Shown here: piece by piece, positions 1 through 64,000 of the stretch | Numbering within the stretch: the stretch's first letter is position 1 | Layout of the letters: each line of letters starts with the position of its first letter | NCBI GenBank assembly: GCA_963801605.1 | Contig: CAWDFP010000007.1 | Location: 128,001-192,000 of the forward strand | Reading direction: 5' to 3' | DNA: 64,000 nucleotides | Source of the DNA: an uncultured candidate division Zixibacteria bacterium | GTDB taxonomy: Bacteria; Zixibacteria; MSB-5A5; UBA10806 | Notes under the pieces: model-generated | What the model saw: the letters and a program-made list of their open reading frames with translations, nothing else | What the model was told of the DNA's origin: nothing | Databases searched by the model: none | Translations under genes and position numbers: made by a program

Positions 1-834
1 TATGGCAGGCTTCGCTTCAAAGGACCTGTCTCGGCCCCTTGCGGCCTGGTCGATTCATTGATTGTGGTCAACGAGGATGGCAATCGGATGGTTATCGATA
101 ACTGGGTAGTTGGCCGCCGTATCTGGCAAGTTGAGCTGAAGGGATCCGATATTGAGCCTCTAATCCATGATAAAAAAGTATACTGGCAGGACGGAACGGG
201 GAATTTTCAATGCTATGAAGTATTGGAGGGGAAAAGAATCTGGGAGAAAAAGCTTGAATTCAGGCTTGTAAGTCCTGCCGCAGCAAACGATTCCTGCGTA
301 GTTTTGGCCGGTGATGGTCCGAATATTGATTGCTTATCGCTTCAGGACGGCCATAGGCTCTGGCATGTTGACATGAAGGGTCGTATCAGGAATCCGATCG
401 AGATTGCGGGGGATACCGTGCTTTACTGCACGGCCGATGGCCATATAGGAACCTTAAGCCTGAAAGACGGCTCTAAAATTTGGGATATCGATACTGGCCC
501 GGAATTTATTGCTCCTCCGGCTACTGACGGTCAGGGGATTTATTTTGGCACCAATAATGGGCATTTTATGAAGTATAGTTTCAATTCTGGACAACAAATA
601 TGGGATAAGGATATCGGATCGCCCATAAAGGCAGGGGCTACCATTTTCGGCGATATGGTAATATTCGTGAGCCTAAACCACCGGGCCTATTTTGTCGATA
701 AGAATGATGGTACGATTAAGTCCGAATTTACGGCTCGGGGAATGCTTTCGGTAAGACCGGTCGCATGCTCCAATCGGATTTTTATCGCAGGAGAAGACAA
801 AAACCTTTATTGCTTTCAGGTAGCGGCAGAATGA
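1..834 (+). CDS. PQQ-like beta-propeller repeat protein (BamB-like), 5'-truncated by the window edge
   Basis: Frame is open from base 1; repeated G-x-x-x-W docking motifs (DGHRLW, DGSKIW, SGQQIW). Confidence 0.8.
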   Translation, partial: YGRLRFKGPVSAPCGLVDSLIVVNEDGNRMVIDNWVVGRRIWQVELKGSDIEPLIHDKKVYWQDGTGNFQCYEVLEGKRIWEKKLEFRLVSPAAANDSCVVLAGDGPNIDCLSLQDGHRLWHVDMKGRIRNPIEIAGDTVLYCTADGHIGTLSLKDGSKIWDIDTGPEFIAPPATDGQGIYFGTNNGHFMKYSFNSGQQIWDKDIGSPIKAGATIFGDMVIFVSLNHRAYFVDKNDGTIKSEFTARGMLSVRPVACSNRIFIAGEDKNLYCFQVAAE

Positions 835-3002
835 ATAATGACATCAAACAAATAAGCCTGGATATTCTTCGGGATATCTATGGCAGCTCTCGACGCCTGG
901 CCCTGTACCCTCTTGGCCATCCCATTACACAGGAAACATTAAAAAAGCCGTTGGGAACCTTAAATGAGGTTTTCATTTTCAAGCACAGCTTTACGGTTGA
1001 CCTGTTCAAAGATCGGATTCTTGGCGAGGGAGTGTTGCTTGATGATACAGTATATGTCTCAGGGATAGCCCTGGAAATGAAAAAGCACAAACTTTCAAGG
1101 GTTACATTCAGCTCTGATCTGGCGATAGGCGATCTTTATTATTTCCTATCGCTATTGGTGGCTCGTCCCGGACCTTTTCAGGATAATATGGCTCGCATCC
1201 TTAAGGCGAAAAATATTACGTCAATAATTGTCAACCACGATACCCCTCCAAGGCTATATGAATTCGACAAAATTGAAGGTATCAGCGGTGAAAAGTTTTA
1301 CCTCGAAGAGCGTATCAATGATGTCCTTTCCGAAAAATCGGGAGTTATAGGTTCCTACTACATGGGACGGCTTAAAGATGATAACGATGTGCTGGATGAG
1401 TTGGGGATTGATTTCCGGATATCGTATCTGGCCCGCTTCTTTAAGAATAATCTTTTGCATCTCGATCGCGACAAGGCCATGGCCTTAATCGAAAACGCAT
1501 TGCTTTCCACTAACTGGCTCGATGACGCTATCGATTCCCAGGCGGTACTGGGGCTCAGACGTATTTTCGATGATTATCTTACGGAAAATCCCGATGAGCA
1601 TGTGCTTTCCTCGGTTTATCATCTTCTTAAAAAAGTTGGCACTCCGGAATCGATATTGGGGCAGTTCTTTAATAAAACGTCTATTCTGAAACTTAAGACT
1701 TTTCAGCAGTCCGAGGATATAGTCGATACTCTAAAATATTCCGATCCATCGAAAGTCGATCTTGCCACCTTACGAAAAACCATTTTCAAATTGGCGGCCG
1801 CCCAACAGAACAGCTATATCGAAGACATAATAGATCAACTGATCAGGTCGTTATCCTCTCCGACGATGGAGGAGCGGCAAAAGGCCGGGAATCTAGTGGA
1901 ATCCGTTGCGGAAGTATTAGTCAACGGAGGCTTTTTCGAGTTTTACGGTCATATTTGCAAAGAAGCCGTTCGACTATCGCTGCTTCCAACTCAAACCAGC
2001 GAACCGGTAGAGTTGACCTCCAATTTAATATGGCTGGCCATAAAAAATAGTCGCTGGCCGGAATTTAAGGTGCTTTGCCGGACTCTGCGAGGCGTTGTCG
2101 ATGATCGTTTACAATCGGAGAGCAAACGCGAGTTGGCCGGGCTAAAGTTAGCGGAGATTTCATCATCGGATTTGATATTCAAAACGGCATCATGCTTAGC
2201 CGAAGGCAACCGTTCCGATGATGCCAATGAGTTTTTCGAGGGTATGAGCGCGCTCAGTTCAAAGGAAATTATCAAGATGCTGGCCGGCAAATTGACTCAT
2301 CCGGATATAAATATCAGATCACGGATGATCAAGCTGTTGGTGAGCATGAAAAAGGACGCCGGTGAAGTAATTACTGAAACGCTTGAAGAGATGATTGGAC
2401 GGTTGAAGGGCGGATCAATTTCAGACGAGGATTGGTATTATTTTCGTAATGCGCTTCGAGTGATAAAGGAAGTAAAGGCCGAGAGCGCGATGCCGCTTCT
2501 CGAAATCATGAGCGGATGGCCGACTGCCCGTATTAAACTTGAAGTGATCAAGACGCTCGAGGCGATGCCACCCGAAAGTTCCGTCAAACTTTTCGATAAG
2601 CTAACGCGCGATAGCGATGTCGATGTTAAAAAAGCGGCTATAGTGGCAATGGGTCTTTCGGGCGACAAATGCATGATTCCATATCTACGTGAAATATTTA
2701 TGACAAATCCGGATTGCCGGCAAATCGCGGTAGCATCATTAGGCCGGATAGGCGACGCTCCCGCAAGGGATATATTAATCGAGCTTTATGAAGACCCGAA
2801 GCTTTTCAAAGACCTTGGTATCATGAAGAGAGAATCGGATGAAATAAAAGCGACAATCCTAAAGGCCTTATCACTCATTGGCGATGAACTTTCCCTGAAA
2901 AAAATCGAACAGTACTCGGCAAAGTCCGTGGACAAATCGCTTTTTACTCGCGATCTTCTTTCCAACACCGCAAAAATTATTTTAGGGGCAAAAATTAAGT
3001 AG
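831..3002 (+). CDS. HEAT-repeat protein with N-terminal LYPxGHP domain
   Basis: ATGA overlap with upstream stop at 831-834; LALYPLGHP motif; C-terminal HEAT/PBS-lyase-like repeats (VKKAAIVAMG, AVASLGRIG). Confidence 0.75.
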   Translation: MNNDIKQISLDILRDIYGSSRRLALYPLGHPITQETLKKPLGTLNEVFIFKHSFTVDLFKDRILGEGVLLDDTVYVSGIALEMKKHKLSRVTFSSDLAIGDLYYFLSLLVARPGPFQDNMARILKAKNITSIIVNHDTPPRLYEFDKIEGISGEKFYLEERINDVLSEKSGVIGSYYMGRLKDDNDVLDELGIDFRISYLARFFKNNLLHLDRDKAMALIENALLSTNWLDDAIDSQAVLGLRRIFDDYLTENPDEHVLSSVYHLLKKVGTPESILGQFFNKTSILKLKTFQQSEDIVDTLKYSDPSKVDLATLRKTIFKLAAAQQNSYIEDIIDQLIRSLSSPTMEERQKAGNLVESVAEVLVNGGFFEFYGHICKEAVRLSLLPTQTSEPVELTSNLIWLAIKNSRWPEFKVLCRTLRGVVDDRLQSESKRELAGLKLAEISSSDLIFKTASCLAEGNRSDDANEFFEGMSALSSKEIIKMLAGKLTHPDINIRSRMIKLLVSMKKDAGEVITETLEEMIGRLKGGSISDEDWYYFRNALRVIKEVKAESAMPLLEIMSGWPTARIKLEVIKTLEAMPPESSVKLFDKLTRDSDVDVKKAAIVAMGLSGDKCMIPYLREIFMTNPDCRQIAVASLGRIGDAPARDILIELYEDPKLFKDLGIMKRESDEIKATILKALSLIGDELSLKKIEQYSAKSVDKSLFTRDLLSNTAKIILGAKIK

Positions 3003-3036
3003 CTGCCATCGTGGCATAGCATTGCATTTATGGCAT

Positions 3037-3065
3037 AAAAGGCTGTCATATTGACAGCCTTTTTT
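3037..3065 (+). terminator. Intrinsic, probably bidirectional, terminator
   Basis: AAAAGGCTGTCA-TAT-TGACAGCC-TTTTTT after the HEAT gene. Confidence 0.65.
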
Positions 3066-3112
3066 ATTTGGCATCGGAGTCAATCCTCAGTTAATACCCG
3101 TAAATACTTATA

Positions 3113-3125
3113 TATCAATATGTTG
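3113..3125 (+). promoter_or_regulatory. IHF-binding site candidate
   Basis: TATCAA-TATG-TTG matches WATCAANNNNTTR, with AT-rich sequence upstream. Confidence 0.55.
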
Positions 3126-3143
3126 TTAGAGTCAGTACAAAAT

Positions 3144-3160
3144 TTGGCACGTTGTTTGAA
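3144..3160 (+). promoter_or_regulatory. Sigma54-type -24/-12 promoter candidate for the hsp20-dnaK operon
   Basis: TTGGCACG-TTGT-TTGAA versus consensus YTGGCACG-N4-TTGCW; spacing correct, C>A at -12. Confidence 0.55.
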
Positions 3161-3210
3161 TAGTATTGGTGCGAGTGAAAATGGCAACGATTAACAAAGG
3201 AGAAATAGAA

Positions 3211-3576
3211 ATGTTTGACATCAGAATAGCACCATTTATCGCGGGGGCCGGATGTGATTTCAGCCCTCAACCAGACGTGGATATTTCGGAGACCAATGAC
3301 AGCTTCAACTTCAGCTTTGATATTCCGGGCGCATTAAAGGAAGATATCAAGATCTGGATCGACAACGATACGCTTACGGTTTCGGGCGAAAAAAAGTATG
3401 AGGCCGATAATAATGCCGAACGCCTGGTGGCGGAGAGAGTATTTGGCAAGTTTGAGCGTTCGTTCAAGCTTCCCAGCGCTGTTGATAAGAATAATGTCAC
3501 GGCGGAATTGGTAAACGGTGTATTGGCAATCAAATTGCCAAAGATCAATGATACCAAAGAGATTCATTTAAGTTAA
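3211..3576 (+). CDS. Hsp20/alpha-crystallin small heat-shock protein
   Basis: RBS AAGGAG before ATG 3211; VDISET, DIPG, ERVFGKFERSFKLP, NGVLAIKLPK motifs. Confidence 0.93.
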   Translation: MFDIRIAPFIAGAGCDFSPQPDVDISETNDSFNFSFDIPGALKEDIKIWIDNDTLTVSGEKKYEADNNAERLVAERVFGKFERSFKLPSAVDKNNVTAELVNGVLAIKLPKINDTKEIHLS

Positions 3577-3595
3577 TCAAAGGGAGGTGCATGAT

Positions 3596-4036
3596 ATGGC
3601 ATTAATCAGATGGAGACCGATGAGAGGCCTGGTGGATATCCAGGATGAAATCAACCGGATGTTCGAGGATATCGCCGGTTCAGCGGATGGAGAAAGGGGT
3701 ATGTCGAAGCTTTCTCCACCGGCGGATGTAATCGAAAATAAGGACTCATTTGTCGTCAGAGCGGAGCTTCCGGGCCTTAAAAAGGAAGATGTCAAGGTGA
3801 CGCTTCAAAACAACGTCTTGATACTCAGCGGCGAAAAGAAGAAAGAGACCGAGGAGAAAAATGAGGCGTACCACAGGGTAGAACGTTCCTATGGCTCATT
3901 CTACAGATCATTCGAGTTGCCGGTGGCGGTTGACGCTAGCAATATTAAGGCTGATTTCAAAGACGGGATTCTCAAAGTAGTGCTTCCCAAGATCGAGGAA
4001 GCCAAACCAAAAGAAATCGAAATAAGCGTAAAATAG
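3596..4036 (+). CDS. Hsp20/alpha-crystallin small heat-shock protein
   Basis: RBS GGAGG; MALIRWRP start; ELPGLKKEDV, ERSYGSFYRSF, DGILKVVLPK. Confidence 0.95.
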   Translation: MALIRWRPMRGLVDIQDEINRMFEDIAGSADGERGMSKLSPPADVIENKDSFVVRAELPGLKKEDVKVTLQNNVLILSGEKKKETEEKNEAYHRVERSYGSFYRSFELPVAVDASNIKADFKDGILKVVLPKIEEAKPKEIEISVK

Positions 4037-4302
4037 GGGAGCGGCGGCTGCGGAGATAATCTCCGCGTTCCGCCTGGGTTCTTTAGAGGGTTAATTCCCA
4101 ATTGAGGATCCAGGCGGAACCTGATTATAAAAAAATTAGTAATTTGACCTGAAAGGTGGCATCAAATGACAATAATAAAGATTTTAATTCCGTTGATTCT
4201 CGGTATCATGATTATCATTTTGGCGATGGCCAAAAGTTCAAAACCGAAAATCGCAGTAGTGAAGATATCAAAAAAATACTATCGATAAGGAGGTGAGGAT
4301 CA

Positions 4303-6195
4303 ATGGCTAAAGTAATAGGTATTGACCTCGGGACAACAAATTCGTGTGTGTCAACAATGGAGGGCGGCAATCCGGTTGTGATCCCCAATTCGGAGGGTTC
4401 GAGGACTACGCCGTCGGTGGTAGCGGTAAGCAAAACCGGTGAGATACTTGTCGGACAGGTGGCAAAAAGGCAGGCGATTACCAATCCCACCAGTACCATT
4501 TTTTCGGTCAAGCGTTTCATGGGAAGAAACTATAACGAGGTGACATCGGAAATAGCAAATTTTCCCTATAAGGTAAAACCGGGCCCTAATAATGATGTTC
4601 GAATCGCGATGGGCGGTAAGGATTATTCTCCACCCGAAATTTCGGCGATGATCCTGCAGTACATGAGAAAGGCGGCTGAGGATTACCTCGGTCAGAAGGT
4701 CACTCAGGCTATCATAACGGTACCGGCCTATTTCAACGATTCGCAGCGTCAGGCAACCAAGGACGCCGGTAGAATCGCCGGGCTGGAGGTGCTTCGTATT
4801 ATCAATGAACCGACAGCGGCATCGTTGGCTTACGGACTTGACAAAAAGAAGGACGAGAAGATAGCGGTCTTCGATTTGGGTGGCGGCACATTCGATATTT
4901 CCGTTCTCGAAATTGGTGAAGGGGTATTCGAAGTGCGCTCCACCAATGGCGATACTCATCTGGGCGGCGATGATTTCGACAAGCGCATCATGGATTGGCT
5001 GATTGATGAGTTTAAGAAGAGCGATAGTATCGATCTCTCTCGCGATCCGATGGCTCTTCAAAGGCTAAAGGAGGCCGCCGAAAAAGCCAAGATCGAGCTT
5101 TCAAGCACTCTTCAAACCAATATTAATTTGCCGTTTATTACGGCCGATCAGAACGGGCCGCGCCATCTGAATTTGACTCTAACTCGCGCCAAATATGAGC
5201 AGTTGGTGGATGACCTTATCCAACGGACAATTGAACCTTGCAAGAAAGCCATGGCCGATGCGCATTTGAACACATCGGAGATCGATGAAGTGATCCTGGT
5301 TGGCGGTATGACCAGAATGCCCAAAGTGCAGGAAGTTGTAAAAAGCCTGTTTGGCAAAGAACCGCATAAGGGTGTCAATCCCGATGAAGTCGTGGCAGTC
5401 GGCGCCGGAGTTCAGGGCGGAGTTCTGGCCGGCGATGTCAAAGATGTCCTGCTTTTAGATGTCACACCGCTCTCGCTGGGAATCGAGACGCTGGGCGGTG
5501 TCTTTACCAAGCTGATCGAACGCAATACCACAATCCCGACCAAGAAATCGGAAGTGTTTTCGACCGCGGCGGATAATCAAACATCGGTGGAGGTTCATGT
5601 GCTTCAGGGCGAGCGAGATCTGGCATCATATAATAAGACGATAGGCAGATTTTTCCTGGATGGCATTCCGCAGGCGCCCCGAGGCATTCCGCAAATCGAA
5701 GTTTCATTCGATATCGATGCTAACGGAATTCTCAACGTATCGGCCCGGGATAAGGCCACGGGCAAAGAACAGACGATTCGGATCACGGCCTCGTCAGGTT
5801 TGACCGAGCAGGAAATCCAGAAAATGGTAAAAGACGCCGAGACGCACGCATCGGAGGACCACGCCAACCGCGAAAAGGTTGAAATGCGCAATAGGGCCGA
5901 TCAGGAAATCTATCAGACCGAAAAGCAACTGAAGGAATTCGAGGGAAAGATCGATCCCGATGCAAAGACCAAAGTCGAAACCGCTCTCAACCGTCTCAAG
6001 GATGCTGTGAAGGGCGAAGACGTTAACGAAATTCGCTCAGCATCGGAGGCTTTGACGGCGATATGGCATGAGGTTTCGGCCAAGATGTACCAGCAGCAAA
6101 CCGCCGGAACGAATTCTGGCGGAGGTCAACAGGGCGGTGGTCCGCAAAATCAGGGCAGCGGCCCTATCGATGCTGACTACGAGGTAGTTAAGTAA
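4303..6195 (+). CDS. dnaK: Molecular chaperone DnaK
   Basis: [25 protein letters not shown] motifs. Confidence 0.99.
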
Positions 6196-6245
6196 TCGAT
6201 TTGAAATTAGGAAATTAATTTCGGTTGTGTGGAGGTTAAGGGATT

Positions 6246-6278
6246 GTGCAGGGGCGTATAAGCAATACGCCCCTGCAC
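6246..6278. repeat. REP-like perfect palindrome / stem-loop after dnaK
   Basis: GTGCAGGGGCGTAT-AAGCA-ATACGCCCCTGCAC, 14-bp perfect stem. Confidence 0.6.
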
Positions 6279-6462
6279 TTTAGGGTTTTTAATTTCCATA
6301 GGCCAACAGGCAGAGGAGTGGATCGGATAGCAGGCGTCAATATTTTATAGAATAATTAAATAAACGATAGGACGGTCAAAACGCGAAAGTTTGATTTAGT
6401 CAAAATTTCATCATATAATAATTAATAATGAAAAGGCGGGCATAAAATTATAATATTGAAAG

Positions 6463-7539
6463 ATGAAAGATTATTATAAAATACTTGGTGTTCCGGAAAC
6501 AGCTTCTGAAGCTGAGATAAAAAAAGCTTATCGCAATCTGGCCAAAAAGTATCATCCTGACGCCAATCCCGGCAATAAGGCATCAGAAAATAAATTCAAG
6601 GAGATTTCGGAAGCTAACGAGGCTCTTTCGAATAAGCAAAAGCGGGCGCAATACGATCAGATGCGTCGCTACGGCGGGGGAGGTTTTGGCGGTTTTGAGA
6701 GGGGAGGACCGAGGCCGGGCGCGGGAACCTCATATAATCAGGAATATAATTTCGACGACCTGTCATCGGTATTCGGTGAATCCGGCGGTTTTGGCTCATT
6801 TGCCGACCTGCTTTCATCGCTATTTGGTCAGGGTGGAAGATCGCCGTTTGGAGGATCAACTCGCTCGGGGAGATTTGCGGAAGCTGACGATACTTATGCC
6901 GAGATAGAAATCCCATTTGAAACCGCAATGCGCGGCGGGCGTGTCAATATTAAGTTGGAAGTTAGCGAACAGTGTCCCGTCTGTCAGGGAACAGGTTCAA
7001 AACCGGGATCATCAGTAAGAACCTGCCCGGACTGTCATGGCAGGGGGCATATAAGTTTCACTCAAGGGAATTTTGCGGTATCTCGTCCCTGCCCGCGCTG
7101 CCTGGGCCGCGGCCAGATTATCGGTGAACTATGCCCGAACTGCAAAGGGGAAGGAAATGTAAGACGACCCAGGGAAATTGCGGTTAAAATTCCGGCAGGT
7201 ATTGAATCGGGAAAATCGATTCGCTTAAGAGGCTTGGGAGGGCCGGGTGAAAATGGGGGCGCCCCAGGTGATTTGTATCTTAAAGTTAATATAATTAAGG
7301 ATAAGGCTTTTTGGCGGGACGGCCTCGATATTCATTATCGTTTACCGATTACCCAGGACCAGGCTTTGCATGGAGCTAAAATCAGAATACCGACAATTAC
7401 AAATCAGCAGATTAATCTAAATATTCCGCCGGGCACAAAATCGGGGGCAAAGCTGCGGCTTCGAGGTTTGGGGCTGGTTCAGGATAGTCGTAAAGGTGAC
7501 CAGATTGTTGAAGTCGAAGTTAAGTCAAATAAATCTTAA
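6463..7539 (+). CDS. dnaJ: Molecular chaperone DnaJ
   Basis: J domain with HPD, G/F region, four CxxCxGxG repeats, C-terminal domain. Confidence 0.97.
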   Translation: MKDYYKILGVPETASEAEIKKAYRNLAKKYHPDANPGNKASENKFKEISEANEALSNKQKRAQYDQMRRYGGGGFGGFERGGPRPGAGTSYNQEYNFDDLSSVFGESGGFGSFADLLSSLFGQGGRSPFGGSTRSGRFAEADDTYAEIEIPFETAMRGGRVNIKLEVSEQCPVCQGTGSKPGSSVRTCPDCHGRGHISFTQGNFAVSRPCPRCLGRGQIIGELCPNCKGEGNVRRPREIAVKIPAGIESGKSIRLRGLGGPGENGGAPGDLYLKVNIIKDKAFWRDGLDIHYRLPITQDQALHGAKIRIPTITNQQINLNIPPGTKSGAKLRLRGLGLVQDSRKGDQIVEVEVKSNKS

Positions 7540-7550
7540 AAATACACGAT

Positions 7551-7850
7551 AATCGAATAGATGAAGTAATAGCCTTCAAGCCATTAACAATTAAAGAGAT
7601 AGAAAGCATAGTCAGTCTTGAATTTAGCCCGGGTATAAGCAGGCTGTCATCCTTGGTTTTTAAGTATAATTAGCCGATGACCACAAAGCCTATTTAGCCA
7701 AAGAGGAGTACAAACCGCGATTTGGAGCCAGACCGCTATAACGGGTGATTAAGCGAAACTTGACAGATAAGCTCGCCAATCTTATTCTATCAGGCAAATT
7801 GTCGTCTGACGGTAAGATCGTCATCGATGCCAATAAAATAGCGCCTCGTT
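7551..7850 (+). pseudogene. clpB: Relic of the 3' end of a clpB/clpC AAA+ chaperone gene
   Basis: Manual translation NRIDEVIAFKPL...(frameshift)...YKPRFGARPL*RVIKRNLTDKLANLILSG; in-frame TAA at 7739-7741; upstream part of the gene absent. Confidence 0.8.
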
Positions 7851-7910
7851 TTCAAAAGCGAAGAGGTAGAGGCAAAATCGGTTATCTGATCCAAACTCAG
7901 GGAGGTCGGC

Positions 7911-8297
7911 TTGAAACGACTATATGTGGTTATGATGGCTGGGTTGTTTCTGTTTGCGTGCGGTAATAAAAAAGCGAATGTATTAGACGAACAGGCACTG
8001 TTTCAACAGGCGCAAAGTTTCGAGAGATCGCAGGAGTTCGCGAAGGCTTACGATTCATATCAAATTATCATTGATAAATATCCCCAAAGCCCTCTTCGCT
8101 ACAAAGCCCTCTTTATGGCAGGATATATCCAGCTTGAATATCTTAAAGATAACAAGAAAGCCTTAGGCTTATTCGATACCCTTTTGAAAGAATATCCCAA
8201 GTGCGACCTGGCGAAAGATGCCAAAGTAATCCGCGATGTCGCCGCCAGCGGCAAAGACCTGATGTCTGTCTTTCAGGATTCTTTAAAGGGCAAATAA
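7911..8297 (+). CDS. TPR-containing lipoprotein (YbgF/BamD-like)
   Basis: RBS GGAGG with TTG start; lipobox LFAC; TPR-like YP-x-S/C motifs. Confidence 0.75.
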   Translation: MKRLYVVMMAGLFLFACGNKKANVLDEQALFQQAQSFERSQEFAKAYDSYQIIIDKYPQSPLRYKALFMAGYIQLEYLKDNKKALGLFDTLLKEYPKCDLAKDAKVIRDVAASGKDLMSVFQDSLKGK

Positions 8298-8499
8298 TCG
8301 CCTTATAATAAATATAGATAAACGGTGATATGAAGGCCTTAAGTTATTAGACTGTCAATCGCCGTTTTTATTCATGGTCGGGTCCGGATTCCGTATTTTC
8401 CACTGATAAATTATCCAAGATATTCCTCAAAGAAAAACGCCTTTTTTATTGACTGGAGCCTTATTAGATAGTAATCTCAGATGCGAAACGGAGGGGTGA

Positions 8500-8937
8500 A
8501 TGAAAATCGTGCTTCAACGGGTCTCCGAAGCTTCCGTCGAGGTTTCCAGCCAGATAATAAGCGCCACCGGTTCCGGGTTATTACTTTTGGTTGGGGCCGA
8601 TAAGGATGACACTCAAAAAAATGCCGATTTTTTAGCCGACCGCATCCTGGGCTTACGTATTTTCGAAGATAATGCCGGGAAAATGAACCTCTCCGCAGTC
8701 GATGTTAAAAGCGAGATTATGGCTGTTTCGCAATTTACGCTTTCGGCGGATATCTCCAAGGGGAGAAGACCGTCGTTTTCAACGGCCATGGAGCCCGACG
8801 AGGCGTTGAAACTATTCGATTATTTTGTGGGTAAACTTCGAGATAGCGGCTTAGTTGTAAAAACCGGGGAGTTTGGGGCCAAAATGATGGTTCGCCTGGT
8901 AAACGACGGCCCGGTCACTTTTGTATTGGAAGGATAA
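8500..8937 (+). CDS. dtd: D-aminoacyl-tRNA deacylase
   Basis: MKIVLQRV, SQFTL, GRRPSF, NDGPVT. Confidence 0.97.
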   Translation: MKIVLQRVSEASVEVSSQIISATGSGLLLLVGADKDDTQKNADFLADRILGLRIFEDNAGKMNLSAVDVKSEIMAVSQFTLSADISKGRRPSFSTAMEPDEALKLFDYFVGKLRDSGLVVKTGEFGAKMMVRLVNDGPVTFVLEG

Positions 8938-9527
8938 TGGCAATTTCGACCGGCAAAATAATATTGGCGTCCGGTTCTCCTCGGAGAAAGGAATTGCTTT
9001 CAAATTTGGGATACCGGTTCGAGATCATAGTTCCCGATCTCGATGAGACGCCGCTTCCGGGGGAGATTCCGGCTGAACATGTCCTGCGCTTATCGCTGGC
9101 TAAAGCCGAGTTGATAGCGAAAGATCATCCCGCGGATCTCGTTATTGGAGCTGATACTATAGTCGTACTCGATGATACCATTCTGGGCAAGCCATCATCT
9201 CCCGATGAAGCCGTTTCGATGCTGAAGTTTTTATCGGGGAGATCTCATGTGGTTTATACCGGATTATCTCTGGTTATCAAAGATGATAGAATTTCGATTT
9301 CGAAATATGATGCAACCAGGGTTGTCTTTAATAATCTGGACGATAAGGCCATTCGGGAATATGTGGCCAGCGGCGAACCGCTCGATAAAGCCGGAGCCTA
9401 CGGAATCCAGGGGATGGGATCGTTTCTGGTTAATCATTACGAGGGTGAATTCGATACCGTTATAGGATTCCCCACGGAGCTGTTTAAGAGAATGTATGAG
9501 GAGGTTGTTTCTTGCCGGAATCGTTAG
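8937..9527 (+). CDS. maf: Maf family nucleotide pyrophosphatase
   Basis: ILASGSPRR, IGADT, GEPLDKAGAYGIQG. Confidence 0.95.
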   Translation: MAISTGKIILASGSPRRKELLSNLGYRFEIIVPDLDETPLPGEIPAEHVLRLSLAKAELIAKDHPADLVIGADTIVVLDDTILGKPSSPDEAVSMLKFLSGRSHVVYTGLSLVIKDDRISISKYDATRVVFNNLDDKAIREYVASGEPLDKAGAYGIQGMGSFLVNHYEGEFDTVIGFPTELFKRMYEEVVSCRNR

Positions 9528-10285
9528 GGGCAATTTTGAGAACCGCCAGGGAAGCTAAAGGCCTAAGCGTAGACCAACTGGCAACCCTCACAAAAATAAA
9601 TCCGTCGTTTATCGAGGCAATCGAAAACGGCCGTTGGGATTTGCTTCCGGGACGAGTTTATTTAAAGCCGTTTACTAAGCTATGCGCCGAGGCGCTGGGC
9701 TTAAGTGTCTCCGAACTTTATGATAAGATTGACGGTTTGACGCCTGAAGATAAAAAAAGATACGAGGTTCCTGTAGCTGATCCAACGCCTGTCGCGCCGG
9801 GACCCAAAAGAGTCGATTACAAGATTCCGATAGTAGCGATCTCGGTGCTGGTGATCCTGCTTATAATCTCGTTCGTAGTGAAGCAACGTCAGGCGATGCA
9901 GGGAAGCACCAGGGGGGATTTTGTAATACCGGCCAAGACATTATTTAAGAGGGGAGAGATCAAATGGGAGCGGCCCTGGGAGCGGCCGTCAGCGAATCCT
10001 CAATTCAATCATGGGCAAAGACTTCGCCTTGAGACCACTAAGGAGGTATGGGCGCTTGTCATTGCCGACCAGGATACGCTCTATAAGGGCGCATTACCGG
10101 CCTTAAGCGGAAAGACTTTCATGGCGGATAGCATTTTCAGGCTAAGCCTTTCGCGCAACGATTGTGTCAGCGCTTATCTGAATGGCGCAAAGGTTGCCGG
10201 TATAGGCGCCAGTCCGAAGAAACTCGGTAATTTCGTAATAGCTCCAGCGGTAAAGGAAGAGAACAGCCCCGATGAAATTAAATAG
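9512..10285 (+). CDS. RodZ-like HTH membrane protein
   Basis: N-terminal XRE HTH (LRTAREAKGLS...AIENG), one TM helix, DUF4115-like C-terminus. Confidence 0.8.
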   Translation: MPESLGAILRTAREAKGLSVDQLATLTKINPSFIEAIENGRWDLLPGRVYLKPFTKLCAEALGLSVSELYDKIDGLTPEDKKRYEVPVADPTPVAPGPKRVDYKIPIVAISVLVILLIISFVVKQRQAMQGSTRGDFVIPAKTLFKRGEIKWERPWERPSANPQFNHGQRLRLETTKEVWALVIADQDTLYKGALPALSGKTFMADSIFRLSLSRNDCVSAYLNGAKVAGIGASPKKLGNFVIAPAVKEENSPDEIK

Positions 10286-10814
10286 ATTCGCGGAGCATTA
10301 TGCTAAATTTACCTACGATCGCATCAAGATCGAACCGGTGACGTTTTTGGAAGCGTCGCGGGCGTTAATGCCTTGCTTGATTTGCATGCCGCCAAAACTC
10401 GATCTGCTCAAACCTGCGGCGGAAATTCTTCCGGAGATAGCGGCGGCTCTGACGAATCGCAGTTTGAAAATAATGGTAAGTTCCAGCATCGATCCGGAAT
10501 CACATGGCTATATCAGGAAATTTCATGTCATTCATACCGAACCCGGTGATTATGACACATTTTCGCTTCCCAAAAAACACTTCATTGAAAAGGTATGTTA
10601 CGGCGGCATCGGCATTGCCATAGACCTCGATTTGCGGCCCAACATGTTTAACGCGGTATTGGCTCTTCGTTCCGGGGCAAAAGTGAGAACATCGTTTGAC
10701 AAAGCGGTAGGGCTCCCCTACTATAATATGATAGTAGGCCCGGGCGATCCGGAAAAAGATCCAAGGGCCTCATACAGGGTAATGGCTGACGTGATCGGCA
10801 ATTTCAGTTTCTAA
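10272..10814 (+). CDS. Hypothetical protein (resembles the N-terminal half of GT9-like folds)
   Basis: Operonic overlap; IAIDL...LRSGAKVRTSF motif. Confidence 0.55.
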   Translation: MKLNRFAEHYAKFTYDRIKIEPVTFLEASRALMPCLICMPPKLDLLKPAAEILPEIAAALTNRSLKIMVSSSIDPESHGYIRKFHVIHTEPGDYDTFSLPKKHFIEKVCYGGIGIAIDLDLRPNMFNAVLALRSGAKVRTSFDKAVGLPYYNMIVGPGDPEKDPRASYRVMADVIGNFSF

Positions 10815-10825
10815 AGGAGAAATTC

Positions 10826-13800
10826 GTGTACTTGTCCCAGCTTGAGATACTCGGCTTTAAGTCGTTTCCCGAAAAAACAATTTTGGAATTTAGCGGCGAT
10901 GTAACCGCCGTGGTCGGTCCTAACGGCTGCGGCAAAACCAATATTTTAGATTCCATTCGATGGGTGCTTGGCGAGCAGCGTTCCTCCGCATTGCGAAGCT
11001 CCAAGATGGAAGAAGTAATTTTCAACGGCACCGCGGCGCTAAAGCCGCTGGGATTGGCCGAAGTCAATTTAACAATTAAGAATAACCGCGGTATTCTGCC
11101 GGTTGAATATGACGAAGTAGTCATTACTCGTCGTCTTTACCGTTCGGGGGAATCGGAATATCTTTTAAACAAAAGTCAATGCCGTCTAAAAGATATCATG
11201 GAGCTATTTTATGATACAGGTATGGGTCCGCATGCCTACAGCGTTATTCAGCAGGGTATGGTTGACGCCATTCTCTCCGATAAAGCTGAGGATCGCCGCA
11301 ATCTATTCGAGGAAGCCGCCGGAGTTACAAAATATAAACATCGCAAGAAAGAAGCGATTGCCAAGCTCGAAGCCACCCGGGCAGATTTACTTCGATTGGG
11401 CGATATAATCGCCGAAATTGAAAAACAAGTCGGTCAGCTTCGTCGGCAGGCTGCGCGCGCCCGGCAGTTCAGCCATCAAAAAGACGGCCTAAAGGCGCTC
11501 GAAATAAAATTAGCCGCCAGCCAAATATATGAATCACAGGGAAAGCATCATGAATTGGAGGCGAGGCGGAATAGCTTGCAGGACGAGCTAACGACCATTA
11601 ACGCCGAATTCGAAAAAGGCGAGATGAGCGTTCAGGAATCTCGTCTCAAAATGGCGGAACTGGAAAGCCAGGCATCGGAGAGGAGACAGGAACAATCGAA
11701 TCTCACAGCCAAAGCCGCCGAGATCGAAAGCGAAATCAAGCTCAATAAGCACCGTATCGAGACGGCTGGCAAAGAGATCGAGAACAGCAATACCGAAATG
11801 GCGGCGCTAAATAGCCGTATCGTTTCTCTGCGTCAGGGCGCTGATGATAATTCGACAAAGTTAGCAGGAATGGATAGCGAAAAGGAATCGCTCCTGGCTG
11901 GAAGCACCGAGCTTGAAAATCAATTATCCGAAAGAGCGCAGGAATTAGCTCCCTGCGAGGCCGCGGTCAACGAAGTTAGGGGCCGTAACACGAAAATCGC
12001 AGAAAAACTTTCGGCTTTAAAAGCCGAGGCCGCTTCGCTTATCGAGATGAAGCGAAATCTCGAAAAGAAATTATCCGAAGTTCGTCAGGACGCGGAGGTT
12101 ATCGATAGCTCCAGGAGCAAGGAGCAAGATAATCTATCGACTCTCGAGCGTCGGCACTATGAACTTGAACAAAATATCGAAGATATCAAATCAAAACTCC
12201 TGGCCAAAACCGAAGAGATATCAAAATTAGATGGTCAGCTTACACAAGATCGAGAGCAATTGGCAAAAGATAAAGCGGAGATTTCCGGGCTCACGGCCAG
12301 ACAGGAACTACTTGGCCAATTGATTGAAACGGGCGAGGGTTATTCCAGCGGAGCCAAAAGCCTCTTGAATTGGGATTCGAGGCCTGAGGGTATGATGTCG
12401 CCTTTTGCCGAAATACTGGAAGTCCCGGAAAAATATAGAGCCGCCGTTGCCGCGGCGCTTGGCGATCAGAGCGAAATCATACCGGTTAAAACTGCGAATG
12501 ACGCCCAAACCGCTATTTCTTATTTGAAAACAAATGAAGGCGGCAGGGTTAGTTTTCTGGTTATGGAAAAACTCAATTTGGCGGCTTTTAATTTTGAACG
12601 TCCCCAAAGCGCGCCGGGATTTTTGAGTTTTCTCGATGAGATTGTGGGGTATCCGGATCAATATCGTTTGGCGGCCAACCTCCTGTTGGGCCGCACAGCG
12701 CTGTTTGAAACAAGAGAGTCAGCCATTAACGCCGATGGAGATTGGGATAGTTTCGCCAAAGTTGATCTAGATGGCACCGTGATTTTGCCTCCAGCGATTA
12801 TCAAAGGCGGAAAAGCCGCCCAAAGTGTTATTGGACGGCGGCAGGATTTGAGCGAAGTCAAGGCGCTCATCAGTGAGCTTGCGGGTAAGATTGAAAAAAC
12901 GGAAGCTGAACTGCAAGAGAATTTAAGAATTCATCAAATCCAAAAGGATGAATCCGGAATTCTCGATAATAAATTGCAGCGAATAGATGACGAAAAGCGA
13001 AAAGTCGATGCCGAATTAGGGCAGATGAAATTTGATTTCAAAGAACGGCAAACAAAATATGATGCCGCGTTGGATCAAGCGTCCAGTTTTTCCGGCGAAA
13101 TAAAGAATTACGAACAAAAGCTTGAGCAGATACAAATTGATCAAAAGGCGCTCGAAATCGATGCCCACCAGGGGGCCGAGGAGCTAAACGAATCCTCCAC
13201 GAAGCTGTTAACGCTACGTGAAGAGGTTTCAAAGCTTGAAGGAAAACTTACCGAAGCGCGCATTAAATTAATCGAGCATGATGGCATGGCTGCCCAGCTC
13301 CGTTCCGATATCGAGCATGGGCAGGAGTTGTGCGCCGAGGCCGAAAAGATGATCGCCGCGCATAAAGCCAATATCGAGCGGGCACAGCAGCTGACTGAAA
13401 CTTCGAAAAATAAGAACGAGGAACTGGAAACATCGATATATGATATCTTTGCGCAGCGCCGCGAGGTACAGGATAAGCTTCATGAGGCTGAAGATGCCAT
13501 TACGGAGCATCGGGAAAACGCCGGGCGTATCGATGATAATCTTTCACGGCTCCGCAAAGAAAAAGATCGGCTGACATCAACCATACATGCGCTTGAGATG
13601 GAATTCCTGGAACAGGAATCAGCACGTAAAGCAATACTGGAACGTTTGCGGATGGAATTCAACATTGTATCTCTTGAACCTGCTCCGCTTCCTGACGGCA
13701 AAAGCTATGACGAGGTTAGAAAAGAAGCTGATGAAATTCGCATCCGGCTTTCAAAGATGGACCCTGTTAATCTCATGGCAGCCGAGGATTACGAGCGTGA

Positions 13801-14395
13801 AAAAGATCGTCTGGAATTTCTCATTCGGCAACGTGATGATCTGACCGACGCCGAGAACTCCCTCAAAGAAGCCATAAGCCGAATCAACATTACGGCAGAA
13901 ACGCGGTTCAGGGAAACATTCGCCCTGATTCAGGCTAATTTCGAACAGGTCTTCCTGACTCTTTTCGAGGGCGGTGAGGCGCGGTTGGAGCTCGAAAACG
14001 AATCCGATCCGCTCGAAAGCACCATTAAGATTTGGGCTCGGCCAGGCGGCAAGAAGCTGCTTTCGGTATCTCAGCTTTCGGGAGGGGAGAGGGCTTTAAC
14101 GGCAATCTCGCTGCTCTTTGGAATTTACCTTGTAAAGCCCAGCCCGTTTTGCATTTTGGATGAAGTTGATGCCCCGCTCGATGACGCCAATCTCCTGCGC
14201 TTTATCAAGATCATAAAGAAGTTTTCGGGCAGTACGCAGTTCATCGTGATCACCCATAACAAAATCACGATGGAAGCCTCCGATGTACTCTATGGTGTTA
14301 CGATGGAAACTCCCGGAGTATCTAAAGTGGTCTCGGTCAAGTTTGGCGACAATGGCAACGGCAATGGAAATGGGCACGGTAACGGTAATAACTGA
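10826..14395 (+). CDS. smc: Chromosome segregation protein SMC
   Basis: GPNGCGKTN Walker A, coiled coils and hinge, LSGGE signature, LDEVDAPLD. Confidence 0.98.
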   Translation: MYLSQLEILGFKSFPEKTILEFSGDVTAVVGPNGCGKTNILDSIRWVLGEQRSSALRSSKMEEVIFNGTAALKPLGLAEVNLTIKNNRGILPVEYDEVVITRRLYRSGESEYLLNKSQCRLKDIMELFYDTGMGPHAYSVIQQGMVDAILSDKAEDRRNLFEEAAGVTKYKHRKKEAIAKLEATRADLLRLGDIIAEIEKQVGQLRRQAARARQFSHQKDGLKALEIKLAASQIYESQGKHHELEARRNSLQDELTTINAEFEKGEMSVQESRLKMAELESQASERRQEQSNLTAKAAEIESEIKLNKHRIETAGKEIENSNTEMAALNSRIVSLRQGADDNSTKLAGMDSEKESLLAGSTELENQLSERAQELAPCEAAVNEVRGRNTKIAEKLSALKAEAASLIEMKRNLEKKLSEVRQDAEVIDSSRSKEQDNLSTLERRHYELEQNIEDIKSKLLAKTEEISKLDGQLTQDREQLAKDKAEISGLTARQELLGQLIETGEGYSSGAKSLLNWDSRPEGMMSPFAEILEVPEKYRAAVAAALGDQSEIIPVKTANDAQTAISYLKTNEGGRVSFLVMEKLNLAAFNFERPQSAPGFLSFLDEIVGYPDQYRLAANLLLGRTALFETRESAINADGDWDSFAKVDLDGTVILPPAIIKGGKAAQSVIGRRQDLSEVKALISELAGKIEKTEAELQENLRIHQIQKDESGILDNKLQRIDDEKRKVDAELGQMKFDFKERQTKYDAALDQASSFSGEIKNYEQKLEQIQIDQKALEIDAHQGAEELNESSTKLLTLREEVSKLEGKLTEARIKLIEHDGMAAQLRSDIEHGQELCAEAEKMIAAHKANIERAQQLTETSKNKNEELETSIYDIFAQRREVQDKLHEAEDAITEHRENAGRIDDNLSRLRKEKDRLTSTIHALEMEFLEQESARKAILERLRMEFNIVSLEPAPLPDGKSYDEVRKEADEIRIRLSKMDPVNLMAAEDYEREKDRLEFLIRQRDDLTDAENSLKEAISRINITAETRFRETFALIQANFEQVFLTLFEGGEARLELENESDPLESTIKIWARPGGKKLLSVSQLSGGERALTAISLLFGIYLVKPSPFCILDEVDAPLDDANLLRFIKIIKKFSGSTQFIVITHNKITMEASDVLYGVTMETPGVSKVVSVKFGDNGNGNGNGHGNGNN

Positions 14396-15309
14396 TGGTT
14401 TTTAATAAATTTTTCGCAGGCCTGAAAAAAACCAGGCAGGCGATCGCGCAGCGAATATCGGGCATATCGACGATTTTGGGAGGAGGCAAAGGCCTCGATC
14501 CCGAAGTCTTAGAAAGACTCGAGGAAGCCCTTATCTCCGCCGATGTTGGCGCTATAGCGACCGCCAAAATCATCGAGGAGCTAAAGAAGAAACGCGAGGA
14601 CGAAGATCCTCAAGTGGTCCTGGCGCGGATAATTGCCGAACGATTTAATAAAGCACAACAGACATCAACTATTACATCCACAGTTAAGCCGCATGTGGTT
14701 CTGATTGTTGGAGTTAACGGCTCCGGCAAAACGACGACAATCGCTAAGTTGGCTCATCGGGCAATCGAGAAAAAGGGCAAAGTCATGTTGGCGGCCGCCG
14801 ATACATTTCGGGCCGCAGCCGGCGAACAGCTTGAGATTTGGGCCGAGCGCGTGGGAGCCGAACTAATCAAACAGAAGAGCGGTTCCGATCCTGCGGCGGT
14901 GGCTTTCGATGCCGTTAAATCTGCCCAGGCGCATAACACCGATCTGGTGCTGATCGATACTGCCGGGCGGCTTCAAACCAAGACCAACCTCATGGAAGAA
15001 CTAAAGAAGATCAAGCGGGTAGTTGGCAAAGCAATGGAGGGGGCGCCTCACGAGGTGCTTTTAGTAATGGACGCTACTACCGGACAAAACGGACTCTCGC
15101 AAATCGAATTATTCAATAACGCTGTGGCGTTGACCGGGATTGTGATGACCAAGCTCGATGGCACATCCAAGGGTGGGGTGTTAGTGGCCGCGGCTGAGAA
15201 ATATGGAATCCCGATAAAATTTGTGGGGTTAGGGGAAAAGCGCGACGATTTAATCGAATTCGATCCTCAATCGTTTGCCGAGGCGCTGGTAGGTGTCGGT
15301 GGTGAGTAA
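14395..15309 (+). CDS. ftsY: SRP receptor FtsY
   Basis: [32 protein letters not shown]. Confidence 0.98.
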
Positions 15310-15706
15310 GTCAGTCACTATATCTTTAAACACCGAACGACGAAATCAGATTATCGATATAACCGCCAGGGTAGAGAAGATAGTCGCTGACTCCGGAGTT
15401 AAAGACGGACTGGCCCTGATTTTTGTGCCTCATACTACTGCTGCCATAACGATAAATGAAAATGCCGATCCCGATGTAAAATCCGATATACTTGGATACC
15501 TGGAAAAACTTATTCCTCAAAATGCCGGATTTCGCCATTCGGAGGGCAATTCCGATGCCCATATCAAATCGAGCCTGGTTGGTTGTCAGGTTATGGTTGT
15601 TATCGATGATGGGCGGTTAGTACTTGGTACCTGGCAGGGGATCTGTTTCTGCGAATTCGACGGCCCGCGGAGGCGAAACATAATAGTGAAGGTTATTGCT
15701 GATTAA
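15302..15706 (+). CDS. yjbQ: YjbQ/UPF0047 family protein
   Basis: HTTAAITINENADPDV, HSEGNSDAHIKSSL, LGTWQGI; start uncertain (15293 or 15302). Confidence 0.92.
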   Translation: MSKSVTISLNTERRNQIIDITARVEKIVADSGVKDGLALIFVPHTTAAITINENADPDVKSDILGYLEKLIPQNAGFRHSEGNSDAHIKSSLVGCQVMVVIDDGRLVLGTWQGICFCEFDGPRRRNIIVKVIAD

Positions 15707-15721
15707 AAAAAAGCTTGTTCG

Positions 15722-15766
15722 TGCCTCAGGATGGTGGAAAACATCCATCTTGAGGCATATAAAAAG
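15722..15766. repeat. Palindromic interspersed repeat, copy A
   Basis: TGCCTCAGGATGG...CCATCTTGAGGCA-TATAAAAAG; related copy at 25865-25918. Confidence 0.7.
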
Positions 15767-15796
15767 AATGGCTTTCATAATTTTCTCATAAAAACA

Positions 15797-17304
15797 TTAC
15801 TTAATAAATTCAACCTTAAGACACTTCTCAAGCATCTCTCCTTTCCGCCCGATGAAGTAAGTCCCCGAAGAAAGCGGCTGGTTATCAGTTCCCTTACCAT
15901 CCCAAATTATTCTTTGACTTCCCTTCTCAAAAGGGTATTGCCTTATTATTCTGCCCCCTATATCGTAAATATTTAATATGCCGGGTTCATTGGAAATAAT
16001 GGATATTGTAATAGAGGAATTAAAGGGGTTGGGATAGGCGGAGAGGGAAAAATCCGTTGGAGGAGATAAATCCGGCTCATCCACACTATCTGTAGAATCA
16101 GGAGTGAACTTTTTATAGTATATTTCACTTGCTCCGCTTTCCAATTCTTCCCGCCACGCAACATGGATTTTTCCATTATCAAGCGAAACTGAGGGATCAT
16201 AAGACTCACCTATTGTATTAGTGATTCTTTCTTCACCCTGCCAGGTTTGGCCGCTATTATTGCTTCTATTAAAGAAGATTTCATGCGCACCTTCATCATA
16301 GAAGCGCATATCAGACCAGACCATAATTAGAGTATCGGCCACAAAATCAATTTGGGGGTACCAAGCGGTATGATTATTAGTAGCTTGATATTCACCAGGC
16401 CAGCTAAGACCTCCATCGTTTGAAATAGCGGCAAAGATATCTCCATGAAATGAGTACTGAAAATACCTGAAATCCAAATACCCGGTTGTCAATCTGCTCT
16501 GTTTGTTTGTTACAGGCAAGGCATGCATCTGCAGACCAGTTAGGGGTATTGGGAGAAATCCAGATAGTATCAGACCAACTCCTTCCGGCATCGGTGCTTC
16601 TATAGCCAAAAACGTGACACTCATGCCTACTTGAATCGGCAGTTCCAGCCCATGCAATAAGTATTGACCCATGGCAATAAATCATCTTAATCGGCTGCGA
16701 TTCTATGGCAATAGGATGTCCGACTGTTATCTCATTGCTCCAAGATGGCCATAATTATAGGAATATGTGGCCCTAATAGGGACTCAAGGCCGGTAGAGTC
16801 ATTGTTATAACTGTAATAGACCAGAAATATAGAATCCCCTTTAACCGCTGAGACCGGATAGGTAAAATGGTTGGGATTGTTCGTATAGACGTAAGAAGGG
16901 GCGCTCCAGGTGGCTCCTCCATCAGATGACTTTCTTATTCCAATAGAGGAGATGTTCATAAGAGAATCGCCATCAATCCAGCTGACCAGCAAGCCCCTTT
17001 CAGTCGGATTCAGAGTGGGAAGAGCTCCCCTATGACCAGGTACATTGAGATTAATAATATTGACCCCAGGTATTACCGCCATCGGTGCTTCTAATATAGG
17101 AGACATTACTAAGCCCCATGTGAAACCAAACCACATGCACCGTATCTCTCTGGCAATTACCTGCGGGCTGATCTCATTGCCCCTATAGGTAAGGCGCACG
17201 TTTTCAGACCAGCCGGCATGGGCGGTATTTGCAGCGCATAATAATTGCAGAGATATAAAACTAAGTATGCACAGGTATGATTTTTGGGGGTTACAAATTC
17301 TCAC
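15797..17304 (-). pseudogene. Secreted BNR/Asp-box (sialidase-like) repeat protein with PNPFN C-terminal domain, broken by at least 5 frameshifts
   Basis: Signal peptide from GTG 17304; SxDGGxTW Asp-boxes spread over three frames; C-terminal AYPNPFN...IYDIGGR...WDG...SSGTYF. Confidence 0.7.
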
Positions 17305-17493
17305 AGCGGTTCCTTTCCGTTTGAAAAGAATTCCGGCATCCCGATGCAAATATAATAAGTAAGGTCCGTATTTGTCTATTGATTTATTGGGTATTTCCCG
17401 GCTAAGACGTTACCGAAAGGATATTAAATATTCCTTGCCGTAAATCAAATAATATTATAAATTTAGTGTCTAAACTATAATAAGGAGCCCTGG

Positions 17494-18165
17494 ATGAGTG
17501 CAGATAAAAGACCTACCAAACGTTCGATGAAGGAAGATAGATTAGTTTCAACCACCTTCAAAGCCACCGAGTATGTACAGAAAAATCAAACCCCGTTCAT
17601 TATCGGCACTTTAGCCCTAGTGGTAATCTTTGCCGCCGTAATGTTTTTCAGATGGAGCGGCAACCGCAAGAAAACCGAATCAGCCGCTCTGCTTTCCCAT
17701 GCCGAAATGCTGGGAGCGGTCGGCCAGATGGATCAGTATGCGGCCGAGCTTCAGCTTTTAGCCGATAATTACGGTGGAACGTCAGCCTCTAAAATTGCCA
17801 CCCTGCGCCTGGCTGACAACCTTTTTTCTGCCAAGCAATATGCTCAGGCCGAAAAATATTTTAATGAAGTACTCGATAATTACTCATCTGACATTATGGC
17901 CGCCGCCAGCGCCGCCGCCGGTATAGGCGCCGTCAATGAAGCTAAGGGAAATTTCGCAGAAGCCGCGAAGTACTATCAGCGGGCCGCGGATTACAAATCC
18001 GGCGAACTCTGGACTCCGGGATACCTGCTCAAAGCGGGACAAAATTTCGCAAAGGCCGGAGATAAAAAATCTGCCCAGGCGGCGTTCGACGAAATAAACC
18101 TGAAATTCGCAACATCATCTGAAAATAATATCGCCAAAAGGTCATTAGCCGAGCTTCAGAATTAG
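17494..18165 (+). CDS. Membrane-anchored TPR protein (YfgM-like)
   Basis: EDRLV...N-terminal TM helix followed by TPR helices; RBS AAGGAG. Confidence 0.75.
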   Translation: MSADKRPTKRSMKEDRLVSTTFKATEYVQKNQTPFIIGTLALVVIFAAVMFFRWSGNRKKTESAALLSHAEMLGAVGQMDQYAAELQLLADNYGGTSASKIATLRLADNLFSAKQYAQAEKYFNEVLDNYSSDIMAAASAAAGIGAVNEAKGNFAEAAKYYQRAADYKSGELWTPGYLLKAGQNFAKAGDKKSAQAAFDEINLKFATSSENNIAKRSLAELQN

Positions 18166-18189
18166 TCGGCTCCGGCACGGGCAGAAGCG

Positions 18190-20361
18190 ATGGCTCCGGC
18201 GGGGACTATAAAATATAGCGGCCCGAGGCTCAAACTCGGGTTTCTCTGGCATCAACATCAACCATATTATAAAGATCTCCTGACCGGAGAATATTTACTT
18301 CCATGGGTGCGCCTGCATGGCGTAAAAGATTATCTCGATATGGTTGAGATTTTGGATACTCACCCAAATCTGAAACAAACGTTCAATATGGTTCCATCGC
18401 TATTGGAGCAGCTTGATGATTATGCCAGGGGAGAAGCGCTTGATCCGCATCTGGCTCTAAGCCAGAAAAAAGCCGAAGAGCTAAGCGATGACGATAAAAT
18501 CCAGATGATAAATCTGATGTTTCAGGCAAATGCCGATACCATGATTAGCCCCTTCAAGCGCTACGCATTTCTTTTCAGGGATCGTCAGCGCGCGGTCGTA
18601 AATTGGACAAGCACTGAATGGCGAGATCTACAAGCGCTGGCAAATCTGGTCTGGATCGATCCCATGTATCGGACTAAAGGGCGGCTTCAAGAATTGATGT
18701 CGAAAGGGGAGGGGTATAGCGAATCCGAAAAACAGGAAATACTCGATGCCCAGAGAAAGATAATCGGGCAAATCGTTCCGGCATTAAAGAAACGTATGGA
18801 AAGCGGCCAAATCGAGGTATCGGTGACGCCTTATTTTCATCCGATTCTACCGCTGCTGTGCGATACATCATCCGCGCTGGTGGCAATGCCAAGCGCTCCG
18901 ATGCCTCAAAAGCGCTTTCAGCATCCGGAAGACGCCGAACGTCAGGTTGAGAATGCCGTAAATCTTTACAACAAATTATTTGGGCGAAATCCGCTTGGCA
19001 TGTGGCCATCTGAAGGTTCGGTTTCTGAAGATATAATTCCCATTATCAGCAAATATGGGATAAAATGGATTGCCACCGATGAGGAAATATTGGCTGAGAG
19101 CCTGGGTGTTTCCAGCCGATCCGATGATGCCTCGAGCTTAATGACATCCGGCCGGCTATATTGCGGTTATGAATTTGAGAAAAGCGGTAATCGAATCGCA
19201 ATATTTTTCCGCGATCATGCACTATCGGATAATATCGGATTTGTATATTCCGGTTGGGATGCCGAAAAAGCAGCTGATGATTTTATAGCCAAATTACAGG
19301 CCATCCATAAAAATATAATAGCTAAGAAAGTGGAAAATCCGATAGTACCGATAATTCTCGATGGTGAGAACGCCTGGGAATATTATAAGAACGACGGCCA
19401 CGACTTTCTGGAAGCATTATATAGCAGGATCGATAATACTCCCTGGCTTGAGGCAGTTACATTCAGCCAATTTTTGACTGACTCGCCCAAAATGGGGCAA
19501 TTGAAAAAACTGTTTCCGGGAAGCTGGATAAGTCACAATTTTGCGGTTTGGATCGGGCATCCAGAGGATAATCAAGCCTGGGATATGGTTTCCAGAGCCA
19601 GAGATGAATTGGTAGAGTTTCAAAAGAGCCATCCCGAATTCGATAAGAGGAAATTGGAGTTGGCCTGGAAAGAGATCTATATCTCCGAGGGTTCTGATTG
19701 GTGCTGGTGGTTTGGTCCTGACCATATAGGCCCAAATAACGATGATTTCGACAGACTGTTTCGATCCCATCTAGCCAATGTTTACCATTTTACCGACCGG
19801 GAGCCTCCGGCGGAGCTTTTCACACCGATTCGGTCCAATTTTATCGATGCGCACTACAATAAGCCTATAGATTTTATAAAGCCGGCCATCGACGGTAAAT
19901 TATCGCATTTCTATGAGTGGCAACAAGCCGGCTTTTTTGATTGCACCAAAGCCGGTTCAACCATGCATAAGGCTGAAAGGCTGATTTCGGGTATTTGGTT
20001 CGGATTTGATGAGACTAATCTATATTTCCGAATAGATCGCAGCGTTACGGTGGACCGCAGCCGCTTTGAGGGATTTAAGTTTCTTTTGGAGTTCTACAAT
20101 ACTCTTAAATCGGAATTATCCATTCAACCTAAAGAGAGGGTAATAAAATTCAATTCCAAGGATATTTCCGAGATAAAATTTGCCCTAGTCGATTTCTTAG
20201 AGTTTTCCATTCCGATAAAGATTTTATCCATACAAGGGGAAACCAAACTGTTGGTTCATCTTAGTATTATGGAAAATAATGAAACACTCGAGGTCTGGCC
20301 GCCGTCGGAGGCCCTAAGAATTGATTTGCCTGGGCCTGGATCGATTCCCTGGTCGGTATAG
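18190..20361 (+). CDS. Glycoside hydrolase family 57 (amylopullulanase-like)
   Basis: WHQHQP, HPILPL, GMWPSEG, LDGENAWEYY, EGSDWCWW. Confidence 0.93.
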   Translation: MAPAGTIKYSGPRLKLGFLWHQHQPYYKDLLTGEYLLPWVRLHGVKDYLDMVEILDTHPNLKQTFNMVPSLLEQLDDYARGEALDPHLALSQKKAEELSDDDKIQMINLMFQANADTMISPFKRYAFLFRDRQRAVVNWTSTEWRDLQALANLVWIDPMYRTKGRLQELMSKGEGYSESEKQEILDAQRKIIGQIVPALKKRMESGQIEVSVTPYFHPILPLLCDTSSALVAMPSAPMPQKRFQHPEDAERQVENAVNLYNKLFGRNPLGMWPSEGSVSEDIIPIISKYGIKWIATDEEILAESLGVSSRSDDASSLMTSGRLYCGYEFEKSGNRIAIFFRDHALSDNIGFVYSGWDAEKAADDFIAKLQAIHKNIIAKKVENPIVPIILDGENAWEYYKNDGHDFLEALYSRIDNTPWLEAVTFSQFLTDSPKMGQLKKLFPGSWISHNFAVWIGHPEDNQAWDMVSRARDELVEFQKSHPEFDKRKLELAWKEIYISEGSDWCWWFGPDHIGPNNDDFDRLFRSHLANVYHFTDREPPAELFTPIRSNFIDAHYNKPIDFIKPAIDGKLSHFYEWQQAGFFDCTKAGSTMHKAERLISGIWFGFDETNLYFRIDRSVTVDRSRFEGFKFLLEFYNTLKSELSIQPKERVIKFNSKDISEIKFALVDFLEFSIPIKILSIQGETKLLVHLSIMENNETLEVWPPSEALRIDLPGPGSIPWSV

Positions 20362-20447
20362 GATCGTTAAAACCCAACGACTGACGCAACATAATTGAAG
20401 GGAGGTTGGATTTTGGCCAACCCTTACCCCGTTCTAACCTTATTACA

Positions 20448-20475
20448 ATGTCCTATAAGATATATTATGTAAACT
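20448..20475 (+). other. dif: dif site (XerC/XerD chromosome dimer resolution)
   Basis: ATGTCCTATAA-GATATA-TTATGTAAACT with 11-6-11 architecture; right arm identical to the Bacillus subtilis dif XerD arm; intergenic between convergent genes. Confidence 0.88.
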
Positions 20476-20524
20476 TACGATACGGATAGACCGCTCTTTC
20501 CGAGCCAAAGCTTCCTCTTTTGGG

Positions 20525-23022
20525 CTACCGGACTACTATATTCAAAAGCTTGCCAGCAACGAATATTCTCTTCACTACCTGTTTGCCGTCGAGATATTTG
20601 GCGGTATGTTCATCTTTAAGCGCCAACTCGAACAGTTGCTCTTCTGTAATATCGACGGCAACATCAAAACTTCCGCGAAGCTTACTATTGATCTGGACTA
20701 CCATCGTAACGGTTGATAACTCAAGCGCCGCTGGATCGTATGATGGCCATTTCTGATCGAATACGCTGCCTGAGCCTCCGCCAAGATGCCAAAGCTCCTC
20801 ACCAAGATGCGGCGCGAGCGGCGCCATAATAAGAATCAGCTGTTTTAGAGCGTAATAAAACAGATCGCTTTTGGGCTTACTATCATCAATAATCTTATAT
20901 AGATCATTGACCAATTCCATATCGGCGGATATGGCGGTGTTGAAATCGAGGTTCTCGATATCCTCGGTGGCGCGCTTGATAGAAAGATTGAGCCGATGGT
21001 TTAACTGAGCGTCTTTAACCTTTATATCAGAATAAGTTAGGCGCAAATGACTGCGAAGGCCCTCAGCATTACCATGAATCAAGCGATAAACTCGTCCCAG
21101 GAAACGGGCGATACCGTTGATACCGGAATCATCCCAATCACCACCTAAGCTATAGGAACCCATGAACATCAGGTACATGCGAAAAGTATCTGAACCATAA
21201 TGGCTTACAAAGTAATCCGGGCTGATGGTATTACCGCGCGATTTGGAGATTTTAGCGCCTTTGCTGGTAATTGTGCCTTGATGCCGAAGCTTCGTGAAAG
21301 GCTCATCGAAATCGGTCAAGCCTATATCGTGCAAAAACATGCAAAAGAATCTGGCATACATCAGGTGCATTACGGCGTGTTCAGCGCCACCGATATACAT
21401 GTCAACCGGGAGCCATTTCTTAGCCAGATCGCGTCTCCAGGGGCCTTCATCGTAATCAGGATCAAGGTAACGGAGGAAATACCAGGACGAATCAACGAAT
21501 GTATCCATGGTTTCAACCTCGCGCTCGGCTGGTTGGCCACAATGTGGGCAAGTGGTATGAACGAACTCGGGCGAACGCGCCAGGGGCGATTTGCCATCAT
21601 CTGTGGGGCGGAAATCGCTGATCTCGGGCAACAGGACCGGTAGCTGATCGTCAGGAACGGCAACATCGCCGCAATTGGGGCAGACAATAATTGGAATGGG
21701 CGCTCCCCAGTAGCGTTGACGGGATATCAGCCAATCCCGAAGTTTGTAATTGATCTTGAAGTCGCCCTGGCGGTTTTTCTTGAGCTTCTCAGTAACACGC
21801 TTGACACCAATGGCAGATTCCAGACCGTCGAAATCCTCGGAGTTAACCATGTTGCCATACTCTTCATAAGCGGCTTTGCTTAAATCGAAAGATGAGCCAT
21901 CGATTGGCGCAATTACCTGCTTAATTTCAAGGCCGAATTTGGTAGCGAACTCCCAGTCGCGCTGGTCATGTCCGGGAACTGCCATAACTGCTCCGGTACC
22001 GTAGGATGCCAGCACATAATCGGCGATCCAAATCGGCAGGCGATTCCCATTGATTGGATTGATAGCATGACACCCGAGAAAGACTCCGGTTTTCTCCTTG
22101 ATAGTTGACATGCGCTCGATTTCGGACAATCGGCGGCTTTGCTCGATATAATCAGCGACGACTTTCTTTTGGCCGGGCGTTACGATTTTATCCACAAGCG
22201 GATGTTCCGGAGCCAATACGATATAAGTGACTCCGAAAAGGGTATCGGCTCGGGTGGTAAAAACCGGTATCCTCTCCCCTATTTTTTCGACTGTAAAATC
22301 AATCTCGCTGCCCTCGGAGCGACCGATCCAGTTGCGTTGCATGGCCATCGTTTTAGTTGGCCAATCGATCTTTTCAAGGCCAGCCAGAAGGCGGTCAGCG
22401 TATTCAGTTATGCGGAAAAACCATTGCTTGAGATTTTTATGAGTGATTTCGGTATCGCAGCGTTCGCAATGGCCATTGATAACCTGCTCGTTAGCCAGGA
22501 CAGTCTTGCAGGATGGGCACCAGTTGACCGGCGCTTCCTTACGGACGGCTTTACCATGCTTGAAAAGCTGGAGAAAGAGCCATTGAGTCCATTTGTAATA
22601 TTTCGGATCTGAAGTAGCCAGTTCCTTTGGACCAATCGTACATGGCGCCGATTTGCTTGAGCTGCTTTCTAATGTATTCAATATTCGACGCGGTAGATTT
22701 AGCGGGATGGATACCGGTCTTGATAGCATAATTTTCAGCAGGCAAGGCCAAAAGCGTCATATCCCATCGGCTCGAATACGGTGTAACCCTCCATTTTTTT
22801 CTTGCGGCTCCAGGTATCGGGCGGCCCGTAGGCGTACCAATGCCCGACATGAAGCTTATCGCCCGATGGATAGGAGAACATGACCAGCGAATAGAGCTTG
22901 TTCTTGGCATGCTCCAGATCGATCTGGTAGAGCTTATTATCCTCCCAGAATTTTCGCCATTTAGGTTCTATTTCGTGAAACGGATAAGATCCGGCGCCTT
23001 TCGGTTTGTTATCGTCAGACAT
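20525..23022 (-). CDS. leuS: Leucine--tRNA ligase (two apparent frameshifts near 22740 and 22625, probably sequencing errors)
   Basis: MFSYPSG..LHVGH (HIGH), [29 protein letters not shown] (KMSKS-like). Confidence 0.95.
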
Positions 23023-23385
23023 TTAATAATTCCTCTGTGTTGCAGCGTCACTAATCAGCCAGTTAATGGCCCACGAGACTATTGAAATCAAAATCGAGGC
23101 CAGGATTGCCACTCCAAAATTTTGCAGTTTGAATCCCGGCACCAGGTACGATACGAGATAAAGTATCAGGCCATTTATAATAAAGATAAATAATCCAAAA
23201 CTCAAAACCGTTATAGGCAGGGTCAGGAATATTAATAACGGACGTAAAACCGCGTTAAGCAGACCCAGTAAAATCGCGGTGACAATCAGAGAAACAGGAC
23301 TATCAATTTTCACCCAGGGCAGAATATTAACCACCACGAATATCGCCAGCGCGGTTACCAGTGTTCTCAGCAGAAATCTTTTCAA
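23023..23385 (-). CDS. YvlD-like 4-TM membrane protein (superfamily IV holin-like family)
   Basis: LLNAVLRPLL.FLTLPIT.LSFGLF.FIING motif. Confidence 0.85.
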   Translation of the reverse strand: MKRFLLRTLVTALAIFVVVNILPWVKIDSPVSLIVTAILLGLLNAVLRPLLIFLTLPITVLSFGLFIFIINGLILYLVSYLVPGFKLQNFGVAILASILISIVSWAINWLISDAATQRNY

Positions 23386-23473
23386 AAACGGCCCCTTTGT
23401 ATTAGCGATCCATTCCTACAGTAAAACCACAAAATATAATGATAGTTTCCAGGGGGCGATTTGGCAAGAAGTT

Positions 23474-23508
23474 AGTTATGCGTTATGAGTTATGAGTTGT
23501 GGGTTAAC
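23474..23508. repeat. Heptamer tandem repeat (AGTTATG-like, 5 units)
   Basis: AGTTATG CGTTATG AGTTATG AGTTGTG GGTTAAC. Confidence 0.65.
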
Positions 23509-23529
23509 AGAAAATGAGGATAATTTCGA

Positions 23530-25702
23530 TTATTTCAAAAGCACCATTTTATTGGTTTCTGTCCTCTCCCCTGCCTTGAGGCGGTAGAAGTAGACTCCTG
23601 ATGGCTTGTCAACCGCATTCCAGATTATGGAATGCTCTCCGGCCTCCATGATGCCCCGATTGCAGCGTCTCAATCTTCCGGCCCAAAATATCGAAGATAT
23701 CGAGGCTGACATCGGATGATATTGGCAATGTGTATGAGATTGTGGTTTGAGCATTAAAGGGGTTGGGGTAGGATTGGGAGAGGGAAAAAGCTGTAGGTAT
23801 AAAACTTTCACGAATATCTGTTGAATTGAAATGTAAAGTCATTAAGGCATTATCAGCAGCAATATAGATATAATTATTAAAGCCACACATATTTCTTACG
23901 CCGATTGGATATTCCGTCACAGTAAATGGCGAAGCGGGATTTTCCACATTAACAGCCAGAAGATCGCTTACATAAGCCACATTGTTTTCAACGAAAATAT
24001 TGCTGAATCCCTCTATTCCAAATTCGCCAAATTCAAAAAAGCCAAGGAAATTAAAGGATGATGGGTTACTGATATCAACTATTTCCAGCGCTCCCCTCGT
24101 ATTACCCATAGGCAACGCCCTTTCAGTCGCTATATAAGCATAATTATCTTTTACAAACATATTCAATGGACAATAAGGGCTTATATGGGACGTGTATATA
24201 CCCGAAAAAATTGGATTGTGGTGATCTTCAACGTTTACAATAATAATTCTATAGCCGTATCGCGAGGCGGATTGTACTAGATAAGCATAATTGTTATTTA
24301 CATGAATACTAGCCGTAGGAATATCAAAATGGTCGGGATATGCTCCGACTCTCTGAGGATTAGTAGGATTGCTAATATCGACAATAACCATGGTATCCTG
24401 TTTCTGCAAATAGGCATAAAAACCGGATATGTCGAAACAAGCTATTCCAGTGCTGTCAAGAATTGTTCCGATTGGTTCCGGCTGATTAATATTGGAAATA
24501 TCCACTATTTTAAGGCCTGCAATATCGTCTTTAAAATAAAGGTAATTGCCTTCTATTTTGAGCCGTGCAATGGATCCATCAGTAGATAAGTTAGACACTA
24601 GAATTGGATTTTCAGAATTCGAAATATCGAAAATTTTTAATCCCAGATTACCATTTGCAACAAATAAATATTGGCCTTGAATTTGGCAATCATAAACATA
24701 ATCTGTTTCATATCTGCCACTCAAAACAGGGTTATTAGGATCACTTGGATTCAATATATAAATCCCAAGTCTTTCATGAGGAGCAAATACCATGTTCTGA
24801 TCACAGGCGACATACTGCTGATTATAAAAACTACCTGGCATCTGATAGTGGCCGCAAAGCAAAGGATTGGATAAATTGGCGATATTTACAATTTGAATTC
24901 CGTTCCTATAAGGTTCGATTCCTGCCGCAAGATAGGCATATTGGCCATTAACAGAAACATTTTCAGAGTATTCAAAAGGCGTGTTGCCCAATAAAATTGG
25001 GAGGGATGGATTGGAAATATCAAGTATTGTCAATCCTGCATTGTAATCTGCGATAAACGCGATATTTTCTCTTATCGTAATTCCGTGTGCCCCTCCGGGA
25101 GTATCATAATAGCCCAATACAAGAGGACTGAATGGGTTACTAATATCAATGGTTGCCATAAATCCATCCAACATGGAGAAAGCATAATTTCCGGAAACCG
25201 CGAGGTCGTATGGCCAGCCGGTCACCGCGCATGAGCCGGACAATGTTGGATTGGCGGGATTTGACACGTCGATTATAAGGAATCGCGAAGATAGATCTTG
25301 CGTATAAACATAATTCCCTGATACTGCGAGATGAAAACCATGAGCATGGAACGAATCATATCTTCCAACCTCAAAGGGCGATGAAGGATTTGTGACATCA
25401 ATGATATATAAATAGTCCATTAATAGATAAGCATAGTTGTTCATCAATTCTATATAGGGACCATGAACGTCCCTTTGCAAACCTGGTAAATACAGCTCAC
25501 TTAAAAGTGACGGATGGGAATAATCTGTAATGTCAATTATAACTAACCCATCATAGAATGCGCAATATGCGAAATTATCTCTTATTTTAATTTCGCTGCA
25601 TCCACTAAATAAAGCTGATGATGAATAATCCAAGCTTTGCGTAAATGATGTATTGGACAGGTATATTAATATTAAAAGTGCTAATATCGCCAGTTTTTTC
25701 AT
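23530..25702 (-). CDS. Secreted LVIVD-repeat protein with PNPFN C-terminal sorting-like domain (frameshift near 23655)
   Basis: Signal peptide; many GNYAY...LxIxDISNPxNP repeats; SYPNPFNAQT; tail PSGVYFYRL...KMVLLK in a second frame; AT-rich. Confidence 0.85.
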
Positions 25703-25829
25703 TCATGCCTCCTGTTACCAGGATTAAAATGCAATCGTGATTTTATTAAGCCTAACCTGTGATGCAAGAATAACCTAAAATAATAATAACCCCATTTTTC
25801 AGATTTGCAAAGCTTTTTTTGAGGAAAAT

Positions 25830-25976
25830 CCGAGGCCCGAAAGCACCCTCGGCCTACAAGGATAATGCCTCAGGATGTCGCTGGAAAGATGCTTCCATCC
25901 TGAGGCATATAGAAAAAGCGTCAGGTTCGGGGACCTGACGCCACTTTAGCGGTCACAATAAATTGTGACACGCAGC
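25830..25976 (-). repeat. Cluster of four different REP-like palindromes
   Basis: Four stem-loops (25830-57, 25865-908, 25918-44, 25952-76); two begin with GTAG/GTGG on the minus strand. Confidence 0.65.
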
Positions 25977-25996
25977 CTTTGATACTATCTTATATT

Positions 25997-27264
25997 TTAA
26001 TCCAGCGGCGCGTAAATTCCGGAATCAACCGGACCCATCGTTACGGCGCTGAATTTATCTCTTATAAATATTTCGCGGGCGATATCGGTGATTTCGTCGG
26101 CTTTGACCGAATTAATAGATGATACGGTTTCATCGAGGCTGATATAGCGACCTGTCAATAACTCATGTTTGGCCATCCGATTCATGCGGTTGGAGGTGCT
26201 CTCCAGACCCAGCATCAAGTTTCCCTTTTGCTGTTCCTTGATTCGGGAAAGATCGTCAGCGGATAGGGGTTCATTGCAGACGCGATCGATCTCCCCCATC
26301 ACCGCCGTGATAGCCCGTTTGGCATTGTGCTTATCGGCGGCCAAATATAGGCCGAAAATACCGGTATCCTGAAAGTAATCAACATACGAAAAGACGTTGT
26401 AAGCCAGGCCCAAATTTTCTCTGACTTTTTGGAATAGCCGGGACGACATCCCTCCACCCAACAGCGAATTTAAGCAGCGATAGGGCCGCTCTGTTGGGAT
26501 CGTTGAAATCTTTGGCAGGAATACCCAGGCAGATATGAGTCTGGCTCGGTTTACGTTTGAAGACCTTCCTCAGCGGCTTGAAATTCGGACGTCTTTCTGC
26601 CATCAGGTCTTGGTTTTGCACCTGAAATGGTAAAATTCCGATGCACCAAATCCACCAAATTGTTGTGATCGATATTTCCCGAGGCTGCTAAGAGCATTCT
26701 ATCCGGACGATAGAATTTTTTCATGTGGCCGAGTATAGCCGAACGACTAAGCCCTTTGACTGAAGTGCGCGTTCCCTGTATCGGCCAGCCAAGCGCATGA
26801 TTTCCGAATAAAGCTTTGGCAAATAGATCATGCACCAGATCCGATGGCGAATCCTCGATATCTTTGATCTCCTCCAGCACAACGCTTTTTTCTTTCTCGA
26901 TCTCGCTTGCCTTTAATAGCGGATTATTGATGAGATCGAAAAGAATTTCAACTGCCAACGGCAGATGCTCATCGAGGAATCTGGCATAAAAGCAGGTTTC
27001 CTCGCGGCTGGTAAAGGCGTTAAGGACACCGCCAACAGATTCGAGACTGGAGGCTATCTGAGAAGCGTCGCGAGTCTTAGTTCCCTTGAATACCATGTGC
27101 TCGATGAAATGCGAGATACCCAGGGATGATTCAGACTCATCCCTGGAGCCAACATTAAGCCAGAGGCCCAAAGAAACCGACCTGACATGAGGAATGGCCT
27201 CGGTTATTACCTTGAGGCCATTCGGAAATACAGTTCTCTTATAGACGGAAGAATCCGCTGCCAT
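25997..27264 (-). CDS. M16 family (pitrilysin-like) zinc peptidase, two apparent frameshifts
   Basis: HFIEH zinc motif, NAFTSRE, LGGGMSSRLFQKVRE..GLAY. Confidence 0.92.
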
Positions 27265-27266
27265 TA

Positions 27267-29429
27267 TTAATCTCGCCTGGGACGATAGGGACGGTCCGGT
27301 CTGCGATCATTATTAGAGCGTTCCGGGCGATCATTTTGCGGCGGGCCGTCGCCGGATTTCTCCAGCAGCACTCGTCGAGAAAGCCTGACTTTGCCTTCCT
27401 GATCGATGCCGATTACCTTCACTTTGACCTCATCGCCGACATTGACAACATCCTCTACCCTGTTGACGCGGAAATTATCAAGTTCGGAGATATGCACCAG
27501 GCCATCGACATTGGGCAGAATTTCAACGAACGCGCCAAAAGCAGCGATGCGTTTGACCTTACCGATATAGACCTTATCGAGTTCGGCTTCCTCGGTAAGA
27601 GCCAGAATCCTGTCTCTGGCAGCCTCGCCAGCGACCTGATCAACCGAGGCAATGGTAACGGTGCCGTCATCCTCGATATCGATCTTAGCGCCGGTGGCCT
27701 CGATGATGCTTCTGATCATTTTACCGCCGGGTCCGATTACCTCGCCGATCTTGTCAATCGGTATCTTGATGGTGATAATTCGAGGCGCGTAGGGAGATAG
27801 CTCGGGCTTTGGCTCCGAAATCGCCTGATTCATCTTATCGAGGATATAAAGCCTACCCTGCCGGGCTTGCTCCAGGGCGGTCGACATTAGTTCGATAGTG
27901 AGTCCGCCGATTTTGATATCAAGCTGGAATGCCGTGATTCCACCGGAGGTTCCCGCAACTTTGAAATCCATATCGCCGAGGTGATCCTCAACTCCAAGAA
28001 TATCACTAAGAATGGCGCGGCGATCACCTTCCATAACAAGGCCCATAGCTATACCGGCTACAGGCGCTTTGATAGGAACGCCAGCGTCCATTAAGGCTAA
28101 CGAACCGCCGCAAACGGTCGCCATCGATGATGAACCGTTGGATTCCAGAACGTCAGAAACTATCCTGATTGTATATGGGAATTTTTCCTCGGCGGGGATA
28201 ATCGGATCGAGCGCCCGTTCCGCCAGAGCGCCGTGCCCGATTTCTCTTCGTCCCGGACCTCTGATCGGCCTGACTTCGCCAACCGAATATGATGGGAAAT
28301 TATAGTGCAGCATATAGCTCTTGAAAGATTCACCAAGAAGATCATCAATCCGCTGTTCATCCATCTTGGTTCCAAGAGTGGTGACAACCAGGGCTTGCGT
28401 TTGTCCCCTGGTAAACACGGCGGAACCGTGGGTGCGGGGCAATAAACCGATCTCGATCGAGATATCTCTGATGTCGGTTAAACCGCGGCCATCGGAACGA
28501 ATGTTCTCTCCCAAAATCATTTCACGAAGGTCGGTGCGTTCGATATCATCTATTACTTTCGTAATCGCACTTTCCGATTCTGGAAAACGCTCGGCCAGAG
28601 CCTCCTTGGTTTCTTTCTTGATGGCCTCGATGGCTTCGCCGCGAGCCTTTTTCTCTCTGATACGATTGGCGGTTTTGACCTTTGTCTCGGCCATTTCTGT
28701 TACGGCTCGAATAATCTCAACGTTGGGAACAGGCGGAGTAACCTCGGTTTTGGGTTTACCGGCTTTGGCCTTCAAATCATCAATAGCGGCTACCACTTTT
28801 TTGACATGCTCATGACCAAAGGAAAGAGCATCCACCATATCCTTTTCGGAGATTTCCTGAGCGCCACCCTCGACCATGATGATATGATCTTTGGTACCGA
28901 CGATAGTGATATTCAAATCGGATTTCTCAAGTTCTGAGAAAAGCGGATCGACTACGAAGTTACCATCGACTCGTCCCACGCGCACAGCCCCGATAGGGTT
29001 GTTGAACGGGATATCAGAAATCGATAGCGCGGCTGAGGCGCCGATGATTCCCAGGATGTCACCGTCGTTTTCCTGATCGGATGAGAGGACCTGAATCATA
29101 ATCTGGACCTCATCGGTATATCCATCAGGGAACAGCGGGCGGATAGGTCTGTCAGTCAGGCGCGCCGATAGGATTTCCTTTTCGGTGGGTCTGCCTTCAC
29201 GCTTGAAAAATCCACCGGGGATTTTTCCGGCGGCATACGATTTTTCTCTATAATCCACTGTCAGCGGAAAGAAATCCCGGGCTACAGTAGTTGGGGCGCT
29301 GGTGACGGCGGTCAGTACTATCGTATCGCCCAGACGCACCAACACAGAACCACTGGCCTGTCTGGCGACTCGTCCGGTCTCTATCGATAATGTCCGGCCA
29401 TCATCAAAGCGCAATTCTATTTTTTCCAA
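27267..29429 (-). CDS. pnp: Polyribonucleotide nucleotidyltransferase
   Basis: [25 protein letters not shown] and S1 domains. Confidence 0.99.
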
Positions 29430-29452
29430 TTGTTTCCTCCAGGTACCCGAGG

Positions 29453-29722
29453 TTACTTCCTCAGGTTTAGATTATCGATCAGCGCGCGATACGCCTCCAC
29501 GTCACTCTTTTTCAAGTATTCGAGAAGACGGCGGCGCTGTCCGACCATCTGCAATAGCCCGCGACGGGAATGGTGATCCTTGACATGGGCCTTGAAATGG
29601 TCCGTCAATCCGTTGATACGGGCCGTTAACAGGGCCACCTGCACTTCAACAGAACCGGTATCGGTCTCGTGCAGACGGTAATCCTTGACCAGTTTTTCCT
29701 TTTCTTCCTTTGTGAAACTCAA
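29453..29722 (-). CDS. rpsO: 30S ribosomal protein uS15
   Basis: [22 protein letters not shown]. Confidence 0.99.
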
Positions 29723-30663
29723 CTTACTGCCTCCTTATTCAGCATTCTCTTCTTTATTTCTATCTCATCGTTTTTCATCTGTTCAATTAATTCGTCTTTG
29801 CCGGCAAACTTAGTTGGCGGCCTTATATAATCGATCAGGTTGACAGTGGCATGATCGGAATCGACTTTCCCGTCGAAATCAAATAGATTTATCTCAACCG
29901 AAAGCGCCATATCATTAAATGTCAGGCGCGATCCGATATAGAGCATTCCGGCATAGCTATGATCATCAAAGCGGGCGAGTCCCGAGTATACACCCTCTTT
30001 GGGCAAAAGCTTGCCGGATGGCACAGCCAGATTAATCGTGGGGTAGCCCAGAGTTTTGCCGATACCATGGCCTTTTACGATTTTGCCTGTCAGGAAATAA
30101 TCGTAACCCAAAGCCCGTTTGGCAAGTTCAAATTCCCCGGCTTTCAACAATTCTCTGATAATGGTCGATTTCACATTCTGATTATTTATACGAAATTCGG
30201 GGACAACAGTAAAATCAAAATTATCCGTTTTGGACATTTTGGCCAGAAGCTCTTTATTACCAGCCCGGTCTTTCCCGAAGGCGTGATCATATCCAATCAC
30301 CAGGGCTTTCATATTCATCTCATCGATGAGCAGTTCGCGGACAAAGGTTTCCGGAGGATATGAAGCCAATTGGCGGTTGAAATCAAGAATGACGACTGTT
30401 TCAATACCGGTAGCGGAAAGAAGATCGAGCTTTTCCTCGAGGGTGGTTAAAAGCTCGGTAGGCCCGCGCTTTCCCAGAACCGCCTGGGGATGAGGATGAA
30501 ATGTCACCAGCACCGAATGCAGTCCCCTCTCGCGGCTAACTTCCAACAAGGTGGCAATGATCTTCTTATGACCAACATGGACTCCGTCAAAGGTGCCAAG
30601 GGTGACGGCGGTATTGGTCAGATTGGTGGCTTCTAACTCAGTTAACCCGTATATGACCTTCAT
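29719..30663 (-). CDS. ribF: Riboflavin kinase/FAD synthetase
   Basis: [26 protein letters not shown]. Confidence 0.96.
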
Positions 30664-31588
30664 CTATCACCCTTACATAAGTGCCCATAACCTGAGATGG
30701 ACTTAGTTTTTCGATTGAATGCCAATTCAAATTAAGACGGGCCAAAGCCAAAACCTTTTCCTCCTCATCCAACAACAAGGATAACTCTCCCCCGTTGCCG
30801 TGATAATCGCCCTCGGTAAAATATTTCTTAACGAGAGGCCGTCCGCCAATAACCGCCCCGGCGTATTCCTCTTTAATCCTTAGCACAGGATAATCCGGTA
30901 GAGCCTCCTTAAGCGGCCGGATATAATTTTCGGGTGAGGCCGATTTCATTATCTCCTCGAGGGTATGAGCCTCGGATAAACGAAATGAACCAACTTCCAA
31001 ACGCCGTAAAGTTTTTAGATACCCCCCACATCCGATAGCAGCGCCCATTTGATGGGCCAGGCTTCTGATATAGGTGCCGGTGGAACAAGAGATATCCAAA
31101 GCTACTTCGGGCCAGGCGTAATCTATTACTTCAAGAGATGTTATTTCCACAACCTTAATGCCAGGGTTGAAAATTTTACCGTTACGGGCCAGCTTATGCA
31201 AAGTTTTTCCGCCACGTTTGGCGGCAGAATACGGCGGAATATTCTGTTCGATTTCTCCGCGATAATTATTGAGAAGCGTCTCAAATTGCTCGCGCGAGAA
31301 ATCACCCGGTTCGGTTTGGGATGTTATTTGGCCATCGGCATCATACGTATCCGTGGCAACGCCAAAATCGACGCGCGCTACGTAGCGTTTTGTCATTCCG
31401 GTCAGGAGGCTGGAGAGAAGGGTTCCCTGACCAAGGAGCATCACCAGAAGGCCGGTAGCATTGGGATCGAGTATCCCGGTATGACCAATTCGGCGTGTAT
31501 CGAGTTTACGGCGCAAATAATTAACTACATCATGTGACGTCATTCCGGCCGGCTTATCCAAGAGCATGATGCCGTTTCTAATTTCCAT
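30638..31588 (-). CDS. truB: tRNA pseudouridine(55) synthase
   Basis: DKPAGMTSHD, GHTGILDP, CSTGTYIRSL. Confidence 0.97.
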   Translation of the reverse strand: MEIRNGIMLLDKPAGMTSHDVVNYLRRKLDTRRIGHTGILDPNATGLLVMLLGQGTLLSSLLTGMTKRYVARVDFGVATDTYDADGQITSQTEPGDFSREQFETLLNNYRGEIEQNIPPYSAAKRGGKTLHKLARNGKIFNPGIKVVEITSLEVIDYAWPEVALDISCSTGTYIRSLAHQMGAAIGCGGYLKTLRRLEVGSFRLSEAHTLEEIMKSASPENYIRPLKEALPDYPVLRIKEEYAGAVIGGRPLVKKYFTEGDYHGNGGELSLLLDEEEKVLALARLNLNWHSIEKLSPSQVMGTYVRVIDEGHIRVN

Positions 31589-32559
31589 GAACAAACTCCG
31601 CGGCCCTGGAAATGACATCATCAACTACTTTGGACAAGGGACCAACAAGGGTAAAACCGGCAGCGTTAGTATGGCCGCCACCGTTGAATCGCTTTGCAAA
31701 TGCGGCGGCATCGAGACCGTTTTGGGAGCGGACAGATATTTTTATCTCGCCGCTTCCAACCTCCTTAAAGAGGAAGCCCAGCCGTACTCCGGCAACTCCC
31801 AGCGAAAAATCTACAAAGCCCTCAGAATCCTCCATCCGAGCCTGGGCTTGTCTGACACTTTCCTGGGTTACCAGCAAATAGCTGATCACGCCATTTTCAG
31901 CTACTTTAAGGCTACTTAAAGTCAATCCGAGCAAACGCAATGTAGCCGGGGATGCCTTGCTAAATATATTTTCGAATATTTTTTTGGGACTTGCGCCCAT
32001 ATTCTACCAGGTCGGCGGCTATTTTCATTCCGCGGGCGGTCGTCGATGCAAAGCGGAAATTACCGGTATCGCAGATTATTGCCGCGTAAAGGTCCTCGGC
32101 AATTTCGGCGGTGATTTTGAGTTCGCTTTCATCGATCAGGAAATAGATCAGCTCCCCGACAGCGCAACTTTCGGTGTCGACCCAGTTGATATCACCATAC
32201 TGTCCGTTATCCTTATGATGATCAATATTTATTTTGATGGCTGATTTCGGCAAAAGTTCGGATACGAATCCAATGCGTTCGAGAGTGGGACATTCAAGAA
32301 TAAAAACCGCATCCGGCGTAAATTGTAACGGCGTTTTATCGAAATTGATTATGCCCGTGGGATCCAAAAAGCGATATTTTTCGGGCATACCACCCTGATT
32401 GACAATTAATACCTCTTTGCCGTAATCCTTTAAAGCGCGATAAAGCCCAAGTTGCGATCCGATTGAATCACCGTCAGGGTCTTTATGGGAAGTGATCAGG
32501 AATCGATCCTTCCCTTTAATTAAATCAAGTATTTCTTTAATCTTTGGGCTTTTGTTCAT
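31578..32559 (-). CDS. nrnA: DHH/DHHA1 phosphoesterase (NrnA-like), one frameshift near 31995
   Basis: HKDPDGDS, IDHH, DTGNFRF, GGGHTNAAG. Confidence 0.9.
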
Positions 32560-32899
32560 CGCGCTTTATTTGTTCCAAAATCTCGTTAATTCGCATGACA
32601 TGTTCAGCGGAGGCGTCGAAATGATAGGATAATTCAGGCGTAAACCTGATCCTCATTCTCTGTCCTACCATCCGTCTGATTACTCCGGCATGACGCTTCA
32701 GGAAATCCATGCAGGGATCCTGATCTTTCTCGGGGTTTAAAACCGAGAAAAATATTTTGCCATATTTTAAATCGCGGGTGATCTCGGCTCTGGTAAAGGT
32801 AATCATTGCCGGCGGATTATCCCGCATTTCATTGGCGACGATATCCGCAATCTCCTTGATTATCTGGCTTTGCAGCCTGTCAACTCTGGAAAAATCCAT
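32537..32899 (-). CDS. rbfA: Ribosome-binding factor A
   Basis: RVDRL, TRDLKYGKIF, IRFTPEL; operon position. Confidence 0.93.
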   Translation of the reverse strand: MDFSRVDRLQSQIIKEIADIVANEMRDNPPAMITFTRAEITRDLKYGKIFFSVLNPEKDQDPCMDFLKRHAGVIRRMVGQRMRIRFTPELSYHFDASAEHVMRINEILEQIKRDEQKPKD

Positions 32900-32901
32900 T
32901 T

Positions 32902-33183
32902 TTAGCGCCACTCCAGTTCGCAATTCGTCATTATAGCGTCTGACCTGTTTTGAACTAAATCCTGTACTCGTGATAACACGCCATTAGCGTAAGAGGCATC
33001 CTCGGAAATGACTGCAACGCCTAAAAGGGCCGAACGCCAGATATCCTGGTCACCAATTTCTGCTACTGATACATTAAAACCGTTGCGCAACCTGTCCTTG
33101 ATGCTTTTTATCACTCGTCGCTTATCTTTAAGCGAATTAGCCTGGGGAATCGATATCGATATGGTTAATATTCCAACAACCAT
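32902..33183 (-). CDS. DUF503 (YlxP) protein
   Basis: SLKDKRRVIKS, FNVSVAE; lies between infB and rbfA. Confidence 0.92.
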   Translation of the reverse strand: MVVGILTISISIPQANSLKDKRRVIKSIKDRLRNGFNVSVAEIGDQDIWRSALLGVAVISEDASYANGVLSRVQDLVQNRSDAIMTNCELEWR

Positions 33184-35438
33184 TATTGCCTGGTACCCGG
33201 CTCCAATCTGCGGGCTTCCTCGACATGAGTAAAGGCCCTGATAATATCGCCCTCACGGATATCGGATACGCTTTCGATTCCAATCCCGCATTCAAAGCCG
33301 CTGGCAACCTCCCTGGCATCATCCTTAAAGCGTTTTAGCGAGCTTATGGTTCCCTCGCCTATTTTTACCTCGTTACGAAGAACCTCAGCCAACGATCCGC
33401 GCTTAATAACACCGGACTTGACATAACTACCAGCGATAAGCCCCTGCTTGGGGATCTTAAATATCTGGCGAACTTCAGCCTCACCAAGGTTGACCTTGAT
33501 AATCTCAGGCGCCAGAAGGCCTTCCAATGCGGCCTTAATATCGGCCTCAACCTCATAAATAATTTTGTATAGACGAATATCGACCTTTTCCCTGGCAGCC
33601 AACTCCTGAGCGCGGGCCTCAGGTCTGACATGGAAGCCGATAATGATGGCCTGGGAAGCGGCGGCCAAAAGTACGTCCGATTCGGAGATAGCGCCTACGC
33701 TTCTATGAATAACGTTGACTTTGACTTCCTTGTGCTGAATCCTGGCCAGAGTATCAGAAAGAGCTTCAACTGATCCGTCTACGTCGCCTTTGATTATAAG
33801 GTTAAGCTCTCTAATCTCGCCCTCTTTAATTTTATCATAGACCTCAGTAAGGGTCAGTCTCTTAAGAATACGGAAGTCTTTTTCGCGTTTGAGTCGCAGC
33901 CGCTTTTGAGCGATTATTCTGGCTTCGGCTTCGTCGGCAACAACTATAAAGGTGTCACCGGCCTGCGGCACTCCGCTCGAACCGAGGATAATCACAGGCG
34001 TTGAAGGCGGCGCCTCAGTAGCCGCTTTTCCACGTTCATTAGCCATGGCCCGAACTCTGCCGTACTGGGTGCCAGTAACAAAGGAATCGCCTACTCTGAG
34101 GGTTCCCTTTTGGATCAGAACCGTACAAACGGGGCCTTTGCCTTTGTCTAACCGGGCCTCAATTACGGCTCCCTTGGCAGGACGATCCGGGTTAGCTTTA
34201 AGTTCCATTAGCTCTGTTTGAAGCAGAATCATCTCCATCAAGCGATCTACACCCTTACCGAGCTTGGCAGAAATTTCCACCATGATCGTCTTGCCGCCCC
34301 ATTCCTCCGTAACCAGATTGTGCTTACCAAGCTGCTCGCGGATTTTATCCGGATTGGCCGCAGGTAAATCAATTTTATTTATGGCTACGATAATCGGCAC
34401 TCCCGCGGCGCGGGCGTGATCTATAGCTTCTATGGTTTGCGGCATCACGGCATCGTCGGCAGCCACGACCAATACAACGATATCGGTGACATGAGCGCCC
34501 CTGGCTCTCATCGAGGAAAAGGCCTGGTGACCGGGAGTATCCAGGAATGTAATATTGCCACCCGGTAATACAACCTCATAAGCGCCGATATGCTGGGTAA
34601 TACCACCAGCCTCTCCGGCGATAATATTCGATTTGCGGATAAAATCCAATAACGAGGTTTTGCCATGATCGACGTGGCCCATGATGGTAACTACGGGCGG
34701 ACGGGGCTTCAGAGTGGCGGGATCATCATAATCCTGCTCTTCCTCGCCAATCTGCTTTGATTCCTCGATATTGAAGCCAAATTCAAGAGCCAGAGTACCT
34801 ATGGTATCCAGGTCGAGCCTCTGATTGATATTAGCCATCATGCCAAGTTCGAGACATTTGGCGACAACCTGGGCCGGCCGGACATTCATCAGCGCCGCCA
34901 GTTCGGAGACGGTCATGAATTCGGTAACTTTAATCAGATTAGCCGGCTGTGATTCCTCGGGAAGCATATCCCCTTTTTCGTCATGCCTGCGGAACTTCTT
35001 TTTACGGGTAACATCCAGGCTGGACATGGTCTTTTTGAAACTGGCGTGGATCGCTTTTAAGTCAACGACTTTTTCTTTTTTCTTTTTGCGTCTATCTTTA
35101 CGTTTCTTGGGAACGAATTTTTTCTCTTCTTTGATCACTTCTTTTTTTCGAACCGGATGAAGCTCGGCGACCATTCGTCGTTCGATCTCCTGGCGACGGC
35201 GCTGGGCATCTTCCTCGGCATGCTGACGGGCCTCGGCTTTCTTTTTCTTTTCCTCTATTTCCTTTTTCACCTCTTCTTTTTTGGAGGCAAATTTATTTTG
35301 GACGGCGTTCAGCATCTCATCCGTAGCCGTTGAAGAGTGAGATTTCACCTCAAAACCAAGCTCCCTTACAATGTCAACCATCGCTTTAGATGAAACATTG
35401 TAATCCTTGGCTAATTCATAAAGTCTCTTTTTTGTCAT
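33183..35438 (-). CDS. infB: Translation initiation factor IF-2
   Basis: GHVDHGKT, GGITQHIGAY, DTPGH, NKID. Confidence 0.99.
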   Translation of the reverse strand: MTKKRLYELAKDYNVSSKAMVDIVRELGFEVKSHSSTATDEMLNAVQNKFASKKEEVKKEIEEKKKKAEARQHAEEDAQRRRQEIERRMVAELHPVRKKEVIKEEKKFVPKKRKDRRKKKKEKVVDLKAIHASFKKTMSSLDVTRKKKFRRHDEKGDMLPEESQPANLIKVTEFMTVSELAALMNVRPAQVVAKCLELGMMANINQRLDLDTIGTLALEFGFNIEESKQIGEEEQDYDDPATLKPRPPVVTIMGHVDHGKTSLLDFIRKSNIIAGEAGGITQHIGAYEVVLPGGNITFLDTPGHQAFSSMRARGAHVTDIVVLVVAADDAVMPQTIEAIDHARAAGVPIIVAINKIDLPAANPDKIREQLGKHNLVTEEWGGKTIMVEISAKLGKGVDRLMEMILLQTELMELKANPDRPAKGAVIEARLDKGKGPVCTVLIQKGTLRVGDSFVTGTQYGRVRAMANERGKAATEAPPSTPVIILGSSGVPQAGDTFIVVADEAEARIIAQKRLRLKREKDFRILKRLTLTEVYDKIKEGEIRELNLIIKGDVDGSVEALSDTLARIQHKEVKVNVIHRSVGAISESDVLLAAASQAIIIGFHVRPEARAQELAAREKVDIRLYKIIYEVEADIKAALEGLLAPEIIKVNLGEAEVRQIFKIPKQGLIAGSYVKSGVIKRGSLAEVLRNEVKIGEGTISSLKRFKDDAREVASGFECGIGIESVSDIREGDIIRAFTHVEEARRLEPGTRQ

Positions 35439-35590
35439 TTCTCACCCACCAATCAAATTCCATCGGAACCATCCCGGCCATCCCCAGCCCTTTGGCCAAT
35501 CCAAAATCGCTCGTAATTACGTTTGAATTTCGGCCACAAACGACTCCGATGTTTTTATTATTTTGCGATAATCGTATCCACAGGCTCCAA

Positions 35591-36940
35591 TTAATAATCT
35601 TCCGGACGAGGCTGATCGGTATCATCCGGCGAAAATTCCAACCTGGGAACTGTCTCCCCTTCTTCGACTACTTCCTCTGCAACTCTTTCGGCGGCTGCCT
35701 TATCGATAGCAGCCTGACAGGCCGCAATAACTTTATCAGCGGTCTTTTCTCCAACGCCTTCAATATTCATAAGTTTGTCTTTATCGGCTTTGATAACATC
35801 CTGAGCGGTTTCCATACCGGCCTGAATAAGCTTCTGAATCAACTTGGAACCAAGCTCCTCCACGGTCTCGATATCGACCATCTCTTCTTCTTCGGACTTT
35901 TTCAGAGCGTCATACTCGGTCGCCGACATGATATTGATCTTCCAGCCGGTAAGCTTGGCGGCTAACCTGGCATTCTGACCGGCTTTACCGATTGCCAGTG
36001 AAAGCTTATCATCAGCTACCGCCACCAGCATCTTTTTCTCACCGGGGAATACATCGACATTAACAATTTTAGCCGGAGCCAACGCTTTGGTTACGAATAT
36101 CATAGGCTCTGACGACCAGGGCACAATATCGATTCTTTCGTTATTAAGCTCGCGGACAATATTCTGGACACGGACTCCTTTGACACCCACGCAGGCGCCA
36201 ACGGCATCGATACGGTCGTCATTGGAATACACCGCCACTTTGGAACGCTCACCGGCTTCCCTGGCGATGGCTTTAATCTCGATGATCTTTTCGGCGATTT
36301 CAGGGACTTCCAGTTCAAAAAGCTTTTTCAGGAATTCTATCGATCCTCTGGATAAGGTAATTTGGGGACCTCGGTTGGTATCCTGCACATCGATTATGAC
36401 TGCACGAATCCGATCTCCCTGACGGAATTTTTCTTTCTTGATTTGCTCACGACCGGGTACTATGGCCTCGGCGCGTCCCAAGTTGACAATGATATTTCCC
36501 TTATCGACCTGTTGTACATTACCGGTGATGAGATCGCCGATACGGTCTTTATATTCCTGGAAAATCTTTTCGCGCTCGGCTTCGCGTACCCTTTGGATGA
36601 GGATCTGCTTGGCGGTTGCGATGGCGTTGCGCCCAAACTCTTCGAACGGCATAGGCACATCGAGAATCTGGCCAATCTCGACATCCTCATAGAATTCCGA
36701 AGCATCCTCGACAGTCATTTCCTGGCCGGGATTGGTAACATTTTCCACGACCTTTTTGGTCAGGAAAACCTTAATTTCGCCTTCGGTTTTATCGATCTCG
36801 ACTCGGACATTGTCTTCGACATTATATTTTTTCTTGACTGCCGAAATCAGGGCAGCTTCGACTGTCTGAAGGACATATTCCAATTCAAGATTCTTTTCCT
36901 TGGCAATTTGTCCGAAAGCTTCTAAAATATCATAGTTCAT
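35591..36940 (-). CDS. nusA: Transcription termination factor NusA
   Basis: FGRNAIATAKQ, S1 and KH domains, AIGKAGQNARLA. Confidence 0.98.
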   Translation of the reverse strand: MNYDILEAFGQIAKEKNLELEYVLQTVEAALISAVKKKYNVEDNVRVEIDKTEGEIKVFLTKKVVENVTNPGQEMTVEDASEFYEDVEIGQILDVPMPFEEFGRNAIATAKQILIQRVREAEREKIFQEYKDRIGDLITGNVQQVDKGNIIVNLGRAEAIVPGREQIKKEKFRQGDRIRAVIIDVQDTNRGPQITLSRGSIEFLKKLFELEVPEIAEKIIEIKAIAREAGERSKVAVYSNDDRIDAVGACVGVKGVRVQNIVRELNNERIDIVPWSSEPMIFVTKALAPAKIVNVDVFPGEKKMLVAVADDKLSLAIGKAGQNARLAAKLTGWKINIMSATEYDALKKSEEEEMVDIETVEELGSKLIQKLIQAGMETAQDVIKADKDKLMNIEGVGEKTADKVIAACQAAIDKAAAERVAEEVVEEGETVPRLEFSPDDTDQPRPEDY

Positions 36941-36967
36941 AAAAACAACCTCCGCGGTCGAAGCCCT

Positions 36968-37414
36968 TTATATTATGATCTTCCCCCTGGGATTCGTATC
37001 CACAGGAATTGTGACGGTTTCCCCATCAGCATCGATCTTTACATCAAATTCATCACTGTATACTAAAATACCTTCTATTGTGCGTTGACCTTTCTCGTTA
37101 TCGTAAACCACTTTGACATGTTCTCCTATCCGACGCATAAAATCTTTTGGCGTCAAAAGCGGTTTATCGAGACCCAGCGAGGAAACTTCAAGCGTATATC
37201 TACTGGCGATAAGGTCTTCGGTATCAAGCATGTCGGATATCTCCCGACTGACATTTGCGCAATCGTCCAACTTCACGCCTTTGGGGGTATGAATAAATAC
37301 CCGCAATATCAACCGTCCTCCGACTGTGGGCGCCGACAATTCCGCAAGCTCAAAGCCAAGCCTTTCGACGACGGCTTCGATTTTGTCGTGAATACTTTCA
37401 ACATTAATTTTCAT
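36968..37414 (-). CDS. rimP: Ribosome maturation factor RimP
   Basis: LDDCANVSR, YTLEVSSLG. Confidence 0.95.
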   Translation of the reverse strand: MKINVESIHDKIEAVVERLGFELAELSAPTVGGRLILRVFIHTPKGVKLDDCANVSREISDMLDTEDLIASRYTLEVSSLGLDKPLLTPKDFMRRIGEHVKVVYDNEKGQRTIEGILVYSDEFDVKIDADGETVTIPVDTNPRGKIII

Positions 37415-37457
37415 GGCGCAAAATACGAATTCCCTAAAAAGTAATCCATGAATAACC

Positions 37458-37481
37458 AAAAGAGTGGGATTTACCCACTCT
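37458..37481 (-). promoter_or_regulatory. rimP leader hairpin
   Basis: AGAGTGGG-TAAAT-CCCACTCT-TTT upstream of rimP, like the widely conserved rimP-leader motif. Confidence 0.7.
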
Positions 37482-37527
37482 CGAACTACAAAATATATAA
37501 TTTCTTATTACTAAAATCAAGTATTTT

Positions 37528-39246
37528 TTAGAGTTGTTCCAGCACCTGGCAGGCCCGTTCAACCGCCTGTTCGACCGGCACCTTTTCCATTACGAGCCCT
37601 TTGCGGCGCACGATTTCGACCTTGCCCTCCTTCAGGCCCCTATCACCCACGGCAATTCGAACAGGAACACCGATCAGATCGGCATCATTGAATTTGACGC
37701 CCGGACGCTCATCGCGATCATCAAGCAGCACTCCATAGCCTTTGTCCTGAAGTTGATCATAGATATCCATAGCCACCTCTTTAAGCTGTTCGCTATTGAT
37801 ATCGAGAAGCACGATATGGAAATCATAAGGGGCAATTGTCTTTGGCCAGATGATCCCCTTCTCATCGTGGAAAGCCTCCACGGCGGCCTGGGCGGTACGG
37901 GTAATACCGATACCATAAGAACCCATGATAATCGGCTTTTCAGAACCGTCGGCGTCTTTGAAAGTGGCGCCCAAAGCCTCGGAGTATTTGGTACCAAGCA
38001 TAAAGAGATTGCCGACCTCTATGCCTGAATATGAGATTAACCGTCCCTGATTGCAGCGCGGGCAAACTTCACCGGCCTGGGCGAGGCGTAGTTCGGTATA
38101 ATCGTCAATCTCGAAATCGGAAAGATTGGCGTTGATGATATGGGTATCATCACGATTGGCGCCGACCACAAAATTGCGCATCACTTTAATCTCGTTATCG
38201 GCGATAACTCTGACCTTTTTTAAGCCAATAGGCCCGGCAAAACCGACCTGGGCATTGGTCACATTCATCACTACCTCAGGGGGCGATAGGGTTAGCTCAG
38301 TGGAACGAAGGTAGTTTTGAAGCTTAATCTCGTTGATGTCGCGGTCTCCACGAATCAGGACAGCCACAGTTTCGCTATCGGATTGATAGAGCAAAGTTTT
38401 GATTAGTTTTTCCGGTCCAACCTTAAGAAACGCAGTGACCTCTTCGACGGTCTTCATTTTCGGCGTAAAAACCATATCCTTATTCTTAGGTTCTTCTCTG
38501 GGCGTATCCTCATCGGACATGGAAAGCGACGTGGCTTTCTCGATATTGGCGGCGTAATCGCATTGATTGCACGAGAGAATTATGGTTTCGCCGCCGGATG
38601 TATTTACCGGCACCATAAACTCATGTGCCAGTGTACCGCCCATCGCGCCTACGTCGGATTCCACCATCTTAACATCGAAACCGATTCGGCGGAATGCTTT
38701 GAAATAAGCTTCAGCCATTTTATTATAGGCCACTTTCAAGCCATCGTAGCTGGCATCGAAAGAGTAAGCATCCTTCATAATGAATTCGCGGCCTCGCATC
38801 AGGCCGAAACGAGGCCGGGGCTCGTCACGGAATTTAACCTGAATTTGATAGAGATTTTTCGGCAGTTGACGATAGCTGCGCAGCTCTCCCCTGATCAGCC
38901 AGGTGACTATCTCCTCGTGCGTACCGCCAAGGACCAGATCACGCTGATGACGATCTTTCATACGCATCTGCTCTTTGCCGACAATATCCCATCGTCCGGT
39001 TTTCTGCCAGAGTTCGGCAGGATGAAGCACCGGCATGGTGATTTCAACCGCGCCCGAGGCGTTCATTTCCTCACGCACGATATTTTCAATCTTGTGAATA
39101 ACGAGCAGCATAAGCGGCAGGTAATTGTAGACACCGGCAGTCAATTGCCTGATATAACCGGCGCGGACAAGCAGTTTATGCGAAGCAATTACGGCATCTG
39201 CCGGATCGTCTCTAAGTGTGGGAATAAATGATTGGCTCCAGAGCAT
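37528..39246 (-). CDS. proS: Proline--tRNA ligase (with editing insertion domain)
   Basis: SHKLLVRAG, KFRDEPRPRFG, GIEVG, GSYGIG. Confidence 0.98.
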   Translation of the reverse strand: MLWSQSFIPTLRDDPADAVIASHKLLVRAGYIRQLTAGVYNYLPLMLLVIHKIENIVREEMNASGAVEITMPVLHPAELWQKTGRWDIVGKEQMRMKDRHQRDLVLGGTHEEIVTWLIRGELRSYRQLPKNLYQIQVKFRDEPRPRFGLMRGREFIMKDAYSFDASYDGLKVAYNKMAEAYFKAFRRIGFDVKMVESDVGAMGGTLAHEFMVPVNTSGGETIILSCNQCDYAANIEKATSLSMSDEDTPREEPKNKDMVFTPKMKTVEEVTAFLKVGPEKLIKTLLYQSDSETVAVLIRGDRDINEIKLQNYLRSTELTLSPPEVVMNVTNAQVGFAGPIGLKKVRVIADNEIKVMRNFVVGANRDDTHIINANLSDFEIDDYTELRLAQAGEVCPRCNQGRLISYSGIEVGNLFMLGTKYSEALGATFKDADGSEKPIIMGSYGIGITRTAQAAVEAFHDEKGIIWPKTIAPYDFHIVLLDINSEQLKEVAMDIYDQLQDKGYGVLLDDRDERPGVKFNDADLIGVPVRIAVGDRGLKEGKVEIVRRKGLVMEKVPVEQAVERACQVLEQL

Positions 39247-39268
39247 GGCTTTCCTTTGGCAAAAAAAA

Positions 39269-39344
39269 AGTTCTGAGTGCTGAGTCCTGAGTGCTGAGAA
39301 ATAAAATAAATATTCAACCCAGTACTCAGTCCTAATTACTAAGG
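39269..39344. repeat. Inverted pair of heptamer tandem repeats
   Basis: AGTTCTG AGTGCTG AGTCCTG AGTGCTG ... ACCCAGT ACTCAGT CCTAATT ACTAAGG, next to an A9 run at 39261-39269. Confidence 0.8.
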
Positions 39345-39729
39345 TCTATTTTCTTCAATATCTCGTTTCGTTTGTATTGAGCTGCGCAGGCCGCCTATAA
39401 TTCTACCAACTTCTTCGGCTTGAGCAATTAAATGATCGAAATCGTCCTTAGCTACATAACCAATATCGAGGGAAGCATATAGCTGGGCTCTAACTTCGGC
39501 GCATGATGCCTTCGCAGTTGAGAGAAATTGATGAAACTCGGGTAAGCCGTTCTCTTTCGAATCCCTCTGCGATGTTGGACATTATCGATATAGAGGCACG
39601 TTGAATTTGTCCGCTCAGGCCAAAATCCTTGGCAAAAGCTCCTTGCCGAGTTACTTGATATATGGCACAAGTCAATTCCCGTGCTTTCTGCCAAGCGATC
39701 AAATCCTCGAATCTCTCTATTTTGCCCAA
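39339..39729 (-). CDS. Four-helix-bundle protein (23S-IVP/Avd-like family), one frameshift near 39550
   Basis: [26 protein letters not shown], then [20 protein letters not shown] in a second frame. Confidence 0.9.
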
Positions 39730-39993
39730 TCAAAAGCCGGTTCCTGAAATCAATATTACCAAGTTTCGGGAAATGCTGAAACTAGATGGTGCCGAATATA
39801 CATTATCAATCATGAGAGACGGCCAGATATATGTTGCTGTCATTAAACTCAAACGTATTATTTAATATCTTTCTACCATCAAGGATTGCGTGCGCGGCAT
39901 AAGTCCCGAGGCTGTGCCTGTTTTGGATTTTGTATGTGTTTAGATGGAGCCAACGGGAGCTTCTCTTATTTCCGCACTCTCGTCCCCTTTTAT

Positions 39994-40028
39994 ACTCAGC
40001 ACTCAGCACTTTTAACTCAGCACTGATT
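39994..40028. repeat. Heptamer tandem repeat at the tRNA-Arg(CCG) 3' end
   Basis: ACTCAGC ACTCAGC ACTTTTA ACTCAGC ACTGATT. Confidence 0.8.
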
Positions 40029-40031
40029 AAA

Positions 40032-40104
40032 TACCCCCAGGCCGACTTGAACGGCCGCACACGGCTCCGGAGGCCGCTGCTCTATCCAACTGAGCTATGG
40101 GGGC
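40032..40104 (-). tRNA. tRNA-Arg(CCG)
   Basis: Cloverleaf GCCCCCA...GCGGC-CTCCGGA-GCCGT...GGCCG-TTCAAGT-CGGCC-TGGGGGTA; CCA not encoded. Confidence 0.95.
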
Positions 40105-40519
40105 ATCCGTTTTAACTGCAAACTTCATGCGACCAGCCTTAAAACCGGTCAGGCATGTAGACATAATACGGTCACCAAATATTATACGCAAATGGTTTCT
40201 TGGGGAGTCACCGGTTAGGGGTCGTGAGTGGCCTTCTAAATATAGTGGTTCCAATATCCGATTGATAGATTGTATCTGAATTATTATAGGAGTTGTCATT
40301 ATCCAGGCAAAAGGCTATGCCAGAGAAGACAAATTCGGCGGCTAAAAAGTCGATACTCTACTTCAGATTCCTCCTGTAAAGTCGTATTTTCATTTCAGAT
40401 GGATGATATTAAAATGTGGGCGGTATTGCTTGGAGAAAATCAATTGGCTAGCGGAACTAGAAAGAACCGTAGATGTTATCTTAATAATTATTATCGTGGC
40501 TGTAACTGCGGATACAAAA

Positions 40520-40553
40520 TAAAAAAAACCGGCTTATCTTTCGACAAGCCGGG
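40520..40553 (-). terminator. Intrinsic terminator of the RRM gene
   Basis: CCGGCTTGTC-GAAA-GATAAGCCGG followed by a T run on the minus strand. Confidence 0.75.
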
Positions 40554-40594
40554 ATAATAAACTATTTTCAGTTTATCTTTGAGGTTGGGTAAGG

Positions 40595-40963
40595 CTACCA
40601 GCGCTCACGATTACGATCGCCACCGCGATCACCACCGCGTCCGCCGCCACGGCCGCCGCCACCACCGTAACCACCGCCGCCACCGCGACGATCGCCACCA
40701 CCGCCGCCGCCGCTGCGATTTTCGCGCGGACGAGCCTGGTTGACGTTCAACTCACGGCCGTTAAGCTCGCGACCATTGAGTCCGGTAATTGCTGCTTGTG
40801 CTTCCTCGTCATTAGCCATTTCAACGAAACCAAAGCCGCGGGAATCGCCGCTATAGTTATCCTTGATAATGCTGACTTTAGAAACCTGGCCGAAGCCCTC
40901 AAATGCCTGGCGGAGTTCTTCCTCCACCGTTGTCCGGGCAAGATTGCCCACGTAGATGTTCAC
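40595..40963 (-). CDS. RRM RNA-binding protein with Gly/Arg-rich tail
   Basis: IYVGNL (RNP2), RGFGFVEM (RNP1). Confidence 0.96.
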   Translation of the reverse strand: MNIYVGNLARTTVEEELRQAFEGFGQVSKVSIIKDNYSGDSRGFGFVEMANDEEAQAAITGLNGRELNGRELNVNQARPRENRSGGGGGGDRRGGGGGYGGGGGRGGGRGGDRGGDRNRERW

Positions 40964-41154
40964 TCAGAACACTCCTTGTTTTGTTTATCTTCCAACGCTC
41001 GTTCTTTCGAAGCCCCTGCCGAAAAGATAAACGATTTTACTGTGCGCACCATTGCGCCATGTCTCCAGCGACATTTCCAAGAACGAACCACTCTTGAGAA
41101 AATAAACTAAGGAGAACCATGCTAAGAGAAAATTAACTAAATGTCCATTTTGTG

Positions 41155-41775
41155 TCAAGCTTTATTTTGCCCCTTCTGCATGATACAGATCAACGCCTTA
41201 GGCGCCGGGTGCAAGGTCCCTTTGAAGCTTGACTCCGTAATTGAATGAATCTTAAACAGAGGCTCAAATAGCCCTGTTATCTCATCCGGTTTGAAACGAT
41301 AAGGACCCGGCCCGGGCGGTTCCTTGAAACTAAAGCATTTCAAAAACAGATAGCCCCTCGCCTTTATCAAATTGTGCACTATGCGGACATATTTGGCCCG
41401 TTTGGCGGGATCGATGATGTGGAAACAGCCCCGATCGATTACCAGATTAAATTTCGCATTCAGATGATTATTAAGAATATTGGCCCTTATAAACTTGACT
41501 TTGGCCCCATCCTCTTTGGCCCGCTCGGTTGCCTTGGACACTGCCGTTTCAGATATATCTATACCGGTTACCTTGAATCCCCGTTTAGCCAGGTCGATGG
41601 CCTGCGTACCCGGCCCGGAGCCGATATCAAGCACATTTCCCTTAGTGATTTTATGCCCGGAAAGGGCATATTCGATATCCTGATCGAGTTTGGGATTAAA
41701 CCACGGCATCTCCTCAACCTCGAGATCGCGGTAAACCTCATCCCACTCAGTAATAGTATGCGTAAATCTTCTCAT
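41155..41775 (-). CDS. Class I SAM-dependent methyltransferase
   Basis: VLDIGSGPG, GIDIS, DRGCFH. Confidence 0.92.
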   Translation of the reverse strand: MRRFTHTITEWDEVYRDLEVEEMPWFNPKLDQDIEYALSGHKITKGNVLDIGSGPGTQAIDLAKRGFKVTGIDISETAVSKATERAKEDGAKVKFIRANILNNHLNAKFNLVIDRGCFHIIDPAKRAKYVRIVHNLIKARGYLFLKCFSFKEPPGPGPYRFKPDEITGLFEPLFKIHSITESSFKGTLHPAPKALICIMQKGQNKA

Positions 41776-41876
41776 TCTATTGCCTCCGTTGGGCTATAAA
41801 ACTGAGGGGCTGAGAGAATGGTTCCGATTCTGAAAATTGATTTAGCGACGATGAGGTTATCAAGTAATCAACTCGA

Positions 41877-42815
41877 TTACCCCAGCTTCTTCCCTATTCG
41901 TTCCCAGCGGATATGATGATTGTGGGAATCCCAGGAGAAGTGAATAAATTTGGCTCGTCCCACCAAAAGCTTGGAATCGAGTAAGCCCCAGTAGCGGGAA
42001 TCATATGAGTTATCGCGGTTATCGCCCATAACAAAGAATTGGCCGGATGGGACGGTAAGTTCTGGCATATTATCGCGACTGCCGGTAGATTCCCAATAAG
42101 AGCCCTCAGCGCTTTTCTTCCAGCTTCCGTCAAAGGTGTGAGGCAAGATTTGAGTTGAATCGGACGGTTCAGCCTCGGGTGGAAGCGGCACGAGGCTATC
42201 ATTGACGAAAAGGTGCTTATCGACGATCTTAATCCGATCTCCTCCGATAGCGACCAATCGTTTGATATAGCTCTGGCTGTGATCCGGCGGGAATTTAAAG
42301 ATAATGATGTCGCCGCGATGGAGATCATTAGCATTTATTCCTTTGGCGGCTGTAAGATAATCGTCAGGCAAAAGCGTATTGGCCATACTGCCTGAAGGGA
42401 CTTTATAGGATTGATATATAAATGCTTTGGTAATTAAGCTTTCAGCAATTCCCAAAACTAATAAGCCAATAATAATACTAAGAATCCAGCGTTTGGCATT
42501 CGGGAGACGAGGATAATCGACCCGATTAGCTTTCCGAATATAATTAATATTGTAGATTAAGAGTAAAATATAGATTATAAGAGAAATTGTAATAGCCAAA
42601 AGCATCGATAAAAATGATAGCCCTGCAATAATATTAAATGGAATATCGATCAACTCCAGGATTATTATCAGAATGATACCGCCTTTAAGATTGCCGGCAT
42701 ATATCAGCGGCAGGCCGGGGCTAAATAGACTTAATAGCACCGTTACCCAAATCTTTCGTTTATATGGCTGGGGAGGCGGAGTTGCGATCAATTCCTGGCT
42801 GGGTTCATTTTCCAT
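41877..42815 (-). CDS. lepB: Signal peptidase I with extended multi-TM N-terminus
   Basis: VPSGSMANTL, YIKRL, GDNRDNSYDSRYWG. Confidence 0.92.
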   Translation of the reverse strand: MENEPSQELIATPPPQPYKRKIWVTVLLSLFSPGLPLIYAGNLKGGIILIIILELIDIPFNIIAGLSFLSMLLAITISLIIYILLLIYNINYIRKANRVDYPRLPNAKRWILSIIIGLLVLGIAESLITKAFIYQSYKVPSGSMANTLLPDDYLTAAKGINANDLHRGDIIIFKFPPDHSQSYIKRLVAIGGDRIKIVDKHLFVNDSLVPLPPEAEPSDSTQILPHTFDGSWKKSAEGSYWESTGSRDNMPELTVPSGQFFVMGDNRDNSYDSRYWGLLDSKLLVGRAKFIHFSWDSHNHHIRWERIGKKLG

Positions 42816-42943
42816 TTTAATCCTTGGATGAGTTGATTTTTTCTATTTAATTAAATCGTATTATATTCAAATGAAAATGGCAAGACATTTTGAACGTCCT
42901 TTAGTATTGACATATTTAGTTTAGAATATTAAATCTCCTGTGG

Positions 42944-43390
42944 ATGAAGAAATTTATCGGAGTTATAGGCAGCTCGGAGCCATCGAAAGAAGCATATCAA
43001 TTAGCCTATAAGGTTGGGGAGTTGATCGCCGAAGCTAACGCGGTTTTGGTTTGCGGTGGAATGAAAGGCGTAACTGAAGCCGCCTGCAAAGGCGCTAAAT
43101 CAAAGGGCGGAACAACAATCGGAATTCTGCCCGGCTTGGATGCATCCGAGGCCAATTTGTGGGTCGATTACCCGATTGTAACCGGCCTGGGGCATGGCCG
43201 CAATATGCTGATTATCAATACGGCCCAGGCCCTGGTGGCGATTTCGGGCGGTCCTGGCACGCTATCGGAGATAGGTTTTGGGCTGGCATCGGGTAAGAAA
43301 GTCTATGGGCTGCAAACCTGGGATATAAAAGGAGTGGTAAGCTGCGAAACGCCTGAAATCGCGGTTTCTAACGCTTTGATAAACAAATAG
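42944..43390 (+). CDS. TIGR00725/LOG family protein
   Basis: VCGGMKGV, TIGILP, GGPGTLSEI. Confidence 0.9.
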   Translation: MKKFIGVIGSSEPSKEAYQLAYKVGELIAEANAVLVCGGMKGVTEAACKGAKSKGGTTIGILPGLDASEANLWVDYPIVTGLGHGRNMLIINTAQALVAISGGPGTLSEIGFGLASGKKVYGLQTWDIKGVVSCETPEIAVSNALINK

Positions 43391-43675
43391 ATGAGCGTAG
43401 CGCTTAAAGCAATACATGTAAACGTTTCCGGCGTTGTTCAGGGAGTCGGTTTCCGATGGTTCGTTAAGCAGGTCGCTGATCGCTGGGGCGTTAAGGGTTA
43501 TGTCAAGAACCTCTATGACGGTTCAGTCGAAGCCTACGCCGAAGGAGACGATTTCGCATTGAAGGGGTTTCTCGATGAGGTCAAACTGGGACCGCATCAT
43601 GCGCATGTATCGGGAGTGAATTTTAGTTGGATGGAATATCAAGGGAACTATAAGGAGTTCAGGATTGAATTATGA
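43391..43675 (+). CDS. acyP: Acylphosphatase
   Basis: [21 protein letters not shown]. Confidence 0.95.
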
Positions 43676-44203
43676 CTACAGATGAACTGAAAAGCAAAAT
43701 CAGAAACGTGCCGGATTTCCCAATCAAGGGAGTTATGTTTCGCGATATTACCACCCTTATCCAGGATAAGGCGACTTTCAAGTATGTTGTCGATCAGCTC
43801 TATGAGCGTTACCGCGATAAAAAGATCGATCAGATCGTAGGAATCGAATCACGAGGCTTTATTTTCGGAGGAGCGTTGGCGCACAGGCTGGGATGCGGCT
43901 TTGTGCCCGCCAGGAAGCCCGGAAAGCTGCCCAGCAAGACTATCGAGGAATCGTACGAACTCGAATACGGACGAACATCACTTACAATTACACACCGACT
44001 CAATTAAAAAGGGCGACCGAGTCGTAATTCTCGATGATCTATTGGCCACCGGCGGTACCCTGCGCGCCACCGCTAATATGATCGAGAGATTGGGCGGGAC
44101 TATCGTTGAGATTGCGGTGGTTATAGAATTATCATTTCTCAAAGGACGAGACAAGCTGACAAACTACAGCCTTTACGCGATGCTTGATTACGAATCGGAA
44201 TAG
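43672..44203 (+). CDS. apt: Adenine phosphoribosyltransferase (frameshift near 43981)
   Basis: [36 protein letters not shown]. Confidence 0.95.
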
Positions 44204-44222
44204 CTTAGAAGCATATCATCTT

Positions 44223-44257
44223 GCGGCTGGATCAATGAATTCAGCCGCTTTTATTTT
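44223..44257 (+). terminator. Intrinsic terminator after apt
   Basis: GCGGCTGGA...TTCAGCCGC-TTTTATTTT. Confidence 0.7.
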
Positions 44258-44318
44258 GGGATTAAAAATTCCGGCCTCGAAAGATGCCGGTTAATAAATG
44301 TAATTTATTTTCCCAAAT

Positions 44319-44398
<80 letters not shown>

Positions 44399-44590
44399 AG
44401 TCATTTATCAGTCAGTAGAGCTGACGTGATTTGCACCTGTTTTGGTTATCAGGCATCACCAAAATACCATTGTGACCGGAAAAGTCAATATCAATTTGGC
44501 TAATCCAAACGGCAAAAACGATATTTTCATTGTAAAATAAAACCGGGGTCCTGGCTGAACCCCGGCAAGAATTATCGCTATTTCAAAGAA

Positions 44591-45947
44591 TTAGAAATTC
44601 ATTCCTGCGGAAACGAGCAACTGGCTGTAATCGAACTTGTTTTCAATAGTCGTTTCGGTTGAACTAGTGATTACAGTATTGTATTTGCTGTTGCCAAACT
44701 GATAGGACAGATCAATCCAGGCCTTTTGGAAATGCAATCCGCTGCCAAACGAAATGATATTCGTATTAATCTGATTCCCATATTTGGTATCGCTAACCAC
44801 GCCGGAATCGCTCAGGGTGTATGATATTACTTCTTTGGCTGTAAGCGGGTTATTGCGGAAACCTACTCGCAGAGGAATACTGGCAAAACCGGCGCTCACC
44901 ATGTATTCCGCGCCAATTCTAAATTGATTAAGGTTTTCCCACTTCGGATCGATATTGAGATCCTGAATAGATAACATTTCATAATCAACCGTAATGCTGG
45001 AACTTGACATCGGCCTGGAATCAAAATCAAAAGCTACCGTAAGTTTATCTATCGGCTTGGCGGCTACCCCAAATGAAAATGAGAAGGGGATACTAATCTT
45101 TTCAGTATAACGATCAACTGTACCAATAGGAGTTGGTGGAATAGCAATCAACAAAGTTCTTTTAACGGTTTGTTTGAGGTCATACGGCGTATGAACAACC
45201 ACTCCGCCTTTAAACATGTTGAACTGGCCGGCAAGACCCAGGTCGAAATTGACTCCGGAATAATGCGAGTTAAAATTATAGTCTAAATCTACAGTGTCGG
45301 AATAAGTGTTGCCGGGAATGCGGTAATCGTAGCTTTTAGCATAGGTGCGGCTGCTTTCGCCACCGCGGATATAATCATTAGCAACCACTCCGATACTCAA
45401 GTTCTCATTGACCTTACCGCTGATACCCACGGAAACCGCGTCAATTCCTTCATTCTCTACAAAATTGTCTCCCAAATTACCCGGAACATCGAACTTAAAA
45501 GTGAGGTCTTGAACATTACGAAAACCGCCGCCGGCAGCCCATTGCCGGTCCATGAAGGTAAAAGGAACCACGACACCGCTAAATCCGAGCGATGAATGAT
45601 TGCGCTTAATTTCAACACCGCTAATTTCGACTTGGTTAGTGAGCAATGAATATCTTGAGTAGCCGGTATTAAATTTATCGGCTGCGGAATTTAGCTGTAA
45701 TCCGATCGCGGGTTTTTCGGCGTAAATCATCCCGGCCGGATTCCATGGAAAATGAATACTCTCCCTCGGATAGCCCAAGGAAAGCACCACCCATCCCAGC
45801 AGCGCGAGCTCCGCCGCCCATAGTGTTAAATGCCATATAATCCTGGAAATAATTATCGTGATTACCGGGATACTGCGCCAAAGCCAGGCCTGATAACATT
45901 ACGACAATAATCGCGGCTAACAATAAAACAAAAGAGCTTTTCATCAT
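44591..45947 (-). CDS. FadL/Toluene_X-like outer-membrane beta-barrel protein (frameshift near 45750)
   Basis: Signal peptide, GARAAGMGGAF then WNPAG motif, C-terminal Phe. Confidence 0.8.
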
Positions 45948-46320
45948 TCCTCCGAAGTTCGTTATTTGCCTAACCGCCATCGTGAAATAAATTTCACGAA
46001 TCAGATCTCTCATTTTTTTGTGCGATGGGACAATACACCCGCATCCGCCCTCACTGGTGAATACCGTGCAGACGGAATAATATTCCCCAAAAGCTCCAAG
46101 AATCTAAAATTTATAGCGTATATTTGCAAGCTAAATTTTTAAGGAAAACGGATAAAATTCGAATATTCCAAAACCGATATTGAGATTAAATGTCAATGCT
46201 AATCACTAAACCGCTCAATAGCGCTAATGAGGACAATAATGATAATATTATTATTCGGCAGATTCGCCGCTAATTGCAGGCGATTACGGGTCAGTATTTT
46301 ATTAACTGGTGATGTCTCTT

Positions 46321-46355
46321 ACTCAGCACTCAGGACTCATCACTCAGTCCTGATT
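46321..46355. repeat. Heptamer tandem repeat at the tRNA-Arg(CCT) 3' end
   Basis: ACTCAGC ACTCAGG ACTCATC ACTCAGT CCTGATT. Confidence 0.8.
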
Positions 46356-46358
46356 AAA

Positions 46359-46432
46359 TACCCCCGGCCCGATTTGAACGGGCGACCTGCGGTTTAGGAA
46401 ACCGTCGCTCTATCCACCTGAGCTACGGGGGC
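46359..46432 (-). tRNA. tRNA-Arg(CCT)
   Basis: GCCCCCG...CGGT-TTCCTAA-ACCG...GCCCG-TTCAAAT-CGGGC-CGGGGGTA. Confidence 0.93.
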
Positions 46433-46585
46433 ATTATATCGCATAATAAGATTACACTAAACGATAAGCAAACGCTTTTTATAGAAATGAAATAACGATC
46501 GATACCATTAAATCGATTTGATTATAAGATTCAAAATAGATATTTCTCGGTCTGATGATATCTTTAGTTGCGAGTAAATACCGGC

Positions 46586-47061
46586 TCAGACTTCTATGAT
46601 CTCGCCCCAGGGATCATCGTCGAGATGCAAAATGCCGTAGGTATTGACTACCCTCACGACCATCCCGCAGGCTGCCCGGATTAAAATAGAGAGTACCGTT
46701 TTCGCGAACCATATATGGTACGTGGGTATGCCCGAACAAAGCGATATCGACTTTGCCGGCAAACTCCTGCTCTGACCATCTGAAGCGTTTGCAGTTGGCC
46801 GCCCTGGCCGTGAATAAGACCGATTTTTCTTCCGTTGAGCTCTATGATTTTTTTCGATGACAGCCCGCGTCGGACATCGGGCATATCGCAGTTGCCGCGT
46901 ACGGCTTCCACGGGACACAAGGTATGAAGAAATTCCATGATCTCGAAAGAAACCATATCGCCAAGATGGAAAATGATATCCTCCCGGTCGACCCTGCGGA
47001 CGAACGTTTCCGGGAGGATATGGCTTTTAGTTAGATGAGTATCCGAAATAACCCAAATCAC
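46586..47061 (-). CDS. YfcE-family metallophosphoesterase (frameshifted)
   Basis: ISDTH, HLGD, VRGNCD, IHG motifs. Confidence 0.85.
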
Positions 47062-47086
47062 AGCTTCAGCCTGAAATAGATACCAC

Positions 47087-47182
47087 CTATCTTAATTTCT
47101 TCTTATGACGGTCTTTGCGTAGACGTTTTTTACGCTTATGCGTTTTAATTTTATGACGTTTCCTCTTTTTTCCGCTCGGCAT
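47087..47182 (-). CDS. Small basic ribosomal protein bS22 (AURKAIP1/COX24/mS38-like), 31 aa, absent from the ORF track
   Basis: Manual translation MPSGKKRKRHKIKTHKRKKRLRKDRHKKKLR. Confidence 0.9.
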   Translation of the reverse strand: MPSGKKRKRHKIKTHKRKKRLRKDRHKKKLR

Positions 47183-47190
47183 AGACTTTC

Positions 47191-47484
47191 CTAGATTCTT
47201 GTCGAAGCTGCGCTCATTACCAGATTCTTGAACTCATTCGACGGTTTAAACACTGGAATTTTCCTGTCGGGAACAGGCACAACATCACCCGTACGGGGAT
47301 TACGGGCTTTACGAGCTTTCCGGGGCTTGATCTTGAAAGTTCCGAAACCCCTGATCTCGATATTGGACCCGCTCTCCAACGCTTTTTTTACCGCATCTAG
47401 AAAGGCATCCACCGTGGCGGCGACATCGGTTCGCGTAAGGCCGGTCTTTTCCGCCACCTGCTCAACCAGATCGGCTTTTGTCAT
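47191..47484 (-). CDS. HU/IHF family DNA-binding protein
   Basis: MTKADLV, IRGFGTF, ARNPRTG, FKPS. Confidence 0.96.
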   Translation of the reverse strand: MTKADLVEQVAEKTGLTRTDVAATVDAFLDAVKKALESGSNIEIRGFGTFKIKPRKARKARNPRTGDVVPVPDRKIPVFKPSNEFKNLVMSAASTRI

Positions 47485-47507
47485 TTACCACCTCCCGTTA
47501 TTTAATG

Positions 47508-47736
47508 TTAATGATGACATCCACTGCATTGATGACTTGAACAATGACCGCATGATGATGACGAGGCGGTCGAGGATTCATGACCGGCGCGGCCGGTCGA
47601 GAATCCGAAGGTTGAAAATTTCTTTTTTATTTCAGTCGAATCGCAACCGGGACAAAAATGATTCGATTTCACTTCCCCTGATAAACAGTTCGAAATCGTG
47701 GCCGCAACTCTGGCATCTGTATTCAAAAATTGGCAT
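47508..47736 (-). CDS. FmdB-family zinc-ribbon protein (frameshift near 47655)
   Basis: MPIFEYRCQSCGHDFE...CPGCDS...CGHCSSHQCSGCHH. Confidence 0.85.
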
Positions 47737-47745
47737 CAGCAATTC

Positions 47746-48644
47746 CTAAAAATTATAGCGATACTCCAATGCCGGCCAGAGGCGGAAATTCGATTTTATC
47801 TGGTCAATCCCCAATTTACCGGTAAGATCGTCAAGAAGACTGTGACTTAATCGTCTTTCCTTAACTACGCGAGGATGATCCCCCAGACCGCTCATCTCCC
47901 CCGCCATGGCGATAGCATCATCAAGAGTGCCAATTTTATCGACTAAGCCGTTACCTTTTGCCTGGCAACCAGTAAATACGGAGCCGTCGGCCAGGCTTTT
48001 TACATTTTCCTTTTCCAGATGGCGACCCTTCGCCACCACATTCACGAATTGATTATAAGTATCATCGATAACAGATTGCAGCATACTTATATCCTCGGGA
48101 CTCGGCTGCCGCGCAAAATTGCCAACATCTTTCAATTTTCCCGATTTGATAACCTGCATTTGGATACCAACTTTATCCATAAGATTGGTAATCACAGGAT
48201 AGGAAAAGATGACGCCAATCGAACCCGTTAAGGTGCCGGGATTAGCAAAGATAGTATCGGCGGCGCAGGAAACATAATAACCCCCGGAAGCCGCGACAGA
48301 CCCCATCGATACGACGATATATTTATTCTTTTCCTTAAATTTTTGGAGCGCTCGCAAGAATCTCCTGCGAAGCTGCCACTCCCCCGCCAGGGCTATCCAC
48401 TCTCAAGACAAGTGCCTTTACGGAGTTATCATCAGAATATTTTTTAACCTGCCTGACGATATCATCCGAGGTTTCAATGACGCCCGTTAATTCGATTAAG
48501 GCTACTTTGTTTCCTAATGAGCTGAAAGCCAGATTGGAACTAGAGACTTGAAGATATAATCAGGATGATGCTTAAGCCCGCAAAAAGGATAAGCGCTCCT
48601 CCAATAATAATAAAAATGATTAGTCTGTCCCTGTTCTGCGCCAT
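47746..48644 (-). CDS. sppA: Signal peptide peptidase SppA (two apparent frameshifts)
   Basis: LRVDSPGGGV, SMGSVAASGGYY, TLTGSIGV, KSGKLKD. Confidence 0.9.
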
Positions 48645-48703
48645 AACAAGTAAAATGAATCTATTTCGAGGGTGGGATAATGTCAAATGGTTTTTGAGCT
48701 TAG

Positions 48704-50801
48704 TTACAAATAAATCTTCAACTTATCGCCGGGAGAGAGCTTGCTTCTGAGGCTGATATTGTTCCATTTGGCGAGATCGCTGATCTCAACACCGTGGGCT
48801 TTGGCTATTTTCCAAAGAGTGTCACCCCGGCGGACGGTATAAATTTTCTGATCCAACGATTTGTCGGAGTTCTGATTGCGGCTGGCATATTGAGTACCGC
48901 TTGAACTGTTCGATGGAATCTTAAGAGACATACCGACATAGAGTTTATTCGATGAAAGCTGGTTAGCCTCTTTTATAGCGTCCGCAGATATGTCGTATTT
49001 ATCTGCTATTTTTGAAAGATTGTCACCTCGTCGGACTTTATAAATCTCATAGGTAATATTGGCGGCTATCACGCTGGCATCCTGATTCCGCTCGGGAATT
49101 TTCAGCCAGCGGCCGGCATAAACGTTATTCGATGACAGATCGTTGAGACGTTTAAGATCGGAAATACTGACACCATAGGCAGTCGCGATCTCCCAGAGTG
49201 TATCCCCGTTTTTTACCATATATCGGTTGGGATTGTCTTTGATGATAGGATTTGAAACGACATTCGTTTTAGCTTTAGATGATTTTGCCGAAGCAACTGT
49301 GGTTGAAACATCGGCCGGAGCTGATTTTCCGTACTGCAATGGTATTGTCAATATCTGACCGGCATAAAGCCTTTTGCCCCTGGAAAGGTCATTGGCCTGA
49401 AGAACGGTTGATGCCGAAATCCCATATTTTCGGGCCACGGATGCCAGAGTCTCGCCCTTTTTAACTTTATGCTTGGCCCATTTGACCGCCTGTTCGGATG
49501 CGAGGTCGTTATAGGCTGAGGTAAAGGCTGCGCTGATAGCCCCTGGGAATTCTAAAAGTATAATCGCCGATATCGGGCGGAGTGATTCCTCTGAGAAGCT
49601 CAGGATTTAGCCTTTCGAGATCGGAAACAGCGATGCCGGTTTTGGTTGAGATATTATTGAATGAGAGGCATTTATTTATTTTGACCGTTTCATAATCCAG
49701 AGGTTGTTGATAATTGGGGAAGAAACCGTACTTTTGCGGCTGTTTGGCAATAATGGTAGCGGCCATAAAGAGCGGCACATAGGTTTTGGTCTGTTGAGCC
49801 AAATCGAGTTTCCAGAAATTGTTGGTATGAGATCTTTTAATCTCACGGCTGACTCGTCCGGAGCCGGCGTTATATGCGGCCAACGCCAGATTCCAATTGC
49901 CAAATAGATCGTATAAGTCTTTCAAGTGCGAGGCGGCCGCCTCGGTAGATTTTATAAAATCTCGTCTCTCGTCAAAAAACCAGTTATGATCCAGTCCATA
50001 GAGCTTTCCGGTGGATGATATAAATTGCCAGAAACCTGAGGCTTTAGCATAGGAATAAGCGGAGGCGTTAAATCCGGATTCGATCAATGGCAGATAGACG
50101 AGGTCGTGAGGCAGGCCCTTATCCTTGAATATCTTTTCCATTAACGGCAGATATACGGCCGAACGTTCCAGATAGGTTGTGAATTTATTTCTAGCAACGG
50201 TTTGAAGATAGATCAGGGAATTTTCGACCCTTTCATTCCACTCAATGGTAATATCGTATTTGGCGCTATCGGCTTTGTTAAACTCGTGAACAATCCCGGC
50301 TTCTTTGAGATTCTTAAAATTCTTCAAATCGCTGAAAAGCTCGCGGAAGGCCGTGATAGAAGCTTCCGAGGAAAGAGTCCCCGAGGAAATCAACGATAGA
50401 CGGTAATCCTCTTCTATCTCGTTAAGGAGCCTTTCCATCCGAGCAGCCTGATCGGGATTTTGATCAGGATCGAGATCAAGTTCGGAAAGAATTGCCAGTG
50501 ACTGCTCATAGGCGGCCTGTGCCGAATCGAGTTGGCTAATTTGGAAAAAATGAACACCGACAGCGTAAAAGTTTTCGGCTTTATCGAGAGCCTCATTAAT
50601 ATCCGGTCGATCCGCGATGGACTTGGACGAATCGGCTGAAGGGGCCAGGGTATCTGTTAGGGCGCCATTGTTTGTATTATTTCCAGTTAAGGCGTAGTCG
50701 CCCAGGGTTGGTATGGTCCATTGAGGGTCGGGATGGGAACATCCTATGATTAGCGCCGCAAATGCAACGATGGTAAAAATTGTTATCTTCGCGGTAGTCA
50801 T
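48704..50801 (-). CDS. mltD: MltD-like lytic transglycosylase lipoprotein with multiple LysM domains (frameshift near 49530)
   Basis: Lipobox IIGC, LPLIES, GFWQF, AAYNAG, repeated GDTLWxIA LysM motifs. Confidence 0.9.
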
Positions 50802-50829
50802 AGCCTTGCCTCTATTAATAGGTTTTAGC

Positions 50830-51792
50830 TTAGCTGTCAAGCTCTTTTGTCAGATGCCTTTCAATAATCTCTATAATATTTTCGTAAGAGCTTGCAGATT
50901 CGGGACTTATCCAGGTGACCGGAGCTTTATTCCGGAACCATGTCAACTGCCGTTTGGCATAGTTGCGGCTATGCTGCTTGACAAACGCAATAGCCTCATC
51001 TATTGAAATTTTGTTTTCAAGCGCCTTGATTATCTCGGCATAACCAACTATCCCCTTGTTTATTATCGGGTCTTTTAGGCCAATCCTTGAGAGCTCCCTA
51101 ACTTCATCAACCAAACCATCTTCAATCATTTTATCCACACGCCAATCTATCCGCCTGTAAAGCTCAGGCCGTTCATAAGATAACCCCAACCACAGGTATG
51201 AGGCCCTAAGCGCCTGATACCGTCCATACGACTGCATTTCGCTTATCGGCCTGCCGGTCGAACGGTAAACTTCGAGGGCTCGGATCAGCCTGATACTGTC
51301 GTTTGGCGAAATTCTCCCGGCCGATTGCGGATCGACGGCGGTAAGCTCCTGGTGAAGCTTCTCAGGACCGTCCTCAACAACAATTAATTCAAGTTTGGTT
51401 CTAATTGTGGAATCCCTATCAGGACCTTCAAAGAGGCCGCCGGTTAGCGCTTCAAGATACAAACCGGCTCCTCCTACAATAAAGGGTATGGCGCCATTCA
51501 TGGCTGTTTCCTTGATAAAGGTGCCAGCCATCTCAGCATATCTCTTAGCCGTAAAATCCTCGGTGACGTCAGCAATATCAATCATGTAATGGGGAATTTT
51601 GGCGCGATCCGTTTTTGATGGTTTGGCGGTACCAATATCCAGTAAGCGATAAATTTGACGGGAATCTGCGCCAACGATTCGCCCTCCAAAGCGTTCGGCC
51701 AGCCTCATGGCTAATGAGGATTTACCAGAGCCCGTCGGACCGCAGATAATCACCGCGTGAATTTTGTTATTTTCGTTTGAAGATCTTTTCAA
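50830..51792 (-). CDS. miaA: tRNA dimethylallyltransferase
   Basis: GPTGSGKS, DSRQIY..LDIGTAKP, YAKRQLTWFR. Confidence 0.97.
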   Translation of the reverse strand: MKRSSNENNKIHAVIICGPTGSGKSSLAMRLAERFGGRIVGADSRQIYRLLDIGTAKPSKTDRAKIPHYMIDIADVTEDFTAKRYAEMAGTFIKETAMNGAIPFIVGGAGLYLEALTGGLFEGPDRDSTIRTKLELIVVEDGPEKLHQELTAVDPQSAGRISPNDSIRLIRALEVYRSTGRPISEMQSYGRYQALRASYLWLGLSYERPELYRRIDWRVDKMIEDGLVDEVRELSRIGLKDPIINKGIVGYAEIIKALENKISIDEAIAFVKQHSRNYAKRQLTWFRNKAPVTWISPESASSYENIIEIIERHLTKELDS

Positions 51793-53500
51793 GATCGTCC
51801 TGATTTAAGGTTACTATAGTAGGTCGTCCATGAGGACATCTGTATGGCTCCTGGCATTTTAATAACTCCCCGTAAAGTCCTCGAAGCTGAGCCTCGGGGA
51901 GTCGATGCCCGGCTTTGACTGCAGCCTTGCAAGCTACAGCAGCAGCCAGGGCGCGTTTCATGTCCTCTCCTCCTTTTAAATTCGAGGAATAGGTTTCTAA
52001 AACCTCCTTGAGCGCATCCGCTGGGGAAACTCCAGTCATCTCTTGCGGCAGCCCTGAAATAATGACCTCCTCGGCTCCAAAAGTACGAAATTCAAAACCA
52101 GCTCTGGCTAAGAGGTCGGCGATCTCCTCCACAAGGCTTATTTCCCGCGGTGCAAGTTTCACCCTTTCTTCAAAGAGAAGCCTTTGTGACGGCGAACCCT
52201 GCCGGGAAAACCCGGCCAGTGTCTTTTCAAATAGTATACGCTCATGGGCGGTGTGTTGATCGACTATAAGTAGCTCCCCTTTACGGCGTATTAGAATATA
52301 AGTATCGAATATCTGAAAATAGGTATCTTGAAAAGTCTCATTAGCGGGATTTACTTTCGAGTAATCCTGTGATTCGATGCGAACCGGAGATGGTGATTTC
52401 ATTGCAAAACCGGTGTCGGCGAAAAGCTCCTGCCTGGCGCTATCAAAAGTTTTAAAATCCGGCGGCACATTTTGATTGGGAATCTGAGTAGTCCTAAACG
52501 CAAAATTAACCGGAAGAGCCAGAGCTTTATCGAGAGAATGTTTCAAGGTTTTGAATATGAAACCATCATCCGCAAAACGAACCTCGGTTTTTGCCGGATG
52601 AACATTGATATCGACAAATGATGGTTCAATATCCAGAAAGACGGCGGCGTAGGGATGTCGTCCGGGGGGCAGAGCATGCCCATAAGAGGCGCTAATAGCT
52701 CCGAAAAAAGCTTTCTCAAGAACGGGACGATGGTTAACAAAGAAAAATATCTCTCCCCTGTTGGCGCGGTTGGTCTCCGGCTTGGAGACAAATCCGGTAA
52801 CCTCGAGCGGCCCGACCCCGGGTTCATTAAGAGCTACAAGTTCTTTGGTTATCGCGTCGCCCCAAACAGCCTCTAAACGAGTTAAAAGGTTAATTGAGGA
52901 AGGCAGCTCATTGGTGAGTTTGCCATCGAAATAGATTTTAAATCCGATATCCGGACGAGCGATAATATATCGTCTGATAACTTCGGAGATTTTGCGACGT
53001 TCGGAGATATCCGATTTTAGAAATTTGCGGCGGGCAGGAACATTATAGAAAAGATTTTTTATAGTAATTGTACATCCTTTTTTGGGTGGGGCCGGACCAA
53101 GATAGGTCTGCTTGCCCCCTTCGAATCTGATGGATGTGCCGGTCTTTTCGCCATCATAGTGAGTTGATAGCTCCATTAGCGAAACCGAGCTTATGGATGG
53201 CAGCGCCTCTCCCCTGAACCCCATGGTGCCGGTGCGAAGAAGATCCTCCCAGCTTTTTATTTTGGATGTGGCGTGACGATAAAATGCCAATTCAACTTGT
53301 TCTTTGGGAATCCCCTCGCCATCATCAACAATAATGATCTCATCTTTACCACCGCCGGAAATAGAGATTTCTATATTTCGCGCGCCGGCATCGAGAGAGT
53401 TTTCCACCAGTTCTTTAATCACCGATGCGGGGTTTTCAATCACCTCGCCGGCTGCGATTCGATCTATCAGACCATCAGGGAGGACTTTGATGTGTTTCAT
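51767..53500 (-). CDS. mutL: DNA mismatch repair protein MutL
   Basis: IAAGEVIE, GFRGEAL, DQHTAHER, CPHGRP. Confidence 0.98.
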   Translation of the reverse strand: MKHIKVLPDGLIDRIAAGEVIENPASVIKELVENSLDAGARNIEISISGGGKDEIIIVDDGEGIPKEQVELAFYRHATSKIKSWEDLLRTGTMGFRGEALPSISSVSLMELSTHYDGEKTGTSIRFEGGKQTYLGPAPPKKGCTITIKNLFYNVPARRKFLKSDISERRKISEVIRRYIIARPDIGFKIYFDGKLTNELPSSINLLTRLEAVWGDAITKELVALNEPGVGPLEVTGFVSKPETNRANRGEIFFFVNHRPVLEKAFFGAISASYGHALPPGRHPYAAVFLDIEPSFVDINVHPAKTEVRFADDGFIFKTLKHSLDKALALPVNFAFRTTQIPNQNVPPDFKTFDSARQELFADTGFAMKSPSPVRIESQDYSKVNPANETFQDTYFQIFDTYILIRRKGELLIVDQHTAHERILFEKTLAGFSRQGSPSQRLLFEERVKLAPREISLVEEIADLLARAGFEFRTFGAEEVIISGLPQEMTGVSPADALKEVLETYSSNLKGGEDMKRALAAAVACKAAVKAGHRLPEAQLRGLYGELLKCQEPYRCPHGRPTIVTLNQDDLEKIFKRK

Positions 53501-53511
53501 CAGCTATCTCT

Positions 53512-54885
53512 TTATCTCTCAGCGAATCGAAATGAACGTTCAAAGACCTGGCCGGAGCGGCGGTCAAGCGTATATTCGCCTTTATATTTTTTTTCGATAA
53601 TCGACAGGAGAACCTTAAAGAAGCTATCGATCTCTGCCTTAGTATTATAGATACCAAATGAAACCCGCACCAGCCCGGGGACCTCGGAACGGTCTCCCTT
53701 ATTAATCTGGTCGCGATAAATATGCGATTTTTTATCAGTAATATTCATGAGCCTCTGAATATAAGGATGAGCGCAGAAACATCCATTACGGACAGCGATG
53801 GCGCCCTCATAGCTTAAAATTGCAGCGACCCTAGCGTGATATTCATCATTTACATTAAATGAGATAACGCCGACACGATCTTTTTCGCGGTCCCATTTGT
53901 TAGGGCCGTACAGAGTTATACCATCAAGCATAGCGAATCTTTTAAGCGCATATTTGGTTAGTTCTCTCTCATGCGCGGCTATATTGGCAAAACCAACGTC
54001 GTTGAAAAAATCGATGGCTGCCGAAAGAGCCACTGCGCCGGGGACATTGGGGCTACCGGCCTCTTCTTTATCAGGTAGATGCGCCCATTGAACCTCGGAT
54101 AACGTGACATAGTTAACCGTGCCGCCGCCCACGACATCAGGATCGCCAATTTTGAAGACGCTTTTGGGGCCGATTAGGACGCCGGTGCCAAAAGGAGCGT
54201 ACATCTTATGCCCCGAAAACGCGATATAATCTATAGAATCTTCCTGGCCGGGTTTGCCCATTCTAATTTTTCTATGAGGCGCAAGCTGAGCGGCATCAAG
54301 CATAAACTTTGCGCCGGCTCTATGAGTCAGAGAAGCTATATTGTCAATCGGCGGCATAACACCGGTTACATTGGAGGCACCGGAAATTGCGACCAGCTTT
54401 ACCTGGCGGCCATATTTTGTCAGTTTGGCTTTAAGATCATCGAGATCGAGATAACCATCATTATCAATCTCAACATGAATGGTGCGGGCCTGCATTCTCC
54501 AGGGTAAATCGTTGGAGTGATGCTCCATCAAGCTGGAAAGTACGATATCATTTTTTGTAAGCATCAGCCGATGTGCGAGCTTATTAATCCCCTCGGTAGT
54601 GTTGTGAACGAAGATGCAAGTAAAATGATGCGGATCAGCCCCCACGAACGCCAGCGTGTTCTCATGGGCGGCATCATAAGCGCGAGTGGAGATTACCGAC
54701 TTATATCCGGTGCCCCGATGAACCGAGGAATAATAATCCTTGAACTGATCGAGTTTTTTCCAAACTGATTTTAAGGGAGGCGTGGAGGCGGCATTATCGA
54801 AATTAATATATCGTTTTGTGCCTCCGATTACCGGCACATCGATATTAACCCCCGCCACGGCGTTGCGAAAATTATAGTTTTTCAT
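53512..54885 (-). CDS. Class V PLP aminotransferase (cysteine desulfurase-like)
   Basis: NFDNAAST, EHHSN, DAAQ, SGHKMYAP, RNGCFCA. Confidence 0.9.
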   Translation of the reverse strand: MKNYNFRNAVAGVNIDVPVIGGTKRYINFDNAASTPPLKSVWKKLDQFKDYYSSVHRGTGYKSVISTRAYDAAHENTLAFVGADPHHFTCIFVHNTTEGINKLAHRLMLTKNDIVLSSLMEHHSNDLPWRMQARTIHVEIDNDGYLDLDDLKAKLTKYGRQVKLVAISGASNVTGVMPPIDNIASLTHRAGAKFMLDAAQLAPHRKIRMGKPGQEDSIDYIAFSGHKMYAPFGTGVLIGPKSVFKIGDPDVVGGGTVNYVTLSEVQWAHLPDKEEAGSPNVPGAVALSAAIDFFNDVGFANIAAHERELTKYALKRFAMLDGITLYGPNKWDREKDRVGVISFNVNDEYHARVAAILSYEGAIAVRNGCFCAHPYIQRLMNITDKKSHIYRDQINKGDRSEVPGLVRVSFGIYNTKAEIDSFFKVLLSIIEKKYKGEYTLDRRSGQVFERSFRFAER

Positions 54886-54919
54886 AGTGAACTAAAATAA
54901 CCCTCGGCGGGGTCACTAA

Positions 54920-56335
54920 TCAAGGCTTTTTAGGCAGATCGTAGCGTTCAATTTTCCTATAGAGGGTAGACAGGTCTATTCCCAGTATTTTGGCGGTCTG
55001 GCTTTTATTCCATCCGGTCTGGGCCAAAGTATAGTAGATATATGCTTTTTCCATCACCTCGAGATCGGGTCCTACGGCAATTCCGGGTTCGCCAACTGTT
55101 GCGGTATTATTGGCATTGCGAATTTCCTCCGGGAGGTCCTCGGAATCAATAATATCTCCGTGAGCCAGCATGACTGTGCGTTCCAGAAGATTTTCCAGTT
55201 GCCTGACATTCCCCGGCCAGGAGTAGGATTTTAGCAGTTCCATTGCCGCGGCGCTAAAATATTTATCAGGCAAATCAAGCTTGGCGGCGTGACGTCGAGT
55301 AAAGTGAATTGCCAGCAATTCGATATCATCAATTCGTTCGCGAAGCGGCGGGATATTAATGCTGAAAACGTTGAGACGATAAAAAAGATCGGCCCTGAAG
55401 GCGCCATGATCCACCCGCTCCTGAAGATTGGCGTTTGTAGCGGCGATCAGACGGACATCGGCAGCCAGGGCTTTGGTCGCTCCCAGCGGAGTATACTCTT
55501 TTTCTTCGAGAACCCGAAGAAGCTTGGCCTGGATCGCCGGGCTGGTTTCGCTGATTTCGTCAAGAAAGAAAGTACCATCGGTCGCGGCGGCGAATAAGCC
55601 GGTTTTATCTTTAATCGCACCGGTAAATGAGCCTCTCATGTGCCCGAATAGTTCCGATTCGAGAAGCGTTTCGGGGAGGGCGGCGCAATTGAGCGATAGG
55701 AATTGGGCGGAATTTCGTCTGCTTTCAGCGTGAATGGCCCGCGCTAAAACCTCTTTGCCGGTTCCCGATTCGCCGGAAATGAGCACGGTGATATCGGAAC
55801 TGGCAGCTCTGGCAGCAAGGCGTTTAATTTCGATAATACTTGGTGAACTTCCAATAAAAGATTCGAAACCGGTGGTCAGGTTTTCTTTAAGAACCGTGTT
55901 CTGCTTTTTAAGAAGACGCTGCTCGATTCCGTTTTTTATGGCGATTTTAATTTCATCGATCTTAAAAGGCTTGGTGATATAATCAAAAGCGCCGCTCTTA
56001 AGCGCCTCGACAGCGGTATCGATTGAGCCGAAAGCGGTCATCACTATGAAATCGAGGTCGGGATCGGCCTTATGCCCCATTCTTAAGAGCTCCAGACCCG
56101 ACATTTCAGGCATCATCAGGTCTGTTATTACCAGGTTAAACCGTTTACCCGCATCTCTGGCGTTTTGCTTTAGCTCCTGAAGGGCCAATTTGGGCGACGT
56201 GCGGGTTTCGACTGAGTAGCCCTCTTTGACGAGCATAATCCGCAGAAATTCGCACATACTGGTCTCATCATCGACCACCATAATGCGGGTTTGGACCAGT
56301 TGACCCTTTTGAGTCTGGATACTTGTTTTTATCAT
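54920..56335 (-). CDS. Sigma54-dependent response regulator (NtrC family)
   Basis: Receiver domain (VVDDE, DLMMP), GESGTGKE, GSFTGA, WPGNVRQL, Fis-type HTH. Confidence 0.95.
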   Translation of the reverse strand: MIKTSIQTQKGQLVQTRIMVVDDETSMCEFLRIMLVKEGYSVETRTSPKLALQELKQNARDAGKRFNLVITDLMMPEMSGLELLRMGHKADPDLDFIVMTAFGSIDTAVEALKSGAFDYITKPFKIDEIKIAIKNGIEQRLLKKQNTVLKENLTTGFESFIGSSPSIIEIKRLAARAASSDITVLISGESGTGKEVLARAIHAESRRNSAQFLSLNCAALPETLLESELFGHMRGSFTGAIKDKTGLFAAATDGTFFLDEISETSPAIQAKLLRVLEEKEYTPLGATKALAADVRLIAATNANLQERVDHGAFRADLFYRLNVFSINIPPLRERIDDIELLAIHFTRRHAAKLDLPDKYFSAAAMELLKSYSWPGNVRQLENLLERTVMLAHGDIIDSEDLPEEIRNANNTATVGEPGIAVGPDLEVMEKAYIYYTLAQTGWNKSQTAKILGIDLSTLYRKIERYDLPKKP

Positions 56336-56556
56336 CTAATGCCTAATATATAAGTCGGTTGAAATGCCGGGGGCCTTTAGCTGGAATCAGGACCAAAAAG
56401 TGATAATAATTGAGCGCAAAAGGCTCCCTTAAAATGTGTTATAGACGTTATAAGTTCCTTTATAAAGTTTAAAGCAAAAAAATCGAAGTTAAAATATTGG
56501 GAATGTTTGGTTAAGCCAATCAGGAGGCTTTTTGATTTAATCCTGTTGTGAAAATT

Positions 56557-57636
56557 CTATTCGCTTATTTCGAGCATCCGCTCCAACGCAATCCTGGCAT
56601 CAGATTTGATTTTATCATCGATCTGAACCTGCGCTATCTGATCGAGGTTTTCGACAGTATAGCAGAGATCGGCCAACGAGGTTCTAAACATGTTTGAGCA
56701 AATGGCGCACGATTCGCCCGAAAGTTCGAAAATATTCTTATCCTTATGAATTCGCGCTAAACGTGAAACCAGATTAAGTTCAGTTCCGATTGCAATAGTT
56801 GAACCGGACTGGGCGCTTTCGACAAATTTTACTATAAAGGCAGTTGAGCCCATGGCGTCAGCGGCTTCTACTACCTCCGTGCGGCACTCGGGATGAACCA
56901 CTATCTTAACATCAGGCTCCCGCGCCCGCCAATCATCGACATGCTCTTTGGTGAACTTGGTATGAACGTAACAATACCCCGGCCAGAGGATAATTTTGAC
57001 CCGTCGATAAGTATCTGTATTAATTCCGCCGTTAAGTATTTGCGGTTGATATAAGCATATTTGATCTTCCGAAAATCCCATTCGTCGGGCGGTATTTCGT
57101 CCCAAATGCTGATCGGGAAAGAAAAAGAGCTTGTCGCCGCGTTCTAACGCCCATTTGAAGGCAGCCTCGGCGTTTGACGATGTGCAAATTAGACCGTCAT
57201 TTCGGCCGGTAAACGCTTTCAACTCGGTAGATGTGTTCATGTAAGAAATGGGTATAACCTTTGAATCCGGATTCAATTTGGCGATCAAGTCCCAGGCATC
57301 ATTAACTTGTTCATCTGAGGCCATATCGGCCATCGGGCATCCCGCCAGCGGATTGGGAAGATATACCTTTTGTTCGGGACGGCAGAGCGTGCGGGCAGCC
57401 TCGGCCATGAATCGCACTCCACAGAAGACGATATATTCGGCATCAGGTAGTTTGGAGGCTATTCGAGAAAGCCCGTACGAATCGCCGATATGATCGCCGA
57501 GTGCGACAATTTCAAAACGCTGATAGTGATGAGTCAACACTACCAGGCGCCGGCCCAGCTGCTTCTTAACCGTTTGGATTCGCGCAGTCAGCTCATCATC
57601 GCCGGCTGCGCGATAGCTTTCGGGAATGGATGACAT
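56557..57636 (-). CDS. nadA: Quinolinate synthase
   Basis: HHYQ, FCGVRFMAE, AGCPMA, VHPEC, GTE. Confidence 0.95.
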   Translation of the reverse strand: MSSIPESYRAAGDDELTARIQTVKKQLGRRLVVLTHHYQRFEIVALGDHIGDSYGLSRIASKLPDAEYIVFCGVRFMAEAARTLCRPEQKVYLPNPLAGCPMADMASDEQVNDAWDLIAKLNPDSKVIPISYMNTSTELKAFTGRNDGLICTSSNAEAAFKWALERGDKLFFFPDQHLGRNTARRMGFSEDQICLYQPQILNGGINTDTYRRVKIILWPGYCYVHTKFTKEHVDDWRAREPDVKIVVHPECRTEVVEAADAMGSTAFIVKFVESAQSGSTIAIGTELNLVSRLARIHKDKNIFELSGESCAICSNMFRTSLADLCYTVENLDQIAQVQIDDKIKSDARIALERMLEISE

Positions 57637-57881
57637 TACATCTCAGTCATAAAGGATCTATCGAGTTCTTTCTGGATTAAATCCTCATGTTTGTGTTCCT
57701 CAGCGGCCAAAAACTCAAACATCTTCTTGGCGCCGGGGTGAGAAACTACTTTGGCACATTCCTCATAGAATTTACGCGCCCTGATTTCTTGCTTGAGCGC
57801 CATTCTGACAGCTTCGGCCGGAGATGTGCTCTTATCAACCTTCAACTCAAAAGCGCCTTCGCCCTGCTTATCGTTTGTCAT
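57636..57881 (-). CDS. Short ferritin-like (half rubrerythrin) protein
   Basis: ALKQE...FY...LAAEEHKH: a single helix pair with E and ExxH ligands. Confidence 0.8.
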   Translation of the reverse strand: MTNDKQGEGAFELKVDKSTSPAEAVRMALKQEIRARKFYEECAKVVSHPGAKKMFEFLAAEEHKHEDLIQKELDRSFMTEM

Positions 57882-57905
57882 ATTTTTCTCCTTTAGATAA
57901 TGATT

Positions 57906-58839
57906 TTAAATCAATTTAAGAGCATTCTTCACGGCAATTCTGGCCTCATAGATTCCGGTCGACAGGAGCTTAATTTTCCCCGGGTAATAAGCGATATCCC
58001 CCACTGCATAAACTCGTTTCAAGCTGGTTTGCATTCGAGGATCAACCTTAATCTGTCCCCCCATCATCTCGATTCCGAAATTCGAATAAAGGGTTTGCCG
58101 GGGCTGCATGTCCACCAGCGAAATGATTATATCGACGCCGCTGGAGCGTTCCTCGGCGCTGTCCTTATTGCTTATTACGAGACATTCAGGAGTCTTCACA
58201 CCAGTAACAGCCTTCACTACCCAGGGCGCGGCGATAACCTCAGTATCAGGCTTAATATCAGGGAATTTCTCATTCAGAAAATGCGGGAGAATCGCACACC
58301 CACGTGAAGGTAGGCGCAATTTTTAGGATATCCTCGGGAATCGCAGGCGGAGTTGATTGGCTGGTAATTACTGCGACCCTTTTCCCTTTGAGATCATCAG
58401 CTTTTGGCCAGTTTTCATAGATACCGGAGCCATTCCATTCGCTAATTTTAATCCTATCTATCAGGGTTGAATAGTAAGCGCGTAAACCGGAAGCTATCAC
58501 AACAGTAGATGAATAATATTCGTCTTTATTGGTAGTGACGATAACGGTACTTTTGCTGCCTGGTTTTATATCGCTGACATATTCTCCCAGGCGGGCCTTC
58601 ATCCCATAGGTTTTTGCCTTTTGAGCTAAATCCGTAACTAGATCCCGTCCCTTTATAATCTGGATTCCCGGAAAATTGTAAACGTCCTTATCCGGATACA
58701 CAGCCTGCATAATGCCGCCAAGGTGCAGGCGAGATTCAATAAGGTAGCACATCGCCCCGAGTTCGCTGGCGGCTCCAGCGGCATAAAGACCAACCGGCCC
58801 CCCGCCTATTATAGTTATATCGAAAATATCAGAATTCAA
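57906..58839 (-). CDS. TrxB-type ferredoxin-NADP reductase-like flavoprotein (frameshift near 58280)
   Basis: DITIIGGGPVG, GG..YPDK..Y, YAVGDIAYYPGKIKLL. Confidence 0.8.
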
Positions 58840-58917
58840 TCGCGCCTCGCCGAAATTGCAGATTTTTTAAATAACATCGAACGTTGGTAATACTATCTCG
58901 ATGACTTTAGGGTTCCG

Positions 58918-59028
58918 CTAATCTAATTCGACGAAATCATCCTGTTTGGCGCCGCAATTAGGGCATACTATTGGAGGAGTCATGCCCTCGTGAATATGGC
59001 CGCATATGGTGCAAATCCATTTTTTCAT
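58918..59028 (-). CDS. Stand-alone short rubredoxin-like protein, 36 aa, absent from the ORF track
   Basis: Manual translation MKKWICTICGHIHEGMTPPIVCPNCGAKQDDFVELD; TAATG coupling to the upstream gene. Confidence 0.9.
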   Translation of the reverse strand: MKKWICTICGHIHEGMTPPIVCPNCGAKQDDFVELD

Positions 59029-59528
59029 TACTCCTCCATCATGGCGGAATCGTTTATCGAGAACCAGTAAAGATCTCCGGAGAGAGCGGCCTTTTCCGAT
59101 ACCAGATAATTAAAATGGCCATCCTCTTCTTGCTCCAGCTCTTCGAAAATCATCCTGGTCTTGTTGTCGGTGGCAATAGCGGCGCCGCGTTGATAGAATT
59201 TGGCAGACGTGGTTTCGGCCTCGATAGCCATATCCAGGACGCCCAAAACCTGGGTACGATTGTCAACCTGGAGTGCGGCTATGGCTTTGATGATATCGGG
59301 CACACCTCTAACGGGTAGATTTTGGGGCTCTTTACCAAGCATCTTCCGATAGAGACCTTCCATTATATCCCGATGCTTGGCCTCATCGTTTGCGAGTCCT
59401 TCGATCCGTTTTTTAACCACTGGATTGGATATTTTTTCCGAAAGGTTCTGATAGAACCTGTTGCCCATGATCTCCGTGGTAACTGCAACGCCCAGGATTT
59501 CCTCTATGGTCATCTTTTCAATTTGCAT
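59028..59528 (-). CDS. Ferritin-like/rubrerythrin diiron domain protein
   Basis: Two helix pairs with E...FY and DEAKH / EEDGH motifs. Confidence 0.88.
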   Translation of the reverse strand: MQIEKMTIEEILGVAVTTEIMGNRFYQNLSEKISNPVVKKRIEGLANDEAKHRDIMEGLYRKMLGKEPQNLPVRGVPDIIKAIAALQVDNRTQVLGVLDMAIEAETTSAKFYQRGAAIATDNKTRMIFEELEQEEDGHFNYLVSEKAALSGDLYWFSINDSAMMEE

Positions 59529-59659
59529 CTATCCGCCCTTTCATAGTTTCCTATTTCGATTCAACCCCAACGAATTGCCTTAATATGAAAATCCAGCTTC
59601 GATTAGTCAAGGAGGAACAAAATCAGGGACAGGCGAGGTTATGATATATTAGAGGCGTT

Positions 59660-60443
59660 ATGGCGAAAATATATATTGGCACATCAGGCTGGAGCTATAA
59701 AGATTGGGAAGGTAATTTCTATCCCGAGGATATTAAGCCGAAGGATTACCTGGCCTATTATTCGCAACAATTCAATAGCGTGGAAATTGATTCCTCTTTT
59801 TATGGAATCCCCCGTCGCAGCGCCGTGGAAAGCTGGTATAAGATGGTTCCCAAGGAATTCAAATTCGCTCCCAAATTTCCTCAAGATATCACCCATAAAT
59901 CCGATTTAACCGGTATCGAAGACAAACTTTCAGCGTTTCTAAGCGCCATGGAGCTTCTTAAAGAAAAGTTAGGACCTCTTTTGATTCAATTTCCATATTC
60001 ATTTAAGCCCGAACTATCGGATAATCTGAGCAGGTTTTTAAGGCAGCTTCCCAAAGAATTCGATTATATCGTTGAGATTCGAAATCGCAAGTGGTTGGGC
60101 GAGAAATTTTATGAGATGCTTAGAAAAGATGGGATCGGATTAGCGCTCATCGAACATCCCTGGATGCCGCGGTTGAATGTGATAACATCAAATACTCTTT
60201 ATGTGCGGTTCCTGGGAGATCGTAAAATACATCAAGGATGATTTTTCGCATGTACAGATCGATCGCACTGAAAATCTGGATCAGTGGCAGAAAATGATAT
60301 TAGTACTCGAAGAAAAGGCCAACGATTTTTACGGCTATTTCAATAACCATTATTCCGGTTACGCGCCCGCCACCGCTAAATATTTCAAGGATTTACTGAC
60401 TGCCGCGCCGAACCCATCAGAATCTAAAATCGCTCTCAGATAG
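59660..60443 (+). CDS. DUF72 family protein (frameshift in an A run near 60226)
   Basis: IGTSGWSY, VEIDSSFY, LIQFP, YFNNHY. Confidence 0.92.
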
Positions 60444-60590
60444 ATTCGTTTGAATCTGTTATTGTTAGTAATCATCACTATTGTTGAAATCAATTTTATA
60501 TCATATATTATTAAAGCGATTAGCCGGTTAAAATCAGGCTTTCGCGATAATTCGCTGATTTGGTTATTAAATGGTTTGGAATAGAATTAA

Positions 60591-61526
60591 ATGTCAATCT
60601 TAGAAAAATTTAAATCCGGTGATCCTGTGGCGTTAGCTCGGATTATCTCGCATATCGAAAACCGAGGGCCGGAAACCGAAAAGATATTGGCTGAGATTTA
60701 CCCCAAAACCGGTCATGCTCATACTGTAGGAATTACAGGTCCGCCCGGCGCCGGTAAATCAAGTATCGTCGATAAGCTATGCGCTCTCTACCTGGAGCGT
60801 GGGGAGACGGTTGGTATTATTGCAGTCGATCCCTCCTCCCCTTTTACCGGGGGGGCGCTATTGGGCGATCGTATTCGAATGCAGGACCTGGCTGTGAATC
60901 CGAATGTCTTCATTCGCAGCATGGCAACCCGCGGCTCAACCGGCGGCCTGGCATTAGCAACTACCGAAGTCATCCGGGCTTTAGATGCTTTTGGTAAAGA
61001 TATTATTCTGGTGGAAACCGTGGGCGTCGGACAGGTAGAGCTCGATGTGGCCGAGGCCTGCGATACGACTATCGTGGTGCTGGTACCGGAATCCGGCGAT
61101 TCGATCCAGGCGATGAAAGCCGGCCTGATGGAGATTGCTGATATATTCGTGGTTAATAAATCGGATCGCGAAGGCGCCCAGCGGCTTGTTTCCGAGCTTA
61201 ATATGATGGTCGATGTCAAGCGGGATAAGTCGGGCCGTGATTTGCCGGTGGTTTCCACGCAGGCCACGAATAATATCGGTTTGACGGATTTATTGGCTAA
61301 AATTGACTCCGAATATGAACGGCTTAAAACCGGTGACAATTTTCAAATACATCGCAAGAAAATGATTCGTTATGACATTATTAAAACCCTGGAACACCGC
61401 TTTAAGAGTCGTCTCCTGGATGAAATTTTACCGAACCAGAAGCTCGATGAAATTGTAGATAAGATATATGCCGGACAGGGCAATCCTTACGACCTGGCTC
61501 AGAATTTAATAGATAACCTTAAGTGA
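60591..61526 (+). CDS. meaB: Acyl-CoA mutase-associated GTPase MeaB/ArgK
   Basis: GITGPPGAGKS, AVDPSSPFTGGALLGDRIRM, ETVGVGQ. Confidence 0.96.
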   Translation: MSILEKFKSGDPVALARIISHIENRGPETEKILAEIYPKTGHAHTVGITGPPGAGKSSIVDKLCALYLERGETVGIIAVDPSSPFTGGALLGDRIRMQDLAVNPNVFIRSMATRGSTGGLALATTEVIRALDAFGKDIILVETVGVGQVELDVAEACDTTIVVLVPESGDSIQAMKAGLMEIADIFVVNKSDREGAQRLVSELNMMVDVKRDKSGRDLPVVSTQATNNIGLTDLLAKIDSEYERLKTGDNFQIHRKKMIRYDIIKTLEHRFKSRLLDEILPNQKLDEIVDKIYAGQGNPYDLAQNLIDNLK

Positions 61527-61534
61527 GGTATAAG

Positions 61535-63195
61535 ATGGATAAATCAAAAAAGGGGCAATCGGAATCTTTCGCCAGGTGGCAAAAGGAATTTGAAGGATCA
61601 TCCCCGGATAAAAATAAAAAATTCATGACGGTATCATCAAAACCGATTAAGCCGTTATATACACCCGACGATATTTCCAAAAACGATTTCGATCGCGATA
61701 TCGGTTACCCCGGCCAATATCCTTACACCGAGGAGTGCATGCCTCGATGTATCGCAGGAAAATGTGGACAATGCGGCAGTTTTCCGGATTCGGAGCGCCC
61801 CGGCAAACCAACGAACGCTATCATTTTCTGCTAAAGCAGGGTCAGATGGGCCTTTCGGTGGCGTTTGACCTTCCCACGCTGATGGGGTACGATTCCGATT
61901 CGAATCGAGCGGTTGGCGAGGTCGGTGTTTGCGGCGTGGCGGTCGATACTCTCAAAGATATGGAGATCATTTTCGATGGTATCGATCTCTCCAAGATTTC
62001 AACATCGATGACAATCAACTGCACATCGACGATTGCGCTGGCAATGTATATCGTGGTTGGAGAAAAGCAGAAGGTAGCATCGCAAAAACTCACAGGCACG
62101 CTTCAGAACGATATCTTAAAAGAATACATCGCTCAAAAGGAATGGATATACCCGCCGGAACCGTCGATAAGACTCATTACCGACATGATGGCTTTCTGCG
62201 CCGCGCACGTTCCCAAATGGAATACGATTTCGATTTCCGGTTATCATATCCGTGAGGCTGGAGCTACGGCGGCTCAGGAATTGGCTTTCACTCTGGCTGA
62301 TGGTTTCGCTTATGTTGAGGCGGCTATCAAGACTGGTATGGATGTCGATACTTTTGCCCCGAGGTTGTCATTTTTCTTCAACTCTCATCTCGATTTTTTC
62401 GAGGAGATAGCCAAGTACCGAGCCGCCAGACGAATCTGGGCCCGCCACATGAAAGAACGATATAAAGCCAAAGATGAACGTTCCTGGCTGATGAGATTTC
62501 ACACTCAAACTGCGGGTTGCTCTCTTACCGCCCAACAACCGGAAAATAATATCATGCGCACCGCATTTCAGGCACTGGCCGGTGTTTTGGGCGGCACGCA
62601 ATCGCTGCATACCAATTCGATGGACGAAACCTATGCTCTTCCCACCGAACATGCAGTCAAACTGGCGCTGCGGACTCAGCAATTGATCGCTTATGAGACG
62701 GGTGTGGCAAATACCATTGACCCCTTGGCAGGTTCTTATTTTGTAGAGGCACTAACCAACGAGCTCGAAGCCGAAGCCGAGAGATATTTTGACGAGATCG
62801 AAAAGCGCGGCGGGGTGCTCAAATGTATCGACCAGGGATATTTCCAGCGAGAAATCGCCGATGCCGCCTACAAGTATCAGAAAGAAATCGAGAAAAAGGA
62901 ACGGATAATTGTAGGCGTTAACGAATTTGTCGAGGAAAAAGCGGCGGAGATACCGATATTAAAAATCGATCAACAGGTGGAGGTCGATCAGATCGCGGCT
63001 CTTAAGAAAATCAAAGAAAATCGTGATAATGACCGCGTAAAAACAACTCTATCGGCGCTCAAGAAAGCTGCAGAGGCCGGTGAGAATCATATGCCGCCGC
63101 TTCTCGATTGTATCCGCTGTTATACGACCGAAGAAGAAATCACTACAGTTCTGGCCAATGTCTTTGGCACCTATACCGAACCTCCTCTTATTTAG
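61535..63195 (+). CDS. B12-dependent acyl-CoA mutase large subunit, isobutyryl-CoA mutase (IcmA)-like (frameshift near 61730)
   Basis: PGQYPYT(R)[33 protein letters not shown]; no B12-binding domain. Confidence 0.88.
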
Positions 63196-63215
63196 GTCAG
63201 TTCAAGATTAATCCT

Positions 63216-63246
63216 AACGCCGGAAATAATTTATTCCGGCGTTTTA
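63216..63246 (+). terminator. Intrinsic terminator
   Basis: AACGCCGGAA...TTCCGGCGTT-TTT. Confidence 0.7.
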
Positions 63247-63423
63247 TTATATCAAAAAAAAGGATAATCCCGCGTGAGACTTTCAGCATCATATATTCAA
63301 GCGGGACTACATGGCATCCCGTATCTTTATTATTATGAACATCTTACGCCTTAAAAGTAACGTATTGGTATTTTCAATTCAAAATTCTTGACAAGAATGC
63401 GTTTGACGTTATATTATTTTCGT

Positions 63424-63858
63424 ATGAAAGTTAAGATTGCCCTTACGATTCTGCTAAGCCTGGTTGTACTGATTAGCTGCTCACATAACAAAGTTAATAA
63501 TTCGACCCCCAATCAACCGCCGGTTCCCCAGGGGGGACGCGTTTCCATTCTCAACAACAGTGATGTATCTATCAGGATTGCCGGCTATACTCAGCAGAGG
63601 GGCAGTCAAATACAACAAGTTCAGCTTTGGGTGCATATCTTCCCAAACCAGGATTTTATTTTACATAATATTATTGATCCCGGTCAAAGCCAGATCTTTC
63701 CCGGCGGAGATAAATTGACCGTGGTTTACGTTGCTGACGAGCGCGATCCCAATAACCCGGGACAACCGTTGTTCCAGCAAACAGTGGTACTCACAGTCGA
63801 CGGCAATTTGCTTATTCATGTCAAAAATGGCGGCCTGTACGGAATAATGCCGGGCTGA
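63424..63858 (+). CDS. Hypothetical lipoprotein
   Basis: Signal peptide with lipobox LISC; beta-rich mature part. Confidence 0.65.
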   Translation: MKVKIALTILLSLVVLISCSHNKVNNSTPNQPPVPQGGRVSILNNSDVSIRIAGYTQQRGSQIQQVQLWVHIFPNQDFILHNIIDPGQSQIFPGGDKLTVVYVADERDPNNPGQPLFQQTVVLTVDGNLLIHVKNGGLYGIMPG

Positions 63859-64000
63859 TTTCTATTCTCCTTAACAAATTAATATTTCCCATATTTAATT
63901 ATAATCGATTTTGTATTGCGGCTGTTTGCCACGGCGGCTAATTTTTAAGCTTGTTTTTACGGCGTCCATATTGCAAATTAGAATACGAACTGTTATATTT

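Follow-up and report, generated by a model that had tools for sequence, protein, structure and literature searches.

Between a tRNA gene and proS, in the DNA of an uncultured candidate division Zixibacteria bacterium, a small four-helix-bundle gene lies bracketed by heptamer repeats. This locus raises the question of whether gene and repeats belong together as one element and, if so, of what kind. The window analysed here is a stretch of 64,000 nucleotides from contig CAWDFP010000007.1 (assembly GCA_963801605.1, positions 128,001 to 192,000); its source genome is referred to as G000. The PF05635-type protein family was first found inside ribosomal-RNA intervening sequences. The family is common and includes members of solved structure, and we know of no function for it. 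Intergenic heptamer repeats of bacteria are likewise an old and long-unexplained puzzle, and the cyanobacterial STRR are period-7 arrays. A first-pass annotation, made from the letters of the window, had proposed that repeats and gene may form a small mobile or RNA-level module and had named it the best candidate for an undescribed system in the window.

Layout of the tRNA-Arg–proS locus

The features of the locus, in minus-strand order and followed by a related arm elsewhere in the window, are:

40031..40105, minus strand: tRNA-Arg(CCG), host gene upstream of the cassette (ARAGORN, Rfam)
39995..40028, minus strand: 5' arm of purine-rich AGTGCTG-family heptamers, 1 + about 2.4 units, beginning 3 nt past the tRNA
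39960..39972, minus strand: A/G-rich tail of the arm module, common to a gene-less arm at tRNA-Pro in genome G001
39728..39865, plus strand: 3' remnant of an aspartyl-protease/PDZ gene, 45 codons and a stop codon, abutting the start codon of the four-helix-bundle gene
39339..39729, minus strand: four-helix-bundle gene (PF05635/TIGR02436, by profile matches), TTG start, about 130 codons, frameshifted
39318..39337, minus strand: second same-sense heptamer array, immediately past the stop codon of the gene (sequence inspection)
39269..39298, minus strand: 3' mirror arm of 4.3 units (TRF), its word reverse-complementary to that of the 5' arm, with a T9 run behind it; predicted to pair with the 5' arm
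37528..39246, minus strand: proS, host gene downstream of the cassette
46321..46355, minus strand: sister arm without a gene, behind tRNA-Arg(CCT) (TRF; aligns with the 5' arm)

The first reading of this order, with AGTGCTG-type heptamers directly behind the tRNA, more of them right past the stop codon and then inverted copies, was accurate. Complementary termini with heptamer repeats surround an S23p-family reading frame at this locus, and the T9 run after the mirror arm lies 14 nt ahead of the proS start. In the predicted fold of the whole cassette, the 5' arm pairs with the mirror arm (z -2.3, 20 shuffles), and the predicted energy of this duplex is -38.7 kcal/mol versus -19.8 kcal/mol for the local hairpin. 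A search of the locus (L001) with Rfam returned the tRNA only, which places the cassette outside a 23S rRNA gene. As had been noted from the letters, no transposase or integrase was found in the 10 neighbouring ORFs scanned. A 209-nt contig of read run X1 covering 39078-39268 is 99% identical over the proS start and differs at the adjacent heptamer end, hinting, as a single low-depth contig, at fast turnover of the arm.

The four-helix-bundle gene was assigned to its family by profile search. Both halves pass the cut-offs of PF05635 (66.3 and 44 bits, cut-off 33.8) and TIGR02436 (54.9 and 42.8 bits, cut-off 24), and no other TIGR02436 locus was found in G000 with this profile. The family assignment thus stood; the gene is not intact in the assembly. 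The TIGR02436 model is matched in two frames (model positions 2-49 and 51-108), placing a +1 shift at about 39540-39548, near a run of three Cs. This shift is probably an assembly error rather than real, because other conserved genes of G000 are split as well (about 9/60, ~15%, among them groEL and apt) and because the protein is otherwise well preserved, with 79% identity to its nearest homologue, L076, and a short end branch (0.096). Counted by rows, 11/62 of the conserved-gene rows tested were split, a figure that includes this gene and counts groEL twice. The apt gene lies in the window itself (43672-44203, plus strand), where its coding sequence falls into two frames; G000 has several such apparent assembly frameshifts. 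One DNA read run contained 7% of the sequence words, and its coverage misses the frameshift site; no RNA run was found to contain the sequence.

The structure was modelled on the intact homologue L076 in place of the split gene of the window. The predicted model (pLDDT 96) matches 2GSC with a TM of 0.84, which indicates a four-helix fold, and also matches 2RLD and the Avd structures 4DWL and 8UB7 with TM of 0.75-0.77. Solved family members have five chains. The protein is not strongly basic; the net charge has a family median of +2 and is -3 for the window copy.

The DNA between the 5' arm and the gene had been taken for about 270 bp of scrambled sequence, a reading that must be abandoned: the plus strand at 39728-39865 encodes the C-terminus and stop codon of a PDZ/aspartyl-protease gene. 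Its product is 73% identical to residues 369-413 of the 413-aa protein P0002 (E 2.8e-10), which carries Asp_protease_2 and PDZ domains. No full-length close copy of the protease/PDZ gene was found in G000 with this query, and the 47-aa spacer peptide, used as sole query, had no match in 150 genomes of the class. The homology stops at the start codon of the four-helix-bundle gene. A BLAST extension that ran on into this gene was discarded as coincidence, as the antisense frames of homologues score equally against the PDZ protein (window 18; homologues best 25, median 12, n=59). Elsewhere in G000, at C6:500679-500813, a stretch outside any long ORF weakly resembles the C-terminus of another PDZ protease (E 0.42) and may be a second protease remnant.

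The distance from 5' arm to start codon is about 265 nt here, versus at most 139 nt in 49/51 loci in which the motif was found (69 examined). The window copy is therefore rearranged, and a deletion or insertion appears to have brought the protease remnant between 5' arm and start codon. A target-site duplication at the gene start was also considered and dismissed, since the A/G-rich stretch that resembles one (39960-39972) likewise trails a gene-less arm in G001. The arm at tRNA-Arg(CCG) itself resembles the gene-less arm module of the genus and may not be the original arm of this gene. The window copy is, in sum, a damaged member of a recurrent cassette class, and a poor copy for experiments.

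Heptamer arms and their words across the family

The family is present in 46/121 genomes of the host class. Homologous loci were collected from that class (30) and from an all-genome similarity scan (80); one had no match with the query, and 107 were scorable on each side. With a period-7 array called at a score of at least 7, arrays were found upstream in 86/107 and downstream in 76/107, versus 26/202 at other gene ends of the same loci. Periods 5, 6, 8, 9 and 10 reached at most 5/107. The enrichment of arrays next to four-helix-bundle genes, which the first-pass annotation had put forward as a check, was thus borne out, with about 20% of loci having no scored upstream array. In later counts, four loci of G002, a genome of the same genus, were added and 12 truncated, broken or contig-end rows were removed, leaving 101 loci. 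The two arms were reverse-complementary within one mismatch in 47/55 callable loci, whereas shuffled pairings gave a mean of 12 and a maximum of 20. Mirror heptamer arms are a hallmark of the family. The same repeat family does occur without the gene at several sites of G000 and G001, as would be expected if generic heptamer repeats merely neighboured an unrelated small gene; the counts, the mirror match and the tracking of words by clade described below refute such a chance neighbourhood and leave it very improbable.

The cassettes are mostly found behind genes. Of the 101 loci, 81 follow a co-directional stop codon, 10 are divergent, six are unclear and four follow a tRNA. The special tie to tRNA 3' ends suggested earlier was accordingly not upheld. 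The same figures largely refute a tRNA-targeted integrative element or its remnant, the probability of which is now very low. The start of the arm 3 nt past the tRNA, the presence of an AGTGCTG-family arm at 2/43 tRNAs of G000 and the variable DNA at this site in relatives speak for such an element, but neither an integrase among the 10 neighbours nor an att-like duplication of the tRNA 3' half was found: within 10 kb downstream, exact matches to it are no longer than 8 nt. Distant-clade cassettes of the host class (L053, L054, L056, L059 and L060) are flanked on both sides by tRNAs or, by eye, by tRNA-Ala and a structural RNA downstream of it. At one host-class locus, L061, gene and heptamer arms are located within the LSU rRNA (Rfam).

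The word of the repeat tracks the clade of the protein. At 60% identity or more to the window protein, the word was within two substitutions of AGTGCTG in 40/47 callable loci (of 59), in hosts that include Chloroflexota, Acidobacteriota, Cyanobacteriota, Planctomycetota, Nitrospirota and others. Such a word was found in 8/12 loci at 50–60% identity and in 2/20 below 50%, the latter mostly from the host's own class. The correlation of word with protein distance (Mantel rho 0.56, reached by 0/999 permutations) is overstated by kinship. Kin are non-independent, the close set came from a similarity search and the distant set from the host class, and the protein tree is a quick version with 47/99 forks open. 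Fourfold-degenerate sites of the close set are 27% identical (461/1716), that is, saturated; neutrally evolving DNA would thus be scrambled by now. The sequences thus suggest selection on the word in connection with the cassette, for which clade tracking is the best evidence. A universal positional grammar of the words was also tried and rejected; it beat 100/100 shuffles on 36 units, but 12/100 shuffles matched it on 20 non-redundant units.

With moderate confidence, we favour a widespread cassette, built like an intervening sequence and placed at gene and tRNA 3' ends, in which the arms are predicted to pair and the repeat RNA of the cassette is the likely ligand of its protein. In the host transcript, the arms would pair into a long stem and so loop out the gene. 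RNase III would cut this stem, as it does in the Coxiella element, leaving the host genes usable. The protein would be a ring pentamer like 2GSC and Avd, with each subunit reading one unit of the purine-rich arm. At least four bases of the upstream unit are purines in 71/79 loci. TRAP, a repeat-binding ring, offers an analogy for such reading. The word may be kept under selection through the ring's reading of the arm, and binding by the protein would be the simplest cause of word retention, not the sole one. Word retention could also stem from co-inheritance and stem constraint without recognition by the protein.

This latter possibility belongs to a rival explanation in which the arms are a structural stem only, rendering the insert harmless through an RNase III site and stop codons in every frame; the protein would have some other role, and the word would persist by hitch-hiking and pairing constraint. 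The strong mirror pairing, a stop codon within the unit in 67/80 loci and the near-neutral charge of the protein agree with it. So does the Coxiella burnetii report (PMC4990558), the accessible text of which describes a 23S intervening sequence (helix 45) with heptamers before S23p and a terminal stem, cutting of the stem by RNase III with excision of the element, and an S23p that is suggested not to be made in vivo and to be decaying. However, a plain stem tolerates compensatory change and needs no period of 7, and yet period and word persist despite saturated silent sites. A stem without recognition is therefore considered unlikely, and binding of the repeat RNA by the protein remains the preferred reading.

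Gain, loss and proposed movement at gene junctions

The proS locus was compared between G000 and 29 relatives, out of 58 genomes with a proS match. Upstream of proS, tRNA-Arg(CCG) was found in 21 of the 29 relatives and tRNA-Arg(CCT) in two, with no tRNA in the flank of six. The four-helix-bundle gene was present in 0/29 of these loci, and the interval between tRNA and proS varied from 25 to 954 nt. At least four of the 29 have, by eye, short heptamer-like runs of other words right behind the tRNA. One of these is G002, in which the word behind the tRNA is that of one of its own cassettes elsewhere. GC-rich REP-like palindromes are seen by eye between tRNA-Arg and proS in L007, L017, L019 and other such intervals; various types of small repeat thus accumulate at this site.

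G002 has six family matches. Its copy at atpG-atpD is 75% identical to the window protein and carries the same heptamer word as the window cassette, whereas G000 is clean at atpG-atpD and at atpD-atpC. At groES-groEL, a full cassette in G002 corresponds to a short fused-arm-like scar in G000 (by eye). Presence at orthologous sites is thus patchy, and the comparison supports gene and mirror arms as a recurrent unit, one that gene junctions gain and lose. To this extent the proposed mobile or RNA-level module was supported; its other part, a protein acting on the repeat, would fit the tracking of word by clade. Behind rplS in G000 (L070, C7:219100-219162), a same-sense arm and a short mirror arm followed by T8 enclose no gene. 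This segment looks like an emptied cassette and is predicted to fold as a terminator-like hairpin (z -3.6); a four-helix-bundle match representing the filled allele was found in 0/29 relatives' loci at the rplS site.

Arms without a gene are also found elsewhere. The 5' arm of the window cassette aligns with arms at tRNA-Arg(CCT) in G000 and at tRNA-Pro and stop codons in G001, and the G001 arm behind tRNA-Pro is nearly identical to the G000 arm behind tRNA-Arg(CCT). Such similar gene-less arms in both genomes indicate that arms persist or spread without the gene. The AGTGCTG word family has 10 matches in G000, four of them from this locus and the sister tRNA, mostly directly behind stop codons, a terminator or a tRNA. 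Gene-less arms are nevertheless few, as the tandem motif of the family was observed six times versus 3.1 expected from single-unit frequency. The genome-wide scan proposed at the outset gave a divided result. The strongest arrays of G000 (score of at least 10) have period 7 (5/2688 ORF ends, versus 0-1 for periods 5, 6, 8, 10 and 11), but at the loose cut-off of 7 period 7 is unenriched at gene ends (18 versus 14-26 for other periods). A second heptamer family (AGTTATG/AGTTGCG-like) occurs at gene 3' ends, in the window at 23474-23506 (plus strand) and in G000 at C6:152510, C6:156432, C6:1182081 and C6:1559088. In G000 and G001 its arrays are sometimes fused behind an AGTGCTG arm via an A-rich linker.

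The cassette would have no enzyme of its own, and its movement would most likely be by horizontal DNA transfer and short-homology recombination, with genes often lost while arms stay or spread. Such passive transfer is the default reading of movement. Retro-insertion is a minority reading, in which the Avd-like protein of a non-autonomous retroelement would deliver excised RNA, or the RNAs of the arms, to a reverse transcriptase from another locus, with cDNA then added at RNA 3' ends. The start of arms at stop codons, behind terminators and just past tRNA ends is consistent with this, as is the fold shared with Avd, an RNA-binding partner of the DGR reverse transcriptase. Genomes with the family also match the reverse transcriptase family PF00078 more often than those without (11/46 versus 7/75, p 0.037), a weak co-occurrence that may reflect real DGR Avd genes and relatedness. 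On the other hand, no PF00078 match was found in G000 (87% complete), in G002 or among the 10 neighbours, and only 3/18 genomes with five or more cassette copies have one. Retro-insertion is accordingly regarded as quite improbable, and passive transfer with recombination is retained.

Relation to known elements

The link of clade and word points to one defined candidate ligand per protein, so that the function of PF05635 and the puzzle of the heptamer repeats could both be approached with a simple binding assay. Intact homologues with an AGTGCTG-type word are L076, L092 and the atpG-atpD copy of G002. On a wider and tentative view, more doubtful than the cassette reading itself, four-helix-bundle genes might be an overlooked class of selfish cassettes in which the ring of each clade reads its own heptamer word in RNA. 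Cassettes and free arms would be added at gene and tRNA 3' ends across phyla and would be the source of the unexplained intergenic heptamers of bacteria, and the 23S intervening sequence would be one special case.

The cassette protein shares the four-helix fold of Avd (4DWL, 8UB7; TM about 0.75). In the accessible parts of two reports, Avd is described as a pentamer that is positively charged, partners the DGR reverse transcriptase and binds the RNA of its element (bioRxiv 10.1101/2023.10.23.563531; PMC10053308). Unlike Avd, the cassette protein is not strongly basic; identity to Avd is 11%, and the bAvd Pfam model scores below its cut-off. Unlike in a DGR, neither a reverse transcriptase nor a template/variable repeat pair was recognised in the vicinity of the locus.

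The arms share period 7 with published intergenic heptamers. In Xanthomonas and Nostoc, the available text of PMC4692102 places the G-rich strand just past stop codons and its complement just before starts, a polarity at gene ends that the window arms share, and inverted heptamer pairs are known from Xanthomonas. An intergenic repeat TAACTGA has been described in Beggiatoaceae (PMC4679880). The words of these repeats differ from those of the window and, as far as the accessible text of both reports goes, they are not tied to a four-helix-bundle gene.

The closest likeness is to the S23p intervening sequences of Coxiella and Leptospira. As they are described in the accessible text, the protein family is the same, heptamers precede the start codon and the stem ends are complementary; in contrast, the window cassette lies between a tRNA and proS, not in rRNA, and holds a foreign gene remnant. 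No description of such a cassette outside rRNA was found in the literature searched, which was largely open-access. Judging from the accessible parts of these sources, the protein family, the rRNA version with its Coxiella layout and gene-less heptamer arrays of the same polarity are already in print. What had been flagged as an undescribed system is thus narrowed to the cassette outside rRNA, apparently an undescribed variant of the intervening-sequence element.
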